From assembly GCA_963677485.1 (NCBI GenBank), contig OY781964.1, forward strand, positions 2,016,001 to 2,080,000: a DNA stretch of 64,000 nucleotides, given 5' to 3'. This DNA is from Armatimonadota bacterium (GTDB lineage Bacteria > Armatimonadota > HRBIN16). Both the position numbers and the translations under genes were made by a program. The notes beneath the pieces are model-generated. The model did no database searches. It was not told the origin of the DNA and saw only the letters and a list, made by a program, of their open reading frames with translations. Of the stretch, positions 1 through 64,000 are shown in pieces. Each line of letters opens with the position of its first letter. Position 1 is the stretch's first letter.

Positions 1-1925
<1,925 letters not shown>

Positions 1926-2223
1926 GAGCTTCGATACCTTAGAGGCGCAACACACTACATTACTGCAATGTGCCACCATCTATAGAATTCATTACAGAAG
2001 TTTCCTTCTGTGACTGTCTTGTTTGTTTTGTGAAATGTGTAGCTTCAAGTAATTAGCTTTGATTTTTGGATTATTCATCCTAAACCATAGCTTCTTAACT
2101 TAAAGATGCCATGTCTACCCTATGCGATTTTCAATGTGCGTCTCGCCACTTTCGTGACAACTTTGCCGGATTGCAACCCGGCATTTCTTCTTACCTGCCA
2201 CCCACCTACCAAAACCTAAATCT

Positions 2224-2299
2224 TGGTGGAGGATAGCGGGCTCGAACCGCTGACCCCCTGCTTGCAAAGCAGGTGCTCTCCCAACTGAGCTAATCCCCC
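2224..2299 (-). tRNA. tRNA-Ala(TGC)
   Basis: GGGGGATTAGCTCAG...TTTGCAA...GGTTCGAGCC...CCA cloverleaf in the 16S-23S spacer. Confidence 0.97.
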
Positions 2300-2308
2300 A
2301 AACTTGGG

Positions 2309-2385
<77 letters not shown>

Positions 2386-2493
2386 ACGCCGCGAGACCGC
2401 GGAGACTAGGTGAAACTTGTTAAACCAAAACTAAAGAATAATAACTCGGACGACCTGAGAGATGCTCACCACTCCGAAGAGTGGGGCGCTTCC

Positions 2494-4045
<1,552 letters not shown>

Positions 4046-4216
4046 ATATCCTTTAACCCCTTACGAGGTCAAGTTCCAACTTTAGTGGATCGATTAGCTT
4101 CAAAACCGAATTACCATTCTTGTCAGTCTTTCAACTGACGTTTGGTTCGCTGCTTCACCTAGTTTTCAAGGTCCCAAGTCTTCGTGCTAGGCTCTCCTAG
4201 TCACTCGACCTTCAAT

Positions 4217-4245
4217 ATGATAACATTCGTGAACGGGCTTGTCAA
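4217..4245 (-). promoter_or_regulatory. sigma70-type rRNA promoter
   Basis: TTGACA (4245-4240), 17 bp, TATCAT (4222-4217) with extended TG; boxA-like CCTTGAAAACT at about 4161-4171. Confidence 0.8.
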
Positions 4246-4490
4246 TAGCTAAACCGCCTATTTTGGAATATTCGTTCAAATTGGTCTATAGAGGTATTAA
4301 ATGATACATTTATTCGCTTCAAGCATGTTTTTTGGCACATCGCGGCTGTTGACAACAGCCTCATCGGCAGTTAGTATCCATTGTGGCGTTACAAATGCGT
4401 GGACCTGAACGGCAATGACGGCGATCGGCCGCGGGTGTGGCCACCCAGCCAATGAAACACATGTGAATAACAGGCATATGGCCTCCGATT

Positions 4491-4630
4491 CCGCGACATA
4501 AATGTCTCGGCTATTGACCTGCCAAGCCTGCTGAAGCAGTCTGGGTGCCCATTCCAGCCACATGGCGAAGCCCTGCAGCCGGCTTCGAGCCGGCTTTTCG
4601 GGTAATAAGCCGTGTCCTTCAGGGCGCGGT
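4491..4630. repeat. REP-like hairpin cluster (family A: ccgcgacataaatgtctcggctat ... agcctgctgaagcagtct)
   Basis: Same motifs recur at 8886-8937 (inverted) and 26125-26257 (inverted pair). Confidence 0.75.
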
Positions 4631-4672
4631 GGTGAGTATCGCGGCCCAATCTCTCGTCATAGGAGCACGTGA

Positions 4673-5485
4673 TTGATCATCTCCGCCAGCCGACGCACCG
4701 ATATCCCTGCCTTCTTCATGGAAGAGTTCGTGCAGCAGCTACGGCAGGGGAGCTGCATTAGCGTGAACCCCTTCAACCCGAAACAACAGCGGGTGATCTC
4801 TCTGCTGCCTGAGGATGTGGATGCCATCGTGTTCTGGACCAAGAACCCCAAACCTTTGTTGCCATTCATCGATGAGCTGCAGAAACACTACCGCTTCTAT
4901 GTGCAGGTCACGCTGAACGGATACGGGGTGGCGGTGGAGCCGCAGGTACCGCCTCTTGACGAACTCGTGCAGAGTTTCACCGCACTCAGCCGGCAGATAG
5001 GCCCTGGACGCTGTGTGTGGCGCTACGACCCCATCCTGTTCACGGAGCACTTCACGCCCGAGTGGCATACCCGGCACTTTACAGAACTCGCCGCGCGGTT
5101 GGCGACACATACATATGGATGTACCATCAGTCTGCTGGATAGCAGTTACCGCGGGGCTGCCCGGCGGATGAAGGCGTTGGGGGATATCATCCCGTTTGAT
5201 CCCGCCGATGTATGTCACACCGCTCTGCTGCGCCATATCGCGCGCACAACCCGTGAGGTTGGCATGAGCGTACAGAGCTGCTCCTCGCAACTGGACCTCA
5301 CCCCCTATGGCATTCCCGCAGGCAAGTGCATTGATGAGAAGCTGCTGAGCAGGGAACTGGGCGTAGAGCTGCCTGCCCGCCGCGACCGGCACCAGCGGAA
5401 ACAGTGCCTCTGCCAGCAGGCGGTGGACATCGGCTGCTACAACACCTGCGGGCACGGCTGCCTGTATTGCTACGCGACGCGGTAG
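4673..5485 (+). CDS. DUF1848 domain protein
   Basis: N-terminal IISASRRTDIPAF, VFWTKNP, WRYDPI and C-terminal DIGxYNTCxHGCLYCYA signatures. Confidence 0.9.
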   Translation: MIISASRRTDIPAFFMEEFVQQLRQGSCISVNPFNPKQQRVISLLPEDVDAIVFWTKNPKPLLPFIDELQKHYRFYVQVTLNGYGVAVEPQVPPLDELVQSFTALSRQIGPGRCVWRYDPILFTEHFTPEWHTRHFTELAARLATHTYGCTISLLDSSYRGAARRMKALGDIIPFDPADVCHTALLRHIARTTREVGMSVQSCSSQLDLTPYGIPAGKCIDEKLLSRELGVELPARRDRHQRKQCLCQQAVDIGCYNTCGHGCLYCYATR

Positions 5486-5492
5486 CGCGGAT
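5441..5492 (+). repeat. 52-bp direct repeat, copy 1 (3' end of the DUF1848 gene)
   Basis: 49/52 identical to 6957-7008. Confidence 0.9.
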
Positions 5493-5706
5493 CCAACTTA
5501 CCCATTTCTTTAACAACACCAAGCCGAATGTTGGTTATTCCAAGTCTGGAGGATGGTTTGGGCGTGAGCCTGGCATGCATTACAGTTGAGCCGCTGGACG
5601 AAACCACCTCACGCCATGCGTTGTAGACTTACTTGCCCGTCTGTATGCCGTTTGCGTCCGTCAAGAAGAGTGTGCTGCCGAGTTAGTCGAACAATTACAG
5701 CTTACT

Positions 5707-6483
5707 TCATCGTTTAATGAAATCAGAGGCCAGTTTACGGATATCATGGTTAGTATCATTACGAGCTATCTGACGCATTACAGTTGTCACAACGGTGCAT
5801 TCCTTTGGATATCTGGTCAAGCACGTGACCACACCTCTACGACAGTCTGTCTCATTTTGGGATTTGGTATACATTTTGCGTAAATGAGCAACATCAGGGG
5901 ATGCGTTATAGAAGTCGCCAAGCATCGAATCGATATAGTTCGTCATGAATCTTGTAATTGATACACACATGAATTGCGAACTGCGAAAATAATGAAGTGA
6001 CTGAGTTAGGTAAGGCATAAATTGCTCTCCTGCCCCTGCTAACCGCACATATGGAATCGTGCCTGGGCAACCATTTATAAAGGATTTACCGTAAAATGAC
6101 ATTTCACTTATCTCAGTGCCTAAGCGCTTTGGATCATTTCTTATATTCCAACAAGCATCGAATAGCTTCACACACTCTATGAAGTGTTTCCGAAGTTCAT
6201 CACCGGAAGCCATCTGGCATAGTTGTCTTGTTTCCACTCTACGTGTAACAATCAGATCATAACTGATTGCCAATAGTTGATTAAACGACTTTCCATCAAG
6301 TCCGCTGATATCAGAGTTCAACAGCGTTAAATAACGATTGTCTTTCAACCATTTCGACCGGTACTGTTTTAACGATATATAGCGAGTGTTATAACTACTC
6401 GCTTTAAGTATTGTCAATACATCAGTATTGAACTGTTTAACTAAGCTAGATGCTATCATGCTGAGTCCCCAATTAATTTCCAT
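5707..6483 (-). CDS. hypothetical protein (low GC)
   Basis: 258-aa ORF in an AT-rich insert; its ATG abuts the upstream stop (TAAATG). Confidence 0.65.
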   Translation of the reverse strand: MEINWGLSMIASSLVKQFNTDVLTILKASSYNTRYISLKQYRSKWLKDNRYLTLLNSDISGLDGKSFNQLLAISYDLIVTRRVETRQLCQMASGDELRKHFIECVKLFDACWNIRNDPKRLGTEISEMSFYGKSFINGCPGTIPYVRLAGAGEQFMPYLTQSLHYFRSSQFMCVSITRFMTNYIDSMLGDFYNASPDVAHLRKMYTKSQNETDCRRGVVTCLTRYPKECTVVTTVMRQIARNDTNHDIRKLASDFIKR

Positions 6484-6768
6484 TTATATGCCAGGCTCGT
6501 TTGGTATACTTATCTCCCCACAATAGCACTGCGTATCATAGCTGAATGTCTTTATTAACTTATCGGTGATGTCAGCCCAACTCAGTGGGTTACCGCCATT
6601 TGTGTGGGTGATGCGGATACCGCCCTTGTTGGTTATCGTATCGCCTGAGTTGCACTTGTAGGCATAGTATATGCCTGTGGGTATGTAGCGCGCATCGGTG
6701 CCGTAGCTGAATGTCTGCCCAGAGACATTAGCGGGCATCATCTCCATATGGAATTTACCGAAAATCAT
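6484..6768 (-). CDS. hypothetical protein (possibly a fragment)
   Basis: 94-aa ORF coupled to the downstream ORF, promoter upstream. Confidence 0.5.
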   Translation of the reverse strand: MIFGKFHMEMMPANVSGQTFSYGTDARYIPTGIYYAYKCNSGDTITNKGGIRITHTNGGNPLSWADITDKLIKTFSYDTQCYCGEISIPNEPGI

Positions 6769-6835
6769 CTCTCGTACAATACACCCTTCTCAGTGCAACC
6801 AGCTTCGTCGCATCCGTTTTTTCCGGTATGATATG

Positions 6836-6864
6836 ACCTTACCCTTTCCCCATACGGATGTCAA
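6836..6864 (-). promoter_or_regulatory. putative sigma70 promoter for the low-GC cassette
   Basis: TTGACA (6864-6859), 17 bp, TAAGGT (6841-6836). Confidence 0.5.
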
Positions 6865-6956
6865 GAGGTTTTGGGGTATTTTTGGAGTTTTTTATACTCG
6901 TTTCAGTTTTGCCCAAAGCCCCAATTCCAACACTCCGCCAGCAGAACCGCGGACAA

Positions 6957-7008
6957 AACACCTGCCGGTATGGCTGCCTGTATTGCTACGCGACGCGGTA
7001 GCGCGGAT
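6957..7008 (+). repeat. 52-bp direct repeat, copy 2
   Basis: Duplicate of 5441-5492 including the TAG stop. Confidence 0.9.
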
Positions 7009-7041
7009 ACTAAAGATATCTAGTTTCCAGGGGGTCCATCC

Positions 7042-7992
7042 ATGTTATCAATAGCACCATCTCTCGTTCTACTTGCCACAGCGGCTCTGTTCACAGTCGC
7101 CACATCGCAATGCCGTGCAGCGGGTGCGGCCGACGACCATAAATCCAAAGTTGAAGAGATACCGGTATGGGCAGGTCCAGCTCCCGGTTCTGAGAACTGG
7201 GATTGGTCGGAAAGGTCCGTTACACCCAACGGCATGCCCATCACGCTGGATGTAGTGAAACCGGTGTTGCTGTATTATCCAGCCGACCGCAGTAAAGCCG
7301 TAGGCACCGCCATGATCGTGGCTCCTGGAGGCGGCTTCGCGGGGCTGATGATGAGCTACGAAGGCGTGGATGTCGCGAAAAAGCTCAACTCGATGGGGGT
7401 GGACGCCTTCATACTGAAATACAGACTGCTTTACACCGGTCCGGGAGCTCCAGCGGAAGGCGACGATGAACCCGAAGCAAAGAATGAGCAGCCGCGTGAG
7501 TATACGGTACGGGGCCGTTACAAAGCGCAAAAGGGTCAGGACCTTGTGGAGATGGCGGTGGCTGACGGTCAGCAGGCGATTCGTGTGGTGCGGAGCCTGG
7601 CCTCAAAATACGGATATCAGCCAAACCGAGTGGGTATGATCGGATATTCCGCAGGCGGTGTCGTGACCTCCGAGGCGGTCTATGGTCCTGTGGTTTCGCG
7701 ACCGGACTTTGCCGCCGTGATTTACGGGGTTGGCTTACCGCACGAAATGCCGAAGCCTGCCCCCCTGTTGTTCCTTGCCGTGGCGGGTGATGACACCATA
7801 GCGTATACCCAGACATTGGATTTGTTCCATGCCTATCATGATGGCGGCGGGAAAGTGGAACTGCACGCCTTCCAGATGGGTGCGCATGGCTTCGTGAACA
7901 AGGGCGGCGGAGCGGACCGCTACCTTGACCGGCTGGGGGAGTGGTTGAAGGTAAACAACCTGCTGACCAAACCGAAGAGCTCTGTTAAATAG
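7042..7992 (+). CDS. secreted alpha/beta hydrolase (esterase-like)
   Basis: Signal peptide, APGGGF oxyanion motif, GYSAGG nucleophile elbow, GAHGF. Confidence 0.88.
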   Translation: MLSIAPSLVLLATAALFTVATSQCRAAGAADDHKSKVEEIPVWAGPAPGSENWDWSERSVTPNGMPITLDVVKPVLLYYPADRSKAVGTAMIVAPGGGFAGLMMSYEGVDVAKKLNSMGVDAFILKYRLLYTGPGAPAEGDDEPEAKNEQPREYTVRGRYKAQKGQDLVEMAVADGQQAIRVVRSLASKYGYQPNRVGMIGYSAGGVVTSEAVYGPVVSRPDFAAVIYGVGLPHEMPKPAPLLFLAVAGDDTIAYTQTLDLFHAYHDGGGKVELHAFQMGAHGFVNKGGGADRYLDRLGEWLKVNNLLTKPKSSVK

Positions 7993-8186
7993 GTGGTTAT
8001 CTGACATGCTTCACGCGGAGGCGCGGATGGCACAGAGGCGGATTGACATAACCCTCGCGTCCTGTGCGCCTTTGCGTCTTTGCGTTGGATGTTCGTTCTA
8101 CCACCAGCAACAGAATCCGTTTGAATGCAGGTATAACAAGTACATACTGGCATCGCAGAGATGGATGACGAAAGGACGTGACCGAT

Positions 8187-8756
8187 ATGTATGCAACTGA
8201 CGACCTTCGCAACGAACACGAGGGCATCAAAATCGCCCTGAACGTGCTGGAGCACCTGGCCGGCGAACTGGACACAGGCAGCACTATTGACATAAAAGAC
8301 GCCGAGGATATGGTGGACTTCCTCAAGACCTTCGCCGACCGATGTCACCACGGGAAGGAAGAGGACCTTCTCTTCCCTGCTCTGGAAGCCGCCGGAGTGG
8401 CGAATGAAGGCGGGCCGATTGGTGTGATGTTGTACGAGCACGCGCGAGGACGTGAATACATCGCGGCCATGGGTAAGGCATTACCGGCTCTGCATCTGAA
8501 GGATCATACCGCCGAAATGGCGTTTGCCATCGCAGCCCATGGATACGCCAGACTGCTCAGGAACCATATCGTGAAGGAGAACAACATCCTATTTGTGATG
8601 GCGGAGCAGAAGCTGTCACCAGAGGAACACGAGCAGTTGGCCGCAGGCTTTGAGGTGATCGAGCACGAGCGCATAGGCCCTGGGGTGCATGAGCGCTACC
8701 ACGCCATGCTGGATATGTTGAGTGCCAAATACCCCGTGAATCCGCTGCTGGAGTAG
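8187..8756 (+). CDS. hemerythrin (HHE) domain protein
   Basis: LRNEH, HHGKEEDLLFPAL, EHARGR, HIVKENNILF motifs; start GTG 8178 or ATG 8187. Confidence 0.9.
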   Translation: MYATDDLRNEHEGIKIALNVLEHLAGELDTGSTIDIKDAEDMVDFLKTFADRCHHGKEEDLLFPALEAAGVANEGGPIGVMLYEHARGREYIAAMGKALPALHLKDHTAEMAFAIAAHGYARLLRNHIVKENNILFVMAEQKLSPEEHEQLAAGFEVIEHERIGPGVHERYHAMLDMLSAKYPVNPLLE

Positions 8757-8770
8757 GGGGGAGGTAGTTT

Positions 8771-9170
8771 CTCACGCGGAGACGCGGAGGGCACAGAGGC
8801 GGAGAGATTCGCAAGACCGGCGCGTATTTTGTCTGAACCACGGATTCCGCGGATGGAACGGATGACACAGATGCGAGACAAGGCGCAGACTGCTTCAGCA
8901 GGCTAATGGATAATAGCCGAGACATTGATGTCGCGGCGGCCAAACGCCACATGTCCCAGCCATATCCCTTCGCGCCTTCGCGTGAGACCGTTCCCTTCGT
9001 GCCAATCGCCAGCGGGCAAGGAACCAGACCGGCGCGGTCTTGAGCCTTCTGCAGCCGCTAGCCTGAGCCCAGACCGCCCCGGACAGTGGCAATCGAGGCA
9101 CCGTCCCTTCGCGTCTTCGCGTCTTCGCGTGACACGTCCCCCTCCGCGCCCTCCGCGTCTCCGCGTGATA
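8771..9170. repeat. mosaic of dispersed repeat families
   Basis: Bounded by inverted ctcacgcggagacgcggag / ctccgcgtctccgcgtga, with family A, B and short-period motifs inside. Confidence 0.8.
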
Positions 9171-9178
9171 GGAAAAGC

Positions 9179-12160
9179 CTACTCCAAATGGTACAGCCCC
9201 GTGCCCTTGGCCTCGATGTCCGCCTTGAACTCGCTGATACCGGAGCCGACCAGCTTGCCCGTAAACAGCTGGGTCACACGCGCAGGCCGGGGCAGGCGCA
9301 CGGTGCGGACACCACCCTCGTTGACGGACACCGAAAGCACGCTGCGGTTGGCGTAGACCGTCTCACCACCCTCGGTATACAGATGCACTCCGGCGGCCCG
9401 CGCCAGGTTGCGCAGCAGCGCGGTGGGGATGATCGGCGCGGAGGAATACACGCTTGTCCACTCCGGGTAACGGCGTACGGCTAAGCCGGCCATCGGAGTG
9501 TTGGCGATGGTGCCCAGAACCTGCGCTTTGGGGTCATCTGCGTAGATCACAGGACCGGTCACATAGTCGGTTCCGTAGTTGGTGCCGGATGCCAGACCAG
9601 CTAGAAGAGGGTCGGTGCCGTTGAGTTTCACCAGGCAGGGCGACTGCTCGCGCAGCATCTTCAAACTGATGCCCGTCAGCGACTCCATGCCGGCTGGATC
9701 GAGTTTGCCCTCGGTGTAGACGCCTGGCGCGAATATCCACACCGCCATCCGACCGTCGCGCTTGACCACCCTGTCGATCATCTGCCGCTGCTTCGCGGTG
9801 GGCGCCACGCACGATATGAACACATACATGCGATGGGGCGGTATCAACTCGATGTCGTCCAGCATATAGGTGCCGAATGGCGCACCCACATGGCCCAACT
9901 GCGGAAGCTGCTCCATGATCATCGGCCCGCTCAAGATATTGCCTGTGCGCAGCCATGCGAGGGAGCGCGGGTCCAGCACATACGCGATCTGATCGACCGG
10001 CGAGCGATCCCAATCCACCGTCTTGTTGGCGATGGCAGCCATATCACCGATCTCCCGCATCATGCGCGGATCATCAAACCAGCCGCCGCCCATGTCGAAC
10101 CACCACATGCCGCAGCCGTGACCCAGCACATTGCCCAGCTCACGCTTCTGCTGCAGCAGGCTCTCTTCATAAGTTGCCGCCTGACCAAACTCACCCACTT
10201 TGCCGCCTGTCAGCCAAGTGCGGTAGTCGTTCTCGTCCATCCAAAGCTTGCCGTGCGCCTTGATGGAGTCGGTCAGTGACATGAAGTGCGAAAAGCCGGT
10301 GCCTGCGGTCCGGAAGGCGTAGCTTGAGGGGCTGGTCATGAAGTCCACATCAGGGCAGGCCAGAAGCTTGTCCATCGCCAGATGACCCGCGTTCTGCTGA
10401 CGCTGATCGGCGGTGAGCTGCAGCACATAGCCGTAGAACGCCCCCACCAGCTTCTCGCGGCGCGTCGCCTCCTTGATGACCTTACCGAAATAGGCGATGG
10501 TCTCCGCCACCAGGTCACTGGTGTAGAGGCTGTAGTCGATGACCGACTGCGCCTTGGCAGGATCGTGCAGCGTGTAGAGAGCCGACTCAGACCGCTGCGC
10601 CCGTGTGGGGATCGGGGCGTTCTCAAACGTCACAGCCGGATCACCCCAGGCGGTGCGAAGGACCTCCACGCTGCCGTACTTCTCTTTCAGCCAGCGGTGG
10701 AAGGCATCGCGATTGGGCCGGCTGTAGTCCACCCATTGGTCCTCGTTGCCGCCCCACATCATCCATTCTTCGGTGGTGCCGGAGGCCACGTGGTAACCCA
10801 CCACGCGGTCCGCCCAGGGCGACTGTTCCATATGGCGGATATAACGGCGGATGGCCTCAGCGGTGTCTTTCCGCCAGACCTCGGAAGACCATGAGGGCAC
10901 CTGATGCTCATCGTTGTGAATGAACGGGATCGGCTTGCCGTCGCCCTTATCGTATGTCACCATCTCGTCGGGGTGCTGGTCGCACCACCATTTCGGTGCC
11001 CGAAGGTATAGACGGGGGAAGAAATGGGCCTGCGGATCGCTGCTCAGCACCATCATTGAGCGCTCATCCACCTGCGAATAGTCCCACATGTTAGGCGCCG
11101 TCCAGACCTCTTTCGCCAGGAAATACCCAGCCTCGGAAGGCGTGGAGCTGAAGGTGTAAAGATGCACCCCCGCTTGACCGAACTGCGTGAAATACTTGAT
11201 CTGCGGGTTGTAGGACATGTAGGAGATCGCCGCGTTGGGCTGCCCGTTTAAAAACAGCGTCGGTACGCCCTTGTGCGGCTTCACCTCGGCAATGCTTCTG
11301 GACGCCTTGCGTCCCTGCAGCTTGATCTTGCCCAGAACGCCCCCACCGCCCTTGCTGTCTACTACCATGTTACCCACACGAAGCCGCACGGTGTGCTCGC
11401 CCGTCCACGCAAACTCCGGTATCATCAGCTTCACTGGCCCGAAACTCGCGCGCTGACCCGCTTTCAACTCCGTCGGCAGGGAGACGGGCACGCGGGCCAC
11501 GATCGTCTGCCCTTTCAGAAGCTGCAGCTCGTTCACGGCGTCGTTCGTGAAGTCTTTCTCCGGTCTGATGGCCCCGCTAATGATAATCACCTTACCCGCG
11601 GCGGCTGTTGCTGGGATTGTCGCTGTGGCAGACACATGCACCGGCTCATCGCGCAGAAGGGTGATCGAGGCCAGCTCGATCTGGTATTCCGTATTCTGGG
11701 TGATGCCAAATGCGATGGCCGCCGTCTGCTGTGCAGGCCAGTCGAAGCGTCCGTTGGCATCTTTCGACCAGGAGGAGACACGGAACTGAGACAAAGTGAA
11801 GCGGACATCGCGCCACTCGTCTGAGTCGGTGAGGTTGAACGGCTCTGGGGAGTATTCGGCACCGTTCTGATCCACAATTTTCACGCAAAAGGCGAACGCC
11901 GCCCCCAGATTGCGCACTCGCAGCACCATCTCCTTGAAGGGCAGGGTGATCGCTCTCCGTAAATACATATCGGCGGAAGTGCCGGTTGCATCCTTCGGCG
12001 AAAACTTCCAGCCGATGGCGTTGCCGGCGGGTTCAATCTCATAGTGGTTGAACTCCACAGCCAGGCGTGAGGCATCGCGGGCGCTGTCCCATTCCTTCGA
12101 ATTAAGGCCGTCTACGAACAGCTCTTTCAGCGGTGTGGTGTTGGTTTTTTGCGGGCTCAT
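9179..12160 (-). CDS. beta-galactosidase-like glycoside hydrolase (GH42-like clan A) with N-terminal carbohydrate-binding-like domain
   Basis: VDYS...FHRWLKEKYGSVEVLRTAWGD motif, GTTEEW, LWMDEND; ATG 12160 follows a GGAGG RBS. Confidence 0.8.
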   Translation of the reverse strand: MSPQKTNTTPLKELFVDGLNSKEWDSARDASRLAVEFNHYEIEPAGNAIGWKFSPKDATGTSADMYLRRAITLPFKEMVLRVRNLGAAFAFCVKIVDQNGAEYSPEPFNLTDSDEWRDVRFTLSQFRVSSWSKDANGRFDWPAQQTAAIAFGITQNTEYQIELASITLLRDEPVHVSATATIPATAAAGKVIIISGAIRPEKDFTNDAVNELQLLKGQTIVARVPVSLPTELKAGQRASFGPVKLMIPEFAWTGEHTVRLRVGNMVVDSKGGGGVLGKIKLQGRKASRSIAEVKPHKGVPTLFLNGQPNAAISYMSYNPQIKYFTQFGQAGVHLYTFSSTPSEAGYFLAKEVWTAPNMWDYSQVDERSMMVLSSDPQAHFFPRLYLRAPKWWCDQHPDEMVTYDKGDGKPIPFIHNDEHQVPSWSSEVWRKDTAEAIRRYIRHMEQSPWADRVVGYHVASGTTEEWMMWGGNEDQWVDYSRPNRDAFHRWLKEKYGSVEVLRTAWGDPAVTFENAPIPTRAQRSESALYTLHDPAKAQSVIDYSLYTSDLVAETIAYFGKVIKEATRREKLVGAFYGYVLQLTADQRQQNAGHLAMDKLLACPDVDFMTSPSSYAFRTAGTGFSHFMSLTDSIKAHGKLWMDENDYRTWLTGGKVGEFGQAATYEESLLQQKRELGNVLGHGCGMWWFDMGGGWFDDPRMMREIGDMAAIANKTVDWDRSPVDQIAYVLDPRSLAWLRTGNILSGPMIMEQLPQLGHVGAPFGTYMLDDIELIPPHRMYVFISCVAPTAKQRQMIDRVVKRDGRMAVWIFAPGVYTEGKLDPAGMESLTGISLKMLREQSPCLVKLNGTDPLLAGLASGTNYGTDYVTGPVIYADDPKAQVLGTIANTPMAGLAVRRYPEWTSVYSSAPIIPTALLRNLARAAGVHLYTEGGETVYANRSVLSVSVNEGGVRTVRLPRPARVTQLFTGKLVGSGISEFKADIEAKGTGLYHLE

Positions 12161-12319
12161 GGTGTTCCTCCAAGGTGGCTGAGTGTGGTTCTTTGGTTTA
12201 CTATACGCCAATGAGGGGGCGGATACCTGCGTGAGGCGGGTTATGGTAATAGATGGCCGGTCGATACGTTAGCTCAAGGTATAATAGAGCTGGATCGGGC
12301 GAACCCATTGGATGTTAGA

Positions 12320-12520
12320 ATGAAGGAACTGTTTTTCGATACGCGCGAGGACAAGGTCGATGGCGGGTACACCGCGTCGGCAATCGGCCTTGGGATACAC
12401 ACCCAAGCTGAGACTCTTGAAGAGCTTCGAGCGAACATCCTTGATGCGGTGGACTGCTACTTTGACGAACCCTGCGAAGCGCCCGCAAGGATTGTAGTTG
12501 TTGGTAGCGTGATTTTGTAG
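12320..12520 (+). CDS. small HicB-like antitoxin-fold protein
   Basis: DGGYTASA-IHTQAETLEELRANILDAVDCYF resembles the HicB N-terminal fold. Confidence 0.7.
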   Translation: MKELFFDTREDKVDGGYTASAIGLGIHTQAETLEELRANILDAVDCYFDEPCEAPARIVVVGSVIL

Positions 12521-12599
12521 GGTTTTGTGGACGGATCGAGGATCGAAAGGCACAGAGTCTATCCCCAATCTGCGCCATCTGCGTAATCTGTGGATTGTA

Positions 12600-12911
12600 A
12601 CTCCCTGTCCACGCCAATTGTCGGCTGCACTCAAATCGGATGATGGCATCGACCGACTTGATGCGATTGCCATGATGCTTATTGTGCTTGGGGAGAGTGT
12701 GAAGAACCTGGATAAGGCTACCGATGGCACGCTATTGCCCCAATTCCCAGAAGTGGACTGGAAAGGGGCCAAGGGTGTAAGGGATATCATGAGTCATCAC
12801 TATGTGGATATAGACGCCGAAGTGATTTTCGATATCTGCCAGACTTTCATCCCTCCCCTGATCGCCACCATCGAAAAAATGCGGCAAGAGATAGTCAATG
12901 GCACTGTATAA
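12600..12911 (+). pseudogene. 5'-truncated HEPN/DUF86 (HepT-like) ribonuclease
   Basis: LGESVKNL, PEVDWKGAKGVRDIMSHHY (RX4HXY); N-terminus replaced by a dispersed repeat at about 12566-12615. Confidence 0.75.
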
Positions 12912-12976
12912 ACCGGTAATACATTGTTTCGCAGCAGATGTGTCGAGGCGCGGTTGCCGCGCCTAAGGGTCGGGAT

Positions 12977-13088
12977 GGGTCGGGAAACCCGACCCCTACA
13001 TGCTTGCCAGACCATCCAGGACACTACCAATGCGGACGCTATGTGTTGAAAAAACCCGCGGAGGGAGGGCGATTCGCGAATCGCCCCT
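12977..13088. repeat. REP-like palindromes (gggtcgggaaacccgacccctac; agggcgattcgcgaatcgcccct)
   Basis: Short GC-rich palindromes ending in CCCCTAC; the second is cut by IS110; relatives at 46401-46420, 54746-54764 and 59423-59446. Confidence 0.75.
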
Positions 13089-13102
13089 AGTACGCTATAT
13101 AT

Positions 13103-13295
13103 GGTGAGCTCCCCGGACACCAAAAGCAGTCGGGGAGCTAATCTCACCCCTTAGCTGGGGGTGAAGGAGAAGGATTGGATGCCGGAACCGCCCCTGGTGG
13201 AAAACACCGTGACGTAGATAGGCATCCTTCTCCCAATCAACCCATATCGAACAGTATCTTGGGAGAAAACCCCGTGTTCGCTAGGCTGATTTGGT
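13103..13295 (+). ncRNA. IS110 bridge RNA
   Basis: Two 5' hairpins; target loop with ACCGCCCCT (13187-13195) and GTAG (13214-13217); donor loop with ACAGTATCT (13251-13259) and CTAG (13281-13284); closing stems ggagaagg..atgcc/ggcatccttctcc and caatcaacc/ggttgattg; ends approximate. Confidence 0.88.
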
Positions 13296-13334
13296 TGATT
13301 GCACCATCAATCACTACCAACTGGAGATTACCAC

Positions 13335-14627
13335 ATGCACGAAGTTGAAGACAAAATCTACATCCATTATGTCGGGATCGACATCTCGAAATTGACGTTT
13401 GACGCGTCTGTATTAGGTTCATCGCACAAGCCGATAGACCATAAGGAGTTCAAGAACAACAAGGCCGGATACAAGGAGTTGTTGTCATGGGTGAAGAAGC
13501 TTACCCGAACTCCCGCCTTGTATGCGGCTGAAGCCACCGGGCCTTACAGCCGACCGCTGCTTGATTACCTCTACGAGCACCAGCACGATGCTGTCCAACT
13601 GGAGCCAAAACGGGTTCTCTATCACCGCAAAGCCAAAGGCTGGGAACAAAAGACGGACTGCTCTGACAGCGTGCTAATCGCTGACTATGTGAAAAGTCAC
13701 AATGTCTCACTCTATGTCCCTCGTCTAGCATGCTATGATGCGCTTATTGGTTACACCAATGACCGCCGTATGCTGGTGCAACACAGACAGGCGATCGCCC
13801 AGCGCCAAAGCTGTCGGCTTACGCGGAGCACAGTGCTGGACGAGATGATCGCTTTTCATGACATGGGCATCAAAAAGCTTGATGTTCAGATCAAAGAGCT
13901 TGTGATGAGTTCACCGCAGATGACCGAAGATATGGCTCTGCTGAAGAGCATTCCGGGTATCGGCGACGTCACAGCAAGCTATTTCCTTGCGAAAATCGGT
14001 GATGCTAAACGATTTGAAACATCGAAAGCGGTCGCGCGCTATTTCGGAATGAACCCCTGCCCGCAACGGTCAGGAAGCTGCAAGACATACGACGGCTCCA
14101 TATCCAAGATGGGTGACCGATATATGCGGACATTACTCTACTGTGGATCGAGCACTGTGGTGAAGATGGTCAACGGTAAGTCGAAAAAGCTTGGCCAGAG
14201 CATGCACGACTTCGTGAAGGAACTGCAGCATCCGAATTTGGTAAAGAATCCCAATAAGAAACCGAAGTCCAAGCGAGTTGTCCGGTGCGCAATCATGCGC
14301 AAGCAGCTGGTGCTCATGTGGTCGGTATTAATCAGCCGTCAGCCATATGATCCAAACTTCGGCATCGAACAAGCTTCAAATGCGGCCAACCAGCAACCGC
14401 TGACCGACGCGAACGGACATGTCCAGGATCGTGCCGGAGCGGCCCATGATATAGCCGGTGTAGGCAATGATCCTGGGCTGGACGTGAGCGTTCCAAGACG
14501 GGGATGCGTGGATGGAAATCCCACCAATGAGCCCACTCCTGCCGGCGGTGGTCGGCCCGCATCCCGAAACCGGCCATCGCGCAGTCGGGTGGGCAACAAA
14601 CCGAGGGTTCTGACACCAGTATCCTAG
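13335..14627 (+). CDS. IS110 family recombinase/transposase
   Basis: RuvC-like DEDD motifs (VGID, AEATG, KTDCSD), SIPGIG, catalytic Ser in QRSGS; ATG 13335 after GGAG. Confidence 0.95.
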   Translation: MHEVEDKIYIHYVGIDISKLTFDASVLGSSHKPIDHKEFKNNKAGYKELLSWVKKLTRTPALYAAEATGPYSRPLLDYLYEHQHDAVQLEPKRVLYHRKAKGWEQKTDCSDSVLIADYVKSHNVSLYVPRLACYDALIGYTNDRRMLVQHRQAIAQRQSCRLTRSTVLDEMIAFHDMGIKKLDVQIKELVMSSPQMTEDMALLKSIPGIGDVTASYFLAKIGDAKRFETSKAVARYFGMNPCPQRSGSCKTYDGSISKMGDRYMRTLLYCGSSTVVKMVNGKSKKLGQSMHDFVKELQHPNLVKNPNKKPKSKRVVRCAIMRKQLVLMWSVLISRQPYDPNFGIEQASNAANQQPLTDANGHVQDRAGAAHDIAGVGNDPGLDVSVPRRGCVDGNPTNEPTPAGGGRPASRNRPSRSRVGNKPRVLTPVS

Positions 14628-14932
14628 CTGCGGCAGTCTGCCGATAGCACGCATCGAAGCATAACGATATCTTTCGAAGCCACGAAGATGTCGCACGTCC
14701 GTTCGCGACTCCGAGCGTCATGTGAGGTGCTACGGACCAACTGATGCCATCTGAGCCTGTTTCTGTCGCGGATCCAGGTTTGGTCTATATGCCACAAACA
14801 TCACATTAACGTTATTCTACGTGGTCTAGAGCCAGTGTCTGATATTCAGGTCCAAATCCCCAGATTTGCCCCTGGGGACTTGACAAAAGCCACAGTATCT
14901 ACAGGCCAATACGTGAACCCGCGGCCAATTAG

Positions 14933-16890
14933 CCCAACTTCCGCAGTTAATCGGCTTGAATGAATTTCAAGCCGATTTTTCGTGCTCAGCATGTTGACAT
15001 CATAGACAGGTTCGTGCTCAAAACATTCAATAATGCTCTGTAGTGTAGAAAATGAGTATGAAAATATCGTGTATATTCAGGGTATGTATTTACGAAAATG
15101 CCGACAAAACAAAGGTGGCAGGGAATACTGCTATTGGCAGCTCGTTGAGTCATATCGGCCAGAACGTGGCGCGCGTCAACGTGTTGTAGCCAACCTGGGC
15201 GAACTCGATCTACCCAGCCAAAAAGGCATGAGGCAATTCGCCACAGGCCAACAAACGCGGGTGTATCAAACCAGTCTGCTCGAGGAGAACTCACCACCTC
15301 AATGGGTAGTTGTGGATACCAGCAGTGTCACAGTAGACCGTGTGAAACAATATGGTGGGGCCTGGCTTTGTATTCAAGTCATCGACAGATTGCATCTCAG
15401 TGGCTTCCTAAAAGAGGTGATGCCCAGAGGCCGTGAATCCGTTCCCTGGCATTCTATGGCCTTAGTACTGGTGATATCAAGACTGCTCGAACCCTCCAGT
15501 GAACTGCAGATCGCCCAACATTTGTTTGAACGCACCTCATTAAGCGACCTGCTCGGTATTCCTAAGCACAAATTGAACGATGACCGGTTATACCGCGCAC
15601 TGGATGCGTTGTTGCCGCATAAGCAGGCCCTTGAGAGACACCTCAAAAACCGTCTTGGCGAATTGTTCCAGATTGAATACGACCTTCTTCTCTATGATGT
15701 CACCAGCACCTATTTCGAAGGACAAGCTAATCGTAACGAACAAGCCAAACGCGGCTATTCGCGCGATCACCGCGGTGACTGCAAGCAAGTCTGCATTGCA
15801 CTAGTGGTGTCAAAGTGTGGGATGCCCTTTGCCTATGAGCTTTTCGACGGTAACCGACACGACTCGACAACAGTTCAAGAGATCATACTCAGTATTGAAG
15901 CAAAATTCGGCTCAGCCGACCGTGTCTGGGTCATGGATCGCGGCATGACAAGCGAGGATAACATCGAGTTCCTCAAGACCCGCGGTCAGCACTACATCAT
16001 AGGTACACCGAAATCGTGCTTGAAGCAATATGAACAGCAGTTACTTGAAGGTAACTGGGATGTGGTGCATGAAGGGCTGGAAGTGAAACTGTGCCCCACT
16101 CCTGATGGTCAAGAGACATTTGTTTTGTGTAGGAGTGCCAATCGGCATGAAAAAGAGAAGGCGATGCATGACAGGTTTGCAGCATGTTATGAAGAGGGCT
16201 TAGAGAAGATAGCTAAAAACTGCTTGAATCGTCGGCAAGACGTCGTCACCACTGCACAGAGAGTGGGCAGATTGAAACAACAATACAGCCGGGCATCTGG
16301 CCTGTTTGACGTAAAGATCACCGAGTTAGATGGGAGAGCACAGATATCCTGGACAAAGCTCGAAGAATGGAGCAGCTGGGCCACGTTAAGTGAAGGCTGT
16401 TACATACTACGCAGCAATATGACTTCCTGGAGTGCCAACGACTTATGGAAAGCGTACATACAGCTGACACAGGCAGAGGCGGCATTCAGAATTCATAAAA
16501 GTGACCTCGCGATCAGACCAATCTGGCACCAGAAGACGGAGCGTGTTCATGCGCACATACTGGTCTGTTTCATGGCATTTGTTCTGTGGAAAACGCTGGA
16601 GCAAATGTGTGTGCAGTCTGGATTAGGTGACAGCCCTCGCATTGTGCTAGACGAACTAAGCCAGATATATACAGTCGATGTGTGGATGGCTACCAAAAAC
16701 GGCCAAAAGATACGTCATCGGACGATCTCAGAACCGACCAAACACCAGCTCATTCTTTTACAAAGGCTCGGACTTTACCTTCCAAGATCACCATTAACCT
16801 GCAGAAATGTAGTGTAGAAAATAAGCTTTCATTTGCGTGCAGTTGAGCACAAACTGCACATCATAAAAACGACAAACTGCGGAAGTTGGG
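14933..16890 (+). mobile_element. IS1634 family insertion sequence
   Basis: Terminal IRs CCCAACTTCCGCAGTT / AACTGCGGAAGTTGGG, flanked by a TTAG direct repeat (14929-14932, 16891-16894). Confidence 0.9.
15084..16817 (+). CDS. IS1634 family DDE transposase
   Basis: YWQLVESYR..RQRVVANLG, YDVTSTYFEG, RGYSRDHR, VMDRGM, AEAAFRIHKSDL..RPIWH motifs. Confidence 0.95.
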   Translation: MYLRKCRQNKGGREYCYWQLVESYRPERGARQRVVANLGELDLPSQKGMRQFATGQQTRVYQTSLLEENSPPQWVVVDTSSVTVDRVKQYGGAWLCIQVIDRLHLSGFLKEVMPRGRESVPWHSMALVLVISRLLEPSSELQIAQHLFERTSLSDLLGIPKHKLNDDRLYRALDALLPHKQALERHLKNRLGELFQIEYDLLLYDVTSTYFEGQANRNEQAKRGYSRDHRGDCKQVCIALVVSKCGMPFAYELFDGNRHDSTTVQEIILSIEAKFGSADRVWVMDRGMTSEDNIEFLKTRGQHYIIGTPKSCLKQYEQQLLEGNWDVVHEGLEVKLCPTPDGQETFVLCRSANRHEKEKAMHDRFAACYEEGLEKIAKNCLNRRQDVVTTAQRVGRLKQQYSRASGLFDVKITELDGRAQISWTKLEEWSSWATLSEGCYILRSNMTSWSANDLWKAYIQLTQAEAAFRIHKSDLAIRPIWHQKTERVHAHILVCFMAFVLWKTLEQMCVQSGLGDSPRIVLDELSQIYTVDVWMATKNGQKIRHRTISEPTKHQLILLQRLGLYLPRSPLTCRNVV

Positions 16891-16904
16891 TTAGCCACCG
16901 GTAA

Positions 16905-17520
16905 CGGGCTGTCCGCCAGACCGCGCCGGAGATGGGCTGCACAGCAATCGCAAGCGTGCTGAGTAACCGGCGCGGTCAAATACCTAATCTGTGTCATCTG
17001 CGCCATCTGTGGATCGCAACTCGCTGTCTGTGCAAATCGCCATCTGCCTTGGAAAAAGACCGGCGCGGTCTATAGCCATCTGTAACCGCCGGTGTACCGA
17101 CAGACCGCCCCGGACATAGCCAATGGGGCTTCGGTGGCCGCCTCTCTTGCGCCGGCCGCTAATGATCAGCCGTGCGGTGAAGGAACCCGCGGCAAGATGG
17201 CTCACGAGATTTGGCTATCCGCCAGACCGCGCCGGAGATGGGCTGCACAGCAATCGCAAGCGTGCTGAGAAACCGGCGCGGTCAAATACCCAATCTGCGT
17301 CATCTGCGCCATCTGTGGATCGCAACTCCCTGTCCGTGGCAATCGCCATCCGCCTTGGAAAAAGACCGGCGCGGTCCTGGGCCTTCTGCAGCCGCTAGCG
17401 TACTGACAGACCGCCCCGGACATAGCCAATCGAGACGCTACGCGGCCAAACACCCTTCGCGTCTTCGCGTCTTCGCGTGACATTTCCCCTCCGCGCCCTC
17501 CGCGTCTCCGCGTGAGACAT
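16905..17520. repeat. tandemly duplicated repeat mosaic (about 16910-17125 vs 17218-17430)
   Basis: Two near-identical blocks starting tccgccagaccgcgccggagatgggctgcacagc, each containing a family B hairpin. Confidence 0.85.
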
Positions 17521-17525
17521 ATGAC

Positions 17526-20498
17526 CTACCCCAGGTGATACAGCGCGGTGCCCTTATCGGGGATGTCCGCGGTGAAATCCCGTATGCCGGTGCCGATGAG
17601 CTTGCCGCTGAATAGCTCGGTCACCCGGGCAGCACGAGGCAGACGCACAGTGCGTGGCCCTCCTACGTTCACATTCACAGCCAACATGCTGCGGTTGGCC
17701 CACACCACCTCATCGCCCTCGGTATACAGATGCACTCCAGCCATTCGCGCCAGGTTGCGCAGCAGGCCGGTGGGCAGCATCGGTGCAGAGGAAAACACGG
17801 ATGTCCAGCCGCGCATCTGCAGCGAAACCAGACCCGCCTGCCCTCCCTTGACCAGCTTCCCATGCTGTCTCACCAGCGGATCGTTGGCGTAGACCACCGG
17901 CCCATTGACCAGCTCAGAGCCGTAGACCAGTCCCGAGGGCAGACCAGCAAGCAGGGGGTCCGTGCCCGATATCTGCACCTGCATGGGTGCCTCTTCACGC
18001 GCCATCTCCAGATGAATGCCCGTCAGCGATTGCATACCAGCCGGTGCCAGTTGCCCATCCTGGTAGATTCCAGGCGCGTAAACCCACACCGCCACGCGTC
18101 CACCATGTTTGACCACCTTATCGATCATCTTACGCTGGGCATCGGTGGGCGCGAAGCAGGAGATAAAAACATACATGCGATGGTCAGGGATTCGCTCCAG
18201 GTCGTCCAGCAGATAGCAGCCGAACGGTGCCCCCATGCGGCCAATGAGGGGTAACTGCTGCATGATCAACGGCCCGCTGAGCGCATTGCCCGTGCGTAGC
18301 CAGGCCAGCGAGTGGGGGTCAACGATGTAGGCCACTTGATCGGCTGGTGAGCGGTCCCAGGCCAGACTCTTGCCTGCGATGGCCGCCATCTCGCCGATGG
18401 AGCTCATCATGCGCGGATCGTCATACCAGCCGCCGCCCATATCGAACCACCACTTGCCGCAGCTATGGCCCATCACGCAGGCGAACTCCCGCTGCTGCTG
18501 TTGGATGCTCTCCTCGCAGCTCGCGGTCTTACCCCACTCCACCAGCGGACCGGGGGTGATCCAGGTTTTGTAGTCGTTTTCGTCCATCCAAAGCTTGCCA
18601 TGGGCGCGCACCGAATCGGTCAGCGACATAAAATGCGTGTAGCCCGTGCCCGGGTCGCGGAAGGCGTAGCTGGTGGGGCTAGTCATGAAGTCCACATCCG
18701 GACAGTTCAGCAGCTTAAGCAACGAGAGGTGCCCCGCGTTCTGCTGGCGTTGCTCCGCCGCGAGTTGCAGCACATATCCGTAGAACGCACCCACGAGCTT
18801 CTCGCGGCGGGTGGCGTCTTTCACCACCTTCGCGAAGTAGGCGATGGTCTCCACCACCAGATCGCTGTTATATAATGTGTAGTCGATGACCGACTGCTCT
18901 TTGGCAGGATCGTGCAGGCTGAATATCGCCGCATCACTCCGCTGCGCCTTGGTGGGAATCGGCGCGGTCTCGAACGTCACCGAAGCATCGCCCCAGGCCG
19001 TGCGCAGCGCGTCGACCGATTGGTATTTCGCCTTCAGCCAGCGATGGAACGCCTCACGGTTCGGACGGCTGTAGTCCACCCACTGGTTCTCATTCCCACC
19101 CCACATCATCCACTCTTCGGTGGTACCCGAGGCGATGTGGTAGCCGATCACACGATCCGACCACGGCGAACCCTCCATATGCCGGATGTAGCGCTGGATG
19201 GCCATCGCGGTGTCCTTCCGCCAGACCTCTGAGGCCCATGAGGGAACAGGTCGGTTCTCAGAGTGAAGGAACGGGATGGGCTTTCCGTCGCCTGGGTCGT
19301 AGGTCACCAGCTCATCGGGATGGGCATCGGTCCACCACTTCGGTGCTCGCAGGTAGAGTCGAGGGAAGAAATGCGCTTCAGGGTCGCTGGACAGCACCTT
19401 CATAGATCGTTCATCGGTTTGGGAGTAGTCCCATGTGTTTGGCGCGGTCCAGGTCTCCCTTGAGAGGGTATAACCTGACTCAGTCGGCGTGGCGCTGAAG
19501 GTATACAGATGCACACCCGCCTTGCCAAACTGCGTGTAGTATCGGGTGTTGGGGTTATAGGACATGTAGGACATCGCCGCATCTGGCTTGCCGTTGATGT
19601 GCAGCGTGGGCACTCCGCCATACGGCTGCACAGTCGCCACCCCCTTGCCAGGCCGTCGGGCTTGAACCTTCAGCTTCGCGAGCACCGGTGTTCCGCCGAT
19701 GCCCTCAACACTGGCATACCCTAAGCTCAGCACTATGCTGTGCAGACCACCCCATGCAAACTCCGGAACCTGCAGTTTGACCGGACCGAACGGCAGAGCC
19801 CTCCCTGCCTTCCACACCGCGGGCAGAGTGATGGGAACACGCGCCACCACCTGTTCACCATGCACCAACTGCAGCTCGTTGGCACCCTCACTGCGGTATT
19901 CTTTGACAGGGGTGATGCTGCCGCGGATGCTGAGCGTCTTGCCAGCAACGGCTGAGGCAGGTGCGATCACGGTGGCTTTGATACGCGCAGGGGGCACCCT
20001 CAGCACAGAGATATCGGCGATATCCAGCCGGTACTCCTGACCACTCTTGATGCCGTAGGCGATCACCGCCATCGACTGAATCGGCAGACTGATCTTTCTG
20101 TCGGGGTCCTGTGACCAGGATCCAAGTGCAAACTGATCCCATGTAAAGCTGACCTGCTGCCATTCAGGTGTGGCCTGAACAGATATCGCAGGCACCACAT
20201 AATCAGCATTGCCGCTATCCACCAGTTTCACCGCCAGCTCGAACGGGGCACCTGTGTTGCGCAGCTTTAACACCAGCTCCTTGAAGGGGATTTTTATCTG
20301 CGGACGCACGAACATATCGGCAAAGGAATCCGCGCGAGGTGCGAAGCTCCAACGCACCGCATTGCCCTCAGGTTTGATCTCATGGTGCAGATATTCGGCT
20401 GCCATACGGCCACCATCGCGACCGCTGTCCCATTTATCTGCGGCGTTACCGGAGAACAGTGTCTCCCGTTTCAGTGTGGCGGTGCTATTCTGTGGCAT
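17526..20498 (-). CDS. beta-galactosidase-like glycoside hydrolase, paralog of 9179-12160
   Basis: Long identical peptide blocks shared with the 9179-12160 protein (HFFPRLYLRAPKWW, ASGTTEEWMMWGGNE, WWFDMGGGW). Confidence 0.8.
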   Translation of the reverse strand: MPQNSTATLKRETLFSGNAADKWDSGRDGGRMAAEYLHHEIKPEGNAVRWSFAPRADSFADMFVRPQIKIPFKELVLKLRNTGAPFELAVKLVDSGNADYVVPAISVQATPEWQQVSFTWDQFALGSWSQDPDRKISLPIQSMAVIAYGIKSGQEYRLDIADISVLRVPPARIKATVIAPASAVAGKTLSIRGSITPVKEYRSEGANELQLVHGEQVVARVPITLPAVWKAGRALPFGPVKLQVPEFAWGGLHSIVLSLGYASVEGIGGTPVLAKLKVQARRPGKGVATVQPYGGVPTLHINGKPDAAMSYMSYNPNTRYYTQFGKAGVHLYTFSATPTESGYTLSRETWTAPNTWDYSQTDERSMKVLSSDPEAHFFPRLYLRAPKWWTDAHPDELVTYDPGDGKPIPFLHSENRPVPSWASEVWRKDTAMAIQRYIRHMEGSPWSDRVIGYHIASGTTEEWMMWGGNENQWVDYSRPNREAFHRWLKAKYQSVDALRTAWGDASVTFETAPIPTKAQRSDAAIFSLHDPAKEQSVIDYTLYNSDLVVETIAYFAKVVKDATRREKLVGAFYGYVLQLAAEQRQQNAGHLSLLKLLNCPDVDFMTSPTSYAFRDPGTGYTHFMSLTDSVRAHGKLWMDENDYKTWITPGPLVEWGKTASCEESIQQQQREFACVMGHSCGKWWFDMGGGWYDDPRMMSSIGEMAAIAGKSLAWDRSPADQVAYIVDPHSLAWLRTGNALSGPLIMQQLPLIGRMGAPFGCYLLDDLERIPDHRMYVFISCFAPTDAQRKMIDKVVKHGGRVAVWVYAPGIYQDGQLAPAGMQSLTGIHLEMAREEAPMQVQISGTDPLLAGLPSGLVYGSELVNGPVVYANDPLVRQHGKLVKGGQAGLVSLQMRGWTSVFSSAPMLPTGLLRNLARMAGVHLYTEGDEVVWANRSMLAVNVNVGGPRTVRLPRAARVTELFSGKLIGTGIRDFTADIPDKGTALYHLG

Positions 20499-20685
20499 TT
20501 TGGTCCCTCATGTATGTATTCCGTCTGATCGGATATGATTCGTTTTGATTCTAAATACACCAGCAACCGGCGTGATACCTTCTTTCAGTATCAGTTCAAC
20601 TGCGCACCTAGAAGTAAGATGAGTACCATATCATCTATCTGCTTCGGGTATAATCAAGCCAATGAATGCATTGGGAGGCTGTGCC

Positions 20686-21111
20686 ATGACGCTCCGCGAA
20701 TTCATCGCCGAAAAACGCAACACCATCCTTGAGCAACTCAAACTTCATCAAAAGCCGGAAGGTCGGATACTCTCTGAGCACTTTGATGAGGCGATCCAAC
20801 TGCCCATCATCCAACTGGGGGCTATCCGCTACACGCCTCATGGTGTTATTCTCGAATACAGTTTCAGGTCAGAGGGTGATACCCAGGTTATCATCATCCC
20901 GATATCCGTGCATACCCCAGAGCCTGTGGTCTTTCTGCCCGTCCCTCACTGGGTTCACGCTCAGATATGGCAAGGAGAGGTGAAAGGAAGCTTCCATCTG
21001 GCGTCGGAGGCACGGATGTTAGTCGATGAGTTGGTCCATGATGTGTTCAACTCACAACAGACTGCGGCATTTGAAACACAAGGGGACAACCCGTACCAGC
21101 GCGAGAGCTAG
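20686..21111 (+). CDS. hypothetical protein
   Basis: GGAGG RBS before ATG 20686; 141-aa ORF. Confidence 0.7.
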   Translation: MTLREFIAEKRNTILEQLKLHQKPEGRILSEHFDEAIQLPIIQLGAIRYTPHGVILEYSFRSEGDTQVIIIPISVHTPEPVVFLPVPHWVHAQIWQGEVKGSFHLASEARMLVDELVHDVFNSQQTAAFETQGDNPYQRES

Positions 21112-21119
21112 TGCCAGAT

Positions 21120-21460
21120 TCGTAAGTTGTCCGCATTGAGCGGGGGATAACCTGTGCAAAACTCGGTCATGAATGTGCAAGACCGTCAGTTATCCACCAG
21201 ATTTTTGGATCAAAACATCGGAACAATTCTAGTAAAGTGCATTTGGTGTATAAGCGGCTTCGGTCATCAACTGGATGATGTGCATATCTATCAGTCTGAT
21301 TTACCGAAATTGACAGGCTCTGTGTCAGTGCTTAAGCATGAATGAACTGTGGTTCCGGCTGATTTTGTTGAAAAGCAGGAGTGATTTGGAGTTATCCACA
21401 GTATCCACAGCCCTCTCTATCACTATTAAGATTCTATTTATACTAATAAGAAGATAGCGT
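21120..21460. other. probable chromosomal replication origin (oriC)
   Basis: Non-coding cluster of DnaA-box-like 9-mers (21153-21161, 21190-21198, 21245-21253, perfect TTATCCACA 21392-21400, GTATCCACA 21401-21409), then a GC spacer, CTA/TCA/CTA/TTA trio-like run and AT-rich tract. Confidence 0.75.
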
Positions 21461-21590
21461 TAAAGATTGCTTTCAAGTCGCCGCCTGAACTGCGCCGGGC
21501 CTTCTCAGGAATGGGCAGATGAAGGTCTTCTACCCCGATTTGGAGAATAGTAAGGATAGAAACGACGCACACCTTCTGGAGGCCAAACCA

Positions 21591-24263
21591 ATGGCAGCGA
21601 CTAACACACCGAGTTTTGATCTCAAAGCACTCTTCGCAACCCCTCCGCGCCATCTGCATACTCAGCCGTTCTGGCACATGAACGGACGTCTCACCACCCA
21701 GCAGATTCTGGCGCAGCTCCAGGCATCGGCGCAGCTCAGCGGATTTGGAGGGGTCACGGTATTGCCGGTGTCGGAAACTCAGCCCGATTTCCTATCTGAG
21801 GAGTATTTCGCCAGGTATAAAGAGCTGCTGGATGAGGCGCAAAGGCTGGGTCTGGAAGTGATTCTCTATGATGACATCAACTTCCCCAGCGGTTCCGCAG
21901 GTGGTCAGATGAAGATCAAGTACCCTGAGGACATCACGAAGAGGCTGGACAAGACCGAGATCGAAATCACAGGCCCAGGCCAGGCGGTGATCACCGAGCT
22001 GCCGAAGGGCAGTGTGATGGGCGCGGTGGCGATGAACCAGCAGTTTGAGCGGATTGACATCAGCTCAAGCGTGAAAGGCAACGGCCTTCATTGGACGGCA
22101 CCAGAGGGTCAGTGGAAGGTGGTGGTGTTCAGCTGTGTGACTGACGGTTACGACCGTGTGGACTACATGAGCCCCAGTGCAGTCGAGAAGTATATCGGCC
22201 TCACCTTCGACCGTTACTACCAGCAATTTAAAGCGCATTTTGGAAAGACGATCAAGACCTGTTTCTACGATGATATCTCGCTGATGTATACGGCGGGCTA
22301 CCGAACCTGGACACCCGATTATAACCGCAGGTATCTGCGTGAGCGGGGGCAAAACCCCATATGCCTATATCCGGCCCTGTGGTATGACATCGGGCCAGAA
22401 ACCGCATCTGCCCGTATCAGCCTGCTGAGCTTCCGCGCGGAGCTGATGGCGCAGGGCTTCCCTAAGATAGTGGGTGAATGGTGTCGTAAGCACGGTGTGA
22501 CGGCCACAGGCCACTCAGCGGGCAACTACGATCCCAGCCCTGTAGACATGGGCGGTGATAACATCCTGTTCTATCAGCACAGCGAGATGCCTCTTCTGGA
22601 TGCCATCTTCTACCACGGGCACGGCCGGAACGGCTTCAAAATGACTACCTCTAGTGCGAACAGCTTCGATCACCCTATCACCGCAGCCGAGGTGTATGGA
22701 GCGTTCAGCGAAGAGGCCACTGATCCCGCGATGATGTATCGTATGGCCATGGAGCTGTTCGCAAGGGGAGTCAGCTTCATCATCCCGCACGGTATGTGGT
22801 ACGATCCCGAGCATGTGCGCATCCCGCCGCTGATCTCGCACTTCAGCAAGAAGCTGCTGCCCATGCTGCCAGCCTACAACCAGTTCTGCGCAAGGCTGTG
22901 CCTGCTGTTTCAGGGCGGTCGTCACGTGGCCGACATCGCGTTGATGTATCCCATCGAATCGCTGGAGGCGTTCTACTACTTCGATGCGCCAGACATGACC
23001 CGATTCGGCTTGTACGCCCCTCCAGAATCGGATTACCTGGAGGTCAGCGGTCTGCTTACGGGCAGTGTAAGGCGCGACTTCACCTTCCTGCACCCGCAGG
23101 TTCTGCAAACTAAATGCACTGTGCAGGGTGATGTCATTCACCTAAGAAACCGCGTGAACTGGGAGGATTACAAGCTGGTGGTCATGCCATCCGGCAAGGT
23201 GATCTCCTGGCAGGCTTTGAAGAAGATTCAACGCTTCGTGGCGAACGGTGGGAAGCTCATTGGAACCGGGGTTCTGCCTACCCAGTCTGCCGAACCTGGT
23301 CACGATGCCGATGTTCAACGCATCATCAAGAAGCTGTTTGGCAGTGTGAGCACTAAGATCGCCACATCGGGCACCAAGATAAAGATCGAGTTGAAAGGCA
23401 GCAGCATTAATACTTATGTTGATGGTCACCTCATCGATGTTACCAAAGATGACAGCTTCGCCAAAGGCCGTATCGGGCTGCGTGAGGCGGAGAACGAGGC
23501 TGGGCAGTTTGCCAACATCCGGGTGACATCGGCTCAGGGACAGCTTCTGTTCCAGGAGGATTTCAAAGGCGATCTACGGCAGTGGAGCTCCACAGAGAAT
23601 GCGGCCATCGAGGATGGCCAGCTCATCCTGAAGGAAAACCAAAAGATGCTTAGCAAGCAAGGGGCAGATTGGGAGGATTACACTCTGGAGCTTGAGATGC
23701 GCCCGAAGGTGACGGCCGCGGGCGTGGTGTTCCGCGCGCCGGACGAATTGAACCAATATATGCTTCAAATGCGTGAAGGGCGTACGCTGATTTTACACAA
23801 GAAGACCAATGGCGGCTGGATGATACTCAAAACTATACAGTTTACAATGCCTGAGTTCCGTGCCCCATGGCAGGTAAACCGGAACGCACGGGGAGGCGCC
23901 GCCTACTACACGGCGCAGGCCAGCCCCATTGGATTGCGCGAGATGGTGCAGGACGCTCTGCCGGTAGGCGATGTGGTGCTGGATTACGCCAAACCAGTGC
24001 AGTCCGGCAACGGGATGCTGAGCACCATCCATAAATCAAAAAACGGCCAGGAGCTGGTGCTGGTATCCAACTCCAGCGATGACACCATTGATACCTGGAT
24101 GCGTATCAACGGCCGCCTTGAGGATGTGGAGCTTTGGAACCCGCACACTGGCCAGATCACGGCTGTGAAGCCTAAGTATGTGACGGAGCATGGTCAGCCG
24201 GTCACCCACGTGCAGCTTCACCTGGAGCCGGTCCACGTGGTGGTGGTCGTCGGGCGAGGGTAG
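21591..24263 (+). CDS. glycoside hydrolase, GH106 (alpha-L-rhamnosidase)-like, with inserted DUF1080-like beta-sandwich
   Basis: PFWHMNG, ILYDDINFPSGSAGG, ELWNPHTG motifs; GGAGG RBS before ATG 21591. Confidence 0.75.
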   Translation: MAATNTPSFDLKALFATPPRHLHTQPFWHMNGRLTTQQILAQLQASAQLSGFGGVTVLPVSETQPDFLSEEYFARYKELLDEAQRLGLEVILYDDINFPSGSAGGQMKIKYPEDITKRLDKTEIEITGPGQAVITELPKGSVMGAVAMNQQFERIDISSSVKGNGLHWTAPEGQWKVVVFSCVTDGYDRVDYMSPSAVEKYIGLTFDRYYQQFKAHFGKTIKTCFYDDISLMYTAGYRTWTPDYNRRYLRERGQNPICLYPALWYDIGPETASARISLLSFRAELMAQGFPKIVGEWCRKHGVTATGHSAGNYDPSPVDMGGDNILFYQHSEMPLLDAIFYHGHGRNGFKMTTSSANSFDHPITAAEVYGAFSEEATDPAMMYRMAMELFARGVSFIIPHGMWYDPEHVRIPPLISHFSKKLLPMLPAYNQFCARLCLLFQGGRHVADIALMYPIESLEAFYYFDAPDMTRFGLYAPPESDYLEVSGLLTGSVRRDFTFLHPQVLQTKCTVQGDVIHLRNRVNWEDYKLVVMPSGKVISWQALKKIQRFVANGGKLIGTGVLPTQSAEPGHDADVQRIIKKLFGSVSTKIATSGTKIKIELKGSSINTYVDGHLIDVTKDDSFAKGRIGLREAENEAGQFANIRVTSAQGQLLFQEDFKGDLRQWSSTENAAIEDGQLILKENQKMLSKQGADWEDYTLELEMRPKVTAAGVVFRAPDELNQYMLQMREGRTLILHKKTNGGWMILKTIQFTMPEFRAPWQVNRNARGGAAYYTAQASPIGLREMVQDALPVGDVVLDYAKPVQSGNGMLSTIHKSKNGQELVLVSNSSDDTIDTWMRINGRLEDVELWNPHTGQITAVKPKYVTEHGQPVTHVQLHLEPVHVVVVVGRG

Positions 24264-24504
24264 AGGGGATAGTAGGGGGCAAGTGAGCATGTGGCTAAGC
24301 AAGCTGGTACATGTCTGCTTATGCAGCGCACTGCCTCCGAGTTTTTGGACCGTCTCGTGATAATTAAAGAAACCTAGTAATCTACCTGGTGATTTTAGTT
24401 GATATAGTATGTACGAAACATCACAATAAAGATATAGGTTTGTGAAATATTAGTGTCAATGACCGCAGATATGCTAAAAGAATCACAAAACAAGGAGTGT
24501 GCCC

Positions 24505-25947
24505 ATGTCTCGCTCCTTCGCCATAATTTCTACAGTATGGGTATCGGTGCTGGTGTTATTAGCAGCTATGGTTATGCCAGCGTATGCGGCTGCGCCGTCT
24601 ATCAGTTCTTTCTCGCCAACAAACGGTCAAGTCGGGGATGAGGTTATCATCACCGGCGCTAACTTCACCAGCGTCATAGCAGTGACGTTCAACGGTACAT
24701 CCTCGAATTTCATCCTACAGAGCAGCAGCTCCATATCAGCTAATGTGCCCGGCGGAGCCACCACCGGTAAGATCACGATCTACACAAATGACGGCAGCTC
24801 ATCGAGTGCGGATGATTTTACGGTCTGGGTGCCCAGCTCACTCAGTATCACGTTGGACCCTGGCTACGGCTACAATGCCGAATTCGCGAGAATATCGTTA
24901 AATTACAGTTTGAATGGTCGGGAACAATATAACGGCTCTGTCAGCATTGATAAGTCTGGCAAGGGGACTATCTATCAGATCAAGCCAGGATCATACACTT
25001 TTATTTTGGATGGCAGCCACTGGTTAAGGCGCACCATTTTTGATCTCGATTTATGGGAGCCAAAGAGTTTGGGGATATCGCTGGCTAACGGTGATGCAGA
25101 TGGTGACAACCAGGTCAATCTATTTGACTTTGTCGTGCTGGACCTCAACTTTGGCTCTGCAAAGCCGATGGCTGACCTGGATGGCGACGGGTTGGTGAAC
25201 CTGTTTGATTATGTGATCATTGATAGTTTTTTCGGTTCACTAGGCGACTCTGACGGGAAGACGAAAATCAACCCAATCGATGGCGCAGAGATGGTGTGGG
25301 TGTATACAGGCGAGTTCCCGATGGGATCGGATACAGGCTATGCGGACCAGAAGCCCCAACGAACGGTATATTTGGACGGCTACTGGATGTACAAATACGA
25401 GGTCACGGTGGCCCAGTACCGCGCATTCTGCCAGTCAACAAACCGCTCTATGCCGACAGCACCAAATGGGGGCTGGCAGGAGAATCACCCAATCGTCAAT
25501 GTACGCTGGCAGGATGCGGCAGCATATGCAAGCTGGGCAGGCGTCTCTTTACCTACCGAGGCACAGTGGGAAAAGGCCGCCAGAAGTCCGATGGGGCGAG
25601 CATATCCCTGGGGTAATATATGGGATGCATCGAAATGCGCGAACTACAGTAACTCCCCGTCAGGCACAAAACCGGTAGGGAGCTACCCTTCAGATGTCAG
25701 CCCTTACGGCTGTGTGGATATGGCAGGCAACGCAATTGAATGGTGTTCCGACTGGTATAACAGCAGCTACTACCAGACTGCGCCATGGAATAACCCTCTG
25801 GGCCCATCCAGCGGCTCGTACCGTGTGGTGCGCGGAGGGTCGTGTTACAGCAGCAATGATAGTGTCTTCCGGTGCGCTTACCGCAACTACAGCTCCCCTG
25901 CGAGCGGTGAGAGCGGTAAAGGCTTTCGTTGCGCTAAGGTTGAATAA
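24505..25947 (+). CDS. secreted FGE-sulfatase (C-type lectin fold) domain protein with IPT/TIG and dockerin-like repeats
   Basis: Signal peptide; PSISSFSP..G..V.ITGANF (TIG); two DxDGDxxVNLFD repeats; YEVTVAQY, LPTEAQWEKAAR, DMAGNAIEWC, RGGS, GFRC. Confidence 0.88.
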   Translation: MSRSFAIISTVWVSVLVLLAAMVMPAYAAAPSISSFSPTNGQVGDEVIITGANFTSVIAVTFNGTSSNFILQSSSSISANVPGGATTGKITIYTNDGSSSSADDFTVWVPSSLSITLDPGYGYNAEFARISLNYSLNGREQYNGSVSIDKSGKGTIYQIKPGSYTFILDGSHWLRRTIFDLDLWEPKSLGISLANGDADGDNQVNLFDFVVLDLNFGSAKPMADLDGDGLVNLFDYVIIDSFFGSLGDSDGKTKINPIDGAEMVWVYTGEFPMGSDTGYADQKPQRTVYLDGYWMYKYEVTVAQYRAFCQSTNRSMPTAPNGGWQENHPIVNVRWQDAAAYASWAGVSLPTEAQWEKAARSPMGRAYPWGNIWDASKCANYSNSPSGTKPVGSYPSDVSPYGCVDMAGNAIEWCSDWYNSSYYQTAPWNNPLGPSSGSYRVVRGGSCYSSNDSVFRCAYRNYSSPASGESGKGFRCAKVE

Positions 25948-26019
25948 CGGGCGATCGATGATCTTGTTGGCGAGCTCGTTTGCCTTCGCGTTCCAGCCTG
26001 TTCACGCCTGTAAGTAACT

Positions 26020-26425
26020 TGCTTGGCTATGTCCGGGGCGGTCTGTCAGTCAGTCTGCGGTGGCCACTGTCTATAGACCAGTCTATTACCCACAAATCCA
26101 GATTGGGATAGTATCGAGCATGTGCCGCGACATAAATGTCTCGGCTATTGATCAACAAGCCCGCTAAACCGGGCTGCGGAGCTCCTTGCCGATAAAGATA
26201 ACACCAAGACTGCTTCAGCAGTCTTGGTGTTCAATAGCCGAGACATTTATGTCGCGGAATCGGTGACCTACTGGCCATGCAATATTTGTGGATAATAGAC
26301 TGGTCTATAGACCGCGCCGGTCTTGTTCCCACAATTCGACCAGAAAGGCACTCCGCCAGACCGGCGCGGTCTTGAGCCTTCTGCAGCCATTAGCCTACGG
26401 TCAGACCGCCCCGGACATAGCCAAC
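26020..26425. repeat. repeat mosaic (inverted family A pair between two family B hairpins)
   Basis: gccgcgacataaatgtctcggctattga...caatagccgagacatttatgtcgcgg; cagaccgccccggacatagcc on both strands. Confidence 0.8.
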
Positions 26426-26501
26426 GCTTGACTGTAATAGGGGCGAACAGCCACTCGCACATCACTCTAACGCCTGATCGTGACGCCACAGTTACAGTAT
26501 T

Positions 26502-29003
26502 TCACTCGCTGAAGGTGAAATCTCCGGAACTCACCTGCCAGTCGTTGCCGAAGAAGCCGACGGCACGCGGTGATGACGAGTTATCGCTCAGAGTTTCCGG
26601 GCCCAGCACGAGGCAGTCTGGGAGCTCCACACCGGAGTTGATGTAAGAGATTCTATCTGTGAGGCGCATTCCGGCAATTCCCGAGCCCGATATCACACCC
26701 ACCAGCGCGACATCGCTGCCGGCTCTGGGTTGGACCAACATGCATCCCAGCTCATCGCCTTTGATCACCCGTTCGCCCACGCTGACTGAGCCGTTCTGCA
26801 CCTGCACTGGACTGGCTGGCAACAAAGCGTGCCAAGCCGCATTGGTCTGGGTGTTTCCGTAGAGCATCACGTTCCGGTCTCTCTCCGCCGTCGGCCGAAA
26901 CTTCGTATCCGCCACAATGTCCACGGCCCCGTTCCCTCGGTACCACAGCGTTTCGGCATCATATCGCGCTTTGGCGAGAGCCCAGTCGTTCTGTTCAGGC
27001 GTTCCCTTCGTGCCGTATACGAAGATCAGCCGGTGGTTCAGCACCCTCTTGAATGGACCGGAGCGCCGTGGACCCTTCATCGATGCTGAAGCCGCTGTGG
27101 TGACGCTCCACTGATCACAGGACCGACTCAGATAGATCGTCTTGCTGGCGGGAGTGGGTATCTCAGATAGTTTCTGACCGTCTACCTCTATAGATACAGG
27201 CGTATGTGCTTTGAGATGCGACACATCCAGTGCTAATCGGGCCACGTTGACGGTCGTGCCTGTGAACCGGCTCTGGCCAGGATCACAGCGCAGGCTGATG
27301 GTGCTGAGCGCCAGTGGATGGATCTGCGCCTCAATGGTCGCCCAGTGGCACTTTGACGACACGCCGGGGTTGGCTGTCACAAAGTCGACCTGCCTCACCT
27401 CGGCATCGGTGGGGATCTGGTGCCTGGCGAATAAGTCGAACATCGGTGCCCAGTCCACGCACCCGTCGTACCAATGGCCCGCACCAGCGACCTCATGCCA
27501 GCTGAAATCTTTGTGGAAGGTGGAGAGCTTCTGCACCATCGTCCGCATCTCTGTGACGGGCACATTGTCATCGGCATCACCGTGAAGGGCGTATATTCCC
27601 AGTTGGGTGTAGTTGCTCGCCAGGGCCAGCGTGTCGCTCGGGTTCATGGCGCGCATCATGATCTCCTGCGAAGGTGTCTCCGATGGTTTCCGGCCGCTGC
27701 CGCCATAGGAGAAAAAGCTGATCCAACCCGAACTTGGCCCGATGGCCGCGAAGCGGTCTGGCCAGGTCACCCCAATATGCCACGTTCCGTGACCGCCCAT
27801 CGAATGGCCGGTGAGGTAGGTGCGCTGAGGGTCCGTTTTGAACTCCGCCTGGGCCAGATCGAACACCTCCAACGCATCCATAGCACCGATGCCTTCCCAG
27901 TCGAAACCGTATGGCCTCCGGTTGGTGGGGGCCACAACATAAGCCCAGCTCTTACGCTCATAGCAGCTCACCTGGCCGATCGCTTCCACGCTGGCTCCAT
28001 GAAGCGTCAGCACCAGCGCGGGTGGTGGCTGAGATTTTGGACCGGGCAACCGCGGAGTCACCGCATAATATTGAAGCGAACCATCGATTTTGCTGATGAA
28101 TGTCTTCTTATAGCTGCTGCCGTCTGGTTTGATGCCGATGTCGAACACCGCGGAGTCTATCAGCCTTTGAGTCAGGCCATCAGTTTCCATCAAGGCAAGC
28201 TGAACCTGGCACTTTTCTTTCACACTTTGCGCTGGAGCGATCATCTTAAAAGGCACTTTGCGCGTGCCATAGGGCGGGATGGAGGGTAGCCTGGTCAACA
28301 CCGGCTGGCCACCTGTCACGCTTGACTTGATGCTGTAGTTTGTGAGGAAGCGGTCGGTGAAGTTGATGACAATCACTGCACCCATGGTCTTTACTGGCTT
28401 ACCGGCCAGGATGTCCGGCAGCATAAGATCTGACGTGTCCAACATGGCTGATGCTCGGGGTGCGGTGAGCTTCGCCCGCAGGCTGCCGCGTCCGCACAGG
28501 AACAACAGATCATTGCGGCCCTTGTGGAGCAGCACCGGAAGACGTGTGTAGCTATAACCGTAGACATCACCAGTCCGCGGAACGCCGTTCACATACACCA
28601 TGTTATGCCCAGCGGCTTCCAGCAGCATCACCCTCTGCACGGGCGACTCTACCGCCATGTAGGCGTAACCACCATTCATGGCCGGATGATGGAATGATCC
28701 GTCCTGGCTGGCTGTGACGGCCTCCCAGCGAAGGCTCGTGCCGTTGGGGTGGATCACAGCATCACCCGCCGCTGGCGGCGACCACTTACCAGACACGATC
28801 TGGGCCTCTATGGGGTCAGCGTGGAGTGTAGAACGACGATTGGAAGATACCACCTGCCGGATGACCAGGCACTGACGCAGCACGATCTCTTCTGTGGAGG
28901 GTGTAGATATCACAGCTGATGCCCCCTGAATCCCCGCTGCGGCAGCCAGGAAAAGCACTGCACTGAGTGTTCTTTGTATAAGCCTATATGACATATGATC
29001 CAA
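26502..29003 (-). CDS. secreted alpha/beta hydrolase (prolyl oligopeptidase/esterase-like)
   Basis: LTLHGA, GHSMGG, LHGDADDNVP, GAGHW catalytic triad motifs. Confidence 0.85.
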   Translation of the reverse strand: MDHMSYRLIQRTLSAVLFLAAAAGIQGASAVISTPSTEEIVLRQCLVIRQVVSSNRRSTLHADPIEAQIVSGKWSPPAAGDAVIHPNGTSLRWEAVTASQDGSFHHPAMNGGYAYMAVESPVQRVMLLEAAGHNMVYVNGVPRTGDVYGYSYTRLPVLLHKGRNDLLFLCGRGSLRAKLTAPRASAMLDTSDLMLPDILAGKPVKTMGAVIVINFTDRFLTNYSIKSSVTGGQPVLTRLPSIPPYGTRKVPFKMIAPAQSVKEKCQVQLALMETDGLTQRLIDSAVFDIGIKPDGSSYKKTFISKIDGSLQYYAVTPRLPGPKSQPPPALVLTLHGASVEAIGQVSCYERKSWAYVVAPTNRRPYGFDWEGIGAMDALEVFDLAQAEFKTDPQRTYLTGHSMGGHGTWHIGVTWPDRFAAIGPSSGWISFFSYGGSGRKPSETPSQEIMMRAMNPSDTLALASNYTQLGIYALHGDADDNVPVTEMRTMVQKLSTFHKDFSWHEVAGAGHWYDGCVDWAPMFDLFARHQIPTDAEVRQVDFVTANPGVSSKCHWATIEAQIHPLALSTISLRCDPGQSRFTGTTVNVARLALDVSHLKAHTPVSIEVDGQKLSEIPTPASKTIYLSRSCDQWSVTTAASASMKGPRRSGPFKRVLNHRLIFVYGTKGTPEQNDWALAKARYDAETLWYRGNGAVDIVADTKFRPTAERDRNVMLYGNTQTNAAWHALLPASPVQVQNGSVSVGERVIKGDELGCMLVQPRAGSDVALVGVISGSGIAGMRLTDRISYINSGVELPDCLVLGPETLSDNSSSPRAVGFFGNDWQVSSGDFTFSE

Positions 29004-29143
29004 AACATCGATACCTCTTGTTTCATATTAGGGAGGCATACTGAGCTGTGGTGGTGCATTGAGCGTGAATGGGGAAGCCGATCCAAGATCAGCTCCCCCA
29101 TGAGGATTGTCAGCATCGCGCCAACACAGTCGGCTCAGCCTGT

Positions 29144-30373
29144 TTATTCGGTTCGAAGAGCCTGGATAGGGTTCATACGTGACGCACTGATGGCAGGATA
29201 CAGGCCGAAGCCTACACCGACTACCATACTAAACACAAACCCGGTGACAGCAGCCCATACCGGTAGACTGATGGACATTCCATCGCCACCGAAAGCACCA
29301 ACCGCCTTGGTAATGAAGTTGACAAGCAATGCCAGACCCCAGCCAAGAGCGACGCCGATCACACCTCCTACACCGGAGAGTGTCATCGACTCGATCAGAA
29401 ACTGCCACAGGATATCACCCTGTCGGGCACCGACCGCTTTGCGGATGCCGATTTCACGGGTGCGTTCGGTCACTGTGACCAGCATGATGTTCATGATGCC
29501 GATTCCGCCCACCAGCAGCGATAATCCGGCAATGGCACCTACTACCATTCCAAAGGTGCTAATGACGCGCCCTATGGAGCTCAGGATGCGCTGCTGGCTA
29601 TCTACGATGAAGGCCGGCTTGTTGTCGTAGCGGCGCATCAGAAGCTGCCATATTTCGTCCATCGCCATATCGGTCTTTTCGGAATTAATCGGTGTAGCAT
29701 ATATCATGCTGACCATGTTCGTGCCGGCAGCTCTTTTTTGCGCCGAGCTCAATGGAATAAGTATCTGCTCATCCACATTTTCGCCCATTCCACGCCCTTT
29801 GGCTTTAGTCACGCCGACCACATTTAAGGTAAGCCCTCTGAAGTCTATGGCCTGGCCAACCGGGTTCTGGTTTCCGAAGAGCCGAAGCGCCACTTCAGAA
29901 CCGATTACAGCAGATCGGCTCCATGTGGCAAGGTCATCGTCGGTGATGAACCGCCCTCTTTCCAGATTCACATCCCGCAGTTTTTGATAGACGGGCTGCA
30001 CACCAACTACAGATGCGTCCATCTCCTTACCCGGCGTGCGGGTTTTCCCCGTGCCTATGCCTAGCTCGGCACTCACTGCAGCCACTGACGGACACTGCTC
30101 CAGCATCGCCTGAGCATCTTCCAGGCGTAAGCCGTTTAGGCGGCCAATGGTTTGGTCAGGCGGCAGTCTCGAGGGATCAAATCCGATGAATATCAGGCTC
30201 GATCCCAACCGTTCGAACTCCCGCACGACATTGGCGCGCGCGCCTTCGACCAACGAAACCATCAAGATAACCGCCGCCACTCCGATGATGACGCCCAGCA
30301 TGGTAAGGCCTGAGCGTAACTTATGCCGGCGCAGGTTGGAAAGAGACGTGATGACGGAATCAAGAAAGTTCAT
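29144..30373 (-). CDS. MacB/FtsX-family ABC transporter permease
   Basis: KLRSGLTMLGVIIGV, GGIGIMNIMLVTVTERTREIGIRKAVGA, PA..AS..NPI.ALR. Confidence 0.93.
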   Translation of the reverse strand: MNFLDSVITSLSNLRRHKLRSGLTMLGVIIGVAAVILMVSLVEGARANVVREFERLGSSLIFIGFDPSRLPPDQTIGRLNGLRLEDAQAMLEQCPSVAAVSAELGIGTGKTRTPGKEMDASVVGVQPVYQKLRDVNLERGRFITDDDLATWSRSAVIGSEVALRLFGNQNPVGQAIDFRGLTLNVVGVTKAKGRGMGENVDEQILIPLSSAQKRAAGTNMVSMIYATPINSEKTDMAMDEIWQLLMRRYDNKPAFIVDSQQRILSSIGRVISTFGMVVGAIAGLSLLVGGIGIMNIMLVTVTERTREIGIRKAVGARQGDILWQFLIESMTLSGVGGVIGVALGWGLALLVNFITKAVGAFGGDGMSISLPVWAAVTGFVFSMVVGVGFGLYPAISASRMNPIQALRTE

Positions 30374-32076
30374 CTTCGACGACCGCCTCCACCGCCAGGA
30401 CCACCCATATCAATACCCTGCCTTGGCGGACCCATAAATGGCTGCGGCTTCACCTTTTCTCCAGGTTTCAGCCCCTCTTTGATCTCCACGTAGTTATCGC
30501 CATGCAGGCCGGTCTTCACCTTACGTGGTGTCGCTTTTGGGGCGGGGTTCTTGGGATCTGGCTTCACTATCATTACTTCAGCCATATCAGGGCCCATCGG
30601 CTTCAAGGCATCGGCCTGAAGCCGCACCACATTCTTGACCATTTGAACCATGATTTTGCATTTGCATGACATGCCAGAGCGAAGCACGGGGTCAGGATTG
30701 TCTATGACAACGCGCACAGGGAACTTGATGACGCCACCCTGCACAACATTGCCATCGGCTCCCACTTGTGCTGCGGGGGCGACAGTCTGCACCCGGCCGG
30801 CGAACATTCGTCCCGGGATGGCATCCAGCGATATCATCACAGGCATTCCCACTTGCACCTTACGCACATCAACTTCGTTAATCAACAAGTTGACCTTCAT
30901 TTGCGATAGGTCTGCCAGTTGCACAAGGCTCATACCGGAGCTGAAAGTCGACACGCCAGAAGTGACGAGTTCGCCACTTTCGATGTAGCGTTGCGTGATG
31001 ACGCCGGAGAACGGCGCACGAATGACGGTCTCGTTCAGTTTTGTTTGAGCATCCTTATATGAACTGCGGCTGGCTGCAATGTTGGACTTCCCAGATATGA
31101 TGTCCTGCTGCCTTGATTGTTTGCTCAACATGGCCACACGGGCACTTAACAACGCCTGCTTGGCGTCTTTATATGCGTTCTTTTGTGCATCAAGGTCCAT
31201 ATACTTGAGTTCATCGCGTTTTGCTTGTTCTTGCGCCCGTTTAAGAGATGCGGTGGCCATGGTATATTTTGATTCTGCACTCTGAAGTTGGTTTGTGATC
31301 TGTTTTTCAATAGTGCCAGATTTTTGCTTGGCGTTCTTCAGACTAGCTTGGGCACCGGCCAGTGAAGTTTGAGCGGAATCAACTTCGCGCTGGCTTACAA
31401 ACCCTTTTGCTAGCAGGTTCTTTTGCCGAATCAAGTTCTTTTCGGCTTCATCTTCCCGCAATGAGGCTTCGTTCAGGCTCGCTTCCGCCTCTATACGCAT
31501 AGTCGATGCGGTGACAGTCTTAAACTGCTCCAAATCCTGACTTGCGGTACGTTCTGATGCCTCAGCCTCATCAAGAGCAGACTTCGTGATTTGCGGTTGT
31601 GTTTGCACATCACGTGTTACCTGCGCCAGTTTAAGCTCTGCATTTTTGTATGCATTGACCGCACGGTCGTAGGCAGCATCGGTGTCGGTATTCTGGACAG
31701 TAGTGTTGAGCACACTCTGTTTCAGACGTGATTCAGAGCCGACTACCTGCGCATTGGCCTGAGCGACCGTTGACATCAAGTCAGAGCTATCAATCAACGC
31801 GAGCAACTGGTCCTTCGCTACCTTGTCGCCAGCATCTACCGGTAGCTGGAGTATTCGTCCGGCCGCCTTACTCTTGATTTCGACTTTTCGAATTGGCTCT
31901 AGCACGCCCACTTCAGAGACGGCCACTTCGACGTCTCCTTTTGTGACATCATATGTGATTTCAAGAATTGGTACTTTCTGAAAGTGCTTCCATCCGTACC
32001 ATCCCCCACCCGCTAGAATGACAAGCACGATGATGATCCGCCAGATGTTAATCCGTTTTTTCTTGATAGTGGCCAT
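30370..32076 (-). CDS. efflux periplasmic adaptor subunit (MacA/HlyD-like) with long coiled coil
   Basis: N-terminal TM, VEIKSKAAGRI..GDKV, IRAPFSGVI, GLKPGEKV; ATG 32076 after AGAGGAG. Confidence 0.9.
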   Translation of the reverse strand: MATIKKKRINIWRIIIVLVILAGGGWYGWKHFQKVPILEITYDVTKGDVEVAVSEVGVLEPIRKVEIKSKAAGRILQLPVDAGDKVAKDQLLALIDSSDLMSTVAQANAQVVGSESRLKQSVLNTTVQNTDTDAAYDRAVNAYKNAELKLAQVTRDVQTQPQITKSALDEAEASERTASQDLEQFKTVTASTMRIEAEASLNEASLREDEAEKNLIRQKNLLAKGFVSQREVDSAQTSLAGAQASLKNAKQKSGTIEKQITNQLQSAESKYTMATASLKRAQEQAKRDELKYMDLDAQKNAYKDAKQALLSARVAMLSKQSRQQDIISGKSNIAASRSSYKDAQTKLNETVIRAPFSGVITQRYIESGELVTSGVSTFSSGMSLVQLADLSQMKVNLLINEVDVRKVQVGMPVMISLDAIPGRMFAGRVQTVAPAAQVGADGNVVQGGVIKFPVRVVIDNPDPVLRSGMSCKCKIMVQMVKNVVRLQADALKPMGPDMAEVMIVKPDPKNPAPKATPRKVKTGLHGDNYVEIKEGLKPGEKVKPQPFMGPPRQGIDMGGPGGGGGRRR

Positions 32077-32205
32077 TTGAACTCCTCTGTATGCCATGCA
32101 TATAACCAAGCTTCACCATCACCCTGTATTACAAAGGTGATTGACCTTATAATACAATATGCAGAGTAAAAAAGATAGTCGGATTGTGATCCGGGAGGAA
32201 CATAA

Positions 32206-32973
32206 ATGCCAAGAGTGTATGCCGTGGTAAATCAGAAGGGTGGAGTAGGTAAAACAACGACCGCAGTAAACCTTTCCGCAGGGCTGGCTCTACTTGGGCA
32301 AAACGTTCTGCTGATCGACACTGACCCTCAGGGTAACAGCAGCAGCGGTGTGGGTGTCGACAAAGAGGATCTGAAGTTCAGCATATATGATGTATTACTT
32401 AATGAAGCAAGTCTACATGATGTCCGCTTAAGCACATCAGTAGATCGGCTCTATGTGGCCCCTGCCAACATCGAACTGACAGGAGCCGAAGTGGAACTGC
32501 CGGCCATGACAGACTGGCAGTATAGATTAAAGTCAGCAATTGCTAAGGTCGAAGATGACTATGATGTGATCTTAATTGATGCTCCCCCTTCATTGGGTGT
32601 TCTGACTGTCAATGCTTTAACAGCTGCCGATGGCGTGATAGTACCCATCCAGTGCGAGTATTATGCGCTAGAGGGCATCAGCCAGCTCGTAAAGACCATA
32701 GAGATTATGAAGCGCAGCACCAATTCAAGCCTACATATATATAAGGTGGTGTTGACGATGAGAGATCCGCGTGCCAAGCTTACCCAGCAAGTGGAAGCTG
32801 AGATCAGGAAACACTTCGGGACTATAGTATCGCGTGTCTCCATACCGAGGAATATACGGCTTAGTGAAGCACCATCCTATGGTCTTCCTGTCCAACTGTA
32901 TGACCCACGCAGTAAAGGAGCCGAAGCCTATAAATTACTATCAGAAGAGGTATTGAGGAATGACAACCAATAA
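32206..32973 (+). CDS. parA: chromosome partitioning ATPase ParA/Soj
   Basis: NQKGGVGKTTT, DTDPQGN, IDAPPSLG, PIQCEYYALEG, IPRNIRLSEAPSYG. Confidence 0.97.
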   Translation: MPRVYAVVNQKGGVGKTTTAVNLSAGLALLGQNVLLIDTDPQGNSSSGVGVDKEDLKFSIYDVLLNEASLHDVRLSTSVDRLYVAPANIELTGAEVELPAMTDWQYRLKSAIAKVEDDYDVILIDAPPSLGVLTVNALTAADGVIVPIQCEYYALEGISQLVKTIEIMKRSTNSSLHIYKVVLTMRDPRAKLTQQVEAEIRKHFGTIVSRVSIPRNIRLSEAPSYGLPVQLYDPRSKGAEAYKLLSEEVLRNDNQ

Positions 32974-33838
32974 GAGGGGCGGCTTGGGTAAAGGTCTTGG
33001 AGCTTTACTAGGAGATACCAGCAGCCAAGCATCAGTATCGGAATCTATCAGGCAAATACCTCTTGACGACATCGTCGCGAACCCAGACCAGCCCCGAGGG
33101 ATGTTTGCGGACGAGACACTGAGTGAACTGGCAGCATCCATTCGAGAACACGGAGTCATTCAGCCTATCCTCGTACAAGAGACACCGGATGGCAAGTATC
33201 AGCTCATCGCGGGTGAGAGACGGACTAGAGCCAGCCGGCTTGCTGGAACGGGTACTATACCTGCAATCGTTCGGAAGGTTGAACCCCAAGACCGCCTAGA
33301 ATTGGCTTTGATTGAAAACATCCAACGAGAAGACATCAACTCCATCGACCAAGCGTTGGCATATCGGCAACTGATCGACAAATTCCATCTCACCCAGGAG
33401 CAAGTCGCCCAACGAGTCGGGAAGAGCCGTGCCTCTATTGCCAACAGCCTTCGTCTTCTCGGTTTACCCTCCGTGGTGTTACAAATGATCCGAGATGGAG
33501 ATATCACGGAAGGCCACGGTCGGGCGCTGCTGATGGCCCCGGAAAACAAGCGGACCGATCTGGCCGAACTCGCGTTGAGGAAAGGCCTGAATGTCCGAGA
33601 GCTCGAGAGGGCATCGCGTGAAGCATCTGAGAAGGGGGAGCCAAAACACGAGCTCGATGTTTCACGTGAAACACCGAGTCTCCCGGACCCCCACCTCCAG
33701 GCTGTGGCCGACCGCCTACGCGAGGCGCTTGCCACCCGAGTTACCCTTCGTAATGAGGGTGATGACACCGGGGTGATTTTGATCCATTACTACGACCTGG
33801 ATGATCTAGAGCGACTGATCGCTCAGATCTGTTCTTAA
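32960..33838 (+). CDS. parB: chromosome partitioning protein ParB/Spo0J
   Basis: GLGKGLGALL, NPDQPR, IAGERR, ALIENIQRED, HTH VGKSRASIANSLRLL. Confidence 0.97.
   Translation: MTTNKRGGLGKGLGALLGDTSSQASVSESIRQIPLDDIVANPDQPRGMFADETLSELAASIREHGVIQPILVQETPDGKYQLIAGERRTRASRLAGTGTIPAIVRKVEPQDRLELALIENIQREDINSIDQALAYRQLIDKFHLTQEQVAQRVGKSRASIANSLRLLGLPSVVLQMIRDGDITEGHGRALLMAPENKRTDLAELALRKGLNVRELERASREASEKGEPKHELDVSRETPSLPDPHLQAVADRLREALATRVTLRNEGDDTGVILIHYYDLDDLERLIAQICS
33658..33673. promoter_or_regulatory. parS centromere-like site
   Basis: Perfect palindrome TGTTTCACGTGAAACA inside parB. Confidence 0.92.
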
Positions 33839-33863
33839 CTATAGAGATATACCGGAGGCCTAT

Positions 33864-35042
33864 ATGAGCGCAACACAAATGTCTATTGATACCATAATCA
33901 ACGCCTATTCGTCACAATATGGATGTCGACCCAGTTATATTGCTGCGGCCCCTGGGCGCATCGAGGTTCTCGGCAATCATACGGATTACAACCTGGGATA
34001 TGTCATGAGCGCCGCTATTGATCGATACACCCTGTTCGCAGTCAGCCCGTCTGATCGCAGCGCCTGCAGGGTGATGTCAGCCACGAAGCCGTCTGCCGCA
34101 GAGTTTGATCTGAGGGTGCTTGAGCATGACGATAGTGCACCATGGGCAGACTATATTAAGGGCGTGGTCGATCAGTTGCAGAAGGCGGGGGTTGATGTCC
34201 CAGCGTTCGATGCCTATCTCACATCGGATGTGCCCTTAGGGGCTGGATTGAGCAGCTCCGCGGCGCTTGAGGTCAGTTGCTGTCTCGCCTTATTGGCTCT
34301 GTCCGAGGTGGAATGGCCAGCGTGGAAGGTGGCTGAGTTAGGTAGGACCGCCGAGAATCAGTTTGTAGGCATGCCTTGCGGAATCCTAGACCAATTCTCG
34401 TCTTCCTTCGGAGTCCAGGATGCCATACTTTGGCTTGATACGCGCACTAAAGAGCATACCGCGTGTTATCTTCCGCATTCCCCTAAACTTACCTTGTGTT
34501 TGATGAACTCAATGGGTGTCCACGCATTGGTCACTGGCGACTATGCAAACCGCTTTAAAGAGTGCAAAAGGGCCAGGGATTGGTTCGCTCGTTTGATAGG
34601 CCCGCAGATAGAAGAGTTACGCGATGTCTCATTGGCAGATTTCATGGCACTGAAGGATGGGATGGATGATGCCTCGATGCGCAGGGCGAAGCACATAATC
34701 ACCGAAAATCAGCGAGTTCAGGATGCCAAGACCGCGTTGGAATCTGGTGATGTCATTACTTTAGGCCGGCTAATGTATGAATCTCATCTCAGCTCAAGCA
34801 CGGACTTCGAGAATTCCACTCCTGGATTAGATACGCTGGTCGGGATCGCAAACAGGCGAGGGGCTTTAGGCGCCCGTCTGATGGGCGGTGGCTGGGGTGG
34901 GGCCATTATATGCCTGGTCTACTCAGATCAACTAGAGCAGTTCATATCTGATGTCAGTGACGACTACTACATGGCGACAGGCATCCGGCCTGATACCTTC
35001 TGCACAGATCCCGCTGAGGGAGCTCGTATCTTTAGCGTGTAA
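33864..35042 (+). CDS. galK: galactokinase
   Basis: APGRIEVLGNHTDYNLG, PLGAGLSSSAA, CGILDQ, GARLMGGGWGG. Confidence 0.93.
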   Translation: MSATQMSIDTIINAYSSQYGCRPSYIAAAPGRIEVLGNHTDYNLGYVMSAAIDRYTLFAVSPSDRSACRVMSATKPSAAEFDLRVLEHDDSAPWADYIKGVVDQLQKAGVDVPAFDAYLTSDVPLGAGLSSSAALEVSCCLALLALSEVEWPAWKVAELGRTAENQFVGMPCGILDQFSSSFGVQDAILWLDTRTKEHTACYLPHSPKLTLCLMNSMGVHALVTGDYANRFKECKRARDWFARLIGPQIEELRDVSLADFMALKDGMDDASMRRAKHIITENQRVQDAKTALESGDVITLGRLMYESHLSSSTDFENSTPGLDTLVGIANRRGALGARLMGGGWGGAIICLVYSDQLEQFISDVSDDYYMATGIRPDTFCTDPAEGARIFSV

Positions 35043-35063
35043 TATACTTAAGCATGTAATACG

Positions 35064-35100
35064 AAAAAGGCCGGAGGAAGCTGACGCTCCTCCGGCCTTT
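35064..35100. terminator. intrinsic terminator between convergent genes
   Basis: aaaaaggccggagga...tcctccggccttt hairpin with A/T tails. Confidence 0.8.
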
Positions 35101-35121
35101 GTATCACTGATAAGCTAATCG

Positions 35122-35622
35122 CTATTCGGAATCCATCTGCTGAGCGTACTTCAATACCCTTTCGCAAATGAATATTGAGGTACCGCTTTTCAAGGCCATC
35201 ACTATTGCATCCGAAGGTCGTGAGTCTATTGATTTAATGCGTCCATCTGGCAACCTTACGCGAATCTTCGCATAGAATGTCTGTTGCCAAACATCATCGA
35301 TGACGGCACTCACAATGCGTCCACCCATCTCGTGGATGATTGTCATGATCAAGTCGTGACTCAGAGGGCGATCTGATTGCTCCTCATTGAGTTGGTCATT
35401 AACAGATGAAGCATCAGTTGGAGACACAATGATGATCAGACTTCGTCCTTGTTCATCTTCCAACCCGATACCATATTTGGGAGTGACTTCATCGAAGTGA
35501 CCACGAGCCTTAAAGACTCCAGTTACACGCGATAAGCATTCCATCTTTTCGTCTACGTCATATTTTAACGTATCAAAGATGTTATTCAGGGAATATTCGT
35601 CGTCAGACCACTGATTATCCAT
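35122..35622 (-). CDS. bifunctional nuclease (DUF151) family protein
   Basis: RPLSHDL, TFYAKI, IDSRPSDAI.MAL motifs. Confidence 0.88.
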   Translation of the reverse strand: MDNQWSDDEYSLNNIFDTLKYDVDEKMECLSRVTGVFKARGHFDEVTPKYGIGLEDEQGRSLIIIVSPTDASSVNDQLNEEQSDRPLSHDLIMTIIHEMGGRIVSAVIDDVWQQTFYAKIRVRLPDGRIKSIDSRPSDAIVMALKSGTSIFICERVLKYAQQMDSE

Positions 35623-35700
35623 TTCGGCCCCCGTTTCGGTTTAAACCCGATCCGCAAGTTCGCTTCATCGCAACCCTTGCAGGTCAAACTGTGTGTGATG

Positions 35701-36978
35701 CTATTTGCCTTGGTCTTTTAGTGCTGTATCTACTGCCATCAAAAATGCTTCATTGTTAGGTGTATGAGTTAACATCCCTACCAACTGCTCTGCTGCCGGT
35801 ATGGTATCCATATTCGACAGGTGCCGACGTAGTTTCCACAGCCCTTTTAATTCGTCTTCTGTGTATAGCAGCTCCTCGTGTCTTGTTCCTGAATGTAGTA
35901 CGTCAATCGCTGGGAATATGCGTCGGTCGCTCAGGGTTCTATCGAGAACCAACTCCATATTACCAGTACCTTTGAATTCTTCAAAGATCACTTCATCCAT
36001 TCGGCTGCCTGTGTCAACAAGAGCAGTCGCCAGCACAGTCAGACTACCACCCTGTTCGATGTTTCGTGCGGCACCAAAGAAGCGCTTAGGACGGTAGAGT
36101 GCCGAGGGGTCCAGTCCACCCGATAGGGTTCTTCCGCTGGGATTGACTGTCAGGTTGCTTGCTCGCGAGAGGCGTGTCAAACTATCAAGAAGGATCACCA
36201 CATCATGCTTAGCCTCTACCATGCGCTTAGCCATCTCCAGCGTCATATCGGCCACTCGCATATGGTTCTCAGGCATCTCATCAAAGGTGCTGCTGACCAC
36301 TCGGCCTTTTACGCTGCGGCGGATGTCGGTGACCTCTTCGGGGCGTTCGTCAACCAGCAGGACCAATAGCTGCACTTCCGGATGGTTAGCGGTGAGGCTG
36401 TTCGCAATGGACTTTAACAGAGTGGTCTTACCAGCCTTTGGAGGAGCCACAATCAACCCACGCTGTCCCTTACCCACTGGTGATACCAAATCGATCAAGC
36501 GGCTGCTGATGTTCTTCGCACCATTCTCAAGTCGGAACCGCTCTGTAGGGTAGATAGGGGTTAATTCGTCGAAGGAATAGCGGTGGCGTGCGGTTTCCGG
36601 GTTCTGGTGATTCACATGCTCCACTCGAAGCAGTCCGTAATACTTTTCACTATCCTTAGGCGGTCTCACCATACCGGCCACGGTGTCACCCGTCTTTAGG
36701 TCAAACCGTTTAATCTGCGTCTGTGACACATAGATGTCATCACTGCCGTTCATACCAAAATTCACATCGCGGCGTATAAAACCAAACCCGTCCGACATCG
36801 CTTCAAGAATGCCTTCGGCGCGTATCTGACCACCAGCATCGGCGTGGACCTGCAGAACTTTTTTGATCACCTCCTGTCGACGTGCGTTCTCCTCAACTAT
36901 CACGTTGCGAGCCCGTGCATAGAGATGAAGCTCCTCGAGGCTGAGGGCATCGAACGAGGCTAAGTCAAGATTTTCCAT
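35701..36978 (-). CDS. rho: transcription termination factor Rho
   Basis: [53 protein letters not shown]. Confidence 0.98.
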
Positions 36979-37246
36979 TCAGCTAATCACCTTTAGGGTT
37001 TAAGAAGGCGCCACACCTCGTTATACGGGTGCGGGATACGCCTGAAGTCTGCGAAATACCCAGCGTTATCACAGGATACCGATGTGGGATTTTACGATGT
37101 CGGGATTCATTACGGAAGCCGAAGATGAAATAGTGACATCTATTGGCTATATGGAGAGTGGATAGGTCTTCTCCAAATCTATTATAGCGTATATTTCCGT
37201 CTGTCTGTGTCGTTATGCATTCACAGATGACAATATAAACGCCGAT

Positions 37247-37774
37247 CTACTCAGGATCACCCTCAAATACGCCGATATAAGGCAAATTGCGGTACTTACC
37301 GGCATAGTCCAACCCGTATCCGATCACGAATTCGTCGGGGATATCAAATCCAACATAGTCGACTTTGACATCGATTTGCCGACGAGCTGGTTTATCGAGC
37401 AACGTGGCGATTCGGTAGCTCTTGGCATTATGAAGGCGAAGGTTGTCCAGCAAGAACTTCAACGTCAGACCGGTATCCACGATGTCTTCCACTACGACCA
37501 CATCACGGCCTACTACATTCTGGTCAAGGTCCTTCATGATGCGCACGACACCACTGCTCTTGGTGGAATGACCGTAGCTGCTGATAGACACGAAGTCATA
37601 ATCCAGTTCACCGTCAATGCAGCGAATCAGGTCAGTTAAAAACACCGCAGCTCCCTGAAGAACACCAACGAAAAGCGGCTTGCTGTCAGGACCCAGGTCC
37701 TCTCGAATCTGCTTGCCCATCACCTGAATGCGTTCTCGAATCTGCTGTTCGGAAAGTAGTACCCTGATTGTCAT
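37247..37774 (-). CDS. hpt: hypoxanthine phosphoribosyltransferase
   Basis: VVVVEDIVDTGLTL PRPP motif, FVIGYGLDY, YRNLPYI. Confidence 0.96.
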   Translation of the reverse strand: MTIRVLLSEQQIRERIQVMGKQIREDLGPDSKPLFVGVLQGAAVFLTDLIRCIDGELDYDFVSISSYGHSTKSSGVVRIMKDLDQNVVGRDVVVVEDIVDTGLTLKFLLDNLRLHNAKSYRIATLLDKPARRQIDVKVDYVGFDIPDEFVIGYGLDYAGKYRNLPYIGVFEGDPE

Positions 37775-37785
37775 GCTTGTACCCT

Positions 37786-39342
37786 CTATTCCCACTCAAT
37801 AGTGGCCGGCGGCTTGCTGGTGATGTCATACACCACGCGGTTTACGCCCGGCACCTCACCAACGATGCGGTTGGAGGCACGCTCTAACACTTCATAGGGG
37901 ATGCGTGCCCAGTCTGCGGTCATAGCATCTTCGCTGACAACGGCGCGTAAAATGATCGGTCGGCCATATGTTCGCTGGTCGCCCATCACGCCCACACTTC
38001 GGATGTCCGGGATGGCGGCGTAGCTCTGCCATATCTGACGATAGATACCCGCAGCCTTCAGTTCATCACGGAAGATTTTATCAGCAGCTCGAACCGCTTC
38101 GATCTTCTCTTCGGTCACTTCACCGATGATGCGAACGGCCAAACCAGGACCAGGGAACGGCTGCCGCCATACGATGTCATCGGGCAGACCCAACTCGGCT
38201 GCCACGGCGCGTACCTCATCCTTAAACAGCCAGCGGAACGGCTCCACCAGCACCAGACGCATATCTTCCGGCAGACCGCCCACATTGTGGTGCGTCTTAA
38301 TAGTTTGACTATGCTTGGTGCCTCCACTCTCTATCACATCTGGATAGAGGGTGCCTTGTCCCAAAAAGGTGCAGTCTCGCAGCTCATCAGCATACTCTTC
38401 GAATACGCGGATAAACTCCTCGCCGATGATTTTACGTTTCTTCTCCGGCTCGTTCACGCCAGCCAGTTTGTCCATAAACCGCTTGCGCGCATCCACAAAC
38501 ACCAGCTTCACGGGGTAGTTCACGCTGAAGGTTTCTCGAACCTGTTCAGCTTCACCCGCGCGCAGCAGGTTGTGGTCCACAAACAGGCAGGTCACCTTAT
38601 CGCCGCCAAGCGCCTTAGTCAGCAGCGAGGCCAACGTCATGCTGTCTACCCCGCCCGATACCGCACACAGCACGCGGGCATCGCCCACTTGCTCGCGGAT
38701 ACGCTCACAGCTCTGTTCCACGAAATTGCCCATGTTCCAGTCGCCCTTGCAGCCGCACACACCGATGGCGAAGTTGCGCAGAAGCTGGCTTCCGAACGGT
38801 GTATGCACTACCTCAGGGTGGAACTGTACACCATAGAAGCGGCGCGTAGGATCGCTCATCGCCGCCACGGGCGTAGAAGGCGTTTCAGCCGTCACACTGA
38901 ACCCGGGCGGAGGCGCTGTCACCTTATCGCCGTGACTCATCCAGCAGGTCTGGGTGGGTTCGATGCCGTTCCACAGCGCATCGCTGAGGTCGCTAACCGT
39001 CAGATCGGTACGGCCATACTCGCGCAGACCAGTGGCTTCAACCTGACCGCCCAGCGTGTAGGTCATCAACTGGTGACCGTAGCAAATGCCAAGCACTGGC
39101 ACACCGAGGCTGAACAAACCCGCATCGATACGTGGCGCACCCTCTTCATAAACGCTGGAAGGGCCGCCACTCAATACGATTCCGCTTGGTTTGCGTGCGA
39201 TAATTTGTTTGAGGTCGGTATCGGCGGGTATGATTTCGCTATAGACATTGCATTCCCGAATTCGGCGCGCGATCAGTTGGGTGTACTGGGCACCAAAATC
39301 GACAACGAGGATGGTTTCAGAAGCGGGAGCTTGTTGTGCCAT
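37786..39342 (-). CDS. guaA: GMP synthase (glutamine-hydrolysing)
   Basis: [53 protein letters not shown]. Confidence 0.98.
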
Positions 39343-39589
39343 TGAATTTCCTTGGTGGAGGGTAATCTGTGTTTCTACATATATTGTACCCTGTAACCGC
39401 TCTGAAGGTAGAAATGCCCATCATAGTGATCGCATGGCCAGGCTATTGCACCTCTTCAATCGGTCTGCAGGTGACGTAGAAGGAATGCCTCTAGCTTTGT
39501 CATTGGCAGCCGGTAGGCAACTCAAGAAATGACCTCTGTGTTATAAGATATGACCAAGTTCTTAGCAAATCACACCCGCCCCACGAACC

Positions 39590-39772
39590 CTACTTCCGTT
39601 TGCGGAATGCGTTGAACGCCAGCACAATCACAATGATCACCGGTATGGCCAGCATCTGCACAGACACAGCATTTGGGCCAAACTGCGGTTCCTCCTCATC
39701 ATGAGCGTGGGCCAGGATCGGGGTGAGCCACAACACAGCAGTTATTAGTAAAATCCGATATCGTGATTTCAT
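39590..39772 (-). CDS. small membrane protein
   Basis: Signal-like N-terminus, AHAH motif, C-terminal TM with basic tail; GAGG upstream. Confidence 0.55.
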   Translation of the reverse strand: MKSRYRILLITAVLWLTPILAHAHDEEEPQFGPNAVSVQMLAIPVIIVIVLAFNAFRKRK

Positions 39773-39915
39773 GGGATAACCTCAATTAAGCACCTGGGTG
39801 CATACTAACAGTATTATGCCCGGTTATGGCCAACTCGACACAACATGCGGGCACAAAATCGAGCGAAATGCTGGTATAGTAACGTATCGAATGATGATGG
39901 GAGACATGCACCCTG

Positions 39916-40830
39916 ATGCCATTAATCTCTACCCAGGAACTCTGCGTGGCGTACGGCAGCAAGATCGCACTGGATTCGCTCAGCCTGGAGGTGCCCGAGG
40001 GCAGTGTTGGCCTTCTGGGCCCCAACGGCGCGGGAAAATCCACGCTGCTGAAGACACTGCTGGGCTTCCTTACACCCAAATCCGGCACAGCCGAGGTGAT
40101 GGGGGTCAACAGCCGTCGCAACCCCCTGGAAATACGCTCAAAGGTCGGCCTGATGCCGGAACAGGACTGCCACATCCCCGGCATGACGGGACTGGCCTTG
40201 GTGGCCTACGCCGGGGAGCTGTGCGGCATGCCCGCCAGTCAGGCCTTACGCCGTGGGCACGAGGTGCTGGAGTATTGCGGCTTAGGCGATGCCCGTTACC
40301 GCATGGTGGATACCTATAGTACAGGTATGCTGCAGCGCGTGAAGCTGGCGCAGGCACTGGTTCATGGTCCCCAGATGCTGCTGCTTGATGAACCCACCAA
40401 CGGTCTGGACCCCAAAGGCCGTGAAGAGATGCTGCAACTGGTGTACGACATCTGGCACAAGTTCCAGGTGAATGTGGTGCTGTGCTCGCACCTTCTGCCC
40501 GATGTGGAGCGTGTGTGCGACTACGTTCTGGTGATGCAGAACGGCAAACTGACCGCGCAGGGCACCATCGCAGAGCTTCGCGGAGGGGTTTCCGCAAGAT
40601 ACAGGGTGGAGCTGGACCGCACCAACGACGCGCTTCTGGATATCTGGAAGCAGTCAGGCGTGAGCATCGTGCAGCAGCTTGGTGTGGGCCGATTCGTGCT
40701 GGATGTGCCGGCGGACGCGCTAGCCAGCCGCCTGCTATATGATTGTGCCCACCAGGCCGGGCTGGTTCTGCGTGAGGTGGTACCCGCCAGACGCAGCCTG
40801 GAAGACGTGTTTATGGAGGCCGTTCAGTGA
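39916..40830 (+). CDS. ABC transporter ATP-binding protein
   Basis: GPNGAGKST, YSTGMLQR, LLLDEPTNGLD. Confidence 0.95.
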   Translation: MPLISTQELCVAYGSKIALDSLSLEVPEGSVGLLGPNGAGKSTLLKTLLGFLTPKSGTAEVMGVNSRRNPLEIRSKVGLMPEQDCHIPGMTGLALVAYAGELCGMPASQALRRGHEVLEYCGLGDARYRMVDTYSTGMLQRVKLAQALVHGPQMLLLDEPTNGLDPKGREEMLQLVYDIWHKFQVNVVLCSHLLPDVERVCDYVLVMQNGKLTAQGTIAELRGGVSARYRVELDRTNDALLDIWKQSGVSIVQQLGVGRFVLDVPADALASRLLYDCAHQAGLVLREVVPARRSLEDVFMEAVQ

Positions 40831-41780
40831 GCCAGAACGCCCAGATTACCGACATGGGTTACCGGCCCTACTCCGGCCCTCGAAACCTGCACTCACCGAA
40901 ATGGTGGGTGATCGCCCGCACCATGATGCGCCAGACGATGCGGAAACCCGCCTACTGGGTCACCGTGCTGCTATTCAGCCTTCCCTGGTTGTTTACTGGC
41001 ATCTTCTTCTATATGCAGGCCAGCGCGTCGCAAATTCCGTTTGGCAACATGCTTTCTGACCCCACCGCCTTTCCCAGCATCTTCTTAAGGGCATTTAACA
41101 TGCAGCGCTGGGGACTGCTGATCATTGCGCTGATCAGCGGCGCGGGCTGTATCGCCGCAGACAACCGGGCCAACGCGCTGCTGCTCTACCTCAGCAAGCC
41201 GCTTTCGCACGGTCAGTATCTGCTGGGGAAGTGGCTGTCGGTGTTTGTGCCGGTGTTCATGGCCAGTGTAGTGCCGGCGCTCATTATCGCCATCTACTGC
41301 TGGCTGGGGTTTGAGTGGAAGAAGTTCGGCGGGGCGTATCCCTGGTTGCTACCGCAGATCATCATCTGCGCCGCGGTGCCCGCCGCACTGTTTTCTAGCG
41401 TGCTGCTGGGCATATCGGCATGGGCCAAATCGGCGCGCATGGCCGGAGCCATACTGGTCTCACTATACATGCTGACCAACATTGGCGCGATGATGATGTC
41501 GGATATCTCACGCAACAACAACCCGGAGCTGGGTTCCCGCATCGAATACTACAGCATTCAGGGTGTGATCAACGGGATCAGCCAGGCTACGATGAAGATC
41601 GGTGTGAAAGGTGATCTACACATGGATGTGTTGGGTGGTATGGGGCGTCATCACCGTGGACCGACGCAGTTGGGCGAAGTGCCATTGCTGAACGTGTCGC
41701 TGATCGCACTGGGGCTGGTCGCAGCCGGAGTGGCAGCCGCGCGGATCCGTGTGAAGGCGGTTGAGGTGGTGAAGGGATGA
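40827..41780 (+). CDS. ABC-2 type transporter permease
   Basis: Multiple TMs, IAAD..ANALLLYLSKPL..QYLLGK; overlapping start/stop. Confidence 0.88.
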   Translation: MSQNAQITDMGYRPYSGPRNLHSPKWWVIARTMMRQTMRKPAYWVTVLLFSLPWLFTGIFFYMQASASQIPFGNMLSDPTAFPSIFLRAFNMQRWGLLIIALISGAGCIAADNRANALLLYLSKPLSHGQYLLGKWLSVFVPVFMASVVPALIIAIYCWLGFEWKKFGGAYPWLLPQIIICAAVPAALFSSVLLGISAWAKSARMAGAILVSLYMLTNIGAMMMSDISRNNNPELGSRIEYYSIQGVINGISQATMKIGVKGDLHMDVLGGMGRHHRGPTQLGEVPLLNVSLIALGLVAAGVAAARIRVKAVEVVKG

Positions 41781-42700
41781 TCGAACTGAAGAACGCCTCG
41801 CGATGGTATGGGCAGGTGATCGGCGCGAACGACATCAGCCTGACCATCCAAGCCGGCATCACCGCCCTGCTGGGCCCGAACGGCTCGGGTAAAAGCACGA
41901 TGATTAAGATGATCACCGGCCAGCTCCGGCCCACCACCGGCAGCGTGCGGGTGGATGGCATGAACCCCTTCGCTAACCCCAAAGTATATGCACAAATGGG
42001 CTATTGCCCGGAGTTTGAGCAGGGATACGAGGAGATGAGCGGCCGCGAGTTTGTGTGGCAGATGGCCTCAATGTCGGGCATCCCACAAGCCAAACTTAAG
42101 GAACAAGTGGACTGGGCGCTTGATGAGGTTAAAATAACCACAGCGGCTGATCGGGCCATCGGTGGCTACAGCAAGGGGATGCGCCAGCGGATTAAGATCG
42201 CTCAGGCCATTGTGCATAACCCACGAATACTCGTTTTGGACGAACCTCTGAACGGGCTGGACCCGCTTGGTCGGCATGAAATCTGCGAGCTGATGCTGCG
42301 ATACGCCTCGGAAGGCCGTTGTGTGCTGGTCTCCAGCCACATCCTGCACGAGGTGGAGCAGCTCACTCAGAATATCGTGTTGCTGTTCCGTGGCCGGATG
42401 CTGGCCCAAGGCGATGTCCGCCAGCTTCGCCAACTGATCGACAACCACCCGCATCGGATACTCATCCAAAGCACCCAACCGCGTGAGCTGGCCTCAGCCT
42501 TGATCACCTGGCCACATGTGTTGAACGTGCAACTGGACAAAACCGACCAGGGCTGGCTGGAGGTGCAGGTGGACTCACCCGGTGAGTTCTACGCACTGCT
42601 GCAGCAGATGGTGATTGAGAAGGGCTACTTGGTGGATGAGGTCTCCTCACCCGACAACAACCTGGAGGCGGTGTTTAACTACCTGGTGAAAAGCTCATGA
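41777..42700 (+). CDS. ABC transporter ATP-binding protein
   Basis: GPNGSGKST, YSKGMRQR, LVLDEPLNGLD. Confidence 0.95.
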   Translation: MIELKNASRWYGQVIGANDISLTIQAGITALLGPNGSGKSTMIKMITGQLRPTTGSVRVDGMNPFANPKVYAQMGYCPEFEQGYEEMSGREFVWQMASMSGIPQAKLKEQVDWALDEVKITTAADRAIGGYSKGMRQRIKIAQAIVHNPRILVLDEPLNGLDPLGRHEICELMLRYASEGRCVLVSSHILHEVEQLTQNIVLLFRGRMLAQGDVRQLRQLIDNHPHRILIQSTQPRELASALITWPHVLNVQLDKTDQGWLEVQVDSPGEFYALLQQMVIEKGYLVDEVSSPDNNLEAVFNYLVKSS

Positions 42701-43479
42701 TAGACCGCATGTTGTTTCTAAGCTCGTTGAAAGACCTCTGCCGTGCCAAACGTCTGGCGGCTCTGCTGCTGTTTGCATTGGCTCCGACCTTGCTGGGGCT
42801 GATCATCCTTTCTGTGAAAGAGATGCCCATCGGCCGTGGCGAAGCTCTTTACAACGGACTGGTCGACCAATTGGTGTTCGGCTTCGTGCTGGTGATGATC
42901 GCTGCGATCACCGGCACCGGCGCACTAGCTCAAGAGATTGAGCGGAAGACCATCGTCTATCTGCTCACCCGACCGGTGGCACGCTGGCGCATCGCGGCCT
43001 GGCGGCTGCTTTCAGCACTTGTGGTCACCACACTAGTTGCGCTGTTGAGCCTATTCTTGTGTGCCGGCCTTTGCTTCGGCACAGGTATGTTTCATGAGCA
43101 GGTCGTCCGTCACGATGCAGGTGTGCTGATGCTTGGCGCGTTGAGCTACACCTACCTGTTTTTCTTGCTGGGTGCCGCGGTCAACCGTCCGCTGCTGTAT
43201 GCCATCTTCTTTGCCTTCGGATGGGAAAGCTGGGTGCCCAACATGCCCGGCAACTTTTCTCAGGTCTCGCTGATGAGTTTTCTTCGCGCCCTGGCACCGC
43301 ACGAGCAGGCCGAAAGCAGCGGTAATGACGTGATGCAGATGCTTCAGGAGTTCGGCCGCCCTGAGATAGCGGCCAGCACTGCGCACTGGGTTCTCTGGGG
43401 TGCCGCGGCCGTGTGCCTCTGCGTAGCGCTGCTGGTCTTCAGTCGGCGGGAATACTGCCCCAAGGACGACGCCGGGTAG
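42697..43479 (+). CDS. ABC-2 type transporter permease
   Basis: Multiple TMs, EIERKTIVYLLTRPV. Confidence 0.88.
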   Translation: MIDRMLFLSSLKDLCRAKRLAALLLFALAPTLLGLIILSVKEMPIGRGEALYNGLVDQLVFGFVLVMIAAITGTGALAQEIERKTIVYLLTRPVARWRIAAWRLLSALVVTTLVALLSLFLCAGLCFGTGMFHEQVVRHDAGVLMLGALSYTYLFFLLGAAVNRPLLYAIFFAFGWESWVPNMPGNFSQVSLMSFLRALAPHEQAESSGNDVMQMLQEFGRPEIAASTAHWVLWGAAAVCLCVALLVFSRREYCPKDDAG

Positions 43480-43516
43480 TGGGTTATGAGGTACATTGTA
43501 GAAGGAGGGAAAGCTC

Positions 43517-43756
43517 ATGGAATCGCCGTTATATATCCGAACTACAGTACTACCTGGCAAGATCATTGAAGTCACTTCTTCAAGCTTGGTCGAAGGTGAT
43601 CAGGTAGATGTGACCATTCGCTACGCAAGTAGTCGTCGCGTCCGACGCCGCACGGTGATGGATATCATCGAAGCCAATCACCCTCCGCAGGTTTTCAAAA
43701 CGGCTGACGATGTTGATGAATATCTCGAAAGGGAACGCAACTCGTGGGATCGCTGA
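43517..43756 (+). CDS. putative antitoxin of a VapBC-type module
   Basis: Small ORF overlapping the PIN gene; DVDEYLERERNSWD tail. Confidence 0.75.
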   Translation: MESPLYIRTTVLPGKIIEVTSSSLVEGDQVDVTIRYASSRRVRRRTVMDIIEANHPPQVFKTADDVDEYLERERNSWDR

Positions 43757-44190
43757 TCCTGCCCGAATCAGGATTGGTATATGTCGACTCTCAGATACTG
43801 ATTTACTCCGTAGAAAGGTATCCTAACTACCTGGATGTGGTATCGCCAATATGGCAAGCATCACGCAACGGATCCATCGAGGTCGTCACAAGTGAGCTGT
43901 CGGTTTTAGAGGTCATGACTGGTGCGATAAAGATGGGTGACCAAGGTTTGATTGATATGTATGACGAGCTGATGCAGGGTACGGAAATACGTCTAATTCC
44001 TGTTGATCTACAGATATTACTGAATGCCGCCAGGTTGCGGGCAGAGACATCTCTACGAACGCCGGATGCCATCCATGCTGCCACTGCATCTAGTGTTAAT
44101 TGTTCGACACTGATCACCAACGACCTCGCATTCCGGGTACTCAAAGCTACATTGAATATTCAGATTTTGAAGGACGTCATTACAACGTAA
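43744..44190 (+). CDS. vapC: PIN domain ribonuclease toxin (VapC family)
   Basis: VYVDSQILIY, LE, LRTPDAIHAATA, LITND acidic PIN motifs. Confidence 0.9.
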   Translation: MGSLILPESGLVYVDSQILIYSVERYPNYLDVVSPIWQASRNGSIEVVTSELSVLEVMTGAIKMGDQGLIDMYDELMQGTEIRLIPVDLQILLNAARLRAETSLRTPDAIHAATASSVNCSTLITNDLAFRVLKATLNIQILKDVITT

Positions 44191-44265
44191 CCCCTACCCT
44201 TAGGACAACAGATGGTGATGGTAAAATAACTTAGTTCACCGCTGGAGAAACTCACCTTGCGTCAT

Positions 44266-45591
44266 ATGAAACCACTGATCCGACTGATAGCCGCGGCCGC
44301 GATACTGGCAGCCCTTGCTTGCTCCGTGAATGCCCAACCACAGAAAACCACCAAAACGGCCCAGCGCGTGGAGGTCTATGTGGGCGTGGCTGACAACCAC
44401 ATGGACCAGATCAACCGCCCCGACCAATGGACGTATGTCAGGCGAAATGCCGACGGATTCTACATCAATTTCATAGAGCTCGACAGCATGTACAGCCAAA
44501 GCACGCTGGATGCCTACGGGAAGCTCTTCACGAACAAGAATGCCTTCATCGAATCGGATATGAACTCCAGCACGGAAAAAGAGCAAGGGTACGTGGATAG
44601 ACTGCACAAGGCCGGTTTCACCATCCCCTACACCAGTTTGAACTACGGTTGGAGCAAAGAACGTCAGGATGGCCTGAAGAGCTATGCACTGAAGCCAGGA
44701 CAGAAGCAAAGGCTCTGCTTCGTGCAGGATGGTCCCTGGAATATCGGCGGTACGATCTTTGAAAACAAGGCCTACAACGGGGTTTTCTCAAACTCGGACT
44801 ATAGGTCGTGGGTCAGACAGGCCGACGGCACATCGACAGACGGTCCTCTGGGCTTTTGGCTTATCGACCAGGGCAGCATGAAATCGGCGAGTTACTCCAT
44901 GGTGAAGTTTGCCCATAGTCTGGGCAAGAAGTCTGTCTTGATGTTATGCCCATATGGCGCAGGCGTGACCAGTTATACGCCCGCTATGTACCTTAATGTG
45001 GGCACCAACTGCGTGCGTGAGCACGAAGACAATGACGCCGATCCCGATATCTGGGATGTGTTTGAGTATGCCACATCAATCGACGCGGTTCCTGAACAAA
45101 AAGAGGGTGCGCCGCATAACTCCACTACCGGCATGGCCTACTACCTTATCAAGCACATCAAGGGTGATCCCAACACGCTCGACCTGTATGACACGGCGGA
45201 CTCGGGCAAGACGACCGGTGAAGGTGTTTTCGGCAGCTCAATCTTGACTCGGAGTATTGCGCCTGGCAAGACGGCCCATTACGCCATCAGCGCCGCCAAC
45301 CTAAGCTCATGGTGCGACTACGCCGCGGTCCTGAAAGCCTCTTTGATCGGTGCGAATAAGGTATGGAGCATCAAATTCAAGCTTGCAGGAAAAGACATCA
45401 CTCAGGATGTGCTGGGCGGAGGGTATAAATTCTATCAGTCTCATCGCCTCAACCCACAAACCTCTCAGACGGTTGATCTTTACATCACCCGCTCCGCCAC
45501 GAAGGGTCATGCGAAGCTTGAGCTTCTGCTGGAGTTGCGCCCCCACAATGGAAGCGACACAGTGGACTCGCTGCGGATAATTGCTAAATAG
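44266..45591 (+). CDS. secreted hypothetical protein
   Basis: Long ORF with signal peptide; no family recognised. Confidence 0.8.
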   Translation: MKPLIRLIAAAAILAALACSVNAQPQKTTKTAQRVEVYVGVADNHMDQINRPDQWTYVRRNADGFYINFIELDSMYSQSTLDAYGKLFTNKNAFIESDMNSSTEKEQGYVDRLHKAGFTIPYTSLNYGWSKERQDGLKSYALKPGQKQRLCFVQDGPWNIGGTIFENKAYNGVFSNSDYRSWVRQADGTSTDGPLGFWLIDQGSMKSASYSMVKFAHSLGKKSVLMLCPYGAGVTSYTPAMYLNVGTNCVREHEDNDADPDIWDVFEYATSIDAVPEQKEGAPHNSTTGMAYYLIKHIKGDPNTLDLYDTADSGKTTGEGVFGSSILTRSIAPGKTAHYAISAANLSSWCDYAAVLKASLIGANKVWSIKFKLAGKDITQDVLGGGYKFYQSHRLNPQTSQTVDLYITRSATKGHAKLELLLELRPHNGSDTVDSLRIIAK

Positions 45592-45755
45592 TCAGACGGC
45601 TTGTGAGACTGGCCGAAAGCGTGGTCAGTCTTAACGCGGTGGCGTTATATACCGGTCTATAACACCAGAATCCGCCGGTTACGGATAATCGATTAGGTTG
45701 GACTAATTTCCGGTATAGTAACATGTGTCATAAACTATCAACCAGGAGCCGTTCT

Positions 45756-46388
45756 ATGAAACTCTCCATCGCAGCATTCTTTGCAGCTGTATGCCTCATT
45801 GGAACCGCGGCAGCGCAGGCAGCCCCACCTCAGGTACTGGCTGACATATACAGGGATTTTTCAAGCTCACAGGGCGACAACAACTTCTACTACGGAGTGG
45901 AACAGGGCAGCATTCTATATAGCGGCTACCGGTGGGTTTATGCCGTCACCGCCATACAGCGCGATAACGGCAATTCAGCCATCGATATGGATGCCGAACC
46001 CGGCAACGGTACGGTCATGAGCTGGCACAGCCCCTATGTGGGTTGGGCCAACGTCACTGCAACGATCACCCCCACCACGCCGTATGACGGCGATCAAGGC
46101 GCAACCGTAAGGGTGGCCCAATACCGTTGGAATGGGAATACCTTTAAGACAATTAACGAGAGCGTGATGGAGGGCAACTGGACGGACCCGTTCAATGTGA
46201 ACTTCAACATGCTGCTTCAAGATAATGACTATGTGGAGTTCAAGTTCAGCAATCTGAGCACCAACAAGGGCTATTCCAGCCAGTGGACGGGGCAGATCAC
46301 AGCCGTTCCTGAGCCTGCTTCCATCGTGATGCTGACCATGGGTTTGGGTGGTCTTGGTGGCCTAGCCCTACGCCGAAAGCGCAAGTAG
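45756..46388 (+). CDS. PEP-CTERM sorting domain protein
   Basis: Signal peptide; C-terminal VPEPASIVMLTMGLGGLGGLALRRKRK. Confidence 0.93.
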   Translation: MKLSIAAFFAAVCLIGTAAAQAAPPQVLADIYRDFSSSQGDNNFYYGVEQGSILYSGYRWVYAVTAIQRDNGNSAIDMDAEPGNGTVMSWHSPYVGWANVTATITPTTPYDGDQGATVRVAQYRWNGNTFKTINESVMEGNWTDPFNVNFNMLLQDNDYVEFKFSNLSTNKGYSSQWTGQITAVPEPASIVMLTMGLGGLGGLALRRKRK

Positions 46389-46519
46389 CGTCGATCCTCA
46401 TGGGCGGGGTAACCCGCCCAAGCGTAAATATGACGGGTAGGATGAGTAAGACGAGCAGGACAGGGCGTTAAGAACCGTTCCCATTCTTTCTCCTAACTCC
46501 TCAGCTCCTTAATTCTCCC

Positions 46520-47419
46520 CTAAAGGTACCTCTTCGCGACCTCGGGGCGGCGGAAGCCCCAGCCCATCCAGCCGATGGGGTTACCATGAAACTCCGTCTT
46601 CACGGCACCCAGCGGGATGTCCAGCACGGCGACGCCGGGTTCTGAGCCCATCTGATGAACCACTTCGCCAAAAGGCCCCACCACAAAGCTCCCGCCGTTG
46701 AACCGCCCAGCGTGGTTGACTACGCTGATGAACAACTCGTTCTCCGCTGCGCGGACCTGCGTGACAACCTCGTTATGCACGCGCTGACAAGGCTGGGTGA
46801 AATCATTGGTGTCGCAGGCCAGAGGGCAGGCGATGAGCTGATTGCCGAGTGCCCTAAGGCAGCGCGCGCTTTCCGCGATCTCGCGGTCGAAGCAGATCAT
46901 GGTGCCGATGCGGTAGCTGCCCTGACTGAACCGGCAATCGGCGGCATAGAAGCCGTCACCTGGGGTCCACAGTTTGCCGTGGTCAATGCTCTCGAAATCT
47001 CGGCAATGCACCTTGCGGTAGATATATTCGATTTCGCCAGCGGGGTTGATCAGCGCGGCGGAGTTATGCAGCTTCTGCGAGTTAGCTTTCTCAGCAAATC
47101 CCAGCACCAGATGTATACCACGCTTCCTGGCGAGTTCACGGAACTGCCCCACAACCTCGCCATCAGCCGGCACCGCGCAGCGCATGGTGTCCTCCCACAG
47201 CCCTTCTTTGAAACCATCAAAGCCGTAGCCGTGGATGACGCACTCCGGCGTGATTACCAACTCCGCACCCTTATCAGCGGCCTCGTTGACGGAGGCCAGT
47301 GCGTTCTTTATGTTGTTTTCCACAGCCCAGGCCTCGGTATAGACCTGACACATGCCCAACTTCAAGCTGATGTATTCGCCGGTGTAGATATTGGGGATCA
47401 GTTCCGTGTTACAACCCAT
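46520..47419 (-). CDS. carbon-nitrogen hydrolase (nitrilase superfamily)
   Basis: E-K-C triad: ITPEC, YRKVH, MICFD; RAAEN; start uncertain. Confidence 0.9.
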   Translation of the reverse strand: MGCNTELIPNIYTGEYISLKLGMCQVYTEAWAVENNIKNALASVNEAADKGAELVITPECVIHGYGFDGFKEGLWEDTMRCAVPADGEVVGQFRELARKRGIHLVLGFAEKANSQKLHNSAALINPAGEIEYIYRKVHCRDFESIDHGKLWTPGDGFYAADCRFSQGSYRIGTMICFDREIAESARCLRALGNQLIACPLACDTNDFTQPCQRVHNEVVTQVRAAENELFISVVNHAGRFNGGSFVVGPFGEVVHQMGSEPGVAVLDIPLGAVKTEFHGNPIGWMGWGFRRPEVAKRYL

Positions 47420-47781
47420 TACACACCTTCAGGTTTTTTGTCGTGGCAGTCGCAGCAGTCGCCGCAATCCTCTTCGCCGCATGTTGTGGTTTCGTCACCC
47501 AGCTCTTCTTCTGCCGCCATCCATTCCTGCAGGTCCGCCACATTCCAGGTGTCTTTGGGGGTCGTGTTCCAAAGCTCCATAGCGGTTTCCTCATCGGGAA
47601 GCATTACGGCGTCGCGAAGGTATTCGGGAAGGTCATCTTCCAGCGCGTCATCGTTAAGGGAGAAGTTGAGGTAGAAATCCTCTGCAAGGTCACGCGCTTG
47701 GGTCTCGTCGTCCGCGATGACCACGAACCGCCGCATCCAGACTTCGGGGATTTCGATGATAAACTTCTGTATCTCTGCCAT
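47419..47781 (-). CDS. acidic hypothetical protein with Cys-rich C-terminus
   Basis: GAGG RBS; very D/E-rich; tail CGEEDCGDCCDCH. Confidence 0.75.
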   Translation of the reverse strand: MAEIQKFIIEIPEVWMRRFVVIADDETQARDLAEDFYLNFSLNDDALEDDLPEYLRDAVMLPDEETAMELWNTTPKDTWNVADLQEWMAAEEELGDETTTCGEEDCGDCCDCHDKKPEGV

Positions 47782-47855
47782 GGGTTATACCTCTTAGTGT
47801 TGTTTGAGGAGGCGGTAACCATGTTAGCAGCACCCCCATGTGTAGTTTACCGAAA

Positions 47856-48509
47856 CTACAGGGTGATTTTCGCCGCGTTGACCAGCGCCTGCTCGATCTG
47901 CTGGTGACTGGCGGTGACGCCCAACTGCCGGAGGCTGGTCAGGAACTCGCGGTGCGACCGGCCTTGCCGATAATCAGGCTCCCTGGGCGGATGCAGCAGC
48001 AGCCGTTCGATCAGCTCTATATCCATGTCGACCAGCAACGTGCCATGCACCAGCACCGACTTCCACTTCCAGGCCTGCGCGTTTCCCGATATCTTGCGGC
48101 AGTCGACCGCGATATCACTGATTCCCTGCATCTGCGCGGTGATGCCGAACTGCTGGAGGGCGCCGATCAGCACCTCTCCGGTGGTGCGGAACGCCTCTAG
48201 GATGTTCACGCGGGTGGGCGCGGGGATGGAGTAGGAGAAGTTCAGCACGTCGGGGGTTTGCACCACGGTTCCGCCGCCTGTGAAGCGCTTGAACACAGGC
48301 ACTCCCTCCGCCTCGCACTGCGGCAAGTTGGCCACCTGCTCCAGCTTCTCGCTGCAGCCGGCCACCACCGCGATGGGCCCGCCCCACCAGGTTCGGAAAA
48401 TCCGGCGGGCCTCTTTGCCGCAAATCTGCGTGTAGTACTGGTCCAGTATCACGTTGTCGGCTGGCGTCGCCGCGGATTGTTGGATGATCTCAAGGCTGTT
48501 TTGTGTCAC
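47856..48509 (-). CDS. lipoate-protein ligase family protein
   Basis: KRFTGGGTV, ISDIAV..RKISGNAQ, HGTLL, PDYRQGRSHREF. Confidence 0.88.
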   Translation of the reverse strand: MTQNSLEIIQQSAATPADNVILDQYYTQICGKEARRIFRTWWGGPIAVVAGCSEKLEQVANLPQCEAEGVPVFKRFTGGGTVVQTPDVLNFSYSIPAPTRVNILEAFRTTGEVLIGALQQFGITAQMQGISDIAVDCRKISGNAQAWKWKSVLVHGTLLVDMDIELIERLLLHPPREPDYRQGRSHREFLTSLRQLGVTASHQQIEQALVNAAKITL

Positions 48510-48646
48510 GATGTCCCCCGTTACAGTATAAACCGGGAGGGGGTGTCATCTCACGCGGAGGCGCGGAGGACGCGGAGGGAATACATGATCAAGAAGGTAG
48601 CCCCCTCTCCCGCAACACCGCTGCGGGAGGGGTATGGAACCCAGCC

Positions 48647-49825
48647 TTAGTGCTGGAACAGCCGGATGCCGTTGAGGGCCATGACCATGCCGTATTCATC
48701 CGCGGCGTCGATCACGAGCTGGTCGCGGTTGGATCCGCCGGCCTGCGCCACATACTTCACGCCGCTGCGGGCCGCGCGGTCGATGCTGTCGCGGAAGGGG
48801 AAGAAGGCGTCCGAGCCCAGCGACACGCCTGTGAGCTGATCCAGCCAGGCGCGCTTCTCCTCGCGAGTGAGTTTGGCTACCTCACCCTCGATACCCGCGC
48901 GTAATAGCTCTTCTTCGGGCGCGGTGATGTCATCCAGCAGGAACAGATCGATGGTGTTGTTCATCTCCGCGCGGTTGGCTCCCTTGGCGAACTGCAGGCC
49001 CAACACCCTGGGGTGCTGACGCAGCCACCAGAGGTCCGCCTTGCCGCCTGCCAGACGCGTGCAGTGGACACGCGACTGCTGACCCGCGCCAATGCCGATC
49101 GCCTGCCCATCCTTTGCGTAGCAGACACTGTTGGACTGCGTGAACTTCAACACGATCAGCGAAAGGATCAGGTCGCGCACGGCTTCCTCGGGCATGGATG
49201 CATGTTTGGTCACAATGTTACTCAGAGCCGAGGCATCGAGGCGGATGTCGTTGCGCTTTTGCTCAATCACTACGCCGAACAGCTCGCGCCGCTCCATCAC
49301 TGGCGGCTCGTAGCTGGGGTCGATCTGCAGCACCAGGTAGCTGCCGCCGCGCTTCTTCTGCAGAATTTTCAACGCTTCCGGCTCGTAACCGGGCGCGATC
49401 ACACCGTCGGATATCTCGCGGTTGATCAGCTTCGCGGTGGAGAGGTCGCACACATCGCTGAGCGAAATGAAGTCGCCGAAGGAGGAGATCCGGTCGGCAC
49501 CGCGCGCCCGTGCGTAGGCTGTGGCGAGGGGCGAGAGGGTTTTGAGGTCGTCCACGAAGTAAGCTTGCTTGAGCACATCGCTCAGGGGTAGCGCGACCGC
49601 GGCCCCGGCGGGACTGACGTGCTTGAAGGAGGCCGCTGCAGGAAGGCCCAGGGCCTGCTTCAGCTCGCGTACCAGTTGCCAGCCGTTCAGCGCATCCAAA
49701 ATGTTGATGCAACTGGGGGCGCCGTTGAGCACCTCGAACTTCGGGCTATCGTCGTTCAGGATCACCTGAGCTGGTGTCTGGTTAGGGTTGATACCGTATC
49801 GGAGGGGGATCACATTTTTCGGCAC
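48647..49825 (-). CDS. purH: AICAR formyltransferase (PurH-like, lacking the N-terminal IMP cyclohydrolase domain)
   Basis: [44 protein letters not shown]; 392 aa. Confidence 0.93.
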
Positions 49826-49873
49826 AGTGGGTCTCCATAATCGCCTTCACGCGTTGGTGAGTGCGAGGATTTG

Positions 49874-49946
49874 TGCCCAGGCGGTCGGCTTGTGTATGGA
49901 AGCGCTCCCTTGCGGTTCATTCCGCGGTATCCGCCAGTTGCGCCAT
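49874..49946 (-). ncRNA. ZMP/ZTP riboswitch
   Basis: GGCGCAACTGGCG...CCGCAAGGGAGCGC, linker, GCCGACCGCCTGGGCA directly upstream of purH. Confidence 0.9.
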
Positions 49947-49950
49947 GTTC

Positions 49951-49979
49951 ATTTTAGGCTGGTTGCGGCGGGATGTCAA
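49951..49979 (-). promoter_or_regulatory. sigma70 promoter of the purH leader
   Basis: TTGACA (49979-49974), 17 bp, TAAAAT (49956-49951). Confidence 0.85.
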
Positions 49980-50224
49980 CCGGGCGGATGGAACGGTCCA
50001 GTCTCACGCGAAGACGCGACACCACAGGTGACGACGCGAAGGGGAGGGGAAGGCACACTGCATATGAGCCAAGGCCAGTTGCACAAAAAGCCCGCTCAAG
50101 CGGGCTGAGGGGTTCCACTCCGGGAACCCCGAAGGGGTGACATTCTCATAGCCACGGGTCAGCGAAGCGCAACCCGTGGTCGAAGGCGCGGCGTTCCTAC
50201 CCCGAAGTGGGTCATTTGCCCTCA

Positions 50225-50325
50225 CCGCCATGGACACGGCACGCCATGTCTACATCCGTCCGATCCCCGCGCCCTCCGCGTCTCCGCGTGAGATAGCCCC
50301 TCAACCCAACCCCAGCATCCCCTTC
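50225..50325 (+). repeat. direct repeats left of the DUF3800 cassette
   Basis: 78-bp block 50225-50302 recurs at 51331-51409; 15-bp cccagcatccccttc 50311-50325 recurs at 51306-51320. Confidence 0.85.
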
Positions 50326-50433
50326 GTCTTCTACCGCACCCTGTCATCACGAATGGCGTTGGGCAGCTCATGGGTTCGCCAATCTCTGCTATAATATCCG
50401 CGGAATGCAAACGTCAGCCAGTGGAGATGCATA

Positions 50434-51075
50434 ATGCCAGACGAGATATTGAACGACAGGCAGTGGATATATATGGATGAGGCGGGGGGTCCTGGTTTCC
50501 ATTTGAGTGGTGGGTCATCGTCACACTTCATACTCTGTATGTGCATATTTAGTGACCACACCGAGGCCGCTGCCACTGCGCAAAGCATCATCCAAGCAGC
50601 ACGACGACTTGACTATGCTGATGAATTCCACGGTAAAAAGGCTAAAACCTCCGTGAGTACCGAATTCTTTAACAGTATCATCAAACACAAATTCCATGTC
50701 CGGCTCATCTTTGTAGACAAAAGCATCATCTGGAGCCCGAATTTCAAGACAGATCCAAAATACTTCTACAGATCAATCGCCGGGGTATTCTTCAGGCATA
50801 ACGGTGGGAAAATACACAACGCAATGCTGTATATTGGTGGCGATATCGACTCACGTCTCGAAACTGAAATCAAAACATCAGTCAACAACCTGACTTCAAG
50901 TGAAATCATCGGTGTTCAATTTATCGATTCGATATCACACCGGCTAATACAATTAGCGGACATGGTGGTCACCGCAGCCTATAAGGGATTCATCAAACGG
51001 GACCCCAGATGGTATGGCCATTGGATGCAGTTGATAGAAAATCATCTAATTGATGACATGGGGTGGTTTTACTAA
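50434..51075 (+). CDS. DUF3800 domain protein
   Basis: N-terminal IYMDEAG, EFH, C-terminal DS....IQLADMV signature; lower GC than neighbours. Confidence 0.85.
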   Translation: MPDEILNDRQWIYMDEAGGPGFHLSGGSSSHFILCMCIFSDHTEAAATAQSIIQAARRLDYADEFHGKKAKTSVSTEFFNSIIKHKFHVRLIFVDKSIIWSPNFKTDPKYFYRSIAGVFFRHNGGKIHNAMLYIGGDIDSRLETEIKTSVNNLTSSEIIGVQFIDSISHRLIQLADMVVTAAYKGFIKRDPRWYGHWMQLIENHLIDDMGWFY

Positions 51076-51152
51076 ATAAGGCGGCCCTCTATCCTATCTG
51101 CCGAAGGCAGAGGTTGACGTCGTAGACGCTTTTCGGATAGAGGGCCATTTGC
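51076..51152 (-). ncRNA. putative DUF3800-associated small structured RNA
   Basis: 12-bp closing stem (51083-51094/51135-51146) enclosing two hairpins; minus-strand extended -10 TGGTATCAT at 51167-51159. Confidence 0.6.
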
Positions 51153-51305
51153 ATCTTTATGATACCATGGCATGCCTGCTTTTTGAATACTAATCGCTGA
51201 TATTTCAGTATAATCTACGACAGTTCAACATAATCAGGCAGTAATACCAGCGGGATACAGCATATCGAACTCTCGGTCCAACTCCGGTGCCTGCGCATCT
51301 CCCAT

Positions 51306-51409
51306 CCCAGCATCCCCTTCACCACAATCCCCGCCATGGACACGACACGCCATGCCCCACACCTGTCCGATCCCCGCGACCTCTGCGTCTCCGCGTGAGA
51401 TAGCCCCTC
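51306..51409 (+). repeat. direct repeats right of the DUF3800 cassette
   Basis: Copies of 50311-50325 and 50225-50302. Confidence 0.85.
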
Positions 51410-51497
51410 TCCTCTGCTCCTAACTGCTCCCACGGTTGACACCTATACCCATTAGCGCAATAATCAAGTTGCGTATTTATATAACGGTGGTGATTTA

Positions 51498-53399
51498 ATG
51501 AACTCCTTACCCATATTAGTAATTGGCCTCTGCGTTTTCGCCCTGGCATACCGTTACTACGGAGCCTTCCTGGCCGCGAAGGTGGCGGTGCTTGACCCCA
51601 ACAGAACAACTCCTGCCCACACATACCGTGATGGAAAAGACTACCATCCTACCAACAAGTGGGTGCTTTTTGGGCATCACTTTGCCGCCATTGCAGGTGC
51701 CGGGCCTCTAGTGGGGCCTGTGCTGGCTGCCCAGTATGGCTATCTCCCCGGTATGATCTGGATTCTGGCGGGCTCGGTGTTCGCAGGAGCGGTGCAGGAC
51801 TTCATCATCCTGGTGGCCTCCACGCGTAATAAGGGTGAGTCGATCTCCCGAATCGCGGAACGCTATATGGGCAAGGTGGTCGGCTGGTGTACGGCCATCG
51901 CCGTGCTCTTCATCATCATCGTGGCGCTGGCTGGTCTGGCCATGGTGGTCGTCAACGCACTGCAACACAGTGCCTGGGCAGTTTTCACTATCGGCTGCAG
52001 CATCCCCATCGCAGTGTTGATGGGCCAATGGATGTACAAAATCCGGCCAGGAAAAGTGGTCGAAGCCACGGTCATCGGTGTGGTGTTGCTACTGGCGGCG
52101 GTCATTTACGGCGGCTCGCTGCCCCCTGATCTGGCCAAACACCTGATCTGGTCAGAGGACACGCTGAAGATCGCACTGCCGACCTACGGCTTCGTGGCGG
52201 CGGTGCTGCCGGTGTGGATGCTTCTCTGCCCGCGAGACTACCTGTCGACCTATATGAAGCTTGGCACGATCATCCTGCTTGCTTTAGGACTGTTCATCGT
52301 CCACCCGAATTTAGTGATGCCCGCCACCACGCAATACATTCACGGCGGTGGTCCGATCATCCCTGGCCCGGTGTGGCCGTATGTCTGTCTGACCATCGCC
52401 TGCGGGGCCATATCTGGTTTCCATGCGCTCATCGGCTCCGGCACCACTCCAAAAATGATCAGCAATGAGCGGGATATCCTGCCCATCGGTTATGGAGCCA
52501 TGCTGGTTGAGGGGTTTGTCAGTCTGCTGGCTCTCGTCGCCGCCTGCATCATCAGCCAAGACCACTACTTTGCGATCAATGTGAAGAATCTCGTGTTGAG
52601 TCCTCAGGTGACCAAAGAGATGGCGGAGCTTGCCAAGCAGGTGGGCGAACAGACGCTGGTGGGACGAACCGGCGGCGCCGTGACCTTAGCGGTTGGGATG
52701 GCCACCGTCTTCAATCAGCTTCCCGGTATGAAGGCCATGATGTCCTATTGGTATCACTTCGTGATCATGTTTGAGGCGTTGTTCATACTGACCACAGTCG
52801 ATACCGGCACCCGTGTGGCCCGGTTTATCGTGCAGGAGATGCTGGGGCGTGTTTACAAGCCGTTCGGAAAAGGTACATGGCTGCCCGGTGTGCTGATCAC
52901 CAGCTTCCTGGTTTCGTATGCCTGGTATTATCTGCTTCAGGGTGGTGATATCACCTCGATCTGGCCTATGTTTGGTGTGGCCAACCAGTTATTGGGAGTG
53001 ATCGCACTGGCCATTGGCACCACGCTAATCATGATGCAGTCACCAAAACGCATATACGGCATGGTGACCTTCGTGCCGTTTGTCTTCATGGCCGTGACCA
53101 CTGTCACATCCGCCATTATGAACATCGGTATATTGTTCGGCTCTGCTGCCAAACGCACCATCGAAGCTCTCGCACCAGGACTTGATCCTGCTCTGGTTGC
53201 CGCGACGGTCAAGAAGGCCAGTACCGACCGGTTGGATGCCTGGCTCACCATCATCATGTTAGCTCTGGCACTGGTCATCTGCTTTGAGTGCATCCGCAAG
53301 TGGCTGGCGATCTTGAAGACTCCCGGCAACACCATCGGCATGAATGAGCCCGAGGGCGACTTCCTGCGGCTGGCCAAGGACACCGACCTTGCAGATTAA
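51498..53399 (+). CDS. cstA: carbon starvation protein A (peptide/pyruvate transporter)
   Basis: TPAH..DGKDYHPT, LFGHHFAAIAGAGPLVGPVLAAQYGYLPG, IACGAISGFHAL, IWPMFGVANQLL. Confidence 0.96.
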   Translation: MNSLPILVIGLCVFALAYRYYGAFLAAKVAVLDPNRTTPAHTYRDGKDYHPTNKWVLFGHHFAAIAGAGPLVGPVLAAQYGYLPGMIWILAGSVFAGAVQDFIILVASTRNKGESISRIAERYMGKVVGWCTAIAVLFIIIVALAGLAMVVVNALQHSAWAVFTIGCSIPIAVLMGQWMYKIRPGKVVEATVIGVVLLLAAVIYGGSLPPDLAKHLIWSEDTLKIALPTYGFVAAVLPVWMLLCPRDYLSTYMKLGTIILLALGLFIVHPNLVMPATTQYIHGGGPIIPGPVWPYVCLTIACGAISGFHALIGSGTTPKMISNERDILPIGYGAMLVEGFVSLLALVAACIISQDHYFAINVKNLVLSPQVTKEMAELAKQVGEQTLVGRTGGAVTLAVGMATVFNQLPGMKAMMSYWYHFVIMFEALFILTTVDTGTRVARFIVQEMLGRVYKPFGKGTWLPGVLITSFLVSYAWYYLLQGGDITSIWPMFGVANQLLGVIALAIGTTLIMMQSPKRIYGMVTFVPFVFMAVTTVTSAIMNIGILFGSAAKRTIEALAPGLDPALVAATVKKASTDRLDAWLTIIMLALALVICFECIRKWLAILKTPGNTIGMNEPEGDFLRLAKDTDLAD

Positions 53400-53464
53400 T
53401 AAAGCAACACAGTAACCAGCGTTGTAATACGTCCGGCGAAACACGAAATCATACGAGGTGTCTT

Positions 53465-54532
53465 ATGGCTATCAGCAAAGAAGCATTCGCTCCCGAAGCC
53501 GCGAACTCACCCTCCCTGCTGCGTGACGCGCCGGAGATACCGGTGATGCAGCGCGCCATAGTCACCAAACAGGGCGGACTGTGGCCTACCATAGGCGCTC
53601 TGCCCGATGGCAGCCTGCTGGCTCTGGGCTACAACGCACCAGGACACACCACTCTGCCCGGCGATGTGGGGGCCTGGCGCAGCACAGACGGCGGCCAAAA
53701 CTGGCAGCTTCACAGCCAGATTATCCGACCAGTTGACAACAGCAACTGGTGCGATTCCTGCTGGGGTTTGACCAAACGCGGACGGCTTGTGTTCCTGACC
53801 GGCGGATATGCCGACCCAGAAGACAAAAACAAACGCCGTCACCCTATCGAAACAGGCGCCTTCATCAGCAGCGACCAGGGTCGAAGCTGGAAACAGGACG
53901 GCCGTTTCCCGCCATGCTTCCCGAAGGGTGAGCTGACGCGGCCTTATGGCCGGATTGTGCTGGGTCATGACGGCTTTTTGTATACCATCGCCTACGCACA
54001 CTACAACGACGGTGGCAATGGTGCCTATATTGTGACCAGCCACGACGAAGGCAGGCACTGGGAGGTGTTGAGCTACATCACCCCGGATATCAACGAGGGG
54101 GCATTGCTGCCGTTGAAAAGCCGAGGGCACTGGCTGGCCGAAATCCGCACCACCGACCGCCCCGCCCCCGAGCTGGGACAGGAGACACGCCAGTTTCGCA
54201 GCACGGACAATGGCTTGAGTTGGGTCGATGAGGGGTTGACAGCCGGTTACCACTGCCACCCAGCCAGCTTGATCGCGCTGAAGGACGGTCGTTTGCTGCT
54301 CACCTACGGTAACCGGCGGAACCGCCGTATCGAGGTGCGCTTGTCGCATGACGAAGGTGCCACCTCGGGCCTTCCCATGAGTATCGCCGCGGTGAATCCG
54401 GGCGATATGGGCTATCCCAGCAGCGTGCAGCGTAAGGATGGGGTGGTAGTCACCGTGTTCTACGCCCTCAGCACCGCGCTGTGTGAGGGGTATCACATGG
54501 AGACAGCCATCTGGAAGCTGCCGGAGGGGTAG
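53465..54532 (+). CDS. sialidase-like BNR/Asp-box repeat protein
   Basis: Asp-boxes STDGGQNW, SSDQGRSW, SHDEGRHW, STDNGLSW; DMGYPSSV. Confidence 0.85.
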   Translation: MAISKEAFAPEAANSPSLLRDAPEIPVMQRAIVTKQGGLWPTIGALPDGSLLALGYNAPGHTTLPGDVGAWRSTDGGQNWQLHSQIIRPVDNSNWCDSCWGLTKRGRLVFLTGGYADPEDKNKRRHPIETGAFISSDQGRSWKQDGRFPPCFPKGELTRPYGRIVLGHDGFLYTIAYAHYNDGGNGAYIVTSHDEGRHWEVLSYITPDINEGALLPLKSRGHWLAEIRTTDRPAPELGQETRQFRSTDNGLSWVDEGLTAGYHCHPASLIALKDGRLLLTYGNRRNRRIEVRLSHDEGATSGLPMSIAAVNPGDMGYPSSVQRKDGVVVTVFYALSTALCEGYHMETAIWKLPEG

Positions 54533-54544
54533 TGGTCTTTCTTA

Positions 54545-55725
54545 ACCGCGGATGAACGCAGATGGACACGGATGGGGAAGGGAAATGTCCGTTAGCATAT
54601 TGGTGTGCCAAGGGTAGACCGAGCTGCTGATTTGTCATAACCGCGGATGGACACGGATGGACACGGATGGGAAGGGAAATGTCGATTATCACATCGGCGT
54701 TCCCAGGGGTGGTTCGGTCGCGGTTTTTCCGCATATGAGGCAGGCACGGGGGCACTGCCCCTACAGCCAGCCTGCTATCTTACCTTCCCATCCGCGTTCA
54801 TCCGCGTTCATCCGTGGTTGATGGTATCAGTGCTGCGGGGCAACTCCCCATTTGTGTCCATTCGTGTCTATTCGTGGTTAACAAAAACAGCACCCCGGCG
54901 GTCATTCCCTAATTTGCGTCATCTGTGAAATCTGTGGATTGTAACTCCCTCATGTCAATCGCTATCTGCAAGGAAAAAGACCGGCGCGGTCTTAGGCCAT
55001 CCGTAGACGTAAGCGTACCGTCAGACCGCCCCGGACATAGCCAATCGGGGCGTACCAGCAGCGGACTATTCCCCAATCTGCGCCATCTGCGTAATCTGTG
55101 GAATACCATTCCCCATCCGCGTTGATCCGCGGTTGATGGTATCAGTGCTGCGGGCCCCTCCCCATTTGTGTCTATTTGTGTCCATTCGTGGTTAACAAAA
55201 ACAGCACCCCGGCGGTCATTCCCTAATTTGCTTCATCTGTGAAATCTGTGGATTACCACTCCCTCCATGTCAATCGCCATCCGCAAGGAAAAAGACCGGC
55301 GCGGTCTTAGGCCATCCGTAGCCGTAAGATTACCGTCAGACCGCCCCGGACATAGCCAATCGGGGCGTACCAGCAGCGGACTATTCCCCAATCTGTGTCA
55401 TCTGCGTAATCTGTGGAATACCATTCCTCATCCGCGTTCATCTGTGAAATCTGTGGATTGAAACTTCCTCCATGTCAATCTCCATCCGCAAGGAAAAAGA
55501 CCGGCGCGGTCTTGGGCCATACGTAAACGCAAGAGTTCTGTCAGACCGCCCGGACATAGCTAATCGGGGCGTACCAGCAACGAACTATTCCCAATCTGTG
55601 TCATCTGTGTCATCTGTGTAATCTGTGGATTGGTATTCCCATCAGCGTCCATCGGCGTTCAACAGCGGTTAACGAAAACAACCATTACCCAATCTGTGCC
55701 ATCTGTGTAATCTGTGGATTGTTAC
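54545..55725. repeat. tandem array of composite repeats
   Basis: Family B hairpin at 54978, 55293 and 55498 (periods 315 and 205 bp) interleaved with 9- and 10-nt period motifs. Confidence 0.9.
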
Positions 55726-55737
55726 TCCCCTCCGCCC

Positions 55738-56835
55738 CTACCGCAGCACGCGCTTGACCACCACGCCGGTACGGCCGGACACCGTGCTCCAGCACACCCC
55801 CCGGCTGACGCTGGCCTCCACTGTCAGACCGTTGCCCATATACATCGCCACATGGCCGGGCGTGACCAACAGATCGCCGATCTGCAGCTCATCGGTGATG
55901 GTCGGCAACGCGGAATACTGCCCGATCGCCTGACTGCTGCGCGGCAGCTTGATGCCCAGCTCCGCATACACTCCGCCCACAAACCCGCTGCAGTCGGTTC
56001 TGACCTGGCACTTCTGCGCACCATATAGATAAGGTGTGCCCTGCCACTTCTCCACCAGAGCCACCAGCCTCTCACGAGTGCCATCCATACGCGCATCCAG
56101 CGGGCTGTCCATCCTGGCCTTCACAAACACCGGGTGACTTTGGCGGTTATCCAGCAGCATGGTGCCGTAGTTCGAGGCCACCCACACGCCGGAGGGTGCC
56201 GGAGCGATCGCCTTCAGCGAGATACCTGGCGTGTTCCAGGGCAGCAGAAGGCTGCTGCGGCGCGAGGAAAGCTCCGTGACCGCTAGTTGGTTACCGGTCA
56301 GAAACCACACGCAGGCCCCGTCCCAACTGGGCACTGCGGTAGATATGCGGGGGGTGATACCAGGCAGCGCGAGGTTGCTCCAGCGCTGGCTGGCGGAAAA
56401 CCACAGGCTGAAGTAGTCGGGAAACAGGCAGCCGTAACCGCCGCTCCATCGGCAGACCGAACGGGCGGAAGGCAGTTTTGGCTCCTTCGGATCATTTGAT
56501 AGCGTAGATGGCAGCCATTCGCCCGTCTGCTCGTTCAGCACCAGACTGCTTTGGCCGTCACGCGCCAGCACACCCTCGCTGGTGATGCTCAGATCCCCAC
56601 TGACTGGCGGGGCGTATTCGCGGCAGCTTCGGGTGTTGGTCTGGCAGAGCAACAGACGGCCATTAGCGGTCTTGATCAGCAGATGGTGGGCATAGGCGTA
56701 CACGGAGCTGGATGGGCTCGCCATGGCGGCGTCCCAGTCGACCGTGCTCTGCGCCGAGGCAATGATGGGGATCATCGCCATGGCGCAGAGTATGAAGACC
56801 AACCTATGCAGCAGGTAAGCGGTTACTCGCCCCAT
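55738..56835 (-). CDS. NlpC/P60 (C40) peptidase domain protein
   Basis: C-terminal GTPYLYG, DCSGFV, LPRSS, GDLL..PGHVAMY. Confidence 0.88.
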   Translation of the reverse strand: MGRVTAYLLHRLVFILCAMAMIPIIASAQSTVDWDAAMASPSSSVYAYAHHLLIKTANGRLLLCQTNTRSCREYAPPVSGDLSITSEGVLARDGQSSLVLNEQTGEWLPSTLSNDPKEPKLPSARSVCRWSGGYGCLFPDYFSLWFSASQRWSNLALPGITPRISTAVPSWDGACVWFLTGNQLAVTELSSRRSSLLLPWNTPGISLKAIAPAPSGVWVASNYGTMLLDNRQSHPVFVKARMDSPLDARMDGTRERLVALVEKWQGTPYLYGAQKCQVRTDCSGFVGGVYAELGIKLPRSSQAIGQYSALPTITDELQIGDLLVTPGHVAMYMGNGLTVEASVSRGVCWSTVSGRTGVVVKRVLR

Positions 56836-58241
56836 TCCGTGTGAAAAACACCATCCCTGTCGATGCGTTTGTAGGTGTGTGCGCCGAAATAGTCGCGCTG
56901 CGCTTGAATCATGTTCGCGGGCAGCGTTTCCGAACGGTAGCCGTCAAAATAGGCCAGCGCACTGCTGAAAGCGGGTACCGCCACACCAGCCTGCACGGCC
57001 GTAGCCACCACATGCCTCCATGCGGGCTGGTAACTGTTCAGAATCTGCCGGAAGTAGGGAGCCAGCATCAGGTTGGCCAGGTCGGGATGGGTGTGGAAGG
57101 CCTCCTCGATGCGGTCCAGGAACTGCGCCCGGATGATGCATCCGCCGCGCCACATCAGTGCGATCTCGCCGTAGTTCAGCTTCCAGTCATACTTCTCACT
57201 GGCGGAACGCATCAGTTGGAAGCCCTGGGCGTAGGAGCAGATCTTGCTGACAAACAGAGCCTGTCGCACCGCTTCCACCAGCTCCGCGGTGTTACCAACG
57301 TATTTGTACTCCGGGGCTTTGAGCAGTTTTGACGCCTCTACACGCTGGCTCTTGATGGCGCTGATGCTTCGCGCGAAGACCGCCTCCGCAACGGTGGGGG
57401 CGGCGATGCCCAGCTCCAAAGCGGCCTGGCTGGTCCATAGACCGGTGCCCTTCTGGCCCGCCTCATCCAAAATCAGCTCCACCAGCGGCTTGCCGCTGAG
57501 GGGGTCGATGGTAGCCAAAATATCGCGTGTGATCTCGATGAGGTAGCTGTTCAATTCGCCTTTGTTCCACTCGTCGAAGATGTTGTGCATCTCCGCCGCG
57601 CTCAGACCGCACACCCGGCTGAGCAGGAAATAGGCCTCGCTGATGAGCTGCATGTCGCCGTATTCAATGCCGTTATGCACCATCTTCACGAAGTGTCCCG
57701 CACCATCTGCCCCTACATACTGGCAGCAGATGCCGCCATCGCTGACCTTCGCGGCGATCGCCTGGAAAATCGGCTGTATCAGTTTCCACGCTTTATGGCT
57801 GCCGCCCGGCATGATGCTGGGACCCATCAACGCGCCTTTTTCGCCGCCTGACACGCCCACACCCATGAAGTGCAGACCCATATCCTCTACAATCGCGGTG
57901 CGTCGGATGGTATCGGGATAGTGGCTGTTGCCTCCGTCGATGATGACATCGCCCTCGTCTAGCAGTGGGATGAGCGCTTTCACAAGATCATCCACCGCGG
58001 TTCCCGCTTTCACCATCAGCATCAGCTTGCGCGGTTTACCTATACTGCTGACCAGCTCCTCAAGCGAATGGGTGCCAATGATATTCTTCCCTGCGGCCTG
58101 TCCGTTGATGAAGTCATCGACCTTGCTGGTGGTTCGATTGTATACGGCCACAGTAAAGCCATTACGTTCCATATTCAAAACCAGGTTTTCGCCCATTACG
58201 GCAAGCCCAATCAGGCCAATATCTGCAAGCGGCATAGCCAT
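56823..58241 (-). CDS. gndA: 6-phosphogluconate dehydrogenase, decarboxylating
   Basis: IGLIGLAVMG, IDGGN, VSGGE, FVKMVHNGIEYGDMQ, QKGTG, QRDYFGAHTY. Confidence 0.98.
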   Translation of the reverse strand: MAMPLADIGLIGLAVMGENLVLNMERNGFTVAVYNRTTSKVDDFINGQAAGKNIIGTHSLEELVSSIGKPRKLMLMVKAGTAVDDLVKALIPLLDEGDVIIDGGNSHYPDTIRRTAIVEDMGLHFMGVGVSGGEKGALMGPSIMPGGSHKAWKLIQPIFQAIAAKVSDGGICCQYVGADGAGHFVKMVHNGIEYGDMQLISEAYFLLSRVCGLSAAEMHNIFDEWNKGELNSYLIEITRDILATIDPLSGKPLVELILDEAGQKGTGLWTSQAALELGIAAPTVAEAVFARSISAIKSQRVEASKLLKAPEYKYVGNTAELVEAVRQALFVSKICSYAQGFQLMRSASEKYDWKLNYGEIALMWRGGCIIRAQFLDRIEEAFHTHPDLANLMLAPYFRQILNSYQPAWRHVVATAVQAGVAVPAFSSALAYFDGYRSETLPANMIQAQRDYFGAHTYKRIDRDGVFHTEWGE

Positions 58242-58400
58242 CCTCCGTGTGATGTGGTCGTTAATATCCGGGATAACGGTGCGTGAAAGCTGTACACTAC
58301 ATTGTTAGTGTACGCTAAATCATGCTTCCGTTGGCATGGCCAACGCGTCTAGAAGTTACATCACTCACCGTTAATCATCTCGTCTATGGAGGGCTCTGGC

Positions 58401-59336
58401 GTGCGCAAGCAAACCGCCTTTACTCTTATCGAGCTGCTAGTAGTTATTGCTATTATCGCAATACTCGCGGCGATCCTGTTCCCCGTGTTTGCTCAGGCGC
58501 GTGAGAGAGCCAAACAGGCGACCTGCATCAGCAACCTCAAGCAGTGGGGGTCGGCGATGTCGATGTATAAATCCGACAATGATGACACTTTTCCGCTGGC
58601 CTATGGCTGGTTTGCCCGGCCTGACATCGGCTGGCTGGATATGGTCAGCATCGAAACACCCGCAGGATGGGTTCCGTATGAGACCGTTGCGGGCTGGAGC
58701 CCTGAAGAGACCAACCAACTGGCCGACGGCATGAGGGTCGCCTGGGCGAATTCGCTGATGCCCTACATCAAAAGCTGGAAGATCCTCGCCTGCCCGAGTG
58801 CCCAGCTTTACCGCTCGCCGGAGATGCTGGACTACTACCCGAAGCAAAAGAAGACGCCACAGACCACCACTTACAACTACAACGGCTATCTGATGGCACT
58901 GCCCGATTCGCAGGTGGCCTGGCCCAGCGGTCTTGTAATGATGTGGGAGGGACAGGCGAAGAGTGCCTATCTGGGGCACGCGCGCAGTCTGCCCTTGCTG
59001 CACTGCCGAAACAGGCTGGAAGCATGCCGCTATCTGGGCGATGCCGACAACTGCCACGATGGGCAAAACGGCGGCACCGGGGAGCTATGGCCCTCGGCGA
59101 ACGGGCTAGACCCCAACCCGCACGGCAACAAACTGAATATGCTCTACTGTGACGGTCATGCCGCGATGTTCAAGCCGGTGATGAGCTACAATGCGGCCAA
59201 CCGCCTGACCCAGCCGCGTTATCTGCGCGAGGGAGCAAGCCTCACCGCTCCCCTGGCCGATGACTACCGTAATTATCGCAGCGACCACGGCTGTTATGAC
59301 GCGCCTATGTTCATGCCGGATACGGATAAGGATTGA
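58401..59336 (+). CDS. prepilin-type N-terminal cleavage/methylation protein (DUF1559 / H-X9-DG)
   Basis: [37 protein letters not shown]; H-X9-DG ([13 protein letters not shown]). Confidence 0.92.
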
Positions 59337-59483
59337 GGGAGGAGCGAGAAGCGAGGAGAATAGGACAGTTCACGTCCACCTCGTCCTACTCATCTGACCC
59401 GTCTTATGGTGCCGCGCAAGAAGGGCGGTTCGCGAACCGCCCCCACACATTCCACCCTGCCCACCCCTACATAAGGCCCTAAC

Positions 59484-61607
59484 TCACTGCCCCGGCTGGT
59501 AAAGCAGCTCCAGCACGGGCCGCCAGTCGGGTTTGGGGCTCCCGGGGGCAGCAAGGGCAGCGTATTCGCTGCGGTTGTCGCCGTTGGTGGGCCTCTGGAA
59601 CCGCACCCGCAGATGCGTGAGCCCCTCTCTGTTCACGTAGCCTAAACCGCGAGGCTCAAGCGACGCCCAACCCTGGAGCCCATCAGCATATAGTATTGAA
59701 AAGGCCCCAGCTTGCAGCATATCAGCCGGTTCGATCGTGCCCGTAGCATCCGTGCCGCCAAACTCACCACGCTTGATATCTACCACCAGCCGGTTGCCCC
59801 ACAGCTCCCGCTAGCTCCACGGACCCTCCCAGGGCTTCTCCACACTGCCCATCACCCCAGTGCGGGTCAGCTTCAGCACCGCTCCGACCAGTTTCGCCCG
59901 TTTAGGCATCACCGAGGTGTCGAAGCTGAGCAGCATGGTGGTCTGCGTGTTCTGGTCGGTATCACCCACGGACACCGTCCCGAGCTGGGCCTCATTGCTG
60001 CCAGCCACACCCGGTACGGTCAGGCTGACAGGCAGCGCAGATGGTGGTACCGGTGCGTCTTGTTGCCGGTCGTTGCTGTGGGTTAGCCGCACAAACTGAA
60101 GCTCTGTACCTGAACTCTGGGGGAACGACACCCGCAGTTGCGTCAGAACGGCCAGCGGGGTCAGGGTATCGATACGGAAGAACTTGTCGACTACACCGCC
60201 TGTTGCGGGCGGAAGCGCTAGACCGCGCGGAGTATTCGCAATCGTGTCGGCTTCTGTCAGAAAACTAAACTTCCCCGCGGCAGCGCTTCTCTGCCGGTAG
60301 CGCACCCAAAGGTAGCTCGGTTCGGTAATCACAAACCAGCTTGGTTGGACCCATCCTGCCGCCGTCAGTTTGACATGGTCCCACCACACCGCTTTACCCG
60401 CGACATCCGTCCACTGACGGAATCTGTTCTTCGCGGGGTCGGCCTTCTGCAGTTCCGACATGTCCGAAAACGCCTTGCGATTGGGCCGGGGGTAGAATCC
60501 GCAGTTTTCGTATAAGGCCTCATTACGGGAGTCACTGCAGTTGATCTCCGCGGCATCATGCGCGTTCGTGGGGTTGATGGAGTTGTTGAAGAAGCTGCAA
60601 CTGCGCACATTGATGTTCTTGTTGAGCCCGCCGGTGGTGAGGTGCATCAATCCGCAGCCGTCATTGCCATAAAACAGGCAGTTGTCAAAGCTGATATTTT
60701 CACTGCTGCCCTCTATGTCCAATCCGCCGCCATCAGGGCATCCATTACGCCGCGTGCCGGAAAAGATGCACTCACGAAAGCTGATGTTCGCCGTACTCTG
60801 TATCATGCCCGCTGCGGTGCCCCACTGGATGGTTCCACCTGAGCCGAAACTATGCACGCGATACAGCTCGCTGTCGGCCATGTCGATGGTGCCAAACGCC
60901 CCGCCGAAACAGCCATCCGCCACCGAGTTTTCATACTTCAGGTGCCGAACGCGGTTTGGATTCGGCTTTGGCCAGTACCAGGCGGAGTAGACGCCCACAC
61001 CATAGATACGGGCGAACCGGCAGTTGCGGACGGTGACGCCGTCCAGCACCGTATCGGTGTGGTTGGCGCTTCCGCCGATGAACACGCCGCATGTCCAGGC
61101 CAGCTCATAATTGTGTTTCAATGGGTCGCATGTGCGGTCGGGCATATCGGCAAAGTGGCACTGCTCCACTACCATGCCCGTGTGAGCATAGGAGTTGTTA
61201 TACCTAAGGTAGACACCCACCTTCGCATGGCGCAGCGAGAGGCCCCTGACCGTCCACCAACTGCCGTTCTCGATGGTGATGGCGCAGTCATTGGCCGTAT
61301 CCACACCGGTGATAATCGGCCGCACGCCTTTACCGTAGGAGCTGAGCAGGATGGGTTTTTCCGCGCTGCCGGAGCCTAGCAGTTTGAATGGTCCTTTGTA
61401 GACGCCACCCGATTGCAGCAGAACCTTGTCCCCTGGCTGAAGCGTCTTACCGTCCAGTGGCTTCAGGCTGCGCCACGCGGTGGCGGGGGTGCTGCCGGAG
61501 TTGGCGTCGCTGCCTGTGGGCGAGGCGTAGTATTCCGCGCCGTGTGCGGCCAGAAGTGCGGCCAGTATATAGCTACCAGCTAGTAGTGTTGTGAACAGGT
61601 GTCTCAT
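59484..61607 (-). pseudogene. secreted right-handed beta-helix protein interrupted by one in-frame TAG
   Basis: YYASPTGSDANSG..P..AWRSL and beta-helix repeats; ORFs 59811-61607 and 59484-59786 are in the same frame, separated only by TAG at 59813-59811. Confidence 0.75.
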
Positions 61608-61720
61608 TTAGTCCATCCCCTTGGCTTCGTAGTGGTCCTGACAACATATTACAGTGAACAGCATCGTATGAGAAGCACGAAAGCAAGTAACGACTCAGTT
61701 TCAGCAATGGTCATTGGTAA

Positions 61721-61980
61721 TGATCGACGGGTGCCAGGGGCATCCATACGCCGGCCGGAGCGAAGCGACGCCGGCCGATAATGATCAGCCGCGCGGTGCA
61801 GGAACCCGCACTAGACGCAATTCCCGGAGCGTCAGCTCCCGGAATGTAGTCGTGTGGGTGACTAAACCCGCGGCAGCGTGGTCGATCATCTACGATCAAC
61901 ACCACCGGCACTTGGCGACGGGTTCCGTGGCCCGTCCGTGACTTCGTCCCGGTACGGGCACTGTCACCCGTCGCTGATCA
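61721..61980. repeat. 260-nt multi-hairpin element closed by terminal complementary arms
   Basis: cgacgggtg/cacccgtcg and tgatc/gatca ends; internal 41 bp shared with 17150-17190. Confidence 0.55.
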
Positions 61981-62057
61981 ATACCGGCCCGCGTTCCGGC
62001 GGGCGTTGGGAAGGCCCAGTGCCGGTTGTCCCCTCCGTCAAAACCCCGCCAATAGAC

Positions 62058-63368
62058 CTACACGCCGTCACGCACCCACTGGCGGATCACGGCCGCCGCG
62101 CCGCCCTTCACCGGGTCGGCGTAATAGCCGCTGGTGGGCGGGTCGGTGAAGCCCCACACATCGATCAGCACACAGCCGTGCTGCCACATCGAGTTCATAA
62201 ACTCGCTCCAGCTTTCGGTGGTGTGCTGTTTGATAAAGTAGGTCTCAGCACAGGCAAATGCGTTGGCCTTTCGGTCCGCAGCCACCAGCTTACGATGCAG
62301 ATTGTGCAGGTCATACTCTGCGGTGGCGTTGGACAGCGTGAAGCCGGGCAGACTGTGCTTGTTCACCGATGCCCAGATCGGCGGCAGATGGGTGGAGGGC
62401 GTTTCCACCTTGCTGTCGATCCCGACCATGTGGGTGAACAACCGCTCTTTTGGCAGACCAACCCTGTTCGCCCACTGCGCCATTCTCGCGGAGTGACGCT
62501 GGATCACGCCAAACAGAATCTGGTTGCGCAACACCGGGATGGCCAGGTTCTTCTTGATCGCTTCCGCCCTCAGCCTGGCCTCAGAATAACCCATGAGGTG
62601 CAGGCTGTGGTAGCCGGTCTGGGCCATCTCCCACCGCTCCATCTGCCTCGGAACGGTTTCGTTGACGGCGGTGGGCGGCTTCGAGGGGTCCATCATATAC
62701 ACCGGCACACCGGGTTCGTAAGTGGGCACATGGGTTTCCCAGCCGATGGCCATACCGGCGAAGAGATACTCCCTGCCTGCCATTTTCAACCGCTCCAAAC
62801 GCCGGCGGACAGGCTTGGCCACGCCTTCCACCAGTTGCTTCTGGACGTATCGCTGGTAATCGCGGCTCTCAAAGCAGGGGATGGCGGGGTTTGCTCCCCA
62901 CACGCCCCAGTTGAACAAGAACCGCGGCAGTCTGGGTTTGGGTCGCTCCGGCGTGGGGAACTCCACCCATTCGCAAATCTCGGGTTTGTCGCGGAACCAG
63001 GCTGGGGTGTAATTCTGGTCATCGACCTGGAAGTATACCGGCATGTCATGCCGTTCCGCCCAGTCGAAGCCGTTATTGACCATCTGCTGCAGCTCGGTGA
63101 TGCTGGAGCCCAACAGGTAAGGTGATAAGCCAAACCCAACATGGTGATGGCCACCCGGGTGCTCGCTCCAAAACGCCTGTTTGATCTGCAGCACAGCCTT
63201 CTCCCAAGCGTCCGGGGGCACGTTGGTGAGTTGGCACACGATGTAGCGATCCGTGCCCAGCGGTGTGATCTGACACTGGCTGCACCCCGCGGGCACTTTG
63301 GCTGGATTGTTCAAGGCTTCCTCCGATACTGGGTATGTCTGTGGCTGCGTATACATATTGTATGCCAC
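62058..63368 (-). CDS. hypothetical protein, possibly glycoside hydrolase-like TIM barrel
   Basis: 436-aa ORF; AGMAIGWET and ACAET acidic motifs; start uncertain. Confidence 0.65.
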   Translation of the reverse strand: MAYNMYTQPQTYPVSEEALNNPAKVPAGCSQCQITPLGTDRYIVCQLTNVPPDAWEKAVLQIKQAFWSEHPGGHHHVGFGLSPYLLGSSITELQQMVNNGFDWAERHDMPVYFQVDDQNYTPAWFRDKPEICEWVEFPTPERPKPRLPRFLFNWGVWGANPAIPCFESRDYQRYVQKQLVEGVAKPVRRRLERLKMAGREYLFAGMAIGWETHVPTYEPGVPVYMMDPSKPPTAVNETVPRQMERWEMAQTGYHSLHLMGYSEARLRAEAIKKNLAIPVLRNQILFGVIQRHSARMAQWANRVGLPKERLFTHMVGIDSKVETPSTHLPPIWASVNKHSLPGFTLSNATAEYDLHNLHRKLVAADRKANAFACAETYFIKQHTTESWSEFMNSMWQHGCVLIDVWGFTDPPTSGYYADPVKGGAAAVIRQWVRDGV

Positions 63369-63590
63369 AGTTAGAAACTATATGCTAGCGTGGCCTATGT
63401 CCGGGGCGGTCTGTGCGCAGGTTAGCGGTTGCAGAAGGTTCAAGACCGCGCCGGTCTGGCGGATAGCCACATAGATTTATGTCGAGAAATTGACCGGCGC
63501 GGTCGATATCCGTCTCTGTCGCCTCTTGCGCCGGTGGCGGGACACCGTTATACTTATAGCGAACGGAACCCACATTTCTAAGGAGCCATC

Positions 63591-64000
63591 ATGAACAGCA
63601 TAGATAAGTTGCAGGGACTTCGGTTCCGCCAGATACACCTCGATTTCCACACCGCAGAGATGATCCCGGGCATCGGTGAGCAGTTTGATGCCGAGGAGTT
63701 CGCCGAGACGCTGCAAAAGGCCGGCGTGGACTCCATCACCTGCTTTGCCAGATGCCACCACGGATACATCTATTACCAGAACACCAAATTCCCTGCCAAA
63801 CACCCCAACTTGAGCTGTGACCTTCTGACCGAGCAGATCAAGGCCTGCCACAAGCGCGGCATCCGCGTGCCCATCTATGTGACGGTTGGCTGGGACGAAT
63901 ATATGGCGAAACGCCATCCTGAGTGGCTGCAGCGCGACGACCAAGGCAAGCCCATCTGGGCCGGCCCATTCAAAGACGGCTGGAAGTTCCTGTGCTACAA
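63591..64000 (+). CDS. GHL6/GH151-like glycoside hydrolase (putative alpha-L-fucosidase), partial
   Basis: AGGAG RBS; own translation MNSIDKLQGLRFRQIHLDFHT...SITCFARCHHGYIYY...HPNL...HPEW; runs off the window end. Confidence 0.85.
   Translation, partial: MNSIDKLQGLRFRQIHLDFHTAEMIPGIGEQFDAEEFAETLQKAGVDSITCFARCHHGYIYYQNTKFPAKHPNLSCDLLTEQIKACHKRGIRVPIYVTVGWDEYMAKRHPEWLQRDDQGKPIWAGPFKDGWKFLCY

What the first reader, a model, noticed from the sequence alone, without database searches (positions are those of the whole stretch)
13089..14900. Complete IS110 bridge-recombination system with all four guide segments readable
Seen: the rejoined element ends give donor ACAGTAT-CT-AGTAC, and the restored flanks give target ATCGCCC-CT-ACAGG. 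The left non-coding end holds two stem-enclosed internal loops. Loop 1 has ACCGCCCCT (8/9 match to left target plus core) and GTAG (complement of CTAC). Loop 2 has ACAGTATCT (9/9 match to left donor plus core) and CTAG (complement of CTAG). Each loop has a central hairpin with a GAAAA-containing loop. The recombinase retains DEDD and the SG serine. Known: this is the IS621 bridge RNA architecture, which also uses a CT core and an ACAGTAT left donor and inserts in REPs. Inference: a probably active, naturally retargeted programmable recombinase from a distant phylum, with two 5' hairpins ahead of the target loop.
Basis: partly seen in the sequence, partly recalled or inferred. Interest (0 to 1): 0.85.

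Follow-up and report, generated by a model that had tools for sequence, protein, structure and literature searches.

The report
IS110 bridge-RNA insertion sequence, 12 copies
This is an intact mobile element of the known IS110 "bridge RNA" type, whose small guide RNA spells out both its own ends and the repeated genomic site it inserts into; it is a clean natural example, not a new kind of system.

Summary
Window 13089-14900 is a 1812-bp IS110-group insertion sequence bounded by CT core dinucleotides, with 12 near-identical copies in this genome.

- **Guide RNA:** the left end folds into two 5' hairpins plus two internal-loop stem-loops. A covariance model built from this RNA and two relatives finds the experimentally validated E. 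coli IS621 bridge RNA (E 1.9e-4).
- **Target guide:** ACCGCCCCU plus GUAG matches the consensus of the 12 insertion sites, ACCGCCC-CT-AC. Site occupancy falls with mismatches: 6/9 perfect sites are filled against 2/24, 2/46 and 1/7 for one-mismatch sites.
- **Donor guide:** ACAGUAUCU matches the element's right end 9/9. The right donor guide pairs in the discontiguous IS621 pattern, and handshake guides are also readable.
- **Natural covariation:** two related elements carry different target guides that match their own, different targets.
- **Recombinase:** it keeps D16, E66, D108, D111 and S246-G247, and passes NCBIfam's "IS110 family RNA-guided transposase" cut-off.

Activity is inferred, not shown: no circle junction appeared in assembled contigs. 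"Distant phylum" could not be checked. Thousands of such systems are already predicted, so this is a new member of a known kind. Its clade adds a second 5' hairpin and a conserved C-terminal tail of about 100 aa.

The parts
13067..13086 (+). REP-like perfect palindrome (GGGCGATTCG/CGAATCGCCC). Its 3' arm is the left target (LT, 13080-13086, ATCGCCC).
   Evidence: Read directly. The same or a one-base variant palindrome precedes 10 of the 12 copies, and the other 2 follow different GC-rich palindromes. Many empty copies exist in the genome.
13087..13088 (+). Left copy of the CT core dinucleotide
   Evidence: CT flanks all 12 of 12 copies on the left.
13089..14900 (+). The IS110-group insertion sequence (1812 bp, counted with its right-hand CT)
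   Evidence: 12 copies with identical ends: 10 of 1812 bp and 2 of 1796 bp. Only 6 SNP sites plus one shared 16-bp deletion among them.
13091..13096 (+). Putative -10 hexamer (TACGCT) of the promoter that forms only at the circle junction
   Evidence: It sits 2 nt after the core, as do TATTAT in IS621 and TATGCT in element C and in element B (read). Only 3 of 6 positions match TATAAT. Inferred.
13107..13139 (+). 5' hairpin 1 of the bridge RNA (9-bp stem)
   Evidence: MFE fold. The equivalent hairpin in elements B and C has compensatory differences.
13144..13164 (+). 5' hairpin 2 of the bridge RNA (not described for IS621)
   Evidence: MFE fold. Present in B and C. PMC11208160 describes one 5' stem-loop in its consensus of 103 orthologues (passage).
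13166..13233 (+). Target-binding loop stem-loop (outer stem 13166-74/13225-33; inner stem 13180-83/13221-24)
   Evidence: Covariation across 11 distinct sequences: helices 1-3 have 17 of 20 pairs with compensatory changes.
13187..13195 (+). Left target guide (LTG), ACCGCCCCU
   Evidence: Identical to LT plus core in 6 of 12 insertion sites, with one mismatch in the other 6; positions 3-9 are invariant in 12 of 12. Aligned to the IS621 LTG by the covariance model.
13212..13217 (+). Right target guide (RTG), GUAG at 13214-17, possibly extended to ACGUAG
   Evidence: Complementary to CT-AC, which is found at 11 of 12 sites. The extension is not reflected in the targets: G at RT position 3 in 5 of 12.
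13218..13220 (+). Target-loop handshake guide, AUA
   Evidence: GUAGAUA is the exact complement of TAT-CT-AC, the right junction after insertion. The position is defined for IS621 in PMC11208158 (passages).
13234..13301 (+). Donor-binding loop stem-loop (outer stem 13234-42/13293-301)
   Evidence: Helices 4, 5 and 7 have 10 of 14 pairs with compensatory changes.
13251..13259 (+). Left donor guide (LDG), ACAGUAUCU
   Evidence: 9 of 9 identical to the element's right end plus core, 14892-14900.
13274..13284 (+). Right donor guide (RDG), GUG-UU-CGCUAG; the contiguous part CUAG is 13281-84
   Evidence: Read in the register of element B: 8 of 9 pairs with CT-AGTACGC (2 of them G-U/G-T wobbles, 1 mismatch) around a UU bulge. 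Two changes are compensatory relative to B. PMC11208160 reports a discontiguous pattern of nine RNA bases on seven donor bases (passage).
13285..13286 (+). Donor-loop handshake guide, GC
   Evidence: The first base G pairs with target C7; the second does not pair with C6 (read). Elements B and C likewise pair only at the first base, while IS621 adds a U-G wobble at the second.
13323..13327 (+). Ribosome-binding site GGAGA, 7 nt before the ATG
   Evidence: Read directly.
13335..14627 (+). Recombinase gene, 430 aa: RuvC-like DEDD domain, coiled coil, Tnp domain with S246-G247, then a clade-specific tail (about residues 342-430)
   Evidence: PF01548 and PF02371. NF033542 at 180.6 bits against a cut-off of 140. 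IS621 8wt6 at E 2.5e-28. Homologues start at the same Met. Tail pLDDT 21-33.
14628..14900 (+). Right non-coding end (273 bp); only the last 50 nt or so are conserved with elements B and C
   Evidence: The fold is not remarkable (z -1.96).
14880..14885 (+). -35 hexamer TTGACA, 15 nt before the end of the element
   Evidence: Same distance in IS621 (TTGCAG) and element C and in element B (read). It gives a 17-nt spacer across the joined ends. No +-strand promoter-like site is found in the integrated state.
14892..14900 (+). Left donor (ACAGTAT) plus right copy of the CT core
   Evidence: Identical in B, C and IS621.
14901..14902 (+). Right target (AC)
   Evidence: AC at 11 of 12 sites and AT at 1.

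Best explanation
Window 13089-14900 is an intact IS110-group insertion sequence that moves by bridge-RNA-guided recombination, as IS621 does.

**Proposed cycle.** On excision the ends join at the CT core. This places TTGACA of the right end 17 nt upstream of TACGCT in the left end, and that promoter transcribes a bridge RNA of about 200 nt (inferred). The RNA has two 5' hairpins, a target-binding loop and a donor-binding loop.

**Guides.**
[quoted passage not shown] - In the donor loop, ACAGUAUCU pairs with the joined right end. GUG..CGCUAG pairs discontiguously with CT-AGTACGC of the left end.
- AUA and G next to the right-hand guides act as handshake guides after strand exchange.

**Catalysis.** The 430-aa recombinase (D16, E66, D108, D111 and S246-G247) would cut and exchange strands at the CT core. 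This inserts the circle, always in one orientation, at the 3' foot of a REP-like palindrome.

**What is shown and what is inferred.** Shown: element borders, copy number, target consensus, guide matches, RNA homology to IS621, catalytic residues. Inferred: transcription, the circle, the chemistry, and present-day activity.
For: 1. **Copies and borders.** 12 copies with identical ends, each bounded by CT with no other duplication. All 12 have the left end next to the palindrome.
2. **Targets.** LT is ACCGCCC in 6, ATCGCCC in 3, CCCGCCC in 2 and AACGCCC in 1. RT is AC in 11 of 12. So the LTG equals the consensus 9/9.
3. **Occupancy tracks the guide match.** Counting sites that end in CT-AC:
 - ACCGCCC 6 of 9
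 - ATCGCCC 2 of 24
 - CCCGCCC 2 of 46
 - AACGCCC 1 of 7
 - all other NNCGCCC sites 0 of 153
 Fisher p 0.0017 for perfect against ATC sites, and 1.5e-7 for perfect against all others.
4. **Donor guide.** LDG matches LD plus core 9/9.
5. **Natural covariation.**
 - Element B (same genome, 45% protein identity) has LTG CGCGCCCCU and lies at CGCGCCC-CT (9/9 for one copy, 7/9 for the other).
 - Element C (congeneric genome G001, 9 copies, 42% identity) has LTG GUCAUCCCU and lies at GTCATCC-CT (9/9 in 6 of 9 copies, 8/9 in 3).
 - IS621 has AUCGGGCCU at ATCAGGC-CT (8/9).
 - This element's LTG matches the other three targets only 7/9, 5/9 and 5/9.
6. **RNA homology.** Model R1, built from the cores of A, B and C, finds the IS621 bridge RNA at full length in L139 543-693, just upstream of the annotated IS621 gene (27.1 bits, E 1.9e-4 in 241 kb). 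It also finds 8 further left ends of distant IS110 loci.
7. **Structure covariation.** On that alignment 28 of 38 pairs show compensatory change and 88.8% of cells pair, against 38-46% when partners are slid. 0 of 500 shuffles reach the observed values.
8. **Protein.** PF01548 and PF02371. NF033542 above its cut-off. IS621 structure chain at E 2.5e-28, with D11/E60/D102/D105/S241-G242 aligned to D16/E66/D108/D111/S246-G247, all invariant in 8 homologues.
9. **Promoter geometry.** The junction geometry is shared with IS621 and C and B (read).
10. **Recent spread.** Only 6 SNP sites among the 12 copies and none in the left end. In two runs the element contig has 8-13 times the depth of its flanks.
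Against: - No circle junction or excision joint appeared in the 4 runs laid. They are assembled contigs only, which cannot show absence.
- There is no RNA evidence for this exact element.
- The junction -10 (TACGCT) matches TATAAT at only 3 of 6 positions and would fail the scan tool's own criterion.
- The RDG has only 4 contiguous pairs; the rest needs a bulge, two wobbles and one mismatch.
- The donor-loop handshake guide pairs at 1 of 2 positions.
- The possible RTG extension (ACGUAG) is not mirrored in the targets.
- One perfect REP-context site is still empty.
- Two of the 12 copies carry a frameshifting 16-bp deletion.
- Rfam 15 gave no match, so RNA family membership rests on my own model.
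- The alignment used for pair counts was fitted to that model.
Confidence: 0.9

Rival explanations
1. Target choice has two layers. The bridge RNA reads ACCGCCC-CT-AC, and the recombinase, or the complex, also needs the GC-rich hairpin formed by the REP-like palindrome just 5' of the core. This was proposed for ISPpu10. It complements the best explanation and does not replace it.
For: All 12 of 12 insertions lie at the 3' foot of a palindrome: 10 at the GGGCG.TTCGCGAA.CGCCC family and 2 at other GC-rich palindromes. Of the 3 empty perfect 11-mers, one has no palindrome and one an imperfect one. The ISPpu10 preprint 10.64898/2026.03.19.712850 reports such a stem-loop gate (abstract only).
Against: In this genome the target word occurs almost only inside such palindromes, so sequence and structure are confounded. 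One perfect palindromic site is still empty. Occupancy already follows the guide match within the palindrome family (6/9 against 2/24).
Confidence: 0.35
2. The element is a recent but now silent fossil. The copies record a past burst, and nothing moves today.
For: No circle or excision joint in contigs of 4 runs. The junction -10 is weak. Two copies are frameshifted. Runs X1 and X3 show identical flanks, so no insertion polymorphism was seen.
Against: 10 of 12 copies have an intact 430-aa frame, 7 of them identical to the window's and 3 scoring slightly lower, with all catalytic residues. The left end has no differences across the 12 copies. The same 16-bp deletion sits at two different sites, which is most simply explained by a defective copy having moved with help in trans. 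Contigs cannot reveal rare circles.
Confidence: 0.12
3. The loop-to-site matches are coincidence, and the recombinase finds REP-like sites by protein-DNA recognition alone.
For: Classical view of IS110-family targeting of REPs before 2024 (Tobes and Pareja 2006, seen only as an entry in the reference list of PMC11208160).
Against: - Two exact 9-mers each fall in the predicted loop position, with window-wide expectations of 0.72 and 0.43.
- Three further elements have their own guides matching their own targets.
- The RNA is homologous to the tested IS621 bridge RNA.
Confidence: 0.01

Closest known systems
IS621 of Escherichia coli (bridge recombinase; PDB 8wt6; PMC11208160, PMC11208158)
   Same: - CT core and left donor ACAGTAT.
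- Bridge RNA in the left end, with the target loop before the donor loop.
- 9-nt left guides in the sense of the top strand.
- GUAG right target guide reading CT-AC, and a discontiguous right donor guide.
- AU(A) handshake guide.
- -35 box 15 nt before the element end and -10 box 2 nt after the core.
- REP-type palindromic target.
- DEDD plus Ser-Gly catalytic residues.

   Different: - Only about 28% protein identity.
- 430 aa against 326 aa, because of a C-terminal tail.
- Element of 1812 bp against 1279 bp.
- Left end 246 nt against 191 nt, with a second 5' hairpin.
- Right non-coding end 273 nt against 107 nt.
- Right donor AGTACGC, not TGTAT...
- LTG ACCGCCCCU, not AUCGGGCCU.
- LDG ends in U (full core match), where IS621 has A.
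ISCro4 transposase (PDB 9t56)
   Same: Same family and domain order; aligned over residues 10-277 at E 5e-26.
Elements B (same genome) and C (congeneric genome G001), with five metagenomic proteins P0001-P0005
   Same: Same clade: two 5' hairpins, a left end of about 250 nt, a conserved C-terminal tail motif, the same -35 box and left donor.
   Different: B and C are 42-45% identical to this protein and keep the IS621-type right donor TGTATGC. Their LTGs and targets differ from this element's. P0001-P0005 are 61-95% identical, but their DNA could not be fetched.
ISPpu10 and ISPpu9 of Pseudomonas putida (IS110 family, REP or stem-loop targets)
   Same: IS110-family elements inserting next to a conserved GC-rich stem-loop or REP (abstract of 10.64898/2026.03.19.712850; abstract start of PMC12288879 in the listing).
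   Different: No sequence comparison was made here. ISPpu9 is reported to carry a small RNA gene downstream of the transposase. No comparable conserved feature was seen in this right end.

Membership tests
IS110 family, IS110 group (bridge recombinase plus bridge RNA) | N-terminal RuvC-like DEDD domain (PF01548) with all four acidic residues | tested here: met
   PF01548 at E 1.8e-21. D16, E66, D108 and D111 align to IS621 D11, E60, D102 and D105 and are invariant in 8 homologues.
IS110 family, IS110 group (bridge recombinase plus bridge RNA) | C-terminal Tnp domain (PF02371) with the catalytic serine followed by glycine | tested here: met
   PF02371 at E 4.4e-22. S246-G247 align to S241-G242.
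IS110 family, IS110 group (bridge recombinase plus bridge RNA) | Curated family score | tested here: met
   NF033542 'IS110 family RNA-guided transposase': 180.6 bits against a cut-off of 140.
IS110 family, IS110 group (bridge recombinase plus bridge RNA) | No terminal inverted repeats; a conserved core dinucleotide at both junctions and no longer target duplication | tested here: met
   CT on both sides of 12 of 12 copies, and different sequence beyond it. No dedicated inverted-repeat search of the ends was run; this rests on direct reading of the ends.
IS110 family, IS110 group (bridge recombinase plus bridge RNA) | Structured non-coding RNA in the left end: 5' stem-loop, then target-binding and donor-binding internal loops, homologous to the IS621 bridge RNA | tested here: met
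   Fold. Model R1 finds the IS621 RNA (E 1.9e-4). 28 of 38 pairs covary. Rfam 15 itself gave no match.
IS110 family, IS110 group (bridge recombinase plus bridge RNA) | Target loop complementary to both strands of the natural target, core included | tested here: met
   LTG 9/9 to the consensus of 12 sites; RTG GUAG to CT-AC in 11 of 12. Occupancy is graded by match.
IS110 family, IS110 group (bridge recombinase plus bridge RNA) | Donor loop complementary to both strands of the joined ends | tested here: met
   LDG 9/9. RDG has 4 contiguous pairs plus discontiguous pairing, 8 of 9 in the IS621/B register with 2 wobbles.
IS110 family, IS110 group (bridge recombinase plus bridge RNA) | Handshake guides next to the right-hand guides | tested here: inconclusive
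   Target-loop AUA pairs with donor TAT at 3 of 3 positions. Donor-loop GC pairs with target CC at 1 of 2 (against the definitions).
IS110 family, IS110 group (bridge recombinase plus bridge RNA) | Sigma-70 promoter rebuilt across the joined ends | tested here: inconclusive
   TTGACA, a 17-nt spacer, then TACGCT. The -35 is perfect and the geometry equals that of IS621. The -10 matches only 3 of 6.
IS110 family, IS110 group (bridge recombinase plus bridge RNA) | Circular intermediate, expressed RNA, RNA-dependent recombination | not testable with these tools
   Only assembled contigs were available. No circle joint appeared in 4 runs, which proves nothing.
IS1111 group of the IS110 family | Guide RNA encoded in the right end, downstream of the gene, with subterminal inverted repeats | tested here: not met
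   The bridge RNA lies in the left end. The right end is poorly conserved and folds unremarkably.

The most novel reading that the evidence does not exclude
This element, B, C and five metagenomic relatives form a deep branch of bridge recombinases, at most about 30% identical to IS621. The branch has three lineage-specific additions:
- a second 5' hairpin in the bridge RNA;
- a conserved tail of about 100 aa, predicted disordered, with a near-invariant motif (..NGHVQDRAGAA..AG.GND.G..GC.DG);
- a long right end.

The boldest reading is that the tail and the extra hairpin add a control layer absent from IS621. That layer might read the REP hairpin or recruit a host factor. The two frameshifted copies at different sites would then show that the system works in trans in its native host.
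Probability: 0.15. Interest if true: 0.5.

Novelty: new member of a known kind. Interest (0 to 1): 0.3.

Why it matters
It is a textbook-quality natural case of bridge-RNA targeting. All four guides and both handshake guides are readable. There are twelve insertion sites, and site occupancy falls as guide mismatches rise. Two sister elements show natural retargeting. The recombinase is far from IS621 (about 28% identity) yet uses the same core, left donor and promoter geometry. It could therefore serve as an orthogonal candidate for bridge editing, and as a test of what the clade's extra hairpin and C-terminal tail do. It does not change what is known about the mechanism.

Tried and rejected
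**Searches that found nothing useful**
- Rfam 15 scan of 12800-15200 at E up to 1: no match.
- Single-protein scans for related loci found nothing in genome contigs or metagenome contigs. With alignments, genome contigs gave only element C and relatives at 30% identity or less, and metagenome contigs gave only 26% relatives. The DNA of the close relatives P0001-P0005 was therefore never seen, and their guides and targets remain untested.
- Relatives search: the element was found only in G000. At E up to 1e-30, 3 of 41 genomes matched. At E up to 1e-40, 2 of 401 genomes of the phylum sample matched, both of genus g1. This means not found in those searched, not absent.

**Phylum**
- Two recalled PVC-type NCBIfam families (TIGR02600, TIGR02604) gave no match in the genome.
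- NCBIfam on ten window proteins gave only general functions.

**Sequencing runs**
- All runs are assembled contigs. No circle or excision joint was listed.
- In a digester metagenome (X6), a 1772-nt contig about 94% identical covers 13132-14902, with right flanks after CT-AC.
- Only 40 of 125 difference rows were shown, and 3 of those fall in 13132-13334. I cannot say the guide loops of that relative are unchanged.
- An RNA-library run (X15) holds contigs 93-94% identical over 13066-13454 and 13479-14139, in the integrated form. DNA carry-over is not excluded.
- Parts without cover, and small-share runs, are not used as evidence.

**Other checks**
- The tail alone (residues 330-430) has no NCBIfam or credible Pfam family.
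- AlphaFold2 on an 8-sequence alignment: mean pLDDT 59.9 and tail 21-33. This is too shallow to decide order against disorder, and no fold search was run.
- The right end folded at z -1.96, and only its last 50 nt or so are conserved. A second RNA there was rejected as unsupported.
- MAFFT misaligned IS621 and hairpin 1. I used a covariance model instead.

**Papers: what I saw**
- PMC11208160 and PMC11208158: passages only.
- 10.64898/2026.03.19.712850 and PMC13626964: abstract and outline.
- All other titles: search listing only.
- Supplements are closed. The orthologue tables of PMC11208160 may already list this element or its clade.
- Recalled and not taken from any call: the E. coli REP consensus, and the statement that ISfinder lists IS110 transposases of 300-460 aa.
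Full report
**Observation.** The left junction reads ATCGCCC-CT-AGTAC, with the core at 13087-88. The right junction reads ACAGTAT-CT-ACAGG, with the core at 14899-900. The element, counted with one CT, is 13089-14900 (1812 bp). The left non-coding end, 13089-13334, folds into two 5' hairpins (13107-39 and 13144-64) and two stem-enclosed internal loops. The fold has -88 kcal/mol and z -3.3, and 0 of 200 shuffles fold as well. The 140-nt two-loop core alone gives z -2.4. Loop 1 holds ACCGCCCCT (13187-95) and GTAG (13214-17). Loop 2 holds ACAGTATCT (13251-59) and CTAG (13281-84). Each loop has a central hairpin with a GAAAA-containing loop. In the whole window, both strands, ACCGCCCCT occurs only in loop 1 (expected 0.72). 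ACAGTATCT occurs only at the element's right end and in loop 2 (expected 0.43).

**Copies and targets.** The genome (G000, one 5.22-Mb contig) holds 12 copies with identical ends: 10 of 1812 bp and 2 of 1796 bp. All are flanked by CT on both sides, with unrelated sequence beyond, and all have the same orientation relative to an upstream palindrome. The seven bases before the core are ACCGCCC in 6 copies, ATCGCCC in 3, CCCGCCC in 2 and AACGCCC in 1. The two bases after the core are AC in 11 copies and AT in 1. The loop-1 word therefore equals the consensus target plus core 9/9. The window's copy is one of the one-mismatch sites. Positions 3-9 never vary.

Ten sites are the 3' foot of the palindrome GGGCG(G/A/T)TTC(G/T)CGAA(C/T/A)CGCCC, and two are the foot of other GC-rich palindromes.

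I counted unoccupied sites in the genome and compared them with occupied sites ending in CT-AC:

| Left target | Occupied of total |
|---|---|
| ACCGCCC (perfect) | 6 of 9 |
| ATCGCCC | 2 of 24 |
| CCCGCCC | 2 of 46 |
| AACGCCC | 1 of 7 |
| other NNCGCCC | 0 of 153 |

Fisher p is 0.0017 for perfect against ATC sites and 1.5e-7 for perfect against all others. Beyond AC the right flank shows no clear preference: G at the next position in 5 of 12. The possible extension of the right target guide (ACGUAG) is therefore not evidently used.

**RNA homology.** Rfam 15 gave no match. I built a covariance model (R1, 140 positions, 38 pairs) from the two-loop cores of this element and two relatives, B and C (described below). 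I searched 79 loci, 241 kb in all. Apart from its three sources, the model found the left end of an annotated E. coli IS621 copy at full model length (L139 543-693, 27.1 bits, E 1.9e-4). That hit lies directly upstream of the gene annotated 'IS110-like element IS621 family transposase'. The model also found 8 further left ends of distant IS110 loci. In the model alignment the IS621 words AUCGGGCCU, GUAGA, ACAGUAUCA and UUUGCAAGG fall on the same columns as this element's four guide words. On the 11 distinct sequences, 28 of 38 pairs show compensatory changes. 88.8% of cells pair, against 38-46% when partners are slid by 1-3 columns, and 0 of 500 shuffles reach the observed values. The caveat is that this alignment was fitted to the model. 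PMC11208160 (passages) defines the left guides as pairing with the bottom strand (9 nt, core included) and the right guides with the top strand (4-7 nt). That is the polarity seen here.

**Guides compared across four elements.**
- Element B lies in the same genome, with one intact-length copy and one copy interrupted by a 2.56-kb insert. It has the joined-end donor ACAGTAT-CT-TGTATGC. Its target guide CGCGCCCCU matches its site CGCGCCC-CT 9/9, and its second site 7/9.
- Element C has 9 copies in the congeneric genome G001. Its target guide is GUCAUCCCU. It lies at GTCATCC-CT-ACG, at the foot of a different palindrome, matching 9/9 in 6 of 9 copies and 8/9 in 3.
- The fetched IS621 copy has AUCGGGCCU and lies at ATCAGGC-CT-ACG (8/9). 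Its donor is ACAGTAT-CT-TGTAT. PMC11208160 gives ATCAGGCCTAC as the wild-type target.
- This element's target guide matches the targets of B, C and IS621 only 7/9, 5/9 and 5/9.
- All four share the left donor ACAGTAT. This element's left donor guide matches it and the core 9/9; B and IS621 end in A, and C has two mismatches.

The right donor guide of B (GCA-UU-UACAAG) pairs with CT-TGTATGC around a two-base bulge. This is the discontiguous pattern of nine RNA bases on seven donor bases reported for IS621. In the same register, this element's GUG-UU-CGCUAG pairs with CT-AGTACGC at 8 of 9 positions, with two wobbles and one mismatch.

The handshake guides defined in PMC11208158 (passages) can also be read. 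GUAG-AUA (13214-20) is the exact complement of TAT-CT-AC, the post-insertion right junction. The G after CUAG (13285) pairs with the last target base C7, while the next base does not pair with C6. Elements B and C likewise pair only at the first of the two positions. IS621 pairs at the first position, and its second position forms a U-G wobble.

**Protein.**
- The frame from the ATG at 13335, with GGAGA 7 nt upstream, gives 430 aa. Homologues start at the same Met.
- It has PF01548 and PF02371. It scores 180.6 bits on NF033542, 'IS110 family RNA-guided transposase', against a cut-off of 140.
- It matches the solved IS621 chain at E 2.5e-28 and ISCro4 at E 5e-26.
- Allowing for the two extra N-terminal residues of the PDB chain, IS621 D11, E60, D102, D105 and S241-G242 align with D16, E66, D108, D111 and S246-G247. 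All are invariant in eight homologues.
- Identity to IS621 is about 28%.
- Residues about 342-430 have no counterpart in IS621 (326 aa) and no family. They are predicted disordered on a shallow alignment (pLDDT 21-33).
- This tail is nevertheless kept in frame in relatives of 61-95% identity. It carries a near-invariant motif that also occurs in the B/C-type proteins.

**Promoter.** In the integrated state no promoter-like site lies on the + strand upstream of the RNA. TTGACA (14880-85) ends 15 nt before the element's last base, and TACGCT (13091-96) starts 2 nt after the core. Joined ends therefore give TTGACA, a 17-nt spacer, then TACGCT. IS621 (TTGCAG-17-TATTAT) and element C (TTGACA-17-TATGCT) have the same geometry. 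So does B, read. PMC11208160 reports such a promoter rebuilt on the circle. Here the -10 matches only 3 of 6, so the strength is uncertain.

**Activity.** The 12 copies differ at 6 SNP sites, none in the left end, plus a 16-bp deletion (window-equivalent 13773-88) shared by two copies at different sites. That deletion splits the frame. The other ten copies keep an open 430-aa frame; seven are identical to the window's protein and three score slightly lower. In two runs of coded organisms the element assembles as an 1820-nt contig at 117 and 154 depth, against 9 and 19-20 for the flanks, consistent with many copies. No circle or excision joint was listed, but only assembled contigs were available. 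A recent burst is well supported. Present activity is inferred.

**Distribution.**
- This element was found only in G000 among 41 relatives.
- At E up to 1e-40, related elements were found only in G000 and G001, of 401 genomes sampled from the phylum.
- Five full-length relatives (61-95% identity) exist in metagenome protein sets, but their DNA could not be fetched.
- One of them seems to be the 1772-nt contig, about 94% identical, in a digester metagenome. Its right flanks again follow CT-AC.
- The next relatives are at most about 30% identical.
- The genome's phylum is not named by any tool, so 'distant phylum' is untested.

**Verdict.** It is not new in kind. Standard annotation already names the protein an RNA-guided transposase. 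PMC11208160 reports thousands of predicted bridge RNA orthologues, and guide-target concordance across natural elements. I could not see its supplementary tables. What is specific to this clade is a second 5' hairpin, longer ends and a conserved C-terminal tail.

Noticed in passing
G000:C1 about 1296596-1298392 (L017, L053) and about 2667677-2672044 (L016, L056): A second IS110-group element, B, with 45% protein identity. It has its own bridge RNA (target guide CGCGCCCCU). One copy is interrupted by a 2.56-kb insert flanked by a 6-bp duplication (GCTCTA). Its frame is 387 aa, and the protein match reads through one TGA and one TAG.
   Followed up: partly
G001 loci L032, L035, L037, L039, L041, L043, L045, L047, L049: Nine copies of element C at the foot of a different palindrome (GATGACCACAAGGGTCATCC). 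Two copies lie only about 2.3 kb apart in the same orientation (L035/L037).
   Followed up: partly
G000:C1 about 1369196 (+) and 1872954 (-); window-equivalent 13773-13788: Two copies of the element share the same frameshifting 16-bp deletion but sit at different perfect target sites. This suggests either trans-mobilisation of a defective copy or gene conversion.
   Followed up: partly
window 14358-14627 (protein residues about 342-430): The C-terminal tail is conserved in frame down to 42% overall identity, with a near-invariant motif. It matches no family and is predicted disordered.
   Followed up: partly
window 12308-12911: A 70-aa ORF followed by a 128-aa HepT-like ribonuclease ORF (PF01934, E 4.3e-15). 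This looks like a toxin-antitoxin pair, just upstream of the REP-like cluster.
   Followed up: no
window 12930-13088: A cluster of REP-like palindromes. It includes GGGTCGGGAAACCCGACCC-CT-AC, an unoccupied site that differs from the target guide at two positions. Genome-wide there are 228 sites of the form NNCGCCCCTAC.
   Followed up: partly
window 15033-16817 and 16907-17376: An IS1634-family transposase gene (NF033559, E 6.5e-98) lies 132 bp downstream of the element and is single-copy in the genome. It is followed by short local repeats.
   Followed up: partly
run X15 (RNA library), laid on window 13066-14139: Contigs 93-94% identical to the element appear in a biofilm metatranscriptome and include the upstream REP flank. 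This may be read-through transcription of an integrated relative, or DNA carry-over.
   Followed up: no
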